This document shows positions 1 through 64,000 of a stretch of DNA of 64,000 nucleotides, one piece after another. Made by a program: the position numbers and the translations under genes. Where the stretch lies: the NCBI GenBank assembly GCA_010909165.1, contig VJWM01000144.1, positions 310,001 through 374,000 on the forward strand. Reading direction: 5' to 3'. Position 1 is the stretch's first letter; the number at the start of each line of letters is the position of its first letter. Origin of the DNA: Anthoceros angustus (lineage: Eukaryota > Plantae > Anthocerotophyta). The notes under the pieces are model-generated. The model saw only the letters and a program-made list of their open reading frames with translations, ran no database searches and had not been told where the DNA came from.

Positions 1-195
1 CATGGATAGATTAAGGTTGAAAGCGACGGACTTGACAAGAAGAAATGTAAGCTCAAGAGTTTGATCAAGAACGGTTGAGGAGGCCTCACCATCCTTTACC
101 TTGTCCAATTCTCGGGCCCAATGCGCAGATCTAAGTGCGGCTTATCTCGACACGGAGGCCAGTCGATGGTATGCCTGCCGTCTGGGATTGCTCTG

Positions 196-1543
196 AATCA
201 CGGGGTTTGAAAAGAGAATTGATGTGAGTGTTGGTGCGGTGGCAAGTGTGCACAAGCAACTTGAACGAAAGTGCTTGCCTACACAAGTATTGACGCAACC
301 CTCTCCAAACCCGGTGTATTGCACCTCTTTGGAGTATAAGTGCGCCGGACGTTCGGTGCACTCCAGCTCTTTGGAGCATAAGTGCGCCAGTCATCCGCCA
401 CTTGGTACAAAGGTGTGTCCGGCATTTGTGCGGACGGTGGGCACATTAGGTCTTCCTTGGGCTCGGATGCATGGGCTGTGGGTTCGCAAATCAAGCAGTG
501 AAATGAGACATGTGCATTTCGGATGGTTAGCCAAAATGGGGTTCGAGACAAACCCTATCTTTGAGAAACACTGCTTTTGGTTGTTCTGTTTTATCAAGTA
601 GTTTACATGCTTTTTTGAATCTCTTTGAGTGTAGTGTTGTAACTTTGATAATCCTTGTGTCGTTAATGTTAATGCGTCATTCGCATCGCGCTTTTGGATG
701 TTAAATGATGTGTTATTCATTTGGTGTTTGTCTTCATTTTGTACCTTCGTCTTTTGTACCTATTGTCGCAAGTAGGACCGAGTTGTGTTAGCGACTCCAA
801 TTTGTTATTGGTCCGGAATGTTTTAAGCCGTGTTTGAAGTTTTTAAGTCTTGCGTTAGTTTTTAAGTTTGCTCAATCAATCACGGGTTTGAAAAGAGAAT
901 TGATGTGAGTGTTGGTGCGGTGGCAAGTGTGCACAAGCAACTTGAACGAAAGTGCTTGCCTACACAAGTATTGACGCAACCCTCTCCAAACCCGGTGTAT
1001 TGCACCTCTTTGGAGTATAAGTCGGACGTCGGCACTCCAAATTTTGAGCATAAGTGCCACCATCCGCCACTTGGTACAAAAGTGTGTCCGCCATTTGTGC
1101 GGACGGTGGGCACATTAGGTCTTCCTTGGGCTCGGATGCATGGGCTGTGGTTCGCAAATCAAAAAACAGTGAAATGAGACATGTGCATTTCGGATGGTTG
1201 GGGCCAAAATGGGGTTCGAGACAAACCCTATGCGCCGAAACACTGCTTTTGGTTGTTCATGTTTTATCAAGTAGTTTACATGCTTTTTTGAATCTCTTTG
1301 AGTGTAGTGTTGTAACTTTGATAATCCTTGTGTCGTTAATGTTAATGCGTCATTGCATCGCGCTTTTGGATGTTAAATGATGTGTTATTCATTTGGTGTT
1401 TGTCTTCATTTTGTACCTTCGTCTTTTGTACCTATTGTCGCAAGTAGGACCGAGTTGTGTTAGCGACTCCAATTTGTTATTGGTCCGGAATGTTTTAAGC
1501 CGTGTTTGAAGTTTTTAAGTCTTGCGTTAGTTTTTAAGTTTGC
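196..1543. repeat. Direct tandem repeat, two ~670-bp near-identical copies (196-871, 878-1543)
   Basis: Both copies run from aatcacggg..tttgaaaagagaattg to ...tttaagtttgc. Lies upstream of the recombinase-like gene. Confidence 0.9.
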
Positions 1544-2322
1544 GTTCAATATGTTATATCGTTGTTCTTTGTCTATGATCCGCTCTCCAGTTCTTGATTC
1601 CCTTCTGCTTTTGTGTATTGCGCTTAGTCCAACTGTAATTGTATTACCTTGGAATCTCAGGCTCAGAAGGCAACGATACCCTATCAACTGGTACGTGCCA
1701 TAACCTAAGTTTGCGCAAGCTCGTTTAAGTATGGGACGTCCTAGTTGCATGATTGAGTTGCTCCTATAATATAATTGTTGTCATCGACTTACATGAAGGT
1801 AGTAATCTAATCCTTTTTTTGTGTGTGTAGGCTTCATTGTTCATCGTGTGAAGGGTTGGCTCGCCAACATTCGATTCGTGCTCGTGAATCAGATAACCAT
1901 TTCTTACTGAATTTGAAGTCACGATTGAATCTCCTAGTATGCGTTGTCTCAGAATGCTTGTGCACCGGGCTAACATTATTTTTGGTTGTTTTGTCTCCAC
2001 ATGTCTTATTTGGCAAAAGGTCTTTTAATTACAGGAAGTATGTGGGTATTGTTTGGGAAGGAGTTATCTGCTCACTAACATAAAGTGGAGGGATTTCAAA
2101 ATTTTACAATGTGTATATTCAATGAATGTTTTGTGCCATATCCCCACACTCCTATCCTCGCCTTGGATTGTTTTATAATCATCTGTTAGACCCTTCAACA
2201 GTTCCTATTTGGAAGTTCAACACCACGTAAGTGTTTTCCTAGTTGTGTTTTGCTTGTTGTCAAGTTCTCTTTCAAGATGTTGGTGTTCCTTGACCACTCT
2301 AACGCTATTGTGGCTTTTGCAG

Positions 2323-5300
2323 ATGGCTCCTAAAAGAAAACCCACTGGACCTGCTGGACCGGGAAAAAAACAAGGATCTCTAGCTGAAGTTATGGCCAAG
2401 CCGTACACAAGACAGCGTGTCAAATCCGCAATTCGCCATACTACAACTCATCCACTGCAGGATGATGGTAAAGTTGATGGTGTGTTGGTGCACAGTGAAG
2501 GAACTTATTTAGTTTCGAAAAAAGACATTCCCAAACCGCCAAGGCACTTCTCATCTAAGAAAGATGCTCGGCGTGCGGTGAGCTTGTAAGAGGAGAAGGG
2601 TGGACACTCAACTGTGGCATTGGTTGAAGGTCCTCTTGCAGATCACTAACTATGTCCCATGTTTGAGAGAGGGGTCCAGCTTGTGGGGAGAATGATTTTT
2701 GATATCGGCGATCCTATGGTTGTGAGCGCCAAAGTATGTTTGCGTCTAGGGATTTGTGTCGTGTTGAACAGAGCATGGCTGGCCAATTTTTCATGCCTGC
2801 TTGATTCTCGACCTCAAGTCATCCTTGATCAAGAATTCCTTGATATGTTTGAGAGGTTGAGTGTGCTGGTCCTGAGGATGATTTTGCTATGGGCATGGAA
2901 GAAATTGATGATGAAGCAAACTTTAGAGAGCAGGGATTTGACCCCTCTGTCCCCGAGGGAGCTGTGAATGATGCTTTGAGTGGTGGGGAGGATAAGTCTA
3001 AACGGCAAAATAACTGGTGCCGAAGTCGTCTGAAGGCTTTTATGAAAGTGAGTGGTGTCAGGGGTTGGGATAGTGCTGTTGAGGATATCCCGCATAAGGA
3101 TCTAAACCTAATTCTAATACCCTTTTTCCATCAAGTGCGAAACACGAAGACAACTCGAGATTTTCTCCGAAACATAAGTTCTTTGTGAGTTCTTGTGTTT
3201 TCTCGTGAGAGAAACATGAGTTCTTCGTTTACCGCTTTAAGTTTATCTGACTATGACTTTACCTTGTGCAGTGAAGGAACTTATTTAGTTTCGAAAAAGA
3301 CATTCCCAAACCGCCAAGGCACTTCTCATCTAAGAAAGATGCTCGGCGTGCGGTGAGCTTGTCGAAGAGGAGAAGGGTGGACACTCAACTGTGGCATTGG
3401 TTGAAGGTCCTCTTGCAGATCACTAACTATGTCCCGTGTTTGAGAGAGGGGTCCGGTTGTGGGGAGAATGATTTTTGATATCGGCGATCCTATGGTTGTG
3501 AGCGCCAAAGTATGTTTGCGTCTAGGGATTGTGTCGTGTTGAGCAGGATCGTTACAGGCTGGCCAATTTTTCATGCCTTTGATTCGACCAAGTCATCCTT
3601 GATCAAGAATTCCTTGATATGTTTGAAGGTCAAGTGTCTGGTCACGAAGATGACTTTGCTATGGGTATGGAAGAAATTGATGATGAAGCAAACTTGAGAG
3701 CGGATTTGACCCCTCGGTCCGAGGGAGCTGTGAATGATGCTTTGAGTGGTGGGAGGATAGGTCTAAACGGCAAAATAAGCGGTGCCGAATTTCAAGGCTT
3801 TTATGAAAGTGAGTGGTGTGGGGTTGGGACAATGCTGTTGAGGATATTCGCATAAGGATCTAAACCTAATTCTAATACCTTTTTCCATCAAGTGCGAAAC
3901 ACGAAGACAACTCGAGATTTTCTCCGAAACATAAGTTCTTTGTGAGTTCTTGTAGAGAGAAACATGAGTTCTTCTGTTTTCATGCTTTAAGTTTATCTGA
4001 CTATGACTTTACCTTGTGATGTCTTTCTTCCGGGTTTCAACCGAATTTTAACAAGGAAGTGCATTGGACCGAGCCGTGGCTCGACATTCTGTGATAAACA
4101 TGCTTCACGGATTTTCCATGGGGCCCAGCAGCTCTTGTTGCATCCATGAAAATCAAGGACCTCGGATTGTGTCATGTCGAAAGGATGTTAAGTTGATTTC
4201 GGATGATGATGAGCGAATCCTTGCCCATAGAGATCATCAATGTTAATTTGGTCGTGGGGCTCAAAAAGGTACTTTTGTTCTTTGTGGTTTGCGATCCTAG
4301 GCTACCTCAAATTCTAATGCCTAAATTGTATTGCAGGTGTGCGTATTTTTGCATGAACAGGTTTGGAGTCCGAGGCGGGGAAGAGTTACATAATCTTCTT
4401 ATCAGGGACTTCTCATTTTCATCAAATTCGGGCGGACAATTTGTACAGTAAGTAATTCTCTTTTGTTTTGTGGTCCTTGTTTCATTTGGTGTGTGTCTTT
4501 TGTTTCATTTGGTGTGTGTCTTTTGTTTCAGATATGAAGAACGGCTTTCAAAGAATTACAAAGTTGACATGAAGAATTACCAAAGTGAGCACTTCCGCCA
4601 AAGGTCAAAAACTATGAGAAGGACGTTATTGAAACTTTCAAAGTCATATTGATCACTCTCCTAAGTGGATTGCAAACGACAAGAATCATCAATACGGGGT
4701 TTCTTTTCAACTCAACCATTGATAACCCAAGATCAAATGTAAGTTTGTGATTAATTGCTTTGAGCTATTGTGGTTTTGAATGTACTAACTATTAGTTCTA
4801 TTAGCTAGGTGTGGTATGCAAAACTTCGAGTATCGAAAGGAATCTTGTCGAGGTCCATGAAGACTATGGCTTGCCTTGTTGGCCATTACACCAACAAGAG
4901 TTGTCGTAACAATGATTACACATTTGACGATGGCCTGTGTGCCTTCGATCTTTGGGAGAAGTGTCACCGCCATAAAATGATGCTGGATTTTCAAGGTAAG
5001 TATGGTAGCAATTGTGACATTTAAAATTATTTGTATTTTCTTTTCGACGTTATGATGTTTTTCGATATGATCGACCGGTCAAGCAAAACAGTAATCGCAG
5101 CAAGAGTTCTTGTTCGTGAACGAAGATCTTACAAGGAGCTCGATCAAGAACTCAATCGGATGCGTGATGATCCGAGGGTGTTCTTCCGTCAAGCATCACG
5201 GATGTGAGTCCGTAATATTTTCGAGTCACCAAGATCGTCCTTTGCAAGCGCAACGAAATGAGAATGTAAGCTTGAGATGTATAGTAAGTATATGTGGACC

Positions 5301-8300
5301 GTCTCATCCACGTGTTCGATTCTTTTTATTTTCAGGTCTTACCGTTGCCACCCCTTATTCAACATGAAAGCGGACCACAATACATTATCGAACCGAATTT
5401 TTCTTGCACTATGTGGAGCATGCCACAAGTTCAAAGTTGGTCAAGTTCATTTGTTTTAGTTAGTTCATGTAGTTTAAAATGTGTATAACAATGCACCAAC
5501 AATGTGGTCTTCCAGTGAAATTCAATATGTTGACAAGGTTCGAATTTCTTTGTTTGTTTGTTGTTTTTTCATTTGGGGTCCTTCTAATTGTGTGCTTGTT
5601 GGCGATTCGAATCCACCACCGGTGTGAGCAGCGACACTTCCACGTTTCAACATTGAAGAAGCTCGATGGTCAGTGGATTGATGGCCCTTAGTTGGAGGGC
5701 ATTGCCTCAAGTGATTGTTATCGACATCCAAGTTCGTGAGGACAGCGTGGTTGCATTGCCACCTTTGGACATGGTATTGCAGTTGAGAATGCGATGTAAA
5801 TGCAAGGCTTTTATGAAAGTGAGTGGTGTGAGGGGTTGGGACAATGCTGTTGAGGATATTCGCATAAGGATCTAAACCTAATTCTAATACCTTTTTCCAT
5901 CAAGTGCGAAACACGAAGACAACTCGAGATTTTCTCCGAAACATAAGTTCTTTGTGAGTTCTTGTGTTTTCTCGTGAGAGAAACATGAGTTCTTGTGTTT
6001 TCACCGCTTTAAGTTTATCTCGACTATGACTTTACCTTGTGCGGTGATGTCTTTCTTCCGGGTTTCAACCGAATTTTAACAAGGAAGTGCATTGGACCGA
6101 GCCGGCTCGACATTCTGTGATAAACATGCTTCACGGATTTTCCATGGGGCCCAGCTCTTGTTGCATCCATGAAAATCGCAAGGACCTCGGATTGTGTCAT
6201 GTCGAAAGGATGTTAAGTTGATTTCGGATGATGATGAGCGAATCCTTGCCCATAGAGATCATCAATGTTAATTTGGTCGTGGGGCTCAAAAAGGTACTTT
6301 TGTTCTTTGTGGTTTGCGATCCTAGGCTACCTCAAATTCTAATGCCTAAATTGTATTGCGGTGTGCGTATTTTTGCATGAACAGTTTGGAGTCCGAGGCG
6401 GGAAGAGTTACATAATCTTCTTATCGTGGACTTCTCATTTTCATCAAATTCGGACAATTTCTTCCAAGTCCTCAAGGTCATCAATTTCTTTGTTTTGTGG
6501 TCCTTGTTTCATTTGGTGTGTCTTTTGTTTCATTTGGTGTGTGTCTTTTGTTTCGATATGAAGAACGGCTTTCAAAGAATTACAAAGTTGACATGAAGAA
6601 TTACCAAAGTGAGCACTTCCGCCAAAGGTCAAAAACTATGAGAAGGACGTTATTGAAACTTTCAAAGTCATATTGATCACTCTCCTAAGTGGATTGCAAA
6701 CGACAAGAATCATCAATACGGGGTTTCTTTTCAACTCAACCATTGATAACCCAAGATCAAATGTAAGTTTGTGATTAATTGCTTTGAGCTATTGTGGTTT
6801 TGAATGTACTAACTATTAGTTCTATTAGCTAGGTGTGGTATGCAAAACTTCGAGTATCGAAAGGAATCTTGTCGAGGTCCATGAAGACTATGGTCCTTGT
6901 TGGCCATTACACCAACAAGAGTTGTCGTAACAATGATTACACATTTGACGATGGCCTGTGTGCCTTCGATCTTTGGGAGAAGTGTCACCGCCATAAAAGA
7001 TGCTGGATTTTCAAGGTAAGTATGGTAGCAATTGTGACATTTAAAATTATTTGTATTTTCTTTTCCGACGTTATGATGTTTTTCGATATGATCGACCGGT
7101 CAAGCAAAACAGTAATCGCAGCAAGAGTTCTTGTTCGTGAACGAAGATCTTACAAGGAGCTCGATCAAGAACTCAATCGGATGCGTGATGATCCGAGGGT
7201 GTTCTTCCGTCAAGCATCACGGATGTGAGTCCGTAATATTTTCGAGTCACCAAGATCGTCCTTTGCAAGCGCAACGAAATGAGAATGTAAGCTTGAGATG
7301 TATAGTAAGTATATGTGGACCGTCTCATCCACGTGTTCGATTCTTTTTATTTTCAGGTCTTACCGTTGCCACCCTTATTCAACATGAAAGCGGACCACAA
7401 TACATTATCGAACCGAATTTTTCTTGCACTATGTGGAGCATGCCACAAGTTCAAAGTTGGTCAAGTTCATTTGTTTTAGTTAGTTCATGTAGTTTAAAAT
7501 GTGTATAACAATGCACCAACAATGTGGTCTTCCAGTGAAAATTCAATATGTTGACAAGGTTCGAATTTGTCGTTTGTTTGTTGTTTTTTCATTTGGGGTC
7601 CTTCTAATTGTGTGCTTGTTGGCGATTCGAATCCACCACCGGTGTGAGCAGCGACACTTCCACGTTTCAACATTGAAGAAGCTCGATGGTCAGTGGATTG
7701 ATGGCCCTTAGTTGGAGGGCATTGCCTCAAGTGATTGTTATCGACATCCAAGTTCGTGAGGACAGCGTGGTTGCATTGCCACCTTTGGACATGGTATTGC
7801 AGTTGAGAATGCGATGTAAATGCAAGCTTTGAGCTATTGTGGTTTTGAATGTACTAACTATTAGTTCTATTAGCTAGGTGTGGTATGCAAAACTTCGAGT
7901 ATCGAAAGGAATGTCGAAGGTCCATGAAGACTATGGCCGAAGCCGCCTTGTTGGCCATTACACCAACAAGAGTTGTCGTAACAATGATTACACATTTGAC
8001 GATGGCCTGTGTGCCTTCGATCTTTGGGAGAAGTGTCACCGCCATAAAAGATGCTGGATTTTCAAGGTAAGTATGGTAGCAATTGTGACATTTAAAATTA
8101 TTTGTATTTTCTTTTCTCGACGTTATGATGTTTTTCGGATATGATCGACCGGTCAAGCAAAACAGTAATCGCAGCAAGAGTTCTTGTTCTCGGTGAACGA
8201 AGATCTTACAAGGAGCTCGATCAAGAACTCAATCGGATGCGTGATGATCCGAGGGTGTTCTTCCAAGCCCGGATGTGAGTCCGTAATATTTTCGAGTCAC

Positions 8301-9523
8301 CAAGATCGTCCTTTGCAAGCGCAACGAAATGAGAATGTAAGCTTGAGATGTATAGTAAGTATATGTGGACTGCCTCATCCTGTTCGATTCTTTTTATTTT
8401 CAGGTCTTCTGCATTGCCACCCTTATTCAACATGAAAGCGGACCACAATACATTGTCGATCGAACCGAATTTTCTTGCACTATGTGGAGCATGCCACAAG
8501 TTCAAAGTTGGTCAAGTTCATTTGTTTTAGTTAGTTCATGTAGTTTAAAATGTGTATAACAACACCAACAATGTGGTCTTCCGTGAAAATTCAATATGTT
8601 GACAAGGTTCGAATTTGTCGTTTGTTTGTTGTTTTTCATTTGGGGTCCTTCTAATTGTGTGCTTGTTGGCGATTCGAATCCACCACCGGTGTGAGCAGCG
8701 ACACTTCCACGTTTCAACATTGAAGAAGCTCGATGGTCAGTGGATTGATGGCCCTTAGTTGGAGGGCATTGCCTCAAGTGATTGTTATCGACATCAAGTT
8801 CGGAGGACAGAATGTGGTTGCATTGCCACCTTTGGACATGGTATTGCGGTTGAGAATGCGATGTAAATGCAAGCTTTGAGCGGCTTCGAGATCCGCCGAG
8901 AACGCAAGTTGGAGTATGATAAGCGAAGCAGCAATGGAGTTTCAACGTCAAAAGGATTTGCAGTGCACGATCCAAAGGCAGAGGCGTAAAGCGGTTGAGA
9001 ATGCGAGTTGCCAAGCAAAGAGAAAAAGCCCTTGAGATTGAGAGGAGAAGAAATGTGGAGAGAAGACAAGAGCACCTAAAACATCGGGAGAAGCTCAAGC
9101 GGCGGAAAGAGCAGCAGAGATTCAAGATTGCGGTGGCAAAGACAACAGACCAAGAATGAGAATGTGCCTCAAGATCCGCCGCCATGCGCGAAAATCCGTC
9201 TGGATCGAAGTGTATTTGTGCTCTTTTAAATCTATCCTAGTGATTGAAATCTAATTAATGTGTCTAATTAGGTGTCCTGCAGAAGGACAATTTCTTCCAA
9301 GTCCTCAAGGTCATCAATTTCTTGCCAACTATGATAATGTTGGGCAAGTGATGTCAATCAAGCCAAGTGGGCGTGAAAATTTCACATTCAATTTGTACAA
9401 TTGTACGTCAATTTCCCAAAATAAGGTGAGTTATATTGCTTAAGTTTTATAGTGTCCCTAGTTATCAGCCTAATTGTTGTCTTTGTGCTAATTTTTGTTT
9501 TGGTTTTAGGCTTTATCCGGTTG
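2323..9523 (+). mobile_element. Crypton-like (DUF3504/tyrosine recombinase) element with spliceosomal introns, internally re-duplicated and frameshifted
   Basis: ATG 2323 (MAPKRKP, NLS-like) follows an AG acceptor. Motifs: CMNRFGVRGGEELHNL (R at 4371), VWYAKLRV, YTNKSCR.TMIT.L (H/K-x-x-R box), VT(G)HK with a 1-bp loss, then GFSR|YD across an intron (catalytic Tyr). C-terminal FNLYNCT near 9390. This order matches the R..HxxR..H..Y signature of Crypton/DUF3504 recombinases. Confidence 0.7.
2488..8875. repeat. Nested tandem duplications inside the recombinase element (~2488-3265/3266-4020; ~3795-5805/5806-7825; ~4758-5805/7826-8875)
   Basis: Near-identical blocks seen directly. Junctions fall on microhomologies (gtgc.gtga, caag.cttt, gctttgagc). 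Confidence 0.85.
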
Positions 9524-10139
9524 AAGCGAGTTCAACCTATCCCGGTATTTTCTTTGCATTACCTGAATTTGTATTTCATGCATTCGGATATACAGAAACT
9601 CTGCAAAGAAATCATTTCTTTGTTGGTTTTTGTATATCTTGGATCCGCATGAATATTACTTAACAGAAAATGTTTTTGCCAGTTAGCGATATTAGTGGGA
9701 TTTCTATAACGAGCTTCCAAGAGTACCAGTGTGCACTTGGTGGTGATTATTTTTATCCTATTGTCATGCCTGTAATATTGAGGTGGATTATTTTCACCCC
9801 ATTTGGCATACTTTTTACTCGATTGTAATAAATTTTACTATATTGAGTAAAATAATGATCAAAAGGTTAATTCTCTCTCTAAAAATTCACCCCTTCCCCC
9901 CTTAAAAAAACCAACCGGGCGCGTCGAGGCCCCAGACGAGACCGCGACTTTACGTGGAGATGGCTTCAATCTAATGGTCCTTTCCTGTGTTTCCGTGAAA
10001 TCGAGACCAAGCGCCTTCCTTGAGTTTGATGGAAGCTAGTTTCGAGCAGCCAGCAGCTTGAGAAGGTAAACTTACCTCAAGGAATGCTGCTAGTTTGTCC
10101 CATAGCGATTTTGCGCTTGACAATGCGTAATCCTATCTC

Positions 10140-10390
10140 CAATGTGAAGGATGAGCTCGCGTGGGCCTCTAGAGGCATCCTTAATCCATGATGTGAAGGA
10201 TGAGCTCGCGTGGGCCTCTAGAGGCATCCTTAATAATCCATGATGTGAAGGATGAGCTCAGCGTGGGCAAAGACATCCTTAATAATCCATGATGTGAAGG
10301 ATGAGCTCCGCGTGGGCAGAGGCATCCTTAATAATCCATGATGTGAAGGATGAGCTCCGCGTGGGCAGAGGCATCCTTAATAATCCATGC
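10140..10390. repeat. ~46-49-bp tandem repeat (about 5 units) within copia gag
   Basis: Unit atgtgaaggatgagctc(c)gcgtgggc..agaggcatccttaataatcc repeated. Confidence 0.9.
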
Positions 10391-10822
10391 AGGTTCGTCT
10401 GCATGTCCTATGGCTGGTCTAGGTTCCGTGCCATCGACTACATACCATAGTGTTAGCTTTTTAAGGAGGGATTCTACGCTTATTGACCATGTGGCATAAT
10501 TTAGGTGTGTAAGTTTTTCTAGACGATAATTTCTTGCTTGTGTAGCAGAAAGGCTGGAGGATCCCATCGTAAAAGGAGAGGAAGCCTTAAAGGTCTAGCA
10601 AGTGAATGTGATTGCAGTTCGCTGTAATTTGTGCAGGTTGACATTGTACATCTTTGCAATGCTGACAAAGGAAATGTGGGACTTGGATTGTATCGACAAG
10701 TCGTTTCAGCAAGCTTGTGTCCTGCATTTTAAGTTTGTGGATCTGTCCTGAGAGGTTATGGAGCCTCTGTAATTTACAGGATTGATATGATTGATTGTAG
10801 CCCTCCGTTGGAGACAATCATG

Positions 10823-10834
10823 GCTCTGATACCA
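10823..10834 (-). promoter_or_regulatory. Primer-binding site complementary to the tRNA-iMet 3' end
   Basis: Plus strand gctctgatacca = TGGTATCAGAGC on minus. Confidence 0.9.
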
Positions 10835-11209
10835 TGTGATAATGTGGGGAAAAGAAGTTATGGTCACTGATTTTGGTTTCTGGTTGAATGTCTGTGTGAT
10901 GTACAATCAAGAGGCTACTTGTAGCATCTTGAGGAGTCAGTCTCGAAGACACACGTCTGTTCATCTAACGAGTCACGACCCTACGAACCTTGATCGGTTG
11001 CAGCTTACATGAATGCATCAATTAGCAACTGCAACTCGAGGGAGAGTTTTGTTCAGCATAGGACAAGGTAGGTAACGGCAATCGCGGAGTAGCTCATATG
11101 CATCTATGTTGGATCGCCTCACCTTCTGAGAGCCCTTTGAACATTCCCATCCCAGGTTGTTAGTTTATCCGCCAAAACACCGCCGCCAACAATTGATGGC
11201 CTGCCCGAA

Positions 11210-11512
11210 TTCGTTACGCTATTGAATACTGAATCCTGAATCCTACGCTATTCGTTACGCTATTCAATCCTGAATCCTACGCTATTCGTTACGCCATCAC
11301 GCCATCAATCCTGAATCCTACGCTATTCGTTACGCCATCCGATCCGGAATTCTACGCTATATTCAATCCAGAATCCTACGCTGTTCGTTACGCCATTCAA
11401 TCCTGAATCCTACGCTCTTCGTTACGCTATTCAATCCTGAATCCTACGCTATTCGTTACGCTATTCAATCCTGAATCCTACGCTATTCGTTACGCTATTC
11501 AATCCTGAATCC
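11210..11512. repeat. 34-bp minisatellite (aatcctgaatcctacgctattcgttacgctattc)n
   Basis: About 8-9 imperfect units visible. Confidence 0.9.
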
Positions 11513-12221
11513 TCGACAGCGTTACCTGAGTCCTGAGTTGTCTTCCTCCAGTCTTCCAGTGTCCACCTAGTCGCGAATTGCCGGGCCAAAACCACGACGA
11601 CTGCTTCTTGTGCTTGCAGCCGTTTTCTGAGTTGCTACTCGCTAGTACCTGGGGATCTGCAGGCAGAGCAAGTCAAGCTCGTGAGGTAGGTTGGTTGAGA
11701 GCTTGATTCATGACAGTACCTCACTTGTCTGCGGTTTAGCCATCGAAGCACACTGACTGACACGTACCCTTGCTTGAAGCAGCAGGTTCCGGAGCTGTCA
11801 TGGGAGGAGGTCCGACGGAACCGTTGGAGGAAGTGGGAATTGAGCGACGATGACAGTGTGGCTCCCACGCGGCCTGACACCGAAAGAGGTCTTGCTGACC
11901 CAGGGGACTCCAGATCAGTGATGACCTTTTCGGCGCCAGGAAGGGACGCGGCAGTGACGTTCCCTCCGGTGTGTGCTGGATCCTCACCTGCCAGGCCGGC
12001 CGTTGAGACGCTCGACTCCCTCGTTTTGAGATGTGAGGAAGGGAGAATGATGCATTGGACAGAATGGAGTGCGATTCTCCTGTTGTTGTTGTTTCTGAGC
12101 CTTTTTGGGGTTGAGGCCGTTGCTAATGAAACCGCACGCCTGACGGACTTGGAGGATGTCGGAGAGGAGCTTGAAGGTGTCCCTCGGAATGTCGTGCGAG
12201 AGGTTGGAAAGGTGTCACCTG

Positions 12222-15200
12222 ATGCTGGCAGCGATGCAACTGTAGAGGGCCCCACTTTGCACAGGTTCATGCACGTCAGGGCGGACAAGCTGGACCAGAG
12301 CTTTGTTGAGAAGGTCATCTTACCTCCGGATGAGATTGAGAAATTCTGCAATCACGTCAGGCTCAACTCAGCGGCATGCCGTGATGGAAAGACGCTGCTG
12401 GATTTCAATGCCTTGAACTATGCGTCTGTCCACGTTGTAGGACTGTATGGAAGTAAGAAGGTGCTCGCTCGAATTTTCTCGAAGCTTGGGTTTCAGAGCG
12501 TGGTGTCGTCGATGCTTGGCCCTCTGGATGTAGGGATTTATGGCTTTCTTCATCAGGGCGTATTGTTCATTTTCTATTGGCATGAGGGTGAACGAATGCT
12601 GGAGGCCTCCAGGAAGGACGTGTCTTGCAACTTCATTCGTTGTGTTGCAGACTTATGTGCGACTGTCTACATCTGCCTGGACGATGAAAACGATGTGGCC
12701 TTGTCGCTCATGACCTCCGGGCGCTCTATTGCTGCCTCTAAAACGCAGCGTACGCAGAGGGTGCAGATATCAGTGGTCAGGAGTCAGAGAACGATGTGAA
12801 GCTGCGCAAGGGCTTTCACAATTGTACTTTATTCTTCTCGAGGGAGAAGCCAGGCAATGTCCAGCCATCTTCCTGCTCGGAGCCAAGTCTCAGACTTGCT
12901 GGCGGTCTCCACCGTTGCGCTTTTCTCACTTCATCAGTTGTCCCTCCTAAGAAAATTGAGACGAGTCATCACAAGGTATTGGAGTGTCAACACTTGGCGC
13001 AGGTTGTTGAGGAATGGTCGGGCCTCTTCAATCTTGACTTCACTCAGCTAGACTACCTCGAGTTTGGCCTGTTTTTAGAACATGCGGGTCTTGAAGGAAG
13101 CAGAGATTATCGCTTGCTCAGGGAGTCCCTCGAAGCAAGAAGAAAAGCTCAACATGGAAAGTTCTACGAGGTGGAGAAGCTTTTACAAGAGAAAGAAGAG
13201 ATGCTTCTGAGCATCTTCAGCGGAGCTCAGCAAGCGTACTTGAAGCTCTATCACCCATGGGCAGAGAATCTGGTTGCTGCCTCTGAGGTTCACCCTTGTG
13301 GTGTTGCCTCCTTATGCACGGAGTGTTCGTTTGAACCGAATGATCTGTTTGAGGCAGAAGCGGCCCTGGTTAACATCTGGACAGGTGATGGTGGCCTTCA
13401 ACCAGGAGAAGATTCTCAATGTTTCATTTTGTGGGCACAGAATTCCGAATGATAAAGGCCGACGGGACTACAGTGGTAAGCAATAGTGTTGACGAATTCA
13501 TCGTGCATCGAATTTCCTCAACACGATCTTCAAGATCGGCAGGGCCGATCCGTTGTGGAGGAATTTGTGGTCAGACCCAAAGGGGCTGGAGCAGAGAACG
13601 ATCTTGAGCTGACATGCAAGGCTGTGAAGGAGGATTTCCCTGAAGGTCCAGTTTTGACGTCTCGAATTATGGAAGTCACCATCAACCACGTCGGTACCCG
13701 AATTCGCTTGAAAGTGATGCTTATCAAAGAAAAACCTTCAGGCGAAGGGATGCTAACATGGATGGAGGCATATGGCCAGCCTGCTGTGCTTCCTATCGGG
13801 GAAAGAATCGGTGCTCTGGTCTCTGCACTCAAAAAACATTCGTTTAACAGTGATGGCATCCGTTCTCGAGTTTTACACTATGCACAGGAGATCGTGATGT
13901 CGTCCGATCTTCAGCCTGTTCAAGGAGCGATTTTCAATACAATTTTCTGGCGCAGATTCTGATGGAAAACTCGGAATGCTGCAGGAGAGGTGTATCTGAG
14001 AGGACCTCTCAGGCCGTGGAAGCTCCGATCGACAAGTTCACCCCTGAGGAGGAGGAACTACTGCTGGTACTGGTGCGAAGGGTTTACGTTCAAGCCCGTG
14101 CTGAATTTTCGAGCGCATTAGAGACAATGGTGAAGAAGAAGTAGTCCCTTGTTGAAGAAGAAGATCGAGTTTGAAGCAAAGCGTAACACTAACTTCTTCA
14201 AGCAGTCCTTCCAAAAGGAGGAAAGGCAATTCCTGACCAGGTTACAAGAGCAGCTGTCCAGGGGACACTTCGAGAACATTGTTTGTCCGTCCGAAGGTGT
14301 ACCCTTCAGCGTGGTCAGAAAGAATCCGTCGTTGCTAAAGCTGTCAATTTTCTTTCAGGCCGCGGTGACAAGCTGCAGGTTTATTTTGTGTCAGAGCAAA
14401 CAGACAGTCAGCGAATCGCCTGGAACATAGCCGAGCTTACACCAATGAAGAAGGACCTGGACGCTGCCATGTGCAATTCCGGGCACCTCATCATTCCCCA
14501 GTGTTCGGAAAACTGCAGGTTGATTGAGGTCGATCCACACTCAGAGAGGCTATTTCAAGTAGTTGCGGTGAAATCTGGTGAAGTTTTAGTGTTTGTGGAG
14601 GATCTTAAAGAGCCAGCACTTCATCTCTACCTGCTCCCGAGCTTGGGTGTAGAGATACAAGGCATGAATCCCGTCAAGAGATTCAAAAGGGGTTACGACC
14701 TTGTGGCAGTGGATGAAGTTTCAAAACTTGTTGGTTTGTATGATAGGGGATTGGCCAGAATTGACATCCTGCGCCTTGATGAATCCTTCCGCCACATGGA
14801 CTGGTCTGGAGTTACGCTGAATCTTTCCGAGTACATCGGAATGAGGTTCTTAACTTCGATGTCCTTCATCCCTGGCAGGAGAGAATTGGTGCTGGTGGAC
14901 GAAGAATACAAAGTTCGGTGTTCGATATCAGCACTGCCATGCTGAAGCCAGGGATATGCAGTTACCTGGTCCTGCCCATAAGATTTGTGTTTCCACAGAT
15001 GGATCTTGTTTAATGGCCTTCTATAAGTCCCGTCCAGACGGACCTCCGGAAGCAGCAGAGGGGTTGACGGAAGCAGTGACCAGAGTGAACATAGAGAGCC
15101 TGGAATGGACGAGTCCGCTGAAGGTTCTTTAAAGATCGAGGTCTACTTGCTTGGCGAATCAGTATGTCATCTCAAGACACTCTACCTTGACTACGAAGTA

Positions 15201-18200
15201 ACAGATGTAAGAAACATTGATGCAACCGTGGTAGCCTTCGGATCACAGGTCCATCTCGTACTTCTGGATGCGTCAAGGCCGGACAGAGGCATATGCTCAA
15301 ACGTCATTGAGATCACAACGGCCTTGGACGTCTGCCAGGTGCAACATATGCACAAAGGTCGACAAACTGGCATTGCCTCTGAAAGCACTGAAAAGGGTGG
15401 CCATGGCTGTCCGGCTTTGGACTATATATATCAGATATTTGAGAAGTATTCGACGAGTGCCCTCTCATCCAGAGGACAAGAGATTTGCATCTGCATGTGG
15501 TTTTGCTGGAGAATCCAAGGAAAGCCAGGAGGCCTTGACGCAAGGCTCTGTGACTTACATCAAAGGTTCCATGGACAGGCTGGCGAGAGATAAAGGGAAA
15601 GATTTCTCGCAGCTGAGGTTAGCTGTTTCCGCAGGCTCCGTGGATAGCTACATCGTCGATAACGTTCTTTTGGAGAGCACGGAAGGTAGAAACAGTGCGA
15701 ATGTAGGAGACTGGATACGACTACTTGTTTGCCTCGTGCCAATTCAAGTAGCCTGAGCCGAGAACAATACCTTGCGGCCTTTGGTAGACGGTCTGCAAAA
15801 TCCCAACCTGAATTATGCAGATGCACTGGGGCTTGCAGGCGCTACGATTTGGGTTCTACGACTCCGTGTTAGCCCATTGGTCTGGGGATATCAAAGTGAT
15901 ATCGTCCATGGGTAAGCAGAGCAGTGGCAAGTCCTACGTGCTCAACCATTTGGCTGGTTCGCTACTCGATGTGGCTGGAGGAAGATGCACAGACGGAGTA
16001 TGGATGACTATGCGTGCATCGGAAAGCTGCTTGTATGTTCTCCTTGACTTTGAGGGCCTGGGAAGCTTTGAGAGAAGCGAGCAGGAGGATATGCTCCTCT
16101 CTATTCTAAATGCAGCCGTGAGCAACATCACCATATTCAATAAAAGGTATGACATCCAATCTGACATTGTCAATTCGGTAATGATCATGAGTGGTACCAT
16201 AACACACAGGGCTAACTACATGATCTGGACAGGATTTTCATCTGGACAGGAAACAGAAGCTGTCTTTGAGCGCTTTCAGAATGGCGTAAGCTTGGTGAAG
16301 CAGGACAGCCGGCTCTTTAAGGGCCTCTTCTATATGGCCATCAAAGACGTGGATACATCAGACGTCAATGACTTGAAAGCAGAGTTCTTAGCGAAGATAC
16401 AGCAAATATGTCACAAATCTCAGGACAACTTTCTTACAAAGATGTACGGAGGGGCAGTTGAGATAGCAGCGATGCCACCCTTCCAAAGGCCCGAATATCA
16501 GGAGAGTGTTGCCGAGATAGCTGCAACTGTAGAGGAATCGGAAGCTGTCCACCACAATGGCAACAGCCTCGCAGTAGACCTGAAGCTGGTAATAGCTCAG
16601 ATAACTGCTAAGGATTGGTCTCCGATTGACTCAAGCGCTTAGCTTTAAAACTGGAGCTCCTGAAGAGACACATGACTGCAGCAGTTACTATGGGAAAGCT
16701 GATGAGCAAGGCAGACTATGTCCTGACAAACTTTGCAACGCAGGAGGAAGTGGCTGATATCCCTGTTGAGGTTGATGGTATGGTCTTCCATCTTAGTGAC
16801 ACTGACTTGGAACTGTACCCTTACAAGGAGACTGAAGTGATGGGTAACATTCTTCAAACTCTAAATCACTATTTTCAAGGAGTAGAGAAGCGGACCGGTG
16901 TGGATGATGACCGTTGGCACACGGCGTTCGAGAAATTTCTCATGGCATTGGCTGATAGACGGAGGAAGAGAATTATGGAATGGTTAAGATGCAACACAGC
17001 AGAGTTCCAGCAGGAGGATGGTGATGTTCAGAAGCTTCGTTTGGAAGCCATTGCCACATTGGCGGAGGTCAAGCAGAGTCTGTCCCTGTGTAGCAGCAAG
17101 TGCGAGAAGTGTTTTCTGAGATGCGTTCTTGATAAAGGTCATCCAGACCTGCATACCTGCAGGGGAACCATTACTGCTCGGCAGTCTGTACGTTTTGCCT
17201 TCAGGAGCAATCAACAGGCTTGCAGTCTAACGAGTGTTGCGATCTCTCGGGACATGAAGGCCCACACGACTGTAAGTCCCGGAGCCACACATGTGCAGAG
17301 TCTTGTTCTCTTCTCAAATCATCCAACTGCAACTCTTCTCAAATCATCCAACTGCAACCGGACCTGTGCCATGAAGCCTGGACATGCTGGAGAGCACAGA
17401 TGCAACACCAAGCAGCACGTGTGTGAGAAGTGTTCTCTATCGGAGTGCAGAAACCTCTGCACTTTCAGTGTTGATTGTGGAGAACACGATGAACATGTTT
17501 GTCATGAAAGGATGTGTCCCATGACGTGCATCGTGGACGGATGCAACAGGAAGTGTGGGTTCGAGGACCACTTTCATTCTCTTACCTCTGCTGGGCATTT
17601 CTGCGGTAACGAACACACTTGCAAGGCGCAGTGTGAGGATGATGGAATATGCGAGATTCTGACAGAGGTGGTGAAGAAGTCCAAGGTTTTGTAGGGAAGC
17701 GATCTTCTTTTGAATACGAGCATGTGTCGGAGCAGAATGGGATCAGGAAAGGTTGCTGTATCGATTCCACCCTGGGAGGCTAAACACGAGGGCCGGCACT
17801 GCCACACTGTCAACCCCAATGCAGTACACTTTTGCACCACAAGATGTCCTGCTTGTGCATACTTCTGCAATCTTCCCATTGGGCATCTGGGCTTACATGA
17901 CACCACACACGGGAACATGAGAGACGTCAATTTTGTGGCAGAGTCAGAGGACATCGACCTTGTGGACAGGAAATATGCTTGGGAGAATCTGGTGTGGCAG
18001 AAATTTGCCACATGCACTGTAGATCCCAAGGCCGCGGTCACATCCACTTGGTCGAGTGTGGTGGCCATGGAAGCAAGGAGCAAGGCATCAGACCCGACAG
18101 TATGAGCGGCTCTGTAAGAACGGAGTTCTGGAGGAGCAAGGCATCAGACCAGAGAGTATGGTCCTGACACGACTGTCCCCAAAGATGAAATGACCCACGA

Positions 18201-19058
18201 GGCTTACTGGAAGCACTTGATGTTCAAGGATCCCTGCCAAGAAGATGATCGGAAGCAGTTCAAGATGTGCAGCCACCACTGCTGCTCCGAAGATCATTCA
18301 TCTGCAACTGGGACCACGCAACAGCGATCCTACTGCACTGAGAAGTTGTGGCACAAACCTGTGAGCAGGACGGGATCCACTTCCAGCGTAGGGTACGTGT
18401 CGGAAGATGGCCATGCCTTCGAGTGCAGTCACTTGAAATATGCTCCAAGCCATGTGGTGTTCGTCATCGACAGGTCTGGCTCTATGGGCTACACAGACGT
18501 TAAGCCAACACTGGTGCAATTTGCAGCCTCCTTCAACAATCGACTGGGATGCGTGTACGAAGCCGTCCTCCGCTTCATCCGAACCCGGGTTGCGGGAGGT
18601 CAGCCGGATGTGGTGTCTGTTGTCTTTTCGATCGCAACGCCACCATCGCAGTGGAGAGGCAGCCCATCTCGGAGACGCTTGTAGACGGTCTCCTCCGATA
18701 CGGCGTCAGTGGGGACCCATTACTCGTGCGCCCTGGATCAGGTTCAGCAGATCCTGCAGCGAGCTTCAGTGGACGCCTCCATGCAAGCCAAACACCCTGC
18801 TGTCATCTTCCTGAGTGACGGTGAGAACATGGGTGGCACTGATCCGGTCGCCATGGTGAAGGACATGAAGGACCTCGACCACAAGCTGGTCTTCCACACC
18901 ATCCTCTTCGGGGCAGACAACGCGGGGAGGAGCTATTGAAGAGGATGGCATCCGCAGGCGCGGGGACCTATCAGGTCAGCATCGACGAAGTGCAGCTCGC
19001 AAGGAGCTTTGAAGATCTAGCGAAGACCCTGAGGCCGAAGGTTGCTTCCCTCATGTAA
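12222..19058 (+). CDS. Very large VLIG/GBP-like P-loop GTPase with Cys/His-rich repeats and C-terminal VWA domain (~2200 aa; many 1-bp frameshifts as sequenced)
   Basis: G1 MGKQSSGKS (~15908), G2 GRCTDGVWM, G3 LLDFEG, then ERSEQEDMLL. Short intron ~16147-16232. CxxxCxxCxxxC/H-rich repeats at 17085-18430. VWA MIDAS VIDRSGSM (~18463) and FLSDG (~18807). Stop taa at 19056-58. Start inferred from the paralog (MASSDA..EGPTLHR). Confidence 0.75.
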
Positions 19059-19766
19059 TGTAGCCTTTTTGTATCATCGGCCTGTCATCTGCAGACTTCC
19101 AAGTGGGAAGTCAGATGTGCAGAGTATGTATTGCATGCTGCAGTTCATTGCCTTCAATTGGGACAGACTTTTGGATCTCGTGGCGAATTTCGTTGGTGAC
19201 CTGTGGAGGCCTACCGTATTGGGCTAGAAGTGTTCAAGTGTTCATCCCGACCATTTTCCAATGCTGCCCGACTCAAAGCATGCAGCATAACTGTGATGAG
19301 AGCATGGCAAGCACCTTGCAAGCATTGGTGCTTGCAAGGGTTCCTGTGACGGAAGGCCATAACCAGCATTCTTGCACTGCATATCTGAAATTCTGAATAC
19401 AATCTCAGGGTCTCGCATGGTTGCCATGGAAACAAATAACGAACAGCCAATTAGGTACTCTGCTAAGCATCCGGTGCATCCATCCCTGAATGATCATGAT
19501 CCCAGTTTTCTACGGGCTTGCTCAATCTAAAAACCATCCTTTCTGACCCAGCAGACACCTAACAAAAGCTTGCTTGGAATTCGCCTAGCTCAACAGAAAT
19601 CAGTACATAAGCATCTGTGCAGGAGCATCATTCAACTGAATGTCACTGCGCGTTCAGGTTGTCGTTTCCTTGTGCAGTGACATTCCAGTGCTTTCTCTTG
19701 CGTGTCCTTGCTGGGAGGAGGGTGGAGATCCAGAAAGATCGGAGGGAATGCCGGAATTGAGTGACG

Positions 19767-22700
19767 ATGGCTAGCAGCGATGCAATTACCGAGGGGCCGA
19801 CTTTGCACAGGCTGATGCACCTGAGGGACGACAATCCGAATCAGAGCTTTGTGGAGGTGGTCCTCTCACATCCAGATGAGATTGTGAAATTCTGCACTGA
19901 GGTCAGGCTCAAGTCAGAGGGAAAGACGTCGCTGGATTTCAATGCGTTGGACAACGAATCTATCCACGTTGTGGGACTGTACGGGAGCAAGAAGGTTCTC
20001 GCTCGAATTTTCTTGAAGCTAGGGTTTCAGACTGTGGTATCCTCGATGCTTGGCTCTCTTCATGTAGGGGATTTATGGCTTTCTTCATCAGGGAGTATTG
20101 TTCATCTTTCTATTGGCATGGGGTGAACGAATGCTGGAGGCCCCAGGAAGAATGTGGAAGAGTTGCTGGAACTCCGGGACTCTATACGTCCGTCCATCGG
20201 TGCATTTTACGGGATCGCACATCACCTCAGCAGTGATGGGATCCTCGAATCATCCATCTTTGCAGCATGCTGTGCAGCATGCTGTGCAGAAGGCTGCCCT
20301 CTTCCAGCCTCCTATATAGCCTTCGCCATTCAAGATTTGCTAACACCTACACATGTGCCCGACAGACTCCATCAATACCAACCCTCGGCATCACAGCTTA
20401 CCAACACAGATTAGGGGAGCACCCTTTCCCGATTCCGAAGTAGGGGATCGAGAGGCAGGACACTTCAAGCTTGTGAGGTAGCTGTCCGTTCAACGCTCGG
20501 TGCATGTTGGAGATGACGGTAACTCAGTTGTGCGCGGTGCAGTATCTCATGAATTCACGCTCCATGTATCAGGAAAGGAAACTACTGCTGGAACGGGTGC
20601 GAAAGGCCTATGTTCAAGCCCGTGATGAATTGTCGAGCCAGTACAGAAATGGTGAGGAAAGAGGTGGCCCCTTGTTGAAGAAGATTGAATTTGAAGCAAA
20701 ACGTAACACAAACTTCTTGGAGCACTAGTTTCAAAAGGAAGAACGGCAATTTGTGACCAGGTTACAAGAGCAGCTGTCCAGGGGACACTTCGACAACATC
20801 GTCTGTACGTCCGAAGGTGTTTCTTGAAGCGTGGTCAGAAAGAAACCCTCATTGACATACCACGCAACTATGTTTCAGGTCGCAGCTCAGAAGCTGAAAA
20901 CAGTGACAAGCTGGTACTCGATTTTGTGTCAGAACAGAACAGCGGATCGCGTGGAAGATAGCCGATCTTACACCAATGCAGAAGGATTTGGGCGCTCTCA
21001 TGTTTGACTCCGGACTCCTCAAGTTTTACAATTTTGAAAGTAACTCCGTTCATCCCTGAGAGGAGAGAAATGGTGCTAGTTAACGAAGTTTGGGTGTTCC
21101 AACGTTCAAAGTTTGGGTGTTCGAAATCAGCACTGCCATGCTGAAACCAGGGATATGCAGTTACCTGGTCCTGCCCATAAGACTAGTGTTTCCAAAGATG
21201 GATCTTGTTTAATGGCCTTCTACAAGTGTCTTCCAGACAGACCTTCCCTAGCAGCAGAGGGGTTGACGCAAGGCAGTGACCAGACTGGTACCCAGCTTGA
21301 AATGGACAAGTCTGCTGAAGGTTCTTGAAGACTGAGGTCTATCTGCTTGGCGAATCAATAAGTCATCTGAAGACACTCTCGCTTGACTACACAGTAGCAG
21401 ACGTAAGAAGCATTAATGCAACAGTGGTGGCCTTCGGATGACAGGTCCATCTCGTACTTCTGGATGTTCAAGGCCGGACAAAGGAATATGCTCAAAGGTT
21501 CTTGAGATCACATCCGCTTCTGAAGTCTCCCAGTTGCAACGTAGGGACACAGGTCGGCAGACTGGCATTTCCGAGTCTGCAAGCAACGAAATGGGTGGCC
21601 ATGGCTGTCCGGCTTTGGACTATGTTTATCACATATTTGAGAAGTAGGCCTAGGCCAAATGGACACACATTTATAAGAACGCCGTGATTAAGCATCCTGA
21701 GCTTGGATCGATACTTAGATGGGGTGCCTAAAGGAGTGGATGCCGTTGGTGCAAGTAGCTTAAGCACACCATGGTACAAGTTGTTAAGTACTAAGTCCCA
21801 TGACGGAAATCCGTCCTTAGTGGACTTCAAAAATTCTTCTTCTTCTTCTATGCCACGAGCACCCTCTGATCCGGAAGCCAAGGACCTTCATCTCCATCTG
21901 CTTTTCGCCGGATACAGCGAAAAGCAGCATGGAGATCACAAGATCCTCTTTATATGGCCATCAAAGACGTGGATCCGGCAGACGTGGATGACTTGACAGC
22001 AGAGTTCGAAGCCAAGATACTCCACATTTGTCACGACTCTCGGGACAATTTTCTCGCAAAGATGTACGGCGGAGGTTGAGATAGCAGCGATGCCACCCTT
22101 CCAAAAGTCGGAATGTCACGAAAGTGTTGCAACTGTAGCTAAAACTGTGGAGGAATTGAAAGCTGTCCACCACAATGGCAACAGCCTTGCAGTAGACCTG
22201 AAGCTGATAATGGCTCAGATAACTACCAAGGATTGGTCTGCATTTGACTCGAAGCGCTTACCTCTGAATGTGGAGCTCCTGAAGCGAGACGTGAAATCTG
22301 CCATCACTTTGGGAAAGCTTATGAGCCAGGAGACTGTGTTCTGACAGACTTTGCAACTCAGAAGGAAGTCGCCGATATGCCTGTTGAGGTTGATGGTGTT
22401 GTGTTCCATCTTAGTGACACTGGCTTGGCACTGTGCCCTTCGGTGGAGACCCAAGTGATGGGTGACATTCTTCAATCCCTGAATGACCGTTTTCAATGTG
22501 TGGAGAAGCGGACTGGTATGGATGATGAGCGTTGGCACACTTCCTTGGAGAAATTTCTCATGGAATTGGCTGATAGACGGAGGGAGAGAATTCTGGGATG
22601 GCTCAGGTGCAACACAGCAGAGTTCCAGGAGCTGGATGCATATGTTGATGTTCAGAAGCTTCGTTTAGAAGCCATTGCCACGCTGGCGGAGGTGAAGCGG

Positions 22701-23893
22701 AGCCTGTCCCTCTGTATCAGCAAGTGCGAGACCTGTTTCCTGAGATGCGTTTGTGAAAAAATCATCCAGGCAAGCATACGTGCAGGGGATGCATCCGAGA
22801 TTTGCATGATGCAGTGTAAAACCCAAGGCCGCGGTCACATCCACTTGGTGAGGTGTGGTGCGCATGCCCATGGAAGCAAGGGGCTCTCTGCCTCGGGTCA
22901 GAGGAAGGCGCATCTGGTATTTGCCCTTTTCTTACCTGCAGGGATCTGTCCAAGGCCTGCAAGGAAGGAATTCATCAAGGAGCAAGGCATCAGACCCCAG
23001 AGTATGGGCCTGACACGACTGTCCCCAAAGATGAAGTGACCCACGCAGCTTATTAAAAGCACTTGAGGTTCAAGGATCCCTGCCATGAAGCCGATCGGAA
23101 GCAGTTCGAGATGTGCAGCCACTACTGCCGCTCGGAAGAACAAACATCGCAAAATCGATCCTACTGCACTGAGAGGTTGTGGCACAAACCTGTCAGCAGG
23201 ACAGAATCGACTGCTAGAGCAGGGCATGTGACGGAGGACGGCCATGCCTTCCGCTGCATTCGCATGAAAGACACGCCAAGCCACGCGGTGTTCGCCATCG
23301 ACAGGTCAGGCTCTATGCGCGACAGGGACATGACGCCAACGCTGGCTAAGATTGCAGGCTCCTACGAATTGAACAACCGGCTGGATGCCTCTACGAAGTC
23401 GTTTTCCGCTTCATCCGGACCCGGGTTGCAGCAGGTTAGCCGGATGTCGTGTCTGTTGTCCTCTTCGACCACAAGGCCTCCATCGCATTGGAGAGGCAGC
23501 CCATCTCATAGACGCTTGTGGACGGTCTCCTCCAATACCCCACCAATTGGGGAACCGATTACTCACGCGGCCTGAAGAGGTTGAGGAGATGCTGCAGCGA
23601 GCTTCAGATGAAGCCTCCATGCAAGACAAACACCCTGCTGTCATCTTCCTCAGTGACGGTAAGAATGAAGGTGGCGGGATCCGGTCCCCGTGGTGAAGAA
23701 CATGAAGGACAGCAACCCCAATCTCGTCTTCCACACCATCCTTTTCGGGAGGGACAATGACGTGGAGACATTGAAGAAGATGGCAGCTGTGGGCACGGGA
23801 CCGCACCACATCAGCATCGATCCAGTTGAGCTAGCAAGGAGCTTTGTAGGTTCAGACGTGAGTCTGCGGCCCCAAGTCGCTTCCCTCACGTAA
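19767..23893 (+). pseudogene. Decayed, internally deleted paralog of the GTPase-VWA gene
   Basis: Colinear homology to 12222-19058 (EGPTLHRL.., KKIEFEAKRNTNF, MPPFQ, AIDRSGSM, FLSDG). In-frame stops (e.g. 20726, ~23054), loss of the G1-G3 segment, and a 202-bp insertion at 21647-21848. Confidence 0.85.
21647..21848 (+). mobile_element. Short interspersed structured repeat with (TTC)n tail, copy 1
   Basis: Absent from the intact paralog (gagaagta|ttcgacgag). Flanked by TA at 21645-46 and 21849-50. Homologous to 32030-32272, 34756-35012 and 35388-35590. Confidence 0.85.
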
Positions 23894-24007
23894 CATGTAG
23901 CCTTCTGTACTGCGTCCTCGGCCTATCATTTGCGCACTTCCCTGTCGGATGTGCGGACTGTATGTGTGTAGGTATTGCGGACTAGGTGATGTGTGATCAG
24001 TAGTTTT

Positions 24008-27000
24008 ATGACGCCTGCATTTCCAAGGCACGCTTCTCCTGGTCCGATTCCTGTCTCGTTGTCTCCAGCCATGAGCGGGCCTTGCAAGATCTTTCCGCAG
24101 CGCATGCTGCAGTTCATGTCTTCGCTTGAATGGGCAGGTGCTGCCCGCATGCTATCCAGTGACGTTCATTGTCCTGGTATGCACACGTACAGAGGAGGAG
24201 AAGGCGGTGCCCTTCTTGGTCCAGTTCTGCCTGGAATGGTGCCTTCTGCAAGGCAGACGAGCAATGAGTGGGCATGGAGTGTGAGGTGACCATGCGGGAC
24301 ACGCAGCTGCAGGTTGGGGATTTGGGATGACAATGCCGTGTGTTTCTATGTCTCTGGAGACTCCTGGTGGAAGGTGGGTTTTCTCTGCTTATTCAGCTTG
24401 GTATCTGACAGATGACATGAAATGGAGGTAGAACTGTGAATCTGTTTGTAACCTGCATGTTGGGTTTTCTAGGTGGCGGATTACTGCTGGAGATATTGAC
24501 CCATCATGGGACATCGAAAATTTATGCAAGGAAGGGAAACTGGAGAGGGCACTGGTTGCCTTGCAGCGCATGGATGACCAGGGTGGTGTAGCTTCGGTGC
24601 ACATTTATAGGCACCTGTTGCAGGCCTGCACGAGAAAGAAGGCCCTTGCCGAGGCCAAAGTGGTACATGCTCATCTGGAAAAATGTGGGCTGGAATCTAA
24701 CAGACTTTTGGATCTTGTGGTGACTACGTTGGTGAACTGTGGAGGCCTAGGGGATGGGCTGGAAGTGTTCCAGAGGTTGTCACAGCGGACTGTTTTCTCG
24801 TGGACAGCCGTCCTTGCAGGGCATGTCAAAGCTGGTAAATGCCGGGAGGCTCTTGCAGGGTATGAGCAGATGCTTCAGGAAGGTATCCAGCCTGACAATC
24901 ATACCTTTGTTGCCCTACTCAAGGCCTGCAGCAGATTACAAGATCTGCAAGAGGGCAAGCGCATTCATTCTGAGGCTGTGGAATATGGGTTGGAAACAGA
25001 CGTTTTTGTGGGAAGCTCCCTTGTTAGTATGTATGCCAAGTGTGGGAGCATTACGGATGCACAGCAGGTCTTTGACAGATTGTCCGAGCGTAATGTAGTC
25101 TCATGGAACGCGATTCTTGCAGCCTATGCTCAACAGGGCCAAGGAGACCATGCTTTGCAGATCTATTGTCGAATGCAACGTGAGGGGGTAAGTCCAGATG
25201 CACGGACATTTGTAAGTGTTCTCCAAGCTTGTGGTGCAATCTCTGAGGATGATGACCTCACAGTTGTCAATGGGCAAAGGTTAAGATGCGGTTGCTGCAA
25301 CAGGGAAAGGTATTGCATGCTGCAGCCGCTGTCAGAGGGTTTGATTCAGATCTCTTTGTTGGTAGCAGTCTGGTTAGTATGTACGCAAAGTGTGGGAGCC
25401 TTTTGGATGCGCAACAGGTCTTTGATGGATTGACACAGCGAGATGCAGTGTTGTGGGCTGCCATGGCTGCAGCATATGCTCAGCAAAACCAAGGAGAGAT
25501 GGCGTTGCAGATGTATCACCAGATGCAGGAAGCAGGGATCAGTCCGAATCAGCGAGTTTTTGTTAGTGCTCTTCAGGCATGTGGAATACTTGCAGAAAAG
25601 GAGATAGGTACATCCATGGATGGGAGTACTGTCAAGATTCAGTCATTGAGGAAGGGGAAGGAGATTCATGCCGTGGCTACTCAGAGAGGTGTTGGGAAAG
25701 ACATTTTTGTTGGGAATGCATTGCTTAGCATGTATGGCAGGTGTGGGAGCAGTATAGATATGCAGCATGTTTTTGATAGGTTGTCTCAGCGCGAGGTAGT
25801 ATCATGGAACACAATGCTTGCATCATATGCTCAACAAGGGGAAGGGACCAAAGCCTTGCAGATGCTTCAGCAAATGGAAATGGAAGGTGTGACACCAGAT
25901 GCACGGACCTGTGTTGCTATCCTTCAAGCATGTGGCACGCTTGCAGAAGAGGAGGATCCTGCACTTGTGAATGGACAACACATCAAACTGCAGTCCCTCC
26001 AAAAGGGAAAGGAAATACATGCCAGAGCTACGTTCTGGGGACTAGGTACAGATGTGTTCATTGCGAGCACCTTAGTTAGTGTTTATGCAAAGTGTGGGAG
26101 CCTCACAGATGCACAAGAGGTCTTTGATAGTTTGTCCCAGCGTGATGTTGTGTCATGGACAGCAATAATCACGGCCTATGGCCAGCATGAGCGAGGCCAC
26201 ATGGCGTTGCAGATGTACGGAGAAATGCAACAGGAAGGTGTGCCTCCAGATGGTCAAACCTTTGTCAGTGCTCTCCAAGCATGTGGCACCATTGCAGCAC
26301 AGGAGAAGAGCACAATTGTGGAGGGGCAAATTGTCAAGGTTGAGTCTCTGAAAAAAGTGAAAGAAATGCATGCTGGAGCTTCAAGACGGGGGTTTCCACT
26401 GAGCCTGTTCCTTGGGAGTGCATTGGTTAGCACGTACGCAAAGTGTGGGAGCATCAAAGATGCGGAACACATGTTTGCCCGATTACCGCAGCGTGATGTT
26501 GTGTCATGGACTGCTATGATTGCAGGATATGCCCAGCAGGACCAAGGAGACAAAGCTCTGCAACTGTACGCCCAGATGCAAGCCGAAGGCATTATCCCTC
26601 ATGAGCCCACCTATATCGCTGTCCTGGAAGCCTGTGGCAACACAGGAGCCCTGGACATCTGTTTGCAAGTCCACCAAAACATTGTGGGCAGTACAGGGAC
26701 GTGCAGCCTTCCTCTTGCAAACAGTCTCATCCACGCCTATGGTAGATGTGGAAGCATGGCGGATGCACAACTCGTCTTTGATTCATTACCTCAGCCTGAT
26801 ACTGTCTCATGGACTGCTCTGATTGCTGGCTATGCCCGAGAAGGAGATTGTCAGATGAGCATACGATGCTATGATGCCATGCGCCTATCAGGAGAGAAAC
26901 CAGACAGTGTTACGTTTCTAGCACTCCTCACTGCTTGCAGTCATGCTGGGTCAGTGGATGAGGGGTTGGACTACTTCGAAACCATGACCAGAGATCATGG

Positions 27001-27475
27001 AATCCATCCACAGCTCGAGCACTATGCCTGCGTGGTGGATCTTGTTGGCCGTGCCGGACTCTTCAGCAAGGCAGAAATGCTGCTCTCAGAAATGTCTGTG
27101 GAACCAGACTTGCCTGTTTGGCTGTCCTTGCTGGGGGCATGCCAAAAGTACGGCAACGTGGCGTTAGGGCGGCGAGCCTTCAACAATGCTGTGTACTTAG
27201 AACCAAAACATGGCGCGGCGTATGCGTTGATGACCAATATCTATGCCAATGTGGGCATGCGGGACTCTGTAGAGGAGATACAGAGTTTGAAACTGGCGGC
27301 CGGAGCAACCAAAGATCCAGGCCAGTCCTGGATGCAACACAAGCACAAAGTGCACAATTTTTTGGTGGGAGACTCTAGGCACCAACAAGAATCAGTGATT
27401 TATGGATTGCTCCACGGTCTCATATCCGAGCTCGAAGAGCCATTGTATGATGCATTATGGGCAGGCCAGAGGTAA
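24008..27475 (+). CDS. PLS-class pentatricopeptide repeat protein with E/E+ domains (organellar RNA-editing factor type), one frameshift near 25280
   Basis: Exon 24008-24285, intron GT 24286 to AG 24472, exon 24473-27475 in frame. Repeated MYAKCGS..DA..VFD.L..RDVVSW motifs. E-domain HYACVVDLVGRAG, PG-box PGQSW, no DYW. Confidence 0.9.
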
Positions 27476-27569
27476 CTGGCGCCAAGACGGACACTAGGTC
27501 CTTGCAGACGAAGTCCCTTTATGCAGCTTAAGAGACGTATGGGAGTTACAATGGGACCAAGTCCCTTCA

Positions 27570-28876
27570 TCAGCCAATGTGCTCCTTGAAGAATTTGATA
27601 ATTTGGGCCGACACAAGTTCAGGCCGTTCCTGTTGTATGAAGTGACTGGCGCCTTCAACGACGATGGACTCCTTCAGCCTTGGGACGAGTGCCTTGAAAC
27701 CTCCTCCGAGCAGATACTCCTTTATTCCAGGAAGATACTGCGCCAGATCCTTCTTCCCGGTGATGAACAAAGCAGGAGTGTCTGGGATGCCCCTCTCAGA
27801 CCAAGAAGCTTTCAGCTCCCATGTCCTGTGCATCCACCAACAAGTGTGATGCCATGTAGTTATGACATCTGGAAGATGCAACGGATACTACAACAAACTG
27901 GTTGTGAAGAAAATAAGTAAAAAAGGCAACCGTACCTGTCAAGCGCACGATAGTGGTTCAGGGGAGTGGTGAATCCTGACTTCCTGAACGTGTTTACAAA
28001 GTGAGCCAAATCCTGCTTTGTGAACCATGGCGGAAATTCTTCAGGAGGGTCAGCTGTGAAGTCCTCCTCCTCTGGCTTACCCTGATTCTTGAAAGCTCTT
28101 TTGCCGAGAAACAATCCCTTGAGAACACGTTCATATCCGATCTTCTCATACAGAGCCTCCGCCACTCCTTTCTCCTGCCAGTGCACCACCTCAAGCACTG
28201 TCAACCATGGACAGGGGCATACGAGCAGCGGTCGTCATCTTCGCCGTACCTGATAGCGCGCCATGTAAAATCCCTCTCCTATAGCCTGACGCAACTGTGT
28301 CACGAGGCTCCCGATGGGAAGGCGAGGCAGAAAAGGTACACTCAGCATCACAGCAGCTTTCACTCGATCCGGCCGGAACAAGCACAGATCCCAGGCATGG
28401 ATAGCTCCGAAGTCGTGTCCCACCACGAATGCCTGCCACACACAGCTCCCTCAGCCACACACAGCCTTCTGCAAAGCACCTAAACAAGGAGCGGACTCGG
28501 ACCAGACCTGCTCTGCTCCGAGTGCATCGAGCAGGCCAAGGAAGTCTCCCGCTAGGTGCAGCGCCGTGTATTCCTCTGGAGACTCCGGGCCCTCGGTGTC
28601 ACCAAACCCTCGGAGGTCAGGAGCCACAGCGTGGAAACCCGCGGCTGCCAAAGCTGGCAGCTGGTGCCGCCAAGAGTACCAGCTCTCAGGATATCCATGC
28701 AGCAGCAGGACAACAGGCCCTGCAATCCATTGAATTCAAGAATGAAGGCTCAAATTTTAGATTCGGGCACAAAAATTGCAGTCATTCTCCAGCATTCCAA
28801 ACTGACCGGATCCTTGCTCCGCGATGTGGATTTTCAGGCCGTTGGCATCCACAAATCGATGCGTCACTTCCCCCAT
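27570..28876 (-). CDS. Alpha/beta-fold epoxide hydrolase (copy 1)
   Basis: MGEVTHRFVDANGLKIHIAEQG, HGYPESWYSWRHQ, GHDFGA nucleophile, FYMARYQ, LNHYRA, GASHFIQQE. Multiple GT-AG introns. Confidence 0.92.
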
Positions 28877-29256
28877 CCTGCCAAGCTCGGCGCTCCCTGA
28901 ACTCCGCCAAATCCAGCTCCAATTCCCTGCCGTGATTGCAATCGCAACGGACCATCCCCGCGATACACCATAGCCACAGAAGCACCTTCCTCGAAAGCTC
29001 CACCCCAGCCACACGACACATCACGTTGTTTGCAGTCTTGCAAACAAATCCGAGATGCTCGGTTGCTCGGACTCTACTTCAGGGCGACCATGACAGGGTA
29101 CCAGATTTTCAGACACAGACGGAGTATCGCATCTTTCAGCAGGAGTCAGCTAATTGGCAGTGAACAATACTGGGTTATAAGTGTTTCTAGCTCAAGAGTA
29201 CACGTCTTCCAATCCACTGTATTTACATTCCTATTTTCTTTGGACGAGGGCATTCC

Positions 29257-30567
29257 TCAGTCACTGTGCTCCTTGAAGAACTTGATGATCTCGGCTGAGA
29301 CAAGGTCGGGACGCTCCTGCTGTATGAAGTGATGTGCACCTTCAACAATTACAGTCTCTTGCAGCTTTGGGACAAGCGCCTTGAAGATTCCGTCGTGCAC
29401 ATAATCCTTCATTTTAGGGTACCCCATATCCTTGTCTCCCAAGATGAACAAGGCAGGAGTGTTCGGGATGCCGCACTCGTTCCACGGAGCCTTCAGCTCC
29501 CAGGACCTGTGCACGCAAAACACGATTGTGATCATGATACTGGAGCTCACCTAACGCATGATAACGGGATGGAAGCAAAACACTGACCTCTCGATGGCAC
29601 GATAGACGTTCAGAGGAGTGGAGAATCCTATCTTTTGAAGGTGTCTACATAGTGAGCCAAATCCTGCTCGGTGAACCAGGGCGGAAATTCTTCAGGAGGA
29701 TCAGCTGTGAAGTCTTCTTCCTCAGGTTTGTCCAGATTCTTGAAGGGCGTCTCGCCAAGAAGGATTCCTTTCAGGACACGGTCGTACCCGGACTTCTCAT
29801 ACAGAGCCTCCGCCTCTCCTTTTCTGCCAGCCCGCCACCGGTGCCTCAACAGCGTCAATCATCAACAAATCACACACACAGGAAACTCAAGCTTGCAGGA
29901 CGCTGTCATACCTGATACCGGACCATGTAGAAGCCCTCTCCTTCGACAGCACGAAACTGCTTCAAGAAGCTGCCATCGGAACTGCGAGGAAGAACGGCAC
30001 ACTCAGTGTCACAAGAGCTCTCACACGATCTGGCCGCATCAAGCACAGATCCCATGCGTGCGCAGCTCCCCAATCATGTCCCACCACAAATGCCTGCAAA
30101 ACCAGTCTGCTCAGCCCCAGTTCTACCCGGGTTTCGCCATCGCAAACCACCGACAATCCAGAAAAGGAGCCTGTCTACCTACCTTCATCTCCCCGAGGAC
30201 ATCAAGCAGGCCAATGATGTCTCCCACTTGGTGCAGCGAGGTGTACTCCTCTGGAGACTCTGGCCCCTTGGTCTCGCCATACCCTCGGATGTCAAGAGCA
30301 ACAGCATGGAAACCCGCGGCTGCCAAAGCTGGCAGCTGGTGCCGCCAAGAGTACCAGCTCTCAGGAAATCCGTGAAGCAGCAGCACAATCGGTCCTGCAA
30401 TAACATTCGCAAGCTCATCCATCAAATGCTAACCAGCACGAGATTTGCAACATTTTTCCAAACATCCATGGATCCTCTCGCATTCCTGGGAACCTACCGG
30501 ATCCCTGCTCCGCAATGTGAATTTTCAGACCGTTGGCCTCCACAAAGCGATGCGTTAACTCTCCCAT
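29257..30567 (-). pseudogene. Epoxide hydrolase (copy 2), apparently frameshifted
   Basis: HGFPESWYSWRHQ, GHDWGA, GAHHFIQQE. 1-bp shortfalls versus copy 3 at ~29990 and ~29633 (pseudogene or consensus error). Confidence 0.7.
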
Positions 30568-30769
30568 GCTGTCAGCTCAGAGCTCCCAAACCTTTGCCAA
30601 CTCCGCTCCCCTCCCGGCGTCAGGATGTTGCATGCACATGGATGCCGCTTCCACGTTGCCAGCCCCAACCCTACCATCCAGAGGCATCGACCACGCGCAA
30701 AACCGAAGAAAGCGGGGTCTCTCTCGAAACAGATACGATAGTCAGATTGAGGATTGTGCCTCGAACAAA

Positions 30770-31930
30770 TTTTCAGCTTGTCACGTTCTTGCGTTGTCTC
30801 CAGCCATTAGCGGGCCTTGTAAGATCTTTCCACAGTGCATGCTGCAGTTCATGTCGTCGCTTGGATGGGCAGGTCCTGTCCGCATGTTGGCCAGTGACGT
30901 TCATTGTCATGGTATGCACACGTACTGTGGAGGAGAAGGAGGTGCTGTGGTTGGTCCAGTTCTGCTTGGGATGCTGCCTTCTGCAAGACAGACAAAGAAT
31001 GGGTGGGCATAAAGTGGTATTGCATGCTGCAGCCGCTGTCAAAGGATTCGATTCAAATCTCCTTGTTGGTAGCAGTCTGGTTAGTATGTACGCAAAGTGT
31101 GGAACCCTTGTGGATGCACAACAGGTCTTTGATGGATTGACACAACGAGATGCAGTGTTGTGGCCTGCCATGGCTGCAGCATATGCTCAGCAAAACCAAG
31201 GAGAGATGGCGTTGCAGATGTATCAGCAGACGCAGGAATCAGGGATCAGGCTGAATCAGCGATTTTTGTTAGGCTCTTCGGGCATGTGGAATACTTGCAG
31301 AAAAGGACATACGCATATCCATGGATGGGAGTACTGTCAAGATCCAGTCACTAAGTAAGGGGAAGGAGATTCATGCTGTGGCTACTCAGTGAGGTGTTGG
31401 GACAGACGTTTTTGTTGGAAATGCATTGGTTAGCATGTATGGCAAGTGTAAGCAGTAGGGATATGTAGCATGTCTTTGATAGGTTGTCTCAGCGAGAGGT
31501 AGTATCATGGAACACAATGCTTGTATCATATGATCACCAAGGGCAAGGGACGAAAGCCTTGCCGATGCTTCGGCAAATGGAAATGGAAGGTGTGAAACCA
31601 GGTGCACGGACCTCTGTTGGGACAGACGTTTTTGTTGGAAATGCATTGGTTAGCATGTATGGCAAGTGTAAGCAGTAGAGATATGCAGCATGTTTTTGAT
31701 AGGTTGTCTCAGCGAGAGGTAGTACCATGGAACACAAAGCTTGCATCATATGATCACCAAGGGCAAGGTACGAAAGCCTTGCAGATGCTTCGGCAAATGG
31801 AAATGGAAGGTGTGACACCAGATGCACGGACGTGTGTTGCTATCCTTCAAGCATGTGGCACGCTTCCAGAAGTGGAGGATCCTGCACTTGTGAATGGACA
31901 ACACATCAAACTGCAGTCCCTCCAAAGATG
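30770..31930 (+). pseudogene. Rearranged PPR pseudogene fragment derived from the 24008-27475 gene
   Basis: Exon-1-like sequence joined directly to internal PPR motifs. Stops (31356, 31388, 31456) and an internal ~220-bp duplication (31394/31615). Confidence 0.85.
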
Positions 31931-32029
31931 ATCCCGCAACCACTCGAGACGCGGGAAAATCTCTCCGTCCTCGGGGACTCGAATGAACATTGAGATGGAT
32001 CCCGCAACCACTTGGACCCACTACCTACT

Positions 32030-32272
32030 TCCTTTTTATAAATGTGTGTCCAAATGGCTTTGGCCAAATGGACACACATTTACAAGAACGTCTAAGATCA
32101 AGTACTTAAATGGGGTGCCTAAAGGGAGTGGATGCCCTTGGTGCAGGTAGCTTAGGTGGATGCCCTTGGTGCAGGTAGCTTAGGCACACCATGGTACAAG
32201 TTGTTAAGTTCCAAGTCCCATGAGGGAAATTCGTTCTTAGGTGGATTTAAATAAAATTCTTCTTCTTCTTTT
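32030..32272 (+). mobile_element. Short interspersed structured repeat with (TTC)n tail, copy 2
   Basis: Homologous to 21647-21848. Has an internal ~29-bp duplication and a 5' hairpin atgtgtgtcca..tggacacacat. Confidence 0.8.
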
Positions 32273-32511
32273 CTACTGACAATGTGTTTATATTAGTATA
32301 CATTAAAATATAAAAATTTAATACTTTGTTATTTAAATTATATAAAATATTTTTAACAATTTTAAATTTTCGTTTTGGAAATCTAAACTATTCGGCAAAG
32401 GGCGCCCAACACTCTAGCCCTCTACGGTCGTTTTCCGTTTCCGTTTGATTATGCATGGAAGTTGGGACACGGTACACCGGGCAACTAGAGATGCTTTAGC
32501 ACTGTGATTCC

Positions 32512-33851
32512 TCAGTCACTGTGCTCCTTGAAAAACTTGATGATCTCGGCTGAAACAAGGTCGGGACGCTCCTGCTGTATGAAGTGATGTGCACCTTTAA
32601 CGATAATAGTCTCCTTCAGCTTTGGGACTTGCACCTTGAAGGCCCCTTCGTGTATGTACTCCTTTATTCCAGGGAAGTCGTACACCAGATCTTTGTCTCC
32701 AATGATGACCAAGGCAGGAGTGTCGGGGATGCCACACTCATTCCAAGGAGCCTTTAACTCCCAGGATCTGTGCACGCATAGACGAATGTGATGCAAAGCA
32801 GGGCATGACACTGGAGCTCAACTATAATAAGGGGATAGAAGAAACACGCTGACCTCTCGATGGCACGATAGACGTTCAGAGGAGTGGTGAATCCTATCTT
32901 CTTGAACGTGTCTACGTAGTGAGCCAAATCCTGCTCGGTGAACCAGGGCGGAAATTCTTCAGGAGGATCAGCTGTGAAGTCTTCTTCCTCAGGTTTGTCC
33001 AGATTCTTGAAGGGCGTTTCGCCAAGAAGGATTCCTTTCAGAACACGGTCATACCCGGACTTCTCATACAGAGCCTCAGTCTGTCCCTTGGTCTGCCAGA
33101 CCGCCACCGGCACCTCAACAGCGTCAACCATGAACGAATCACACACACACACAGTGAACGTTAACCTCAAGCTTGCAGGACGCTGTCATACCTGATACCG
33201 GACCATGTAGAAGCCCTCTCCTTCGACAGCACGAAACTGCTTCAAGAAGCTGCCGCCGGACCTGCGAGGCAGGAACGGCACACTCAGAGACACAAGAGCT
33301 CTCACACGATCTGGCCGCATCAAGCACAGATCCCATGCGTGCGCTGCTCCCCAATCGTGTGCCACCACGAATGCCTGCAAAACCAGTCTTCTCAGCCCCA
33401 GCTCTACCCCGGCCTAGACAAAGCAAAGCACCAAAAATCCAGAAAAGGCGCCCGTCCACCTACCTTCTTCTCCCCGAGAGCATCAAGCAGGCCAATGATG
33501 TCTCCCACTTGGTGCAGCGAGGTGTATTCCTCTGGAGACTCCGGCCCCTTGGTCTCGCCATACCCTCGGATGTCAGGAGCAACAGCATGGAAACCCGCGG
33601 CTGCCAAAGCTGGCAGCTGGTGCCGCCAAGAGTACCAGCTCTCAGGAAATCCGTGAAGCAGCAGCACAATCGGTCCTGCAATAACATCCGCAAGCTGATC
33701 CATCAAATGCTAACCAGATGCTAACCAGAGATTTGAAACATTTTTCCAAACCTCCATGGCTCCTCCCACATTCCCACTCACCGGATCCCTGCTCCGCAAT
33801 GTGAATTTTCAGACCATTGGCCTCCACAAAGCGATGCGTTAACTCTCCCAT
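32512..33851 (-). CDS. Alpha/beta-fold epoxide hydrolase (copy 3)
   Basis: MGELTHRFVEANGLKIHIAEQG, HGFPESW, AHDWGA, FYMVRYQ, LNVYRA, GAHHFIQQE. Open exons. Confidence 0.92.
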
Positions 33852-34755
33852 GCTGTCAGCTCAGAGCTCCGGAACCTTGGCCGACTCCACTCCCCTCCCG
33901 GCCTCAGGATGCTGCATGCATATAGACGCCGCTTGCCAGTTGCCAGCCCCAACCCTACCATCCGGTGGCATCAACCATGCGCAAAATCCGAGAAGGCACC
34001 GTCTCCCTCGAAACAGATGAGATAAGTGACTCTTGAGGATTGTGCCTCGCTTCTAGTTTTAGAACGCAGACGCGCGGCTTCCTTCAATTCACATTGCTCC
34101 AGTCACATTTGCAAGTGTTTGGAAGTTCAGAGAAACCGACCTCGATGCAGGCAGAGATGCTCTTGGTGAACTGCGCTGGAAGTGTGTGCTGTGGCAGGTG
34201 TGCCGTCGTGTCGAGCTTTCTTGGAAATATGTAATAACGCGCTTGGCCAGCACAAATTGCTGCAGGAGAGTACAAGCGTTCCGCGTGGAAGGGGCTCATC
34301 ACCGCATACAGCTGCAGCATCCGAACTTGTTCCTCAGCCGAACTCAGCAAATGCTTCAAGGAGCACGGTGGCGATGAATTCAAGCCCTTGGGTCGAAAAT
34401 GAAACCACGGTACAGACTCCACAGACCTGTCCAAGTCATTGTTTGATATAAAGCTAAGCTTTTCAATTGCATCTGTGAAGGTTACAACAGATGCCTCAAC
34501 AAACCAACGACTTTTGATTGTGGGATCTTTGTCTTCATGTTTGCCCAATATCAACTTTGTTTTTTCTCAGTTACAACAAGGTATTCAACAGTAGATTTTC
34601 AATCAAGAGTATTTCAGCATCTTTTGGGAGAGAATTATAAGATTTGAATTTATTGTGTAAGCTTTGAATTTATTGTGTTAAAAAAATATTTTTTAACACA
34701 ATACGAGCTCTTACACCACTTTCAACGTTCTATTGTAGTTGTTAATTCTTAAAGT

Positions 34756-35012
34756 GAAGAAGAAGAAGAAGAAGAAGAATATTTAAGTCCACTAAGGATG
34801 AATTTCCGTCATGGGACTTGGTACTTAACAACTTGTACCATGTGTGCCTAAGCTACTCGCACCAAGGGCATCCACTCCCTTTAGGCACCCCATCTACTTG
34901 CACCAAAGGCATCCATTTAGCCACCCCATCTAAGTAACGATCTAAGCTCAGGATGCTTAATCACGAGGTTCTTCTAAATGTGTGTCCATTTGGCCTAAGC
35001 CATTTGGACACT
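34756..35012 (-). mobile_element. Short interspersed structured repeat with (TTC)n tail, copy 3
   Basis: (GAA)8 at 34756-34779 followed by the reverse complement of the family consensus. Confidence 0.85.
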
Positions 35013-35387
35013 CATCAACTTAGCTTGAATCTTAGCATGTCAACTTTATAACAATAATATCTTTACAAGTATATTTATAATATTTATAAATTTATAAATA
35101 TAATTATCTTTTATATTATAATAAGAAACTAGTTTGGTAGAAAATTGTAACACGGATTCTCAATGGTCAAATACATACATAGATAACTGGTTCTTGCTGA
35201 AAGATGTAATTCTCTTCGGGTTTGAAAATCGTTACCATTTGGACTGAAGGGTTTGGCCTGATCAGTTACCCTATCTATTTGGTCTTAGGTTCAAATAATT
35301 TAGGCTAATTAACATATATCTATAAAAATACCACTATTAAACATCATTTATTTAAGAACATCACTATTAAATATCATTTATTTAGAT

Positions 35388-35590
35388 AGGTACTTAAATG
35401 GGTGCTAGAGGGAGTGGATGCCCTTGGTGTAAATAGCGTGTAAGTTTTAGGCAAACCATGGTACAAGTGTGAAATGGCAATGGAGACTTTATTAAAAAGA
35501 AGATGGGAGAACCCATGTACTCTAAACCCATCTACCCATCAAGTGTTAAGTACAAGTCCCATGACAGCAAAATTCCGTCCGAGTGGACTA
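35388..35590 (+). mobile_element. Short interspersed structured repeat, copy 4 (degenerate, internal insertion, no tail)
   Basis: tacttaaatgggtgctagagggagtggatgcccttggtg..ccatggtacaagt..aagtcccatgac..gtggact. Confidence 0.7.
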
Positions 35591-35814
35591 TAATACACCT
35601 CTTTTTCTGCGTCTTTTCTGTCGTGGTCGGCCCTGAAGCATGGTACGGCAAACGAGCGACTCAAGCCTGTAAACAACGTGATGTGTCATCCGGTGGGGGG
35701 AGGCCTTCGAGGAAGGTGCTTCTGCGGTTCGCGGGATGGACAGCTGCCAGAGTTATCGGGGGAGGGAATTGGAGCTGCATTTGGTGGAGTCCAGGAAGCG
35801 CCGAGCTTGGCAGG

Positions 35815-37140
35815 ATGGGAGAAGTGACGCATCGATTTGTGGATGCCAACGGCCTGAAAATTCACATCGCGGAGCAGGGATCGGGTCAGTTTGGAATGCG
35901 GGAGAATCCGCGCAGAATTTGTGGCTGGATGAAAATTTTTAGCCTTGATTTCAGAATTCAATGGAATTGCAGGGCCTGTCGTCCTGCTGCTGCATGGATA
36001 TCCTGAGAGCTGGTACTCTTGGCGGCATCAGCTGCCGGCTCTGGCAGCCGCGGGTTTCCACGCTGTGGCTCCCGACCTCCGAGGCTATGGTGACACCAAG
36101 GGCCCGGAGTCTCCAGAGGAATACACGGCGCTGCACCTAGTGGGAGACTTCATCGGCCTGCTTGATGCACTCGGGGCGAAGCAGGTCTGCTCCGAGTCCG
36201 CTCCATGGTTAGCTGGTTTGGAAGGGGCTTTGAGAGTTCTGAGTGTGGCTGAGGGAGCTGTGTGTGGCAGGCGTTCGTGGCGGGACACGACTTCGGAGCT
36301 ATCCATGCCTGGGATCTGTGCTTGCTGCGGCCGGATCGTGTGAAAGCGGCTGTAATACTGAGTGTGCCTTTTCTGCCTCGCCTTCCCATCGGGAGCGTGT
36401 TGACACAGTTACGTCAGGCTATAGGAGAGGGATTCTACATGGCGCGGTATCAGGTATGACGACAAGATGAGGAACGGCAGCTGAGATGCCATTGTCCCGT
36501 CCGTGGTTGACGGTTCTTGAGGTGGTGCACTGGCAGAAGAAGGGAGTGGCGGAGGCTTTGTATGAGAAGACCGGATATGAGCATGTTCTCAAGGCACTGA
36601 TTCTCGGCGAAACACCTTTCAAGAATGAGGACAAGCCAGAGGAGGAGGACTTCACACCTGACCCTCCCGAGGCATTTCCGCCGTGGTTTACAGAGCAGGA
36701 TTTGGCTCACTTCGTAGACACGTTCAAGAAGTCAGGATTCACCACTCCCTTGAACCATTACCGTGCGCTTGACAGGTGCAGTTGTTTTTTCTTCACGACC
36801 AGTGCGTTGCAGTATGGGTTGCTTCTTCCAAATATCATAACCACGTGCATATGGTTGGCATCACACTTGTTTCTGCATGCACAGGTCATGGGAGCTGAAA
36901 GCTGCCTGGAGTGAGACCGGCATCCCAGACACTCCTGCTTTGTTCATCATCGGTAAGAAGGATCTGGTGTACAATTTCCCTGGAATAAAGGAATATCTGC
37001 ACGGAGGAGGGTTCAAAGGGCTCGTCCCAAAGCTGAAGGAGTCTATACTCGTCGAAGGTGCCAATCACTTCATACAACAGGAACGGCCCGAACTTGTGTC
37101 GGCCGAGATCGTTAAATTCTTCAAGGAGCACAATGGCTGA
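35815..37140 (+). CDS. Alpha/beta-fold epoxide hydrolase (copy 4), inverted duplicate of copy 1
   Basis: Same motifs as copy 1 (HGYP, GHDFG, LNHYR, GANHFIQQE). Flanks mirror 27310-29170. Confidence 0.92.
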
Positions 37141-37410
37141 TGAAGGGACGTGGTCCCACAGGTAATTCCCATACATCTCTTGAGCTGCTTAAACTGGAAC
37201 TTCCTCTGTAAGGACTAATTGTCCGTCTTGGCCGCCTGTTACCTCTGGCCCTGCTCATAAGCATAATACCTACCTTGGGACCGGTCTTCGAGCTCTGATC
37301 TGAGACCCTGGAGCAAATCCACAAATGATTCTCATTGGTGCCTAGAGTCTCCCACCAGAAACCTGTGCACCTTCTGCTTGTGTTGCACCCAGGACTGGCC
37401 TGGACCTTTG
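37141..37410 (-). pseudogene. Remnant of the PPR 3' end (E+ region) carried along in the inverted duplication
   Basis: Reverse complement matches ~27310-27570 (PGQSW..HK.KVH.FLVGDSRHQ). Confidence 0.8.
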
Positions 37411-37850
37411 CTTGCCGATTCCTCCCGGACAAAAGGTCTCACCCCACAGCGTCCTAAGGCAAGATGCGTCGACAAACCGAAGTCGACGCCAGACGCAGTA
37501 GACATCTATGTCCATAGCATGTAAACCATCAGGTACATCGCATGCTATGTTTATCTGCACCTCTGGCCTCGATCTTCAACGGAAGCCAACAAGAAAGTTA
37601 GAGAGTGAGGGATGGAGGACAGTTGGACAAGTTGGGGATGAAATCAATGTAAAGTGTGAGGCTGGTCGTTGGCGGCCATTCCAAGCACTTGATGCGAGAG
37701 AATCCTGTAGGAATCAATCCTACCCCGTAGTAATGGAGAATAAAGGTGTAGTTGGGCACTTAGAAAATATGGTCCGAGGACGAGGGCCTGCTCACCTCAT
37801 TTTTGCTAGAGCGTAGAAAACATTCAAACAAGCATTTAGCGGCAACAGAG

Positions 37851-38584
37851 ATGGCGCAAGGAAGTTCCTTCCCGCTGCATCCGGCTCTGCAGCCGCTCGC
37901 CTTCTTGCTGGGTACTTGGCGAGGGCAGGGTGAAGGGGGATTTCCCACCATCAAGTCTTTCAAGTATGGCGAGGAGATTCGGCTGTGGCACACGGGCAAG
38001 GTCAGTCCATTTCCGGGCTGCTCTGATGTGCCGCTCTTCTGCTTGCTCCCAGCCTGTCTGCTCAATTTGTCCATGCTCGGATGCAGCCTGTGATTGCATA
38101 CACGCAGAAGACCTGGAAATTCGACTCTGGGGAGCCTATGCATGCTGAGAGTGGATACTGGCGGCCCAAGCCTGACGGTTCCATCGAGGTGGTGATTGCC
38201 CAGAGCACTGGACTGGCGGAGGTTCAGGTGGGCACTCGGTGTATCATGTTCGGCCTCACCTTTTTGAAGACTTGACAAACGGACTTGACAGAATGTTGGA
38301 ATGTGTGCGCAGAAAGGTACCTATGATGCGTCCAAGCAAACCTTACAGCTGCAGAGTGCCGTTGTTGGGAACGCATCCAAGGTACTCTTCTTCTCCAGCC
38401 ACGCTGAGAGTTTCACCCTTCTGTTTGTTTCGAGGGTTACAATCACTTGGTGGTGCAGGTCACTGCAATCTCCAGAACATTTGAGGTTGTAAGTGGAGAA
38501 TTGAAGTACACTGTGGACATGGCAACAACAACTTGCGAATTGCAGAAGCACTTGCAAGCAGTCTTAGTTAAGGTTTTGGAATAG
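37851..38584 (+). CDS. Nitrobindin / THAP4-like heme-binding beta-barrel protein
   Basis: Four exons: [64 protein letters not shown], ..LQKHLQAVL (heme His). Stop at 38582-84. Confidence 0.92.
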
Positions 38585-38768
38585 CAACCAAGGAAAGCCT
38601 CTGCGGCAACCCCCCATCTACGGCAGCAAACTTCGTAGTAAAGGTTTTGGAATAGCAACCAAGGAAAGCCTCTGCGGCAACCCCCCCATCGACGGCAGTA
38701 GTAAAGGTTTTGGAATAGCAACCAAGGAAAGCCTCTTCGGCACCCCCCCATCTGCGGCAGCAAACTTC
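38568..38768. repeat. Three ~65-70-bp tandem copies spanning the nitrobindin stop codon
   Basis: aaggttttggaatagcaaccaaggaaagcctct.. occurs three times. Confidence 0.9.
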
Positions 38769-39053
38769 AAGTGTCTGATCCAACTTGTGAGTTTGCCGAC
38801 TGCAACAAGGCAGAAGGCGTCAGCTCGGGGATTGCTAAAAGGCCTTCCGTGTGGTTTCAAGTTCCCAAGACGCATCAAATTCAGAATCACATTCCAGGCT
38901 TGTCATTCGCCTGTCGCGATACAAATTTTGAGTTGATCAGACCTCTGAATTGCTGTCTGATTCAATGGGCAAATAGGGGCATCATGCCAGCTGCAAACTG
39001 CGGAGAAAGAATGTTTCCGCGTCCATGTGCGTCGGGATCACAGCATACCTTTC

Positions 39054-41346
39054 CTACTTCGACCTCTTGTAGATCTTCCCGAGAAATTTATTAAGCACTC
39101 CCTGCAGGAAACACTGTTAATATACCGTGCACTATATACATCAATGAGGTAAGCCTACCGGTCAACACGGGCTTACTTGAATAGTAGCACTTTCCTGCTG
39201 CCCTATAGCAGCGGTCAGCTTCTCGTAGCTCTCTTGCTCATAGTCCGCGTACACTTTCTGGACGGCATTAGTCGTGGAATCAATACAGGGGAGAGGCTTC
39301 CTCTAAGCAGAGGTGGAGGAGGGTTGTGATGATCAGGGCAAAGGCCCTGGACGACGGGTCCACAGTGCAGGCAAACAGAAATATACCTGCAAATCCAGCT
39401 CGTTGTAGACTTTCTTGATCTCTGCTACCTTGGCAGCATCATGTTTCCCGTAGTTTTTCTGAGATCAGATAGAATGGCTATGAAAATCAAGTTACAAATA
39501 AGGTCCTCAAGATCAACAGCAAGTGGAGTAGAGTACCTCAATCCTTTGCTTCTGTTCGTCATCCGCTCGCTGCAGAGCTTGAACTACCAACCAAGAACAT
39601 TTTGTGTCTTCAATGTCCGTACCAACCTGTTCAGTACACCAATAAGAATATCCTCCAGTGACAACCCGAAAAGGTACAGCAACCAATTACACTCCACACA
39701 TAGGACTGCTTTGTATAACCTCAATACCAACCTTTCCAATAAATTGAGGATCGCCATAGCAGTCCAGAAAATCATCCTGTTACCATATTCACTCATCAGT
39801 TGAGAGGTGAAGACAGAGTCCTACCCAACCATATCAACAGTCTCAGCTGTTATGCTCTGTTCTGGAAACGTAGACATACCTGCACTTGAAAATAGGTGCC
39901 CATCTGTACAAGAATATCCTTCACTGATTCATGCTTGCCCAAGCTTTCTCCAGCCAGCAGCAGAGCACATGCAACCTACGAAACCCACAGGACTGTTGGA
40001 CTAAGGAAAGTACAACCAGCTCAGATCCAAGTGAAGTCATTCGGGGCTTACAGGAAGATAGAATGAATAATAGGCAGTTTTGAACTGAACAATGCGGATG
40101 TATCTGCAAAAAACAATTATGAATCAAGCTCCAGATTGGTCCCATCACCAAGACCGAGTGTAAAATTTTTACAGTTTCAGACATTTTGAAAAGCATATTA
40201 CGTTGGGAGAATATATTTGGACAAGTCAACCTCCCCAGCAGGGGTGGTGATCAAATCAAGCATTTGACCTGAAGACGTTTGATACTCCACCTGGAAAAGG
40301 ACAGAGGAGCCAGACCATTCCGTCACGCAAGATTCCTAACACAAACCCATGGACAATGGGAAGGAGATGGGCTGGTTATTAGATCACATACTTCATTGAA
40401 GAGCTCCACGAGGTCAACATATACAGGATGGTCCCGAAAGTACGTGGTTAAAATTATAAAAATGTGGTTCCGCAAAAGGATCCCATCGTTTATGGCTATA
40501 GAACCCACCTACGAGACATCAAGACCCCAATTCAGCTCTGGTGAAAGAAACGAACACAGGCTTAGGCACAAGGGACTTGCAAATCCTAGTGAGAGGGTGA
40601 TGTACCCGTCTGCATCCTCACCTTCGGGACACGGAACCAGCAAGGCTGTCCTCGACGGGTCACTGAGCTGTCCATGATATCGTCAAGCACAAGAAAATAT
40701 GCCTGAAGCTGCGTGACCGACAAACATGGTCCAGCCTGGGGTAAGAACCAGACAATAACAGCAACACCTCTGAGCATTTACACAGGTGAGATAGAGGAGT
40801 ATCTTACCCACTCAATGCACCATCCAAGAGCGCATGCGAGAAAGACCTCTTGCTCAGACAGCTCTTCGCTTTTTAATTGCCTCAAACTGTCAATCACAGA
40901 CAGTCCCCTATTCAGCTTCCCTGCAATCACAGACGTCAAATGAGGACCCAAACGACACAACACCTTCTGAGAAAGACCAAGACTCTCTGAACAAGAAATG
41001 TGCACATGCCATCCACCACACGGTCGCAAGCTTACCTCCAGGCACATTGTAGTCGAGCATCTGCCCGGGAAAGAAACAAAATGTCAGTGTACACTCCCAC
41101 ATCCGGACAGAAGCGCGAATCACGGAGCTCAGGCATTGGCATCACCTCTTCAACCCAAGCTCGTGACTCGGCCGTGTAAGAGAAAGCCTTGGAATCCGCC
41201 AACAGCAGGCTCTTCAAGGTGTCATAAACAGCCAAAAACGTGGATCTGTCTCCAGCTCCCTGGCTCTTGACGGCATCACCTTTGCCCTCAGATTTCCCAT
41301 TGCTCACAACCTCCTCAGCCACGGGGCCGGCAGCACTCGACGGCAT
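39054..41346 (-). CDS. FPS: Farnesyl diphosphate synthase
   Basis: [38 protein letters not shown] (first Asp-rich motif), GQMLDL, GTYFQVQ|DDFLDC (second Asp-rich motif), ends LGKIYKRSK*. About 12 exons with GT-AG introns. Confidence 0.95.
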
Positions 41347-41796
41347 CGTCCTCAACACAAGGCAAGACGGCCTGAAAAAATGAACACGACTCAAAACATG
41401 CAATCTCCGTAGCTGCATCCCAAGAACTACTACTCAAACCCTCGATCCCAATGCTCCGGTCTTGCTACCAGACACGCATGAAAACGCTTCAATCCTGCAC
41501 TAGTTGTTACCACGAATTCAGATCTGAGAACAGAACAGCACCACGGAAACAGACGCGGCCTTCCAAAGCACTCTTCACGCTCCGTTCGGCCGTCAGAGAA
41601 GCCGGGACTCGAGAATCAATGCAAGGTGGGGCATAGATCTGTCCCCCGGCTTTCCTGGGAAGCGAGGCCTTCAGCAAGGCGGGACCTTTTTCTGCTTCGG
41701 CCTGGCTCCTCGGAGTCCCGACAAGGGCTTTTTTTCCTTTTCATTTTTTCTCTCCTAAAGAGCCGCAAACATTGTTGAACATGCAGCATCAGAGGG

Positions 41797-41915
41797 ATGA
41801 AACGCGATTCTGTCGCCAATCTGCAAACAGATAACAGACCTGACAGCAACATACAACAGTAGAGGAATGAAACGCGATTCTTGGTAATCTGCAAACAGAT
41901 AACAGACCTGATAAC
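41797..41915. repeat. Short duplication in the divergent FPS / pyrophosphatase intergenic region
   Basis: atgaaacgcgattct..aatctgcaaacagataacagacctga occurs twice. Confidence 0.75.
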
Positions 41916-42023
41916 AGTCGTTCATTGGAGCAGAGCTTGGGACTCGAGCTTGGCTCTCTGAAGGCGAAGAGAAGGAGGGGACGAGGGAGCAGAATTCAGA
42001 GACGAGCTTGGCGAGGAGCAGCG

Positions 42024-43703
42024 ATGGCGGTGGCTGGGGTGCGGACTGCCGTGCCCTACTGCGCGCCGGCCACCGCGCGGGTGGTATCCCGGAAGATCGA
42101 GGTGTGCGCTGTTCCTGCGGGCCTGCGCGCCTGCCTCGGGGCATGGAGGGGCCAGGCGGTCCGGCAGCAGCGCAGGCCTGCTCCGGCCAGCGGTTCCAGG
42201 CGGGGCCTCCATTTGCTGCGAGCGCTGCAGCGGCCGGACTACGCGGTGCGGGAGGAAGGGCAGCCGGAGACTCTGGACTACCGCGTCTTCTTCTCTGACA
42301 AGTCGGGGAAGACTGTGAGTAATGCTGGAAGTGTGCATATCTGGCCTGCATTGGTTTCCGAGCTGAGTGAGGCGGGCGGGAGAGTGCATTTTTTTTGCGG
42401 TGCTGTGAGGGGATTTTGTGTGAAGAATTTGGAATCGTTGACGGTGTTCCGTGGAATCATTTTTGCGTTTGCAATGGTGAAGTGAGGGAGTGTGTTTCTT
42501 CGTTCTGGATTGGAGTTGAGTGATGGATGTTAGGAGATTATGAATCGGTTGTTGTTGACAATTCTCTCGTCTGTCAGATTTCCCCTTGGCATGACATCCC
42601 GCTCCATGCTGGAAATGGCCTGTTTAACTTCGTCGTGGAGATTCCGAAGGAAACCAAGGCTAAAATGGAGGTGGCAACTGATGAGACTCACAATCCAATC
42701 AAACAGGATACCAAGAAGGGCAAGCTGCGCTACTATCCGTATGTGCTGTCTATGGTACTCCTCATTCGATGTCTTGGTGGTGTGTAACAGGTTGAATCGT
42801 TTACGACGTCCCAGACTGGGGGAGGAATTGACTCTTCGGTGGAAATCTCAGGTACAACATAAATTGGAATTATGGATTGCTGCCTCAAACTTGGGAGGAT
42901 CCAGAACACTCAAACAAGGAGGTCGAAGGAGCATTTGGTGACAATGATCCAGGTTCGTCCGCACGCTTTGACAAGTTGTCACAAACAGTCTGGTGAGGTG
43001 AAGGGGCAGGCTTCAGGCTTTAGCCGAAATTGAGGTGAAATTGTCTGTTTCTTTCAACATCAGGTGCTCAAGGCCGAGTGTTTGTGTTCTGGTGCAGTGG
43101 ATGTTGTGGAGATCGGGGAGAGACAAGCAAATATTGGGGATGTGGTAAAGGTCAAACCCTTAGCAGTTTTAGCCATGATTGATGAAGGCGAGCTGGACTG
43201 GAAGGTGGTGGCCATTTCTGTGGACGACCCAAAGGCGTATCTAGTCAACGATGTAGAGAGCGTTGAGAAGCACTTTCCGGTATTTATCAAGTTTTGTCTC
43301 TGAATGCAGCTTAGGCTGGGAGTAAGATATTGAGGAGTTTCTCAGCCTGGTCTGTTATTTGATGTGCCCTTCTCATCAGGGAACGTTGACCGCCATTCGA
43401 GACTGGTTCAGGGACTACAAGATCCCTGATGGAAAACCTGCCAACAAGTTCGGACTTGGAAACAAGCCGGCTGATAAAGTATGTCCATCGGCATGACATA
43501 AATCTGGGACAAGGTCTGGCCCTGTGGCCGCGTGTGAGACTTTTCACTAATGGAGGTTGAGTTTTTCCTTGTTCCAGGACTATGCATTGAATGTGATTGC
43601 TGAGACGAACCAGGCTTGGGCAAAACTAGCGAAGAAATCAGCAGGTGCAGATGGCCTTAAGCCAAGAATTTTGAAATTCTTGTTCTCCGGATTTAATGTC
43701 TGA
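42024..43703 (+). CDS. PPA6: Plastid soluble inorganic pyrophosphatase (family I, PPa6-type)
   Basis: Exons 42024-42314, 42578-42738, 42852-42952, 43098-43279, 43380-43478, 43578-43703. Arg/Ala-rich transit peptide; [55 protein letters not shown]. Confidence 0.93.
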
Positions 43704-43758
43704 CAATTATCTGATTCTGAAGATGCTGACAGTATATTCGTGACATGTATGTTTACAG

Positions 43759-45300
43759 CGGCAGCAGTCGCTCCTGAGTCTCTTCAGGCAGATACGTCAG
43801 AGCCTCTTCTGTTGCGAGCAGTCCGTGGAGAAATTGTGGATAGGCCTCCCGTCTGGTTGATGAGACAGGCTGGTAGATATATGAAGGTACGTTTCAAGAG
43901 CACCATTTCGGTTTCGGGGCCAGCTCCTGCTAGCTGGCCTTTTGGAAGAGTGTGGGGTGGCTATTTTCAAAGAGCACTGAGTTCGAAATACGTCTCTTCG
44001 GTCTGCAGGTTTATCAGCAACTATGCGAAAAGTATCCAACCTTTAGGGAGAGATCAGAGAATGTGGATGTGGCTGTGGAAGTGTCCCTGCAACCGTGGAG
44101 AGCGTTCAAGCCAGATGGAGTGAGTGTGCTTGCCGGTTGTATCATGTGGCATGTGGCATGTGGCATGTGGCATGTGGCATGTGGCATGTGGCATGTGGCA
44201 TGTGGCATGTGGCACGCATGTGGCATGAGGCATGAGGTTCACAATGCGTTGCTTCTTGATTTGGGTGCGCAGGTAATTCTCTTCTCGGACATCTTGACAC
44301 CTTTGACAGGGATGAATATACCATTCGATATTTTGAAGAGCAAAGGGCCAGTTATCCACAAGCCGATTCGGACTGCAGCAGACGTTGCTGAAGTTCGAGA
44401 GCTCGTCCCAGAAGAAGCTGTACCTTATGTTGGGGAGGCACTGGCGGCCTTACGTTCAGAGGTATGTCCTGTAGCACGTCGGCTCTTTCAGGGGAGTTTA
44501 GGGTAACCCGGCAGGTGTGCTGCGAAGGTGAATAGTGTCAGTTTTCCTTTGAGCAGATTTGACATTTTCATTTCGTTCAGGTTGGAAATGCGTCCACGGT
44601 ATTGGGCTTCGTTGGTGCTCCTTTCACTCTGGCATCGTATATTGTGGAGGGCGGATCATCCAAGCACTTTACAGTCATAAAAAGACTGGCATTTGAGACG
44701 CCCGAGGTACCTAGTCACCTTTTCATACAGACCTTGCTTATCTAATTTCAAGAGTATTCTGTGTTTAATAGCCGTTGTGTGCAGATTCTGCATTCATTGT
44801 TGCGGAAGCTAGCAGAGTCGGTGATAATCTACACGAGGTACCAAGCAGACAAAGGCGCACAGGCTGTCCAGATTTTTGACTCGTGGGCAACTCATCTTAG
44901 CCCCAAGGATTTTGAGGTTTTCAGCCTTCCATACATCAAGCAGATAGTGAGAGAAGTGAAGGCCACTCATCCTCACCTCCCTCTCATTCTGTACGCAAGT
45001 GGCAGCGGAGGGTTACTGGAGAGAATGGCTACGGCAGACGTAGATGTCATTAGTCTGGACTGGACAGTAGACATGGCGGAAGCCAGGCAGAGGGTAGGAA
45101 CGGATCGCGCAGTGCAGGGCAACATAGATCCAGGAGTCCTGTTCGGAACAAAGGACTTCATCTCTCAGCGGATCCATGAAACTGTAGCTCAAGCGGGGTC
45201 TCGGAAACACATCCTCAACCTTGGACATGGGGTGCTGTTGGGCACGCCGGAGGAGAGCGTCGCTCACTTTTTTGAGGTGGCTAAGAGTCTCAGGTACTAG
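43759..45300 (+). CDS. hemE: Uroporphyrinogen III decarboxylase (plastid HEME2-type), lacking its own transit-peptide exon
   Basis: Exons 43759-43886, 44009-44119, 44273-44461, 44581-44706, 44785-45300. [47 protein letters not shown]. Confidence 0.95.
44143..44235. repeat. (TGGCATG)n 7-bp microsatellite in a UROD intron
   Basis: About 12 units. Confidence 0.95.
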
Positions 45301-45489
45301 TCTCTACTCTAGTGGTATACTAGTTCCTTTTTCGGTGAAAAGATAATAGAAAATGTTCCACGAGCTCTAGTGAGTGTTAGCTACCATATTTCTTGCGGCT
45401 AGACTTCGACAAGTTGATGATAACCCAATGAACTATTATTTATTTATTCACAATGTTAAGGTGATACATAGAGAAAGCGCGCAGAGAAC

Positions 45490-46060
45490 ATACCCACATT
45501 GGCTGAGGAAAGCTCGTAGACCAGACCCACATTGGCTGAGGAAAGCTCCCAGAACAGACCCACATTGGCCGAGACCCACATTGGCTGAGGAAAGCTCGCA
45601 GAACAGACCCACATTGGCCGAGGAAAGCTCTGTTCTCATTGGCTGAGGAAAGCTCGCAAAACAGACCCACATTGGCTGAGGAAAGCTCGCAGTAATGCAC
45701 TCCACATTGGCCGAGGAAAGCTCTGCTCATTGGCTGAGGAAAGCTCGCAAAACAGACCCACATTGGCTGAGGAAAGCTCGCAGAACAGACCCACATTGGC
45801 CGAGGAGAGCTCGCAGAACAGACCCACATTGGCCGAGGAAAGCTCTGTTCTCATTGGCTGAGGAAAGCTCGCAAAACAGACCCACATTGGCTGAGGAAAG
45901 CTCGTAGAACAAACTCACATTGGCTGAGGAAAGCTTGCAGAACAAACCCACATTGGCTGAGGAAAACTCGCAGAACAGACCCACATTGGTTGAGGAAAGC
46001 TCACAAAACAGACCCACATTGGCTGAGGAGAGCTCGTAGAATATACCCATATTCGCTAAG
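45490..46060. repeat. 33-bp minisatellite (cccacattggctgaggaaagctcgcagaacaga)n
   Basis: Many imperfect units, some truncated. Confidence 0.92.
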
Positions 46061-46574
46061 GAACTAACAAAGATTGCCTCCTCAATTTTGTCATTTTGTT
46101 GTCCTCGCCTGCAGGCTTCTTGCATGTGTTGTTTCAATCTGCAAATGCTGAAAATCTGCAGTGCAAATGCTGAAAATATGTAGTATGTTGGAGTGTGACG
46201 GAGTTTTGCTAAAAGTGATGCTAAATCTAGATTACATATATTGAAAATAAACGAGTAAGATAAGTAAGACAAGAGCTTATGGCATTGAAAACAACACAAA
46301 AGTGAGCACTAGACGAGATACATAGAGTGTAACTTTAGGAGACTCTTAGGGGTTTTAATATCTCCAAGGAATGTTTCTTTTTCGTCATATTTTAGGGTGC
46401 ACTTTTTAGTTGCATGAAGAGGTCTAGTTTATGGGGGGATGATGTGAGAATAAAGTATTTGGGATGATTGTTGTAGTCATATAAAACCATATACTTGGAT
46501 TACTGGTGTAGCCACATATACTGGGATTATTGGTGTAGTCACATAATACTACTCATAGAGTACTATTCTATATT

Positions 46575-48192
46575 GAAAAGGAATGTGGAGACTTTATAGA
46601 AAAGAAGAGATGGAAAAACCCATCTACCCTGAGCCAATGGGGAACAACCCAATAAAGAACCAAGAGCCAGGGGGGTAGCCCCCCGAATTTCAATCCCGAA
46701 ACTACCAACCGCCCCAAGTATGTCGTGGTCAGAAATAAGGAAAGGCCAACCTACGACCGGTGCCGCGTCTTCTGCGCCCGTTGCCGTCCGGTAAATAGCA
46801 TTGGCCAACATTCTCTGTAGGGCGATGGAAACCCCTTTGTCGAAAGAAAGCCACCACAGAGGAAAGGCGAAGACCCACCCCGTTCCGTCGACCATGGTAG
46901 GCTTTAGCACAATCCTTTATGAGCTGTTTGAAAACCTTGCCCATGGCCTCGTGGGTCTCAATGGCGAAAGGGATGAAGGCATGGCCGTTCTATATAGGCA
47001 TGTACTTGTGTACTTTGGATATCGCTCTATATAGGCATGTACTTGTGTACTTTGGATATCGCGCATCCCTCCGCCGCCCTACCCCAGAGGATTGATGATG
47101 ATGTGCTCACAAACGGTATCCCGGGCAGGGTTCGTTACGACCACATCCATAGCTATGGAGAACATGACATCGCGAACCCTAAAGTACACAAGTACACGCC
47201 TATGTAGAACGGCCATTGAGACCCGCGAGGCCATGGGCATGGTTTTCATACATCATGAACATGGCATCATGCGTAGGAATAAGGTGCCCTCCAGCTGGAC
47301 AGCGAGCCAGGTGGGACCCAAGGGCGTTGAGGGGGACCCCACAGCTTCAAGATGATGGAGAACAGGCCAAAGGCTAGACCAAGCCTAAACGGAACCTCAT
47401 CGCGGTAGAAAAAGAGGTTGGTGCGATTCCGAAAGCCTGGATGCATGACCGAGCCAGCCAGGAGCCTGCTCCCTTTCCTGAGCAAGAGCGGAGGCGAGCC
47501 CGAGCAGAAAGGGGAATAGTAGAAGAATCCAGAAGAAGAGCCCCCTGTGCCTTCCCAAACTGCATCTCCTAGAGAGAGGCCTGAAGGCCGCACAGCCCGT
47601 CCACGGAGAGCGTGAAAAAGAGAAGCATGGCCGCCCTGGCCTCCAAGGATAAGAAATCTCTAGCCAACCTAAGGGAAAGTTGCAAGGGGAAGGCCCCCTC
47701 CTCAACATCAGAGACGAAAGCCTCCAAGATGGGGGAATCCCGGATTAAGAACCGAGAGGCCAAGATGGGGGCAAAGAGGGCCCAGCTCCCAAGGAAGGTT
47801 GCCGATGCCGAGGCCCCCATGGCCAGCAGACCAGTGCCCCCAAAGGCGATAGATAGAGGCGCTTGCCACCTCACCAAACCCCCTGTGACACACTCGATGT
47901 GCCTAGCCCTTTGATGTCCCCAAGTGCCTGCATAACCTGTTTATCGAAGTTCCCCAAGTTTGATAGAAAAACTGGAGAGGGAGCAATCGTTTTGGTGAAG
48001 TACCCTGGCCGACACTCGAAGCAAGAAGAAAGGATGCCAAATGCCACCAGAGGGTCCCCTAAGTGAGAGAGGTCGCTGCACTTCACGATCTGCAGGATCT
48101 TGACCCTCAAACCTAGGCGGGATATCTCGGAGGAGAAGAGTTCAAACATCTCCTTGACCTTGTCCCCTGGTCCTAAGATATGACCCTAAACC
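46575..48192 (-). mobile_element. 5'-truncated CRE-like non-LTR retrotransposon with 12-bp target-site duplication
   Basis: Direct repeat ctattctatatt at 46563-74 and 48193-204. Minus-strand DVVVTNPARD and FIPFAIETH endonuclease motifs. Homologous to 53560-55000. Confidence 0.75.
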
Positions 48193-48384
48193 CTATTCTA
48201 TATTAGGCTCCTAATTAGTACAATGTGCTGCCCTCTAAAAAGCCCTTAAGGGCTACACTTCAAAAAATTTGGTCTTGTTCTCATGTGTGCACCTTGTATG
48301 TTATTTTTCTACTATAAACGTGCTTCTCTTACTCATTTATTTCCAACATCAACATCTTTCAACATTTTTTATGGTGGTCAATGG

Positions 48385-48500
48385 GGCGGGATACAGGCGA
48401 GGCTTGGATGTGTTGCTAGAGTACTTGGTACTAGGGGAAGGGAAGCCAAAAACTTTAGGCTACCGTATCTTTGTTTGTGACAAGTCGGGGCAGATTGTAA
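48385..48500 (+). pseudogene. Degenerate copy of pyrophosphatase exon 1
   Basis: EYLVLGEGKPKTLGYRIFVCDKSGQI|gtaag versus [26 protein letters not shown]|gtgag at 42237-42319. Confidence 0.7.
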
Positions 48501-48778
48501 GAATTTTGGCATACCTTGCAAGCTGTGTGCGTGACTGCGTGCGCAAGGCACAGGCTGCATATATGCTAAACCCTAAACCCTGCACTTCGGCCTTCAATTT
48601 CTTCAAATTATTTTAAATAAATTTTTAATGTTATTTTCTTTAAAATGGTACAAGCCTTTTGCCAACGCACTTGCTATCAACACAATCGCTGCTCGCCCAG
48701 TGTGAAGACAGGACACGTAGGACAAATACACCCCACACAACATCTTGCACATGAGCGTGACTAATTTTATCACTAATC

Positions 48779-50426
48779 CTACTGAAACAACACATAGAGG
48801 AGACCAAGAGCCAATGACAAGAAGATTGAAGAGGCAGCCTTGGTTCCACTGCCAGTGGCGGTCTTTTGGGCGTTGATGCTCTCCAAATCCTGGATGTTCT
48901 TGTAGAAGTTTCCAAGAAGGGCCTGGGTGGTTCCAGTGTATGCCACAGTCCTGGTTGCGTCTGCAGCGAAGAGGTGTCCCTCCTTGTTGTTTCCTGAGCA
49001 TACACGGGAGTAAATATTCCAGCGTTAGACAAAGATTCTGCATGCATGAATGGTTGTGCCCTGGGTGCAGGAAGCTCACCAGAGAAAAACAAGTTGATGA
49101 AGGCAGGGTCGGAGTTGGCTGCATTCATGACATTGTTGAACTCGTTGATCTCGAAGTCCGGATAGTCCTTGGCCACCAGAATGGCGTGGCCAGGGGCTTG
49201 GCCGAAGTTGCAAGACTTGTAGTTGCTGGGATCAGTGCACACCTGCCCGTTGTACTTGTTAGGGCACAGAATCTGATAGTTGGTTGCGTCCTGCAGGCCG
49301 GTCCAGTCGGCCGCTGCAGACCTTCCTCCCATGGCATACTGGCCTACTATGGTGTGCTTGGTGAAGGCCACATCGCAGGCATCCTCCACCAAACCCCTGA
49401 AAGCCCCCTCATAGTCGTAGTAGGGGTCAGACTTGGTGCAGGCGGTCTTGATCTTGCAAGCAGAACAGATCTCCTTGTTGGGATCGGAGTTGGCAGCACA
49501 GGATGCCTTGAAAAAGGCCTTCACAGACTCGATGTCGTTGGATTGAGGACCCCTGCCACAAAGCCGCGGCCATTAGCATCTGACTTCAGGAATCCATGTT
49601 CATGTCACCACACGTTTCTGGCAATTGCAAATCCTGAATTCATCTGCTTCGGAATGTGGAAGAGACATGAAGCTTACTTGGTGACTACGGGCATGATCTT
49701 GTTGTCGATAAGGTAAGTGACAGGGAACACCCATCCGGTGGCTCTGTTGTAGCCGGTGTGACAGGACCGCTTGCCCTTCAAGTCAGCCAGGCTTCCCGGG
49801 CACTTGCCTTTCTTCACGATTCCCACGCCGTAGTAGCTCCCCTCCAGTTGTGACACCTCTGTGCGGATAGGCTTCAGCCCGTACTCGTTGCTGGCTTCCC
49901 AGATCTCACCGCCGTCCAGAACCACGAACTTTGCCTCGCCGCTTTGGACCCTCTTCATGCAGTCTTCGTCTCCGGCCCCGACGATACTGCACAACCATGA
50001 ACATTATTCAATTCCAGCCATTATCTTATCCTCCATTTCCAATCTCCCTTCACCACGCTACAAACACGAAAACCAAAATCAAGACCGAAAAACGCACCAC
50101 GAGTGAACGTGCTCGTCCTCTGGATCAAGAGCTTGAAGAAGCTTGACCATCGCATCGCACGTTGGCTTGTCGCTTGTGTCCGTCACACACCAGGTCCACT
50201 CTGCTCACCAAAACAAGCAATTCGAAAATTTCAACGTCGTCCTTCACAACCTTCGCTCTTGAAATGACCTCCCTGCATCGACGTGCACAAACTTACTTTC
50301 ATCCTCCGGCTCGACTCCAGGCTCAGGAGCTTCACCCTCCTCCTCAGCCTTCACCACGCTTGTCCAGCTCACAAACAAAAGCAGGACCGAAAGGGCCAAG
50401 AGCAGGCTCCACACGTTCCGAGCCAT
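48779..50426 (-). CDS. Single-lobe transferrin-like protein with signal peptide and hydrophobic (GPI-like) C-terminus, copy 1
   Basis: Five exons. WTWCV, LDGGE, SYYGVGIVKK, KGKRSCHTGYNRATGW, YYDYEGAFRGL, DVAFTKH, YQILCP, CNFGQAPGHA; ends ..SLALGLLYVLFQ*. Confidence 0.9.
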
Positions 50427-51612
50427 GTTCCCGCTCACACAAAGAAAAAACCTGAATCTCTGCCTCACGCTTCTCAACACCAGCCTAGGCAAATCCAATG
50501 CAACAAAAAATCTGCCACTGCCAGAAACACATTTTCAGAAAATGATCGAACATCGTCATGCTCTGCATTGATCAGTAATACATCACCAGCACTGCAAATC
50601 CTCCTCTAAAATGCGCCACACCAAGAGATGCTCAACCAAAATTTCCACAAGCACGATTCTCCACCAAAGCAATGTGACGCAATGCAATGCAAAACTTGCA
50701 AGGCCAGGCCTGCATCAACCGATGCAAGTGAGCAAGCGTACCACAAAAAAACGGAGACGAAACCAAAACGCGCTTCCAGAAGCTTCCTGGAAGATGGAGA
50801 GATTTGAGAGTGGCGCAGGCGCTCCCCGACGCACCTGGATTCTCAGAAGGCCGGTGAAGTGCGAGTGGTTGCTGCCACGGCGCGGGCTGGCTTAAGTACG
50901 TTCTTCCGCCGTGTTGCCGCCATCCCACTTGCGCCGCGGATTGCGGCTCACATACCCGGTCCTCGTCCGGTAACTAACCGGTCGGTAGCGGGTTCCCCGA
51001 CACGGCCCGACTCGGCGGGGTGAGCCCGCCCGGATACAGCCCCTGACCGCCCTCCAGGCTGTAGCCCGGGCAAGCTGTATGTGCCGAATGTCAACGCCCA
51101 AGATCCGACGTGGCAGGTTAGGGCTGCCGTGGCGCCCAGGTGGCAACGATGCGCCTCGGGCACCGTGTGGTCGTGCGTGCCGGCGTGTGGGGCGGGCCGG
51201 GCTCTCGAGGTCGCCTCGTGTCCGACTCCGACTGTCCAGAATAGCAGGGTCAGCATCCCAAGTTCCCAACCCAACAGCCCCGGCAGTCGGGATTGGCGGC
51301 CCTTGTTTATCCAAGGGAATCACCAAATGTTTTCATGTATGGACGTAATACAAGATAAGATGCCCAACACTATAGGCCTTGGCATTGGGGGCATTGGGGG
51401 CATTGGGCCATATCCTACATGACGTTTACACATGCAGATATCATGGATTGCCTCGACTCTTTGAGTTGATTGAATGTACATGAACTTGCTTGCATTTAAA
51501 TAAGTATTTATGTAATAGTATATAAAAAAATTTATAACTCACTCTCTCATTCAACGCATTATTTATTAATAAGGTTGTTGATATATGTATTTTGAAGATC
51601 CTAGTATAATAG

Positions 51613-54600
51613 AGGGCAGACCGTGGCAGTGCCAGAGGACGAGGTGAGGGCAGAGGCGAGGGCCCGGCAGTCCCACCGCCGCAGGACCGGACGAAGGCAA
51701 GGCCCGACTCGTGGTAGGTGTACTGGAGGTAGGGTGGGCACACGGAGTCCAGCAGACGGCAGGTGTAGCCCCTGTTGCTCACCTGTGGGTGGGGCCCGTC
51801 AGGGTTCACGCCTGCACCCCCGAGTTGGCCTATGTGTTGTCATGTATGGGGAATTTTTTTTTTTTCCCAATTTTGTTCGGCCTTTTCTAGAATGTGGATT
51901 TCCCACCCCGCCTTTTGGGGTTGAGTTGTCTGGCGCTAGTTTGGTGGGTCGGCAAAGTGGTTCTGTTGCGTCTAGGCAGCTCTTGGCCGGCCTTTTGGGG
52001 TTCGCCATCACAGACTCACACTCCGTATGTCCGGTAAAGGCTGGGGTCATTTTGTCCCCGGTCCCCGGTACCTCCTCGGCCCTGTCGCCCTCCGACTGGC
52101 GTTTGCGGGTTCTTTTAGTACCCTTCCCAATGGGGCGGTCTACACCTCCTGTGACCGTTAAGGACACGGAGTGTCCTGTCTGTGCTCAACTCTACTGCGG
52201 TGTCAAGGGGGTGAAAACCCACATTGGGCACATGCATAAAGATTTCGACCAGACTACTTGGGCTGCCCAAGTGCACATTGCGACCTCCTCCGCCTGCAGC
52301 AGTGCTCCGGCCCAAGATCGCCCATCGTGGGGTACCTCTCTCTTCACAGGAATGGTTGCGGGGTCACCGGATCACATACTTGGGATGTTTGAAACCCGCT
52401 TTCCATGCCCACAGATCTTCCGCAGCTCCCGCCACCTTCATGATGATGCCCGCTTACGCCTGCCTTCCCTTGATCGCCTGCGCCGATCCCAAGGACGAGT
52501 TAGCTTGGTGCCTTCTCCTTCTTCTCCCGGTGGTGCCTTCTGTTCTAGAGGGGCCTGGGCACCGGAAGTTGCTAGCCCGCCTGGGCCGGGTGGATCGGGC
52601 ATCCCTCCGAGGAGGCTTTGCGTCGCCAAGGCTCCGGAACTGCATAGCTTGAACAGTCCCGGTAATGCAACCAACTCGCTGCTGTAAGCCGCTGTGCAGT
52701 ATGTCATACGCTGTGGCTCTTCGACCCTCCCTAGCCCCCGCCTCGAGGAGACCATTGTTGCCCTCCGTGCCTCCATCCAGCCTCCCAAGGATGCCATCCC
52801 CGGACATATCGACTCGTCCGGAGGATCCCTTCTCTGGACGGGCGGCTTTTGCTCGCTCTCTACGACCCCACGCCTTTCATCCGCCGTTGTCGTGAATGGT
52901 GTTTGAACACCTGTGGACCTTTTCTCCTCAAGATCCATCTAGCGGCTTCCCAGCTCTTTTCTCCGTCATGGTGGCTCGGTGAGACGCCCACCGGATTTCC
53001 CATGTTCTTGCGGCTAGCGGGCTTGTCGCTATGGACAAGCACAGCTTGCGTCGCCCACTCCACGGGCGAAGCCTTCATGCGACTACTCACCAAGACTATT
53101 GCCCTTCTGCCGCCTTTTCTTCAAGAAGACCTCAACCCCTTCAATTTGGCATTACACCGGGCCGTGAGTCCGTGGTGCTTGGAGTGAAGGCATGTTTTGA
53201 TACCCACCCGAGTGGGTGGTCTTACAGTTGATGTCGAGACGCCTTCAATACCATCTCTAGCGCCATCTTCGAGGAGCTTAGGGATGTCAAGGCGCTCGGG
53301 AGCCTTATACCTTTTGTCCGGTGCTTCTACGGAGGTCCTCCAACCTCTACTACCAAAGACAAGAACGCCTCTTCGTGGATTTGCCTCTGCCTTGAATCGC
53401 CACGTGTACTGTGCAAGGCGACCCCTAGGCGGTGCTCTCTTGCCATTGCTCACTATAGGGCCCTTTCTAGGGCCGCCTCCACTGACCGTGTCTCCTTCGG
53501 GCACGACCTCACATCCTCGGGCACAGGGACAAAGTTAAGGAGGCCTTTGAGCTCTTCTCTCATGAGCTTCTGGTGGGCTTGAAGGTCAAGCCGCCCAAGT
53601 GCCGTGTCTGGTCTCCGTCGGGATTCTACCTACTTTGCAATTTCCTGGGAGATTGCTCGGCTCTGCTGCAGTTCTAGGGGTCCCCTTGGTTCCCACTTCA
53701 TCGGGAGCTTCTGGACGGGCTCTGAGACCTCTCCCATGTCGAGGACCTCCTTTCTTTGGAGGATGCAGTGGCCTTTGGAATTCTTTCCTCTGTTTTGCTA
53801 GGCGCCTGTTACCTCATCCAGACGCCTCCGTCCCCGACACTTTTGTCCTACCGGCGGTTTGATAGGAAGATTATGGATACTCTCGGGGACATCACAGGCT
53901 CGGGGGCTTTTGAGTGCCCTATGGGCGTCGGCCCGGCAAGCGTCCTACATGCAATTTGGAGGCAGTGCTCTCGGGAGTCTCTTCCCGGCTTTCACAGGCG
54001 ATTGGGCCCTCTGCCTTTGGCTTCTCGGTTCATCCTCCATGAGGCCCTTTACGGAGGATCTCGTATCAGTGTGGAGGAGGGAACCTTCTCTCCAAAGCGT
54101 CCTTGAGGCAAGCTAGGGACATGTTATCGTGGATGCTCGGAAGGACTTCCTCCTTTCTCGACATTTATTGATGGTTTTAGGGGTTGCGAGCATCTGCTCG
54201 AGCGGCTCGGCGGCTTTCGATCGCCCTCCGGGACCCCTCCATCCCAGGTCCACAAGGCGGCTCGCTCTTGTTGCAGGAAGGCGCGGTGCTTGGCTATTGG
54301 CCGCCCATGCATACGGGTTTCACATCGCACCAACCACCTTCACTCTGCGATGCGATTAGTCAGGCTGCTCCGGCTGTGGCTTCGCTCCTTACTTGCGAGT
54401 GCGGCTCGCCCTCGATGATTAGGGTACACCTTGCTCGTTGTCCCACGGGTCATCGCATTGCCACTCACGGCGCCATCCAGCGATGTCATGTTCGCCGCTC
54501 GCGGCGGCTACATGGCATGGAGGCGGATGTATACTCTCCGTCGTTCGTTCAATTGCTGTACCTTGTCTGGCGACGAGGTTTCGGTGGAGATGTGGTGGTT

Positions 54601-55078
54601 ACCGATCCTACACGAGACACCATCTCGCTCGGTCATCACTTAACCGGTTGAGTTTCTGCCGGGCGGCTCTCAAGGTCCATAAATATTGCGGGATGCAAGC
54701 GGGCCACCTCTTTATTCGCTTGCACTAGAAGCGTATGGGGCAATGGTGAGGACTTTGACAAATTTGTCAAGTCCTGTACAAAGCTTACCATGCGTAGAAC
54801 GCAGTCTTGTGTCCCTCTCGTACTTCATACGCCCGACAGGTTTCAATTGCCCTTCAGCAGGCGCTCTCAGCGATCCTCCACAAGGCGGCGGTGGGTGGCG
54901 CATCTTCCTCTACCTCCGTGGTTTGCGGGCCGTTTATTCTTCCTGCATATGACATTGTGGATGCGTAGGTGACTTTAGGTAGGGAGCTTATTTGCTCCTC
55001 TTCACCTTGACCCCTGGTCCTCTTTGGTTGTCCCCTCATAGATGGGCTTTTTCCATCGTTTTTCACCTCAATAAAATA
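51613..55078 (+). mobile_element. Near full-length, degenerate CRE-like non-LTR retrotransposon (C2H2 finger, RT, restriction-like endonuclease)
   Basis: CPVCAQLYCGVKGVKTHIGHMH (~52172); RT pieces GEAFMRL, PLQFGI, QGDPLGGA (~53413); HL.RC..G.RIATH (~54426), DVVVTDPTR, LALEAYG. 5' boundary approximate. Confidence 0.75.
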
Positions 55079-55575
55079 TTTTCTCGTCCATGCTCCTCTA
55101 GTTTGTTAAATCAGAAAGTAGTCAAAGTAATGTCTTCCATCTTCTTTTCACTTCTCGTAGGTCTAACATATGCTTTATGTACACGTGGCACCAGTCCCGC
55201 GCTTCAAATATGTACAATTCAATGCGCTAAAAGTTTTATTGATAAAAGAATGAGACTTCGACAGAGATTGACACTACAAACAGGTGCATTGTAGACATCG
55301 AGAGGTTATCCTATTCCCTCTCAATATGCACCCACCGCTACAAACAGTGCTCACCAGCTATGCAGGCCACCTCAGACCTAGAAAATTTTATAAGAGTAGG
55401 CCCAAACACATTCCCAGGCCGCCGGAGGCTGATTGCCCACACAAATGGGGTGGAATGTGGAGGTGGCAGAGCCTAATAACTGTGGTTTGGGCTAAGGGAG
55501 GAGAAGGAATCCTCATTGCCGAGGAACCGAACACCGCGAGGACACTAATTCACTCATACCTGTAATAGAAATGTA

Positions 55576-57266
55576 CTACTGAAACAAAAGGTATAGGAGA
55601 CCGGCGATGAAAGTAAGAGTGGCAGAGAAGCCGATCCGTGTGCCACTGCCGGTGTTTACCTTCTGGGCGTTGATGCTTTGCAAGTCCTGAATGTTCTTGT
55701 AGAAGTTTCCAAGAAGAGCTTGGGTGGTTCCTGAATACGTGACAGTCCTTGTTGCGTCTGGGGCAAAAATGTGTCCCTCCTTGTTGTTCCCTGAGGAAAT
55801 GGATGAGTTCACCAAATTAGAAAATTGCTCCCATCCTCGCCTAGGGTGAGTAGCAACTGTCAGAAACTTGCATAGAGTACTTCGGCTTCAATAACTATCT
55901 TACCAGAAAAGAACAAGTTGATAAAGGCAGGGTCCGAGTTGGCTGCATTCATGATGTTGTTGAACTCGTTAATCTCGTAGTCCGGATAATCCTTGGCCAC
56001 CATGATGGCATGTCCAGGGGCTTGACCGAAGTTGCAAGCCTTGTAGTTGGCGACATCGGTACACAGTTTGCCATTGTACTTGTTAGGGCACAGAATCTGA
56101 TAATTGGTTGCATCCTGCAAGCCAGTCCAATCAGACGCTGCGGATTGGCCCCCCACCGCATACTGGCCCACTATGGTGTGCTTGGTGAAGGCAACATCAC
56201 AAGCATCCTCAACCAAACCCCTGAAGGCTCCCTCGTAGTCATAGTAAGGATCGGACTTGGTGCAGGCATTCTTGATCTTGCAAGCAGAACAGATTTCCTT
56301 GTTAGGATCTGAATTCGCAGCACAGGATGCCTTGAAAAAGGCTTTCACGGACTCGATGTCGTTGGATTGAGGACCCCTGTAAATGTCACACAGCAGGCTA
56401 TTAACACCAAGAAGCCAGGCATATGCATCTAGACTGTAACGAACACGGCAGAGTATAAACTTACGTGGTGACAACAGGCATGATCTTGTTATCGACAAGG
56501 TAGGTCACGGGAAACACCCATCCGGTAGCTCTGTTGTAGCCAGTGTGGCAGGACCGCTTTCCCCTTAGGTCGCTCAAACTTCCCGGGCACTTTCCTGCTT
56601 TCACAATCCCGACGCCGTAGTAGCTACCTTCCAATTCGGAAACCTCTGTGCGTATAGGCTTCAAGCCGTATTCACTATTAGCCTCCCAAATCTCTCCACC
56701 GTCCAAGATGACAAACTTAGCCTCGCCGCTTTGAACCTTCTTCATACAGTCTTCGTCTCCGTCTCCAACAATACTGCAGCACAGTCCGCAAAAAAGTTCG
56801 GCTATCACTTTCCTGCTCACAGATTTCGGCCAATAGCTTAAACACAAACAGTGAATCGCGTAAAGAACTCGAACCAATTGTGAGTATGCTCCTTCTCCGG
56901 ATCAAGGCCAGAAAGGATCTGAACCATCGCATCACAAGTCGGCTTGTCGCTAGCATCCGTCACACACCATGTCCAGACTGAACACACCACAGGCAAATAC
57001 ACAACCATCTGAGCGTCTCACATTGCATCCTCACACATCTAATACTTGTAAAATCACCACAAATTCCTGAAAAGAACAAAGCGCCCGAATTTTTGCTTAC
57101 TCTCATCCTCTGGCTCGACTCCAGGCTCAGGTGTCTTGTCGTCATCGTCATCAACCGGAGGAGCCGGAGTTTTAGGCGCCGGCGCAGGGGTCAGTGCTGA
57201 AATCCAGCTCACACACGTACACAAGACGAAGAGAAGATAGAGCAGGCCCTTCACGGAGAGAGCCAT
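55576..57266 (-). CDS. Single-lobe transferrin-like protein, copy 2
   Basis: Same exon layout and motifs as copy 1. MALSVKGLLYLLFVLCTCVSWISA signal peptide, Pro-rich linker, ends FIAGLLYLLFQ*. Confidence 0.9.
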
Positions 57267-58207
57267 AGCTACGCTCTCCACACCAGAACTGTTCAACGGG
57301 CAGCTTCCAGTCAGCCGCTTCCGTTCCACCAAAAATCTTGCTCAAGGCAACGCCGCAACAGACACAAATCCACAAAAAAACCTGAACCAATCCGCAACAA
57401 GTTCGATCAGCAGAAGACTCCAGCTCCAGCTCCCTGCTTCAAATGCACTGCAAGGCAACCAGCAACGCATGCAACGCAATGTCCTTCACGCTCCGCTGGC
57501 CGCATCGGCATTGCACCAACCTTATTACGCTCCTACGCAGCCGTACAAGCGCGCACCCTCCTCGAGCCGGGCCGGGCTTGCAGTCCTTCAAATGCGATGC
57601 AAATCCGGCAGGGGTGCGGAATTGGCAGGCCGGGAAGGAGGGCGCCGATCGGCCGGATCGTCGGCCCCTGGAGGCTGCGACTGTGCGACTGTCTCCTTAC
57701 GCTCGGTCGGGCTATATATTGGCAGGCTCGACGGGGCGTGCGCCGCGCTTCACGTCCCCGGAGCGGGTAGCTTAACCGGGAAGAGCGCCTGCCAGGCCCG
57801 ACACGGCCGACTTTGGCGGGGTGGACTCGGGCTGGATAGAACCACCCGCAGGCAGAACCGGCGCGCCGTCTAAAAAATCTTATCCCGGGTATCGCGTGTC
57901 GGGTGTCCGAGGTGGCGCTAATGGGCCGACATGGAGCCGACGTGGTGGGTGTGGCAGGCACCGAGCCGACGACGCAGCTCGGGGTAAGCGTGGGAGCTCG
58001 TGGGAGAGCGTGGGGAGGGCCTGGTTGAGTAGGTTCGGCTCGTGGATGCCCTGTGCCACGTGCACGCTCTGCCCTAGTGACGTGGCAGTGTTCGAGTCTG
58101 CGAGAGCGAAGGCGAGAGCGCGGGATTTGGCTCCTCGGCGGGTTTTCCTGCGTGCCTTCGTTTGCGGGAGTGCGTTGTGCAGGTTTGCAGACTGTTGTGG
58201 AAGGAGA

Positions 58208-58780
58208 GGAGCCGTCGCGCAAGATTTCGGTTCTCCAAGAGCCGTCGCGCAAGATTTCGGTTCTCCAGGAGCCGTCGCGCAAGATTTCGGTTCTCCAGGA
58301 GCCGTGGCGCAATCTTTGGCCTGTGTGATTTGCTTTGTTGCTGTGCAATTTTTTGGTGTTGTTTGCCGGATGCCTCCAGCTGGTGATTTGAACGCCTGCC
58401 AGCAACAGATGCGGCGGCTCGCCTTCGCAGGTGAAGGCGAGTCGCGGAATGTGCTGCTGGCAGCCGTTGTGTGCTGTGTTCTGGAGTATTGTGAAACGAG
58501 AGTAGCTGTTAGCGCAAGGTTCAGTTCTCCATTTGACACGTAATCTTTGCCTGCTTGCTTGTTCGCTGTGCAATTTTGGTGCTGTTCTGCAGGATGCGTC
58601 CAGCTGGTGATTTGAATGCTTTTAGATTTAGCAGGTGAAGGCGCATCGCGGAATCTGTTGCTCGCAGGTGTTCTCCTGTGCCGTGTTCTTCTTTTTCGCG
58701 AATTTTCTGTGCTGTGTTCTGTACTGTCCTGGAATGAGCGGAGCTGTTTCGGACGATTCAGTTCTCCATTTGGCAGCGAA
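58208..58780. repeat. 30-bp triple repeat (58208-58315) followed by a diverged ~230-bp tandem duplication
   Basis: gagccgtcgcgcaagatttcggttctcca x3; gctgtgcaatt..ccagctggtgatttgaa..ttcagttctccatttg x2. Confidence 0.8.
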
Positions 58781-59837
58781 ATCTTTTGTTTGAATGATTT
58801 GCTTTGTCCCTGTGCAACGTTGGTGCTGCCCTGCCGAGTGCCTCCCGGCTCGAGCAGGTCATTTTAATGCTCTTTGGTTCCTCTCTGATGTCTAGAAAGT
58901 GGTTCTTGCTCTGTTATCACTTATTCTACACCTGCTATCTCCTTGCTGCTGTAAAGCGTCCTGTTTGCAGAACTTTTCTAGAGGACAAGACGTAGAATCC
59001 TTCGTCCTTGCAAAAGGATTTCAATGCAGAACCTTGTGAAACATTTCTTTTTGGCTGAAGACCTTGGACGTCGGACTCTGAAAGCAATTTGTCGGACGGG
59101 TGAGCTCGGTCATCGTGGACTGATCTCTTCAAACTAACCCGTGCACACTTCCCGACCTGCACACTGTCGTACAAAGATGTACATAGTATTAGGGATGTTT
59201 TGCGTTCCTCGGGACAGGATAACGCGCAGGAAGGCGTAATACACCGGCAAAGGTCGCTCTTGCCTGGACACCTGGCTGAGTGCGGAGTTTGAGGCAGGCG
59301 TCCAATGGGGAGTTTGATCCGTACGTTTGTGCAGACATACGGCTAACGACCACGAGCTTTGCAAGGCTTGCGGCTTGTGAAATCGCAAGAATAAGGAGGA
59401 AATGTAAGGATATTTGTCCACCTGGGTCGTCTACCGGTCATGGAATAGAGTCGAGTACCCACCAATCCGTTTCCGTTTTCGGATTATGCACCTACAGCAA
59501 TATTGTAGTATATAATAGCTATTTGGCTTCAAATAGTATATAAGATACATATCTGGCCTCAAACAGGTACTATCTCTCTGTCTTTGAAATAGCATCTGTT
59601 TGTCTCCCTGGGCTAGCATGTGTCTGATGGCCGACCGTTTCAAGAGCTTTGCTCAAGATTGGCTACGGCTTCACACATTCCATTTCCCTTCCTCTTCCCC
59701 CTTCCCAACAGTCAGGTAACACCGGTTCAGAACCTAGGAATGGAAATGGCTTTGAAGTGTCTTCCTGAGCGCGGCTCCTATGGCAGACAGACATTGAAGC
59801 AAAGGAGCACAGAGACACAATTCCTGTCCGACACTCT

Positions 59838-60515
59838 ATGGGAAACAGCAGGATGTCCATGGAGCGGGAAGTGAGCATTGAAGAGAAGGAAGTGAGACAA
59901 CGCTCAATGCAGTCAGGCCCTCGAAAGGCCTCGCAATTTCTTCTTCTCGAGCGTGCCCGAGCCATATGCAGCTTCTGTCACTTGACATTGTGTGTGCTGG
60001 GACTTCTTATTGCCTCCAGCCTGTTCTGTGCAGCGACTCTTCGTCTCATCGCAGAATTGCAAGGCAGTACAGCCGACTACAGAAGACTGAAGCTGGCCTG
60101 GATTGTCGCAGCAGGGGCTCTGTGGCCACTGGTAGCAGGCAACTTTGGTGGCGATGGCTGGATCCCCGTTTTGGACTCAAAATGGGCCAACACCTTCGAC
60201 ATGTTGTCGATACTGGGCTCAATCTTTGCCCTGGTTTGGGGTCTCTGCATCATGGTGCTCTATCCCGAGATCCTCCTGGCAGAACTAAGAGTGAAGGAAC
60301 GGGCCAGCAACTACGACTCTGCCGATTTTGTGCTCGATCTTGGGAAGGTGTGCTTCGTGTTCATGATCTTTCTGGAACTGGTCCTCGTAGGGCTGAGGTG
60401 GTGGTTTAGTGATATGTGTGGAAGTCCGGCCAGGAAGAGCGTCAAACATGGCAGCTCAGATGCTTCGGGGGCCAGCGAGGATGAGGATGTTCGGTACTTC
60501 ACCGAAGACCTCTGA
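59838..60515 (+). CDS. Intronless hypothetical membrane protein (~4 hydrophobic segments, acidic C-tail)
   Basis: 225-aa open frame with four long hydrophobic runs. No family recognised. Confidence 0.55.
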   Translation: MGNSRMSMEREVSIEEKEVRQRSMQSGPRKASQFLLLERARAICSFCHLTLCVLGLLIASSLFCAATLRLIAELQGSTADYRRLKLAWIVAAGALWPLVAGNFGGDGWIPVLDSKWANTFDMLSILGSIFALVWGLCIMVLYPEILLAELRVKERASNYDSADFVLDLGKVCFVFMIFLELVLVGLRWWFSDMCGSPARKSVKHGSSDASGASEDEDVRYFTEDL

Positions 60516-60971
60516 TGTATCCCTTCATTTTTTCACAATAAAGGTAGCATGCCTCTGCAGCAAAAATGTCGCTTTTCCCGTTTCCCCTTCACAACATGGA
60601 TTCTAAGAAACTAGGAACGAAGTTTTTGTGAGAACAGACATTGAGTCAGTCTCACATTTAGGCGCTGGACGGCACCGGCACCGCATTGTCGATTGCTCAT
60701 CGTCTCCCTTGTCAGGGGAGAAGAAGTAGTCTTCACAACGGCCTGGCTGCTCTTTCCCCACCTCTGCCTCTTCCCCGACGCACCCTCGGATGACAAGATC
60801 CGGAACAAGGTCTGGAGGTGGGTGAGTTCTTGGCAACCTCGTAGGCATCTAGGTTTTCGAGCATTGTCTTCCCAAGGAAGCATGGAATATAGCAACAAGT
60901 TAGTCTTTACTTCTTGCAACTGGATGCGCACGTATTGGGACTTGGTTGATGTGCAGATATCAGGACTTGCT

Positions 60972-63900
60972 TGATGACACAAGCCGACCTCGGGCATTAA
61001 CACGAGAAATTTTGAAGGGGTTAAACCCTCTTCCGGCATATTTGGACCCCCTTCCGCTTAATTACAAAATAGCTAAATCAGTAACAAGCCTTGCATGAGA
61101 AGCATGCAGCCCTGGATCTAGTTAGTAAGTTGTAAGTAGTGGTGGTAAGACTTAGCTTAGGGCTTAAGGAAGAAAGTCTGCTTTTAGCAGTTACTTTGGA
61201 AATGAAGTAAGCCTCCCTATATAAGGAGATGAGGCTAGCCCTAGAGATATATCTTGTGATTCTAGCATGGGGAGCTACACTCTTGAGGATAGGACTTTGG
61301 AGCCTAAAGGCCTTGGGAGCCTAGAGTGTGAGCATGTCTAGAAGGATCCTAGCACTTGGGAGCTACACTCTTGTGAGGATAGGACTTTGGTGCCTAGAGG
61401 CCTTGGGAGCCTAGAGTGTGAGCGTGCTAGAGGAGGCTGAGGAGGAGATCGAGGGGAGAGCTAAGCTCCTAGCTTAGGCAAAGATGGGGAGCTCTCTGAT
61501 CTCTCATGTATTCTTGTTGACTCTTCTGGAATAAATAGCGATGTGTCGATCGCGTCGTCCGTGGAAGGACGGCGGGCTACTTGGAGGCCTAGTCTTTGGT
61601 GTCTGGTGATGTTTTTGTCGCTAATCATGTGATCGCCCCACCTCACCGAAAAGGGGTGTTACTTGTGGTATCGAGCTCAAGGTTGAAGCATCTTTTAGCT
61701 AGGACGCTAGCCGGAGATGGCCGATCCTCAAGAGCCAGAGGCAGAGAGAATACGGCGAAGAAAGAGAAGGCTCCTATGGTGGAGACCACGGTGGATGAGC
61801 CTCGGATGGAGCCACTAATTCTCGAACGGCAGAGGTATACCTGGGTCAAGACCGTCACCATGCCGCAAGAGGAGCTTCAAAATCTTTTGAGGAAGAATGG
61901 AAGCTCTAGAGCAACAAGTACAAGGAAAAGGAAGCTCGATGAAGCAGAAGGATGATGAAGGACGAATTGGAGCTGGCCCGAAAGGAGTAGAGCAAGGAGA
62001 CCCAAGAAGTTGAGGCTAAGCGTTGCCCCAGATAGGTATAGGTATAAGGGTGAACGAGATGTGGAGAAAATCAATTCGTGGTTTTCTCATTGGAAGGATA
62101 CTCGCAGGATTCCGCAGAAGAGTATCTAGATCACATCGTTAACTTCTTAGAAGGGTACGCCTTACTTGGTGGAGAACTTATGTTCGAGTATTGAACAAGG
62201 TAATAGAGTGGAAACTATTTCCACCGGCGTAATTCAAAGATGCACGCAACTTCAATTCCGACCAACTAATGCATCTATCTTGGCAAGAAGGATGCTAGAG
62301 AATGTGAAGCACAGAATGTTGCGATGTGAGTGAATTTAGCATGTGTTACAATGCCCGATATGCGGGAGGTGGATAAGCTCCAGGTTTTATAGTGGACTCA
62401 AAGGTGGGCTCTGGATAGAATTCGGATGACAAACCTCAAAATCTGCGAGAGGCTATTATGGCTGCAGATGCGATACGACACAAGTCGTGCCGAGGAAGCA
62501 CCGGTGTCTTTCGGAGGAAGGTATCCAAGATCTTTTCAAGGAAGATCACGAGGTAGAGGAAGAGCCACCAACAGGGCATATTGGAACAAATGATAATGTT
62601 GGGAGGCGAGGAAGAGGAAGAGGAGCCAATAGAGGTCGTGGCCGTGGAAGCCAAAGGACGACAGGCCCTCAATTCGGTGCGTGCTTCAGTTGTGGGGAGC
62701 AAGGACACTTTGCGAAAGATTGTCCGCATGTTGGGAATTCCCAACTGAACGTGATAGCCACCAATCCTCAAGCTCCGAGACTTAGGATTCAGGAGCTTGC
62801 TGCAGAGCCCAAATGACGCCAGTGGCCACATGTTGTGGTGACAGCATGTGGTGAGTCATCTAGTGTCAAGGATGACACTATTTTGAGGGAAGGTGGAGCC
62901 CTTATGTACATATGTGGAAAGATGAATGGCTTAGAAGTAGAGTTATTGTTGGACTCGCCACCCACAATTTTATAACTCGCAAGGCGAAAGAGCTTGGGCT
63001 AGAATGGGCTAGTACTTCCGCCATATGGAATCAAGCAAGCTAAAGGAACTCGCTTTTCTTGGGTGAATTGCATGGAGTAAAGCTGCAAATAGAAGCGTGG
63101 GAAGGATACATGAGTTTCACGATTGTAGACATGGATGACCATGATGTTATCTTGGGTCTAGAGTGGATGAAATCCAATGAAGTGCGTGTAGATGTGAAGT
63201 CCCGCACCATTGAGATATTGAAGAATGGAAAGCACAAGGTGGTTTGTGCTAATCTTAGTCAAGCTTGAGATGTGCTCGACAGTTGATTTCAAAAGAGAGC
63301 TCAAGGACATAAGACAAGAAGGAGCTTTATCTAGTTATGCTCCGATTAGAGGATGGTCTTGAGGAAGAATCCTCAAGAGAAAGACATCCCAAGGAATTAC
63401 AGTCTTGGATGACTTTAAGGATTTGATGCGATGAATTGCCACCTTTACCGTCTCATAGAGTAGTAGATCATGAGATTGAATTGAGGCCGAGTACGCCTCG
63501 TCGAGAGCACCATATAGATTGTCGCAGGATGAGCTGGAACTCAAGCGACAACTATCCAACCTGGCAAAGGGATATATCAGTCTCTAAGTCTCCTTTTGGT
63601 GCGCGGTATTGTTTACGCAAGAAGAATGGAGGACTAAGGATGTGTTTAGATTACGAGCTCGAATCAAATTACGATGAAGAATGCATATCCTTTGCCAAGA
63701 ATGGATGATATGTTTGAGTTGAAGGGTGCCAAGTATTTCACCAAGCTAGATCGATGGCGGGTACTATCGGATCGAATCGCAGAGGGACATGAGTACAAAG
63801 ACTTGTAGGACCGTATGGGGCTTTTGAATTTCGGTCATGCCATTTGGACTTACTAATGCACTGCCACATTTCATACACTTATGAATACTATATTCATAGA

Positions 63901-64000
63901 TCCGTGGACAAGTGTGTTGTAATCTATCTGGATGACATTTTGATCTTTAGCCATACCTTGGAGGAACATCTGAACACTTAAGAGAAGTGTTACAAGCTAA
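60972..64000 (+). mobile_element. Ty3/gypsy LTR retrotransposon, degenerate, continues past the window end
   Basis: 5' LTR ~60972-61663 (TATA ~61218, internal repeat 61263-61430); PBS-like tggtatcgagc at 61666-76; gag with CFSCGEQGHFAKDC knuckle; protease LLDS..THNF; RT SKSPFGA, KKNGGLRMC, YLDDILIFS. Confidence 0.92.

What the first reader, a model, noticed from the sequence alone, without database searches (positions are those of the whole stretch)
42024..45300. Predicted in-frame pyrophosphatase-uroporphyrinogen decarboxylase fusion via a 114-nt intron, with intron retention giving stand-alone PPase
Seen: UROD begins at an acceptor (tttacAG|cg, 43758/9) only 55 nt after the PPase read-through stop, leaving no room for its own promoter or plastid transit-peptide exon. 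A donor G|GTGCAG after 43644 is phase 1, like that acceptor. A branch-like gctgac lies near 43725. Splicing 43645-43758 gives ..[30 protein letters not shown].., a 1971-nt CDS (656 aa). The same GTGCAG donor is apparently used in the epoxide hydrolase at ~36776. Known: plant UROD is plastid-localised and needs a transit peptide, and glutamyl-tRNA formation at the start of C5 tetrapyrrole synthesis releases PPi. Inference: one transit peptide imports a bifunctional PPase-UROD, and alternative splicing switches between PPase alone and the fusion. I am not aware of such a fusion being described.
Basis: partly seen in the sequence, partly recalled or inferred. Interest (0 to 1): 0.88.

Follow-up and report, generated by a model that had tools for sequence, protein, structure and literature searches.

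The report
Hornwort pyrophosphatase–porphyrin enzyme fusion gene
In this plant (probably a hornwort), a chlorophyll/haem-pathway enzyme has lost its own start and chloroplast address label and sits, joinable in frame by one intron, behind the chloroplast pyrophosphatase. The two are most likely made as one protein, a pairing not found in other plants or in the papers searched, but no RNA read of the join could be checked.

Summary
Eleven GT-AG exons (42024-45300) give one intact 656-aa ORF: transit-peptide-like leader, plastid soluble pyrophosphatase (PPa6 type), then HEME2-type uroporphyrinogen decarboxylase (UROD).

The 114-nt joining intron is a hybrid. Its acceptor is HEME2's ancestral phase-1 intron-1 acceptor (as in moss, Selaginella, Closterium). 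Its donor is new and lies inside what is PPa6's uninterrupted last exon elsewhere. UROD's own transit-peptide exon and PPa6's conserved 'SLx-stop' end are both missing, yet both domains keep all catalytic motifs under purifying selection. The same CAG|GTGCAG donor is required in the neighbouring epoxide hydrolase.

All other plant and algal HEME2 proteins found are stand-alone and not next to PPa6. No PPase-UROD fusion turned up in databases or papers, and no hornwort relative was available for comparison.

The proposed retention switch is untested: the read-through keeps a trace of the old tail but loses its end. A metabolic rationale is weak; capture of a transit peptide is likelier. The scan noted a similar case (PSA2) elsewhere in this genome.

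The parts
42024..42314 (+). Exon 1: ATG, transit-peptide-like leader (about residues 1-65) and start of mature PPase
   Evidence: First 60 aa have 1 acidic and 11 basic residues and score 0.30 on a HEME2 transit-peptide composition scale (22 reference leaders: 0.36 +/- 0.11). Composition only; not a localisation test.
42578..42738 (+). PPase exon 2 (KMEV, KLRYY catalytic motifs)
42852..42952 (+). PPase exon 3 (NYG, DNDPVD metal-binding motif)
   Evidence: PF00719 hit
43098..43279 (+). PPase exon 4 (DEGELDWK motif)
   Evidence: PF00719 E 6e-15; yeast PPase structures E 1e-16; 75-87% identity to plant PPa6 loci
43380..43478 (+). PPase exon 5 (RDYKIP motif)
43578..43644 (+). PPase exon 6: truncated ancestral last exon, ending after the final helix
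   Evidence: Outgroup last exons run on without an intron to an ELSLx-stop; last helix ends here in the model of an outgroup PPa6
43645..43758 (+). Fusion intron (114 nt, phase 1): new donor inside the old PPase last exon, ancestral HEME2 intron-1 acceptor
   Evidence: splicing inferred, not seen in reads
43644..43658 (+). Remnant of the ancestral PPase tail in read-through frame (five codons, with the otherwise invariant Leu in register)
   Evidence: p 0.016 against 3791 GT-started window stretches; last three columns score badly
43701..43703 (+). Read-through stop (319-aa PPase if the intron is retained)
43725..43730 (+). Branch-point-like site
43749..43751 (+). In-frame ATG inside the acceptor tract; would give a UROD with no leader
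43759..43886 (+). Exon 7 = ancestral HEME2 exon 2: 15-residue linker and UROD N-terminus (MRQAGRY)
   Evidence: PF01208 positions 2-31; 1J93; intron position -15, phase 1
44009..44119 (+). UROD exon 8
44273..44461 (+). UROD exon 9 (FSDIL)
44581..44706 (+). UROD exon 10 (catalytic Tyr motif)
44785..45300 (+). UROD exon 11 (IFDSW, NLGHG) and stop
   Evidence: PF01208 E 2e-58; tobacco UROD 1J93 E 2e-79

Best explanation
This is one chimeric nuclear gene, PPa6-HEME2. A rearrangement placed the HEME2 gene body, from inside its first intron, directly behind the plastid pyrophosphatase gene, removing HEME2's promoter and transit-peptide exon and the PPase 3' end (inferred). A donor inside the old PPase last exon, at a Gly codon of the conserved tail region, splices to HEME2's ancestral phase-1 acceptor (sites and phases shown, splicing inferred). 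The mRNA encodes a 656-aa precursor. The PPase leader imports it into the plastid (inferred from composition and family knowledge). A PPase domain then sits on a linker of about 18 residues at the N-terminus of UROD, both with intact catalytic motifs (shown). The most likely reason it persists is that UROD now depends on the PPase promoter and transit peptide. Both are stromal housekeeping enzymes, and UROD tolerates N-terminal partners. Substrate channelling is unlikely.
For: The ORF is intact and in phase. HEME2 intron 1 is phase 1 at -11 to -14 codons in Selaginella, Ceratodon, Closterium and two metagenome plant loci, against -15/phase 1 here, and the other four UROD introns are identical. 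Reference HEME2 leaders average 52 residues, so a promoter plus first exon cannot fit in the 55 nt after the read-through stop. Outgroup PPa6 last exons have no intron here and end in a conserved L-S-L-x-stop, which is lost. UROD is 77-86% identical to bryophyte, lycophyte and algal orthologues with dN 0.10-0.18 and saturated dS; the PPase is 82% identical with dN 0.11; all catalytic motifs are present; the UROD branch length is ordinary. UROD is therefore translated and needs a start and a leader. The identical donor 9-mer is required in a neighbouring gene. Run X1 (guessed RNA, same sample) holds 0.52 of the words, against 0.505 expected for all eleven spliced exons and 0.22 or 0.28 for either half alone. 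Natural N-terminal fusions to UROD exist (HemD-HemE: P0103, P0122).
Against: No junction read was seen. No hornwort relative was in any searchable collection, so conservation of the junction is untested. The donor is on the weak side (score -0.1 on a rough matrix from memory; true donors here range -1.7 to 6.3; 11% of exonic decoys reach it). The fused PPase domain loses the Leu that is invariant in the plant and algal PPase tail, which might weaken it. The X1 share cannot tell spliced (0.505) from retained (0.55), and shows only that both halves are present.
Confidence: 0.75

Rival explanations
1. Dual-product gene. Besides the fusion, intron-6 retention or polyadenylation inside it gives a functional 319-aa stand-alone plastid PPase, and the ratio sets PPase versus UROD dosage.
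For: The five codons after the donor still resemble the ancestral PPase tail and keep the invariant Leu in register (p 0.016), which a long-neutral intron should not. The donor is weak. Plastid PPase is important for starch, chlorophyll and carotenoid synthesis (PMC6018912). SODcp-RPL32 is a precedent for two transcripts (PMC8429499).
Against: The conserved S-L-x-stop end is replaced by an unrelated 13-residue extension (eight-codon test p 0.067). There is no poly(A)-like hexamer in the 55 nt after the stop. A retained transcript running through UROD would have a stop upstream of four introns, a likely NMD substrate (established knowledge). The trace is equally explained by a young fusion.
Confidence: 0.25
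2. Polyprotein. The spliced precursor is imported whole and then cut in the Ala-rich linker, releasing separate PPase and UROD, as recalled for PSRP7/EF-Ts and the Euglena plastid polyproteins.
For: The junction falls between the last PPase helix and the region where ancestral HEME2 leaders end in A-Q/S-A/V-V-A. The small-residue run after a basic pair resembles a stromal processing site (inference).
Against: The ancestral cleavage region lay mostly in the lost exon 1. No conserved spacer could be tested. The precedent is from memory, as the paper was not held.
Confidence: 0.2
3. Two separate genes. UROD has its own first exon further upstream (PPase nested in its intron 1), or starts at the ATG at 43749 without a leader, and the in-phase donor is chance.
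For: One open ATG-to-phase-1-donor stretch at 41451-41625 (58 codons, leader score 0.22, donor score -0.3) could splice to 43759. The ATG at 43749 is in frame.
Against: The 41451 candidate has four acidic residues and lies antisense over the inferred 5' exon and intron of the divergent prenyl-synthase gene. Similar scores arise by chance in alternative frames of PPase exon 2. This reading does not explain the loss of the PPase tail and stop. A leaderless HEME2 would be cytosolic, away from the plastid pathway (established knowledge).
Confidence: 0.1
4. Assembly artefact or a private deletion in the sequenced individual that removed the true PPase end and UROD exon 1.
For: No second genome or read set could be laid over the junction.
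Against: The join would have to fall by chance just after an in-phase donor and leave an intron-sized, intron-like stretch with a gradually decayed coding remnant. No repeat was noticed at the junction (not scanned with a repeat finder).
Confidence: 0.04

Closest known systems
SODcp-RPL32 chimeric gene of Malpighiales (Viola, Bruguiera, Populus; PMC8429499)
   Same: A plastid protein without its own leader is joined by splicing to an upstream plastid-enzyme gene and uses its transit peptide; two transcript types are possible.
   Different: There the downstream partner was newly transferred from the plastid into a SOD intron and carries only a SOD-derived N-terminus, and two transcripts are documented. 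Here both partners are ancient nuclear genes, HEME2 lost a leader it already had, both enzymes stay essentially complete, and a second transcript is not shown.
Plant HEME2 / UROD2 (PF01208; tobacco 1J93; Physcomitrium XP_024382580.1; Marchantia, Selaginella, Coleochaete orthologues)
   Same: 77-86% identity, same catalytic motifs, same intron positions.
   Different: All orthologues found are stand-alone (363-455 aa for the closest ones), with their own leader where complete, and none of five checked genomes has a PPase within 10 kb.
Plastid soluble inorganic pyrophosphatase PPa6 (family I, PF00719)
   Same: Same catalytic motifs, same five intron positions, transit-peptide-like leader.
   Different: The terminal [G/E]xL[S/W][L/I]x-stop is replaced by an intron and UROD; no outgroup locus has UROD nearby.
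Bacterial HemD-HemE fusions (P0103, P0122; PF02602 + PF01208)
   Same: A whole enzyme fused to the N-terminus of UROD, total 640-660 aa.
   Different: Those join consecutive steps of one pathway and have no introns. PPase shares no metabolite with UROD.
PSRP7/EF-Ts (PETs) plastid pro-protein (from memory; paper not held)
   Same: One nuclear gene and one leader for two plastid proteins.
   Different: It is processed after import and conserved from algae to angiosperms. Processing here is untested and the fusion appears lineage-restricted.

Membership tests
Plastid family I soluble PPase (PPa6) | PF00719 domain with the catalytic acidic, Lys, Arg and Tyr motifs | tested here: met
Plastid family I soluble PPase (PPa6) | Land-plant PPa6 intron pattern (five introns) | tested here: met
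   Exon blocks of L012/L013 break at the same residues
Plastid family I soluble PPase (PPa6) | N-terminal plastid transit peptide | tested here: inconclusive
   Composition within the range of reference leaders; no import test
Plastid family I soluble PPase (PPa6) | Stand-alone protein ending in the conserved LSLx-stop tail | tested here: not met
Plastid family I soluble PPase (PPa6) | Mg-dependent PPi hydrolysis; monomeric state | not testable with these tools
   needs an assay
Plant HEME2 uroporphyrinogen decarboxylase | Full URO-D domain with Arg, Asp, Tyr, Ser and His active-site motifs | tested here: met
Plant HEME2 uroporphyrinogen decarboxylase | Falls in the streptophyte HEME2 clade, not HEME1 | tested here: met
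   Clade support 100/99, though rooted on two long branches; intron positions match
Plant HEME2 uroporphyrinogen decarboxylase | Own promoter and transit-peptide exon | tested here: not met
Plant HEME2 uroporphyrinogen decarboxylase | Active homodimer in the plastid | not testable with these tools
   needs biochemistry
Shared-transit-peptide chimeric gene (SODcp-RPL32 type) | Downstream gene lacks a leader and is joinable in phase to an upstream plastid gene | tested here: met
Shared-transit-peptide chimeric gene (SODcp-RPL32 type) | Two alternatively spliced transcripts | not testable with these tools
Shared-transit-peptide chimeric gene (SODcp-RPL32 type) | Downstream partner recently transferred from an organelle | tested here: not met
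   HEME2 carries ancestral nuclear introns shared with Closterium
Plastid polyprotein (PETs type) | Cleavage into separate mature proteins after import | not testable with these tools
   needs immunoblot or N-terminomics

The most novel reading that the evidence does not exclude
A hornwort-lineage PPa6-HEME2 gene in which one splice or poly(A) choice at a hybrid intron sets the ratio of free plastid pyrophosphatase to a bifunctional PPase-UROD, tying tetrapyrrole capacity to PPi removal. It would be one of several cases in this compact genome where neighbouring plastid genes were merged under a single promoter and transit peptide.
Probability: 0.2. Interest if true: 0.75.

Novelty: new variant of a known kind. 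Interest (0 to 1): 0.55.

Why it matters
The PPase + UROD architecture was not found in about 5.8 billion clustered proteins as far as the searches reached, nor in the papers searched. It concerns a core chlorophyll/haem enzyme that is stand-alone in every other streptophyte sampled. The origin is unusually legible: an old acceptor, a new donor and a decaying coding tail. That makes it a clean test case for how one nuclear gene takes over another's promoter and transit peptide, and for whether a bystander enzyme can be carried on UROD without cost. In practice, annotation, knock-outs, tagging and proteomics of either gene in hornwort models would affect both. Together with the PSA2 case noted elsewhere in this genome (not checked here), it hints at repeated merging of plastid genes in hornworts.

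Tried and rejected
Those places were not sent to any search tool afterwards, and no read evidence was obtained.

The joined model was used only inside local scripts against already-fetched sequences.

Homolog searches: exon 11 alone and the representatives search gave no fusion and nothing above 77-85% identity. To widen the length window I aligned exon 11 with one long database protein. The first try was swamped by bacterial HemE. The second, padded with a Q/P-rich tail, returned full-length streptophyte HEME2s, none with PF00719. Both scored only 8000 candidates, so absence is not proven, and the PPase side was not searched in the protein collections.

Other searches: the metagenome scan with PPase exon 4 gave 34 loci, none with UROD and none that looks like a hornwort. 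The Atlas search was uninformative. Ten paper searches and the supplements of three hornwort papers held nothing on this locus. The papers on PETs, monomeric plastid PPase and PPase silencing were not held.

Ideas rejected: (1) that the donor is an ancestral last PPase intron, since outgroups have none there; (2) ancestral synteny of PPa6 and HEME2; (3) direct splicing of the leader exon to UROD, since exon 1 ends in phase 0 and it has no good phase-1 donor; (4) a pseudogenised UROD. The fold of an outgroup PPa6 left the role of its tail unresolved (pLDDT below 50).

Full report
Source. The window is about 49% GC with short introns. Earlier notes of the scan call the genome a probable hornwort. 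The UROD tree places the window's protein among streptophyte HEME2s but in none of the moss, liverwort, lycophyte, fern or seed-plant groups; its placement next to Coleochaete is weakly supported. The GC content matches the 49.6% reported for Anthoceros angustus (PMC7027989). The species is not established.

Observation. Eleven exons from 42024 to 45300, all with GT-AG introns, give 1971 nt and 656 aa with one terminal stop. Exons 3-4 hit PF00719, and exons 7-11 cover PF01208 from position 2 to 345 of 346. The nearest solved relatives are yeast PPase and tobacco UROD 1J93. The joining intron 43645-43758 is 114 nt and phase 1 at both ends, with GC 0.37 and a CTGAC 33 nt before the acceptor, within the range of the other introns here. 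Without splicing, the PPase frame stops at 43701, 55 nt before the acceptor. The donor 9-mer is modest on a rough matrix, but the identical 9-mer at 36776 is the only donor that keeps the neighbouring epoxide hydrolase in register with 2CJP.

What the UROD side shows. In Selaginella, Ceratodon, Closterium and two plant loci from metagenomes, HEME2 begins with a leader exon ending in a phase-1 intron 11-14 codons before the PLLLR motif. The Sphagnum annotation has a phase-1 intron at -28, and Marchantia lacks this intron. The window has a phase-1 acceptor at -15, and its other four UROD introns sit at +28, +65, +128 and +170, as in the outgroups. Exon 7 is therefore HEME2's ancestral exon 2, and the leader exon (reference leaders average 52 residues) is absent from the space available. 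A scan of 41300-43700 for substitute first exons found one candidate outside the PPase gene, 41451-41625. It has four acidic residues, lies antisense to the 5' region of the divergent prenyl-synthase gene, and scores no better than chance frames inside PPase exon 2. UROD is nonetheless under strong purifying selection (77-86% identity, dN 0.10-0.18, dS saturated, all active-site motifs present), so it is being translated.

What the PPase side shows. Plant PPa6 loci share the five upstream introns but have no intron in the last exon, which ends in P-A-G-E-L-S-L-x-stop. Green and other algae end at about the same place with an invariant Leu. The window's donor is therefore new and lies inside the old last exon, just after the final helix (model of an outgroup protein). 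In read-through the next five codons still resemble the old tail and keep the Leu in register (p 0.016 against GT-started stretches of the window). The last three residues and the stop are gone and a 13-residue unrelated extension follows (eight-codon p 0.067). The 5' end of the intron is thus a decaying coding tail and its 3' end is HEME2's intron 1: a hybrid intron, the mark of a rearrangement that joined two genes. No PPase lies within 10 kb of HEME2 in Marchantia, Sphagnum, Ceratodon, Selaginella or Closterium, and no UROD lies in any PPa6 locus fetched, so the adjacency is not ancestral synteny.

Expression. No reads could be laid. Those places were not sent to any search tool afterwards. 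The only indirect sign is run X1: guessed RNA, 30 million letters of contigs, same sample. It holds 0.52 of the sampled words. All eleven spliced exons predict 0.505, with intron 6 retained 0.55, and either half alone 0.22 or 0.28. Both halves are thus probably transcribed, but the junction itself is not shown. The joined search, a junction-pattern search and a fold of the fusion were left out; the joined sequence was used only in local scripts.

Distribution. Three homologue searches and one HMMER scan of 1.8 billion representatives returned no protein with both domains. The closest orthologues are stand-alone. No hornwort protein seems to be in these collections, two of the searches were capped at 8000 candidates, and only the UROD side was searched there. 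The fusion is therefore absent from the mosses, liverworts, lycophytes, ferns, seed plants and streptophyte algae sampled, and its range within hornworts is unknown. No paper in the library describes it.

Mechanism. Shown: sites, phases, intact frames, loss of the UROD leader exon and of the PPase end. Inferred: splicing of intron 6, import by the PPase leader, and a two-domain stromal enzyme. UROD accepts N-terminal partners in bacterial HemD-HemE fusions. The plastid PPase subfamily is described as monomeric (title cited in PMC6018912), so a dimeric UROD core with two appended PPase domains is plausible (inference). A metabolic reason is not needed and is weak. UROD neither makes nor uses PPi, and glutamyl-tRNA formation is several steps upstream (established knowledge). 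Silencing plastid PPase affects starch, chlorophyll and carotenoids alike. The simpler account is that HEME2 became dependent on the PPase promoter and leader once its own were lost. I put the chance that the spliced fusion mRNA exists at about 0.85, a functional PPase-only isoform at about 0.25, processing after import at about 0.2, independent genes at about 0.1 and an artefact at about 0.04; the middle two are compatible with the fusion.

Comparison and novelty. It works like the SODcp-RPL32 chimeras (PMC8429499) in sharing one leader through splicing. It is not a member of that group: the downstream partner is an ancient nuclear gene, both enzymes are complete, and two transcripts are not shown. 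Gene fusion with leader capture is a known kind of event; this domain pair and this route appear undescribed. I class it as a new variant of a known kind, with interest 0.55. It is surprising for a core tetrapyrrole enzyme and easy to test in a model hornwort, but it lacks junction reads and any sign of functional coupling. The scan's earlier notes record no PPase-UROD fusion but do record a similar start-less PSA2 and other fusions in this genome. I did not check those, and they are not counted as support. No contig taken for human was met.

Noticed in passing
window 40586-41700, minus strand: A polyprenyl (FPP-like) synthase gene (PF00348) lies head-to-head with the fusion gene, its likely first ATG about 680 nt from the PPase ATG. 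Such enzymes release PPi. With a putative 139-nt intron at 41372-41510, its frame stays open for about 84 codons upstream of that ATG with no other ATG: a possible non-AUG-started or 5'-extended targeting isoform.
   Followed up: partly
window 35815-37140, plus strand: Intact five-exon plant epoxide hydrolase (about 320 aa) that uses the same CAG|GTGCAG donor at 36776.
   Followed up: yes
window 41778-41916: An imperfect tandem duplication of about 70 nt (85-94% identical blocks) in the region between the two divergent genes.
   Followed up: no
window 45485-46063: A minisatellite of about 33-nt units (about 16-18 copies, with higher-order periods) starting 185 nt after the UROD stop; each unit holds the reverse complement of a CCAAT box.
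   Followed up: no
window 44141-44216: A short-period tandem repeat inside UROD intron 8 (seen); these places tripped the reads filter and were not sent to any search tool afterwards.
   Followed up: no
window 43732/43733 and 43722/43723: Two further AG sites in intron 6. Splicing to 43733 would end the PPase after three more codons; splicing to 43723 would stay in the UROD frame with 12 extra residues. Both are weak, unsupported alternatives worth checking in reads.
   Followed up: no
P0388 (Coleochaete scutata, EukProt): This HEME2 model carries an internal 50-residue duplication, probably a transcript-assembly artefact. Its segment before PLLLR is the closest match to the window's linker.
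   Followed up: no
L042 10001-12094 (Marchantia): Marchantia HEME2 lacks the phase-1 intron 1 seen in moss, Selaginella and Closterium; Ceratodon lacks the +170 intron and shares a +281 intron with Sphagnum.
   Followed up: no
window about 48380-48500: A weak match (45% over 44 aa, E 3e-6) to PPase residues 55-98 about 3 kb downstream of the gene; possibly a fragment of PPase exon 1.
   Followed up: no
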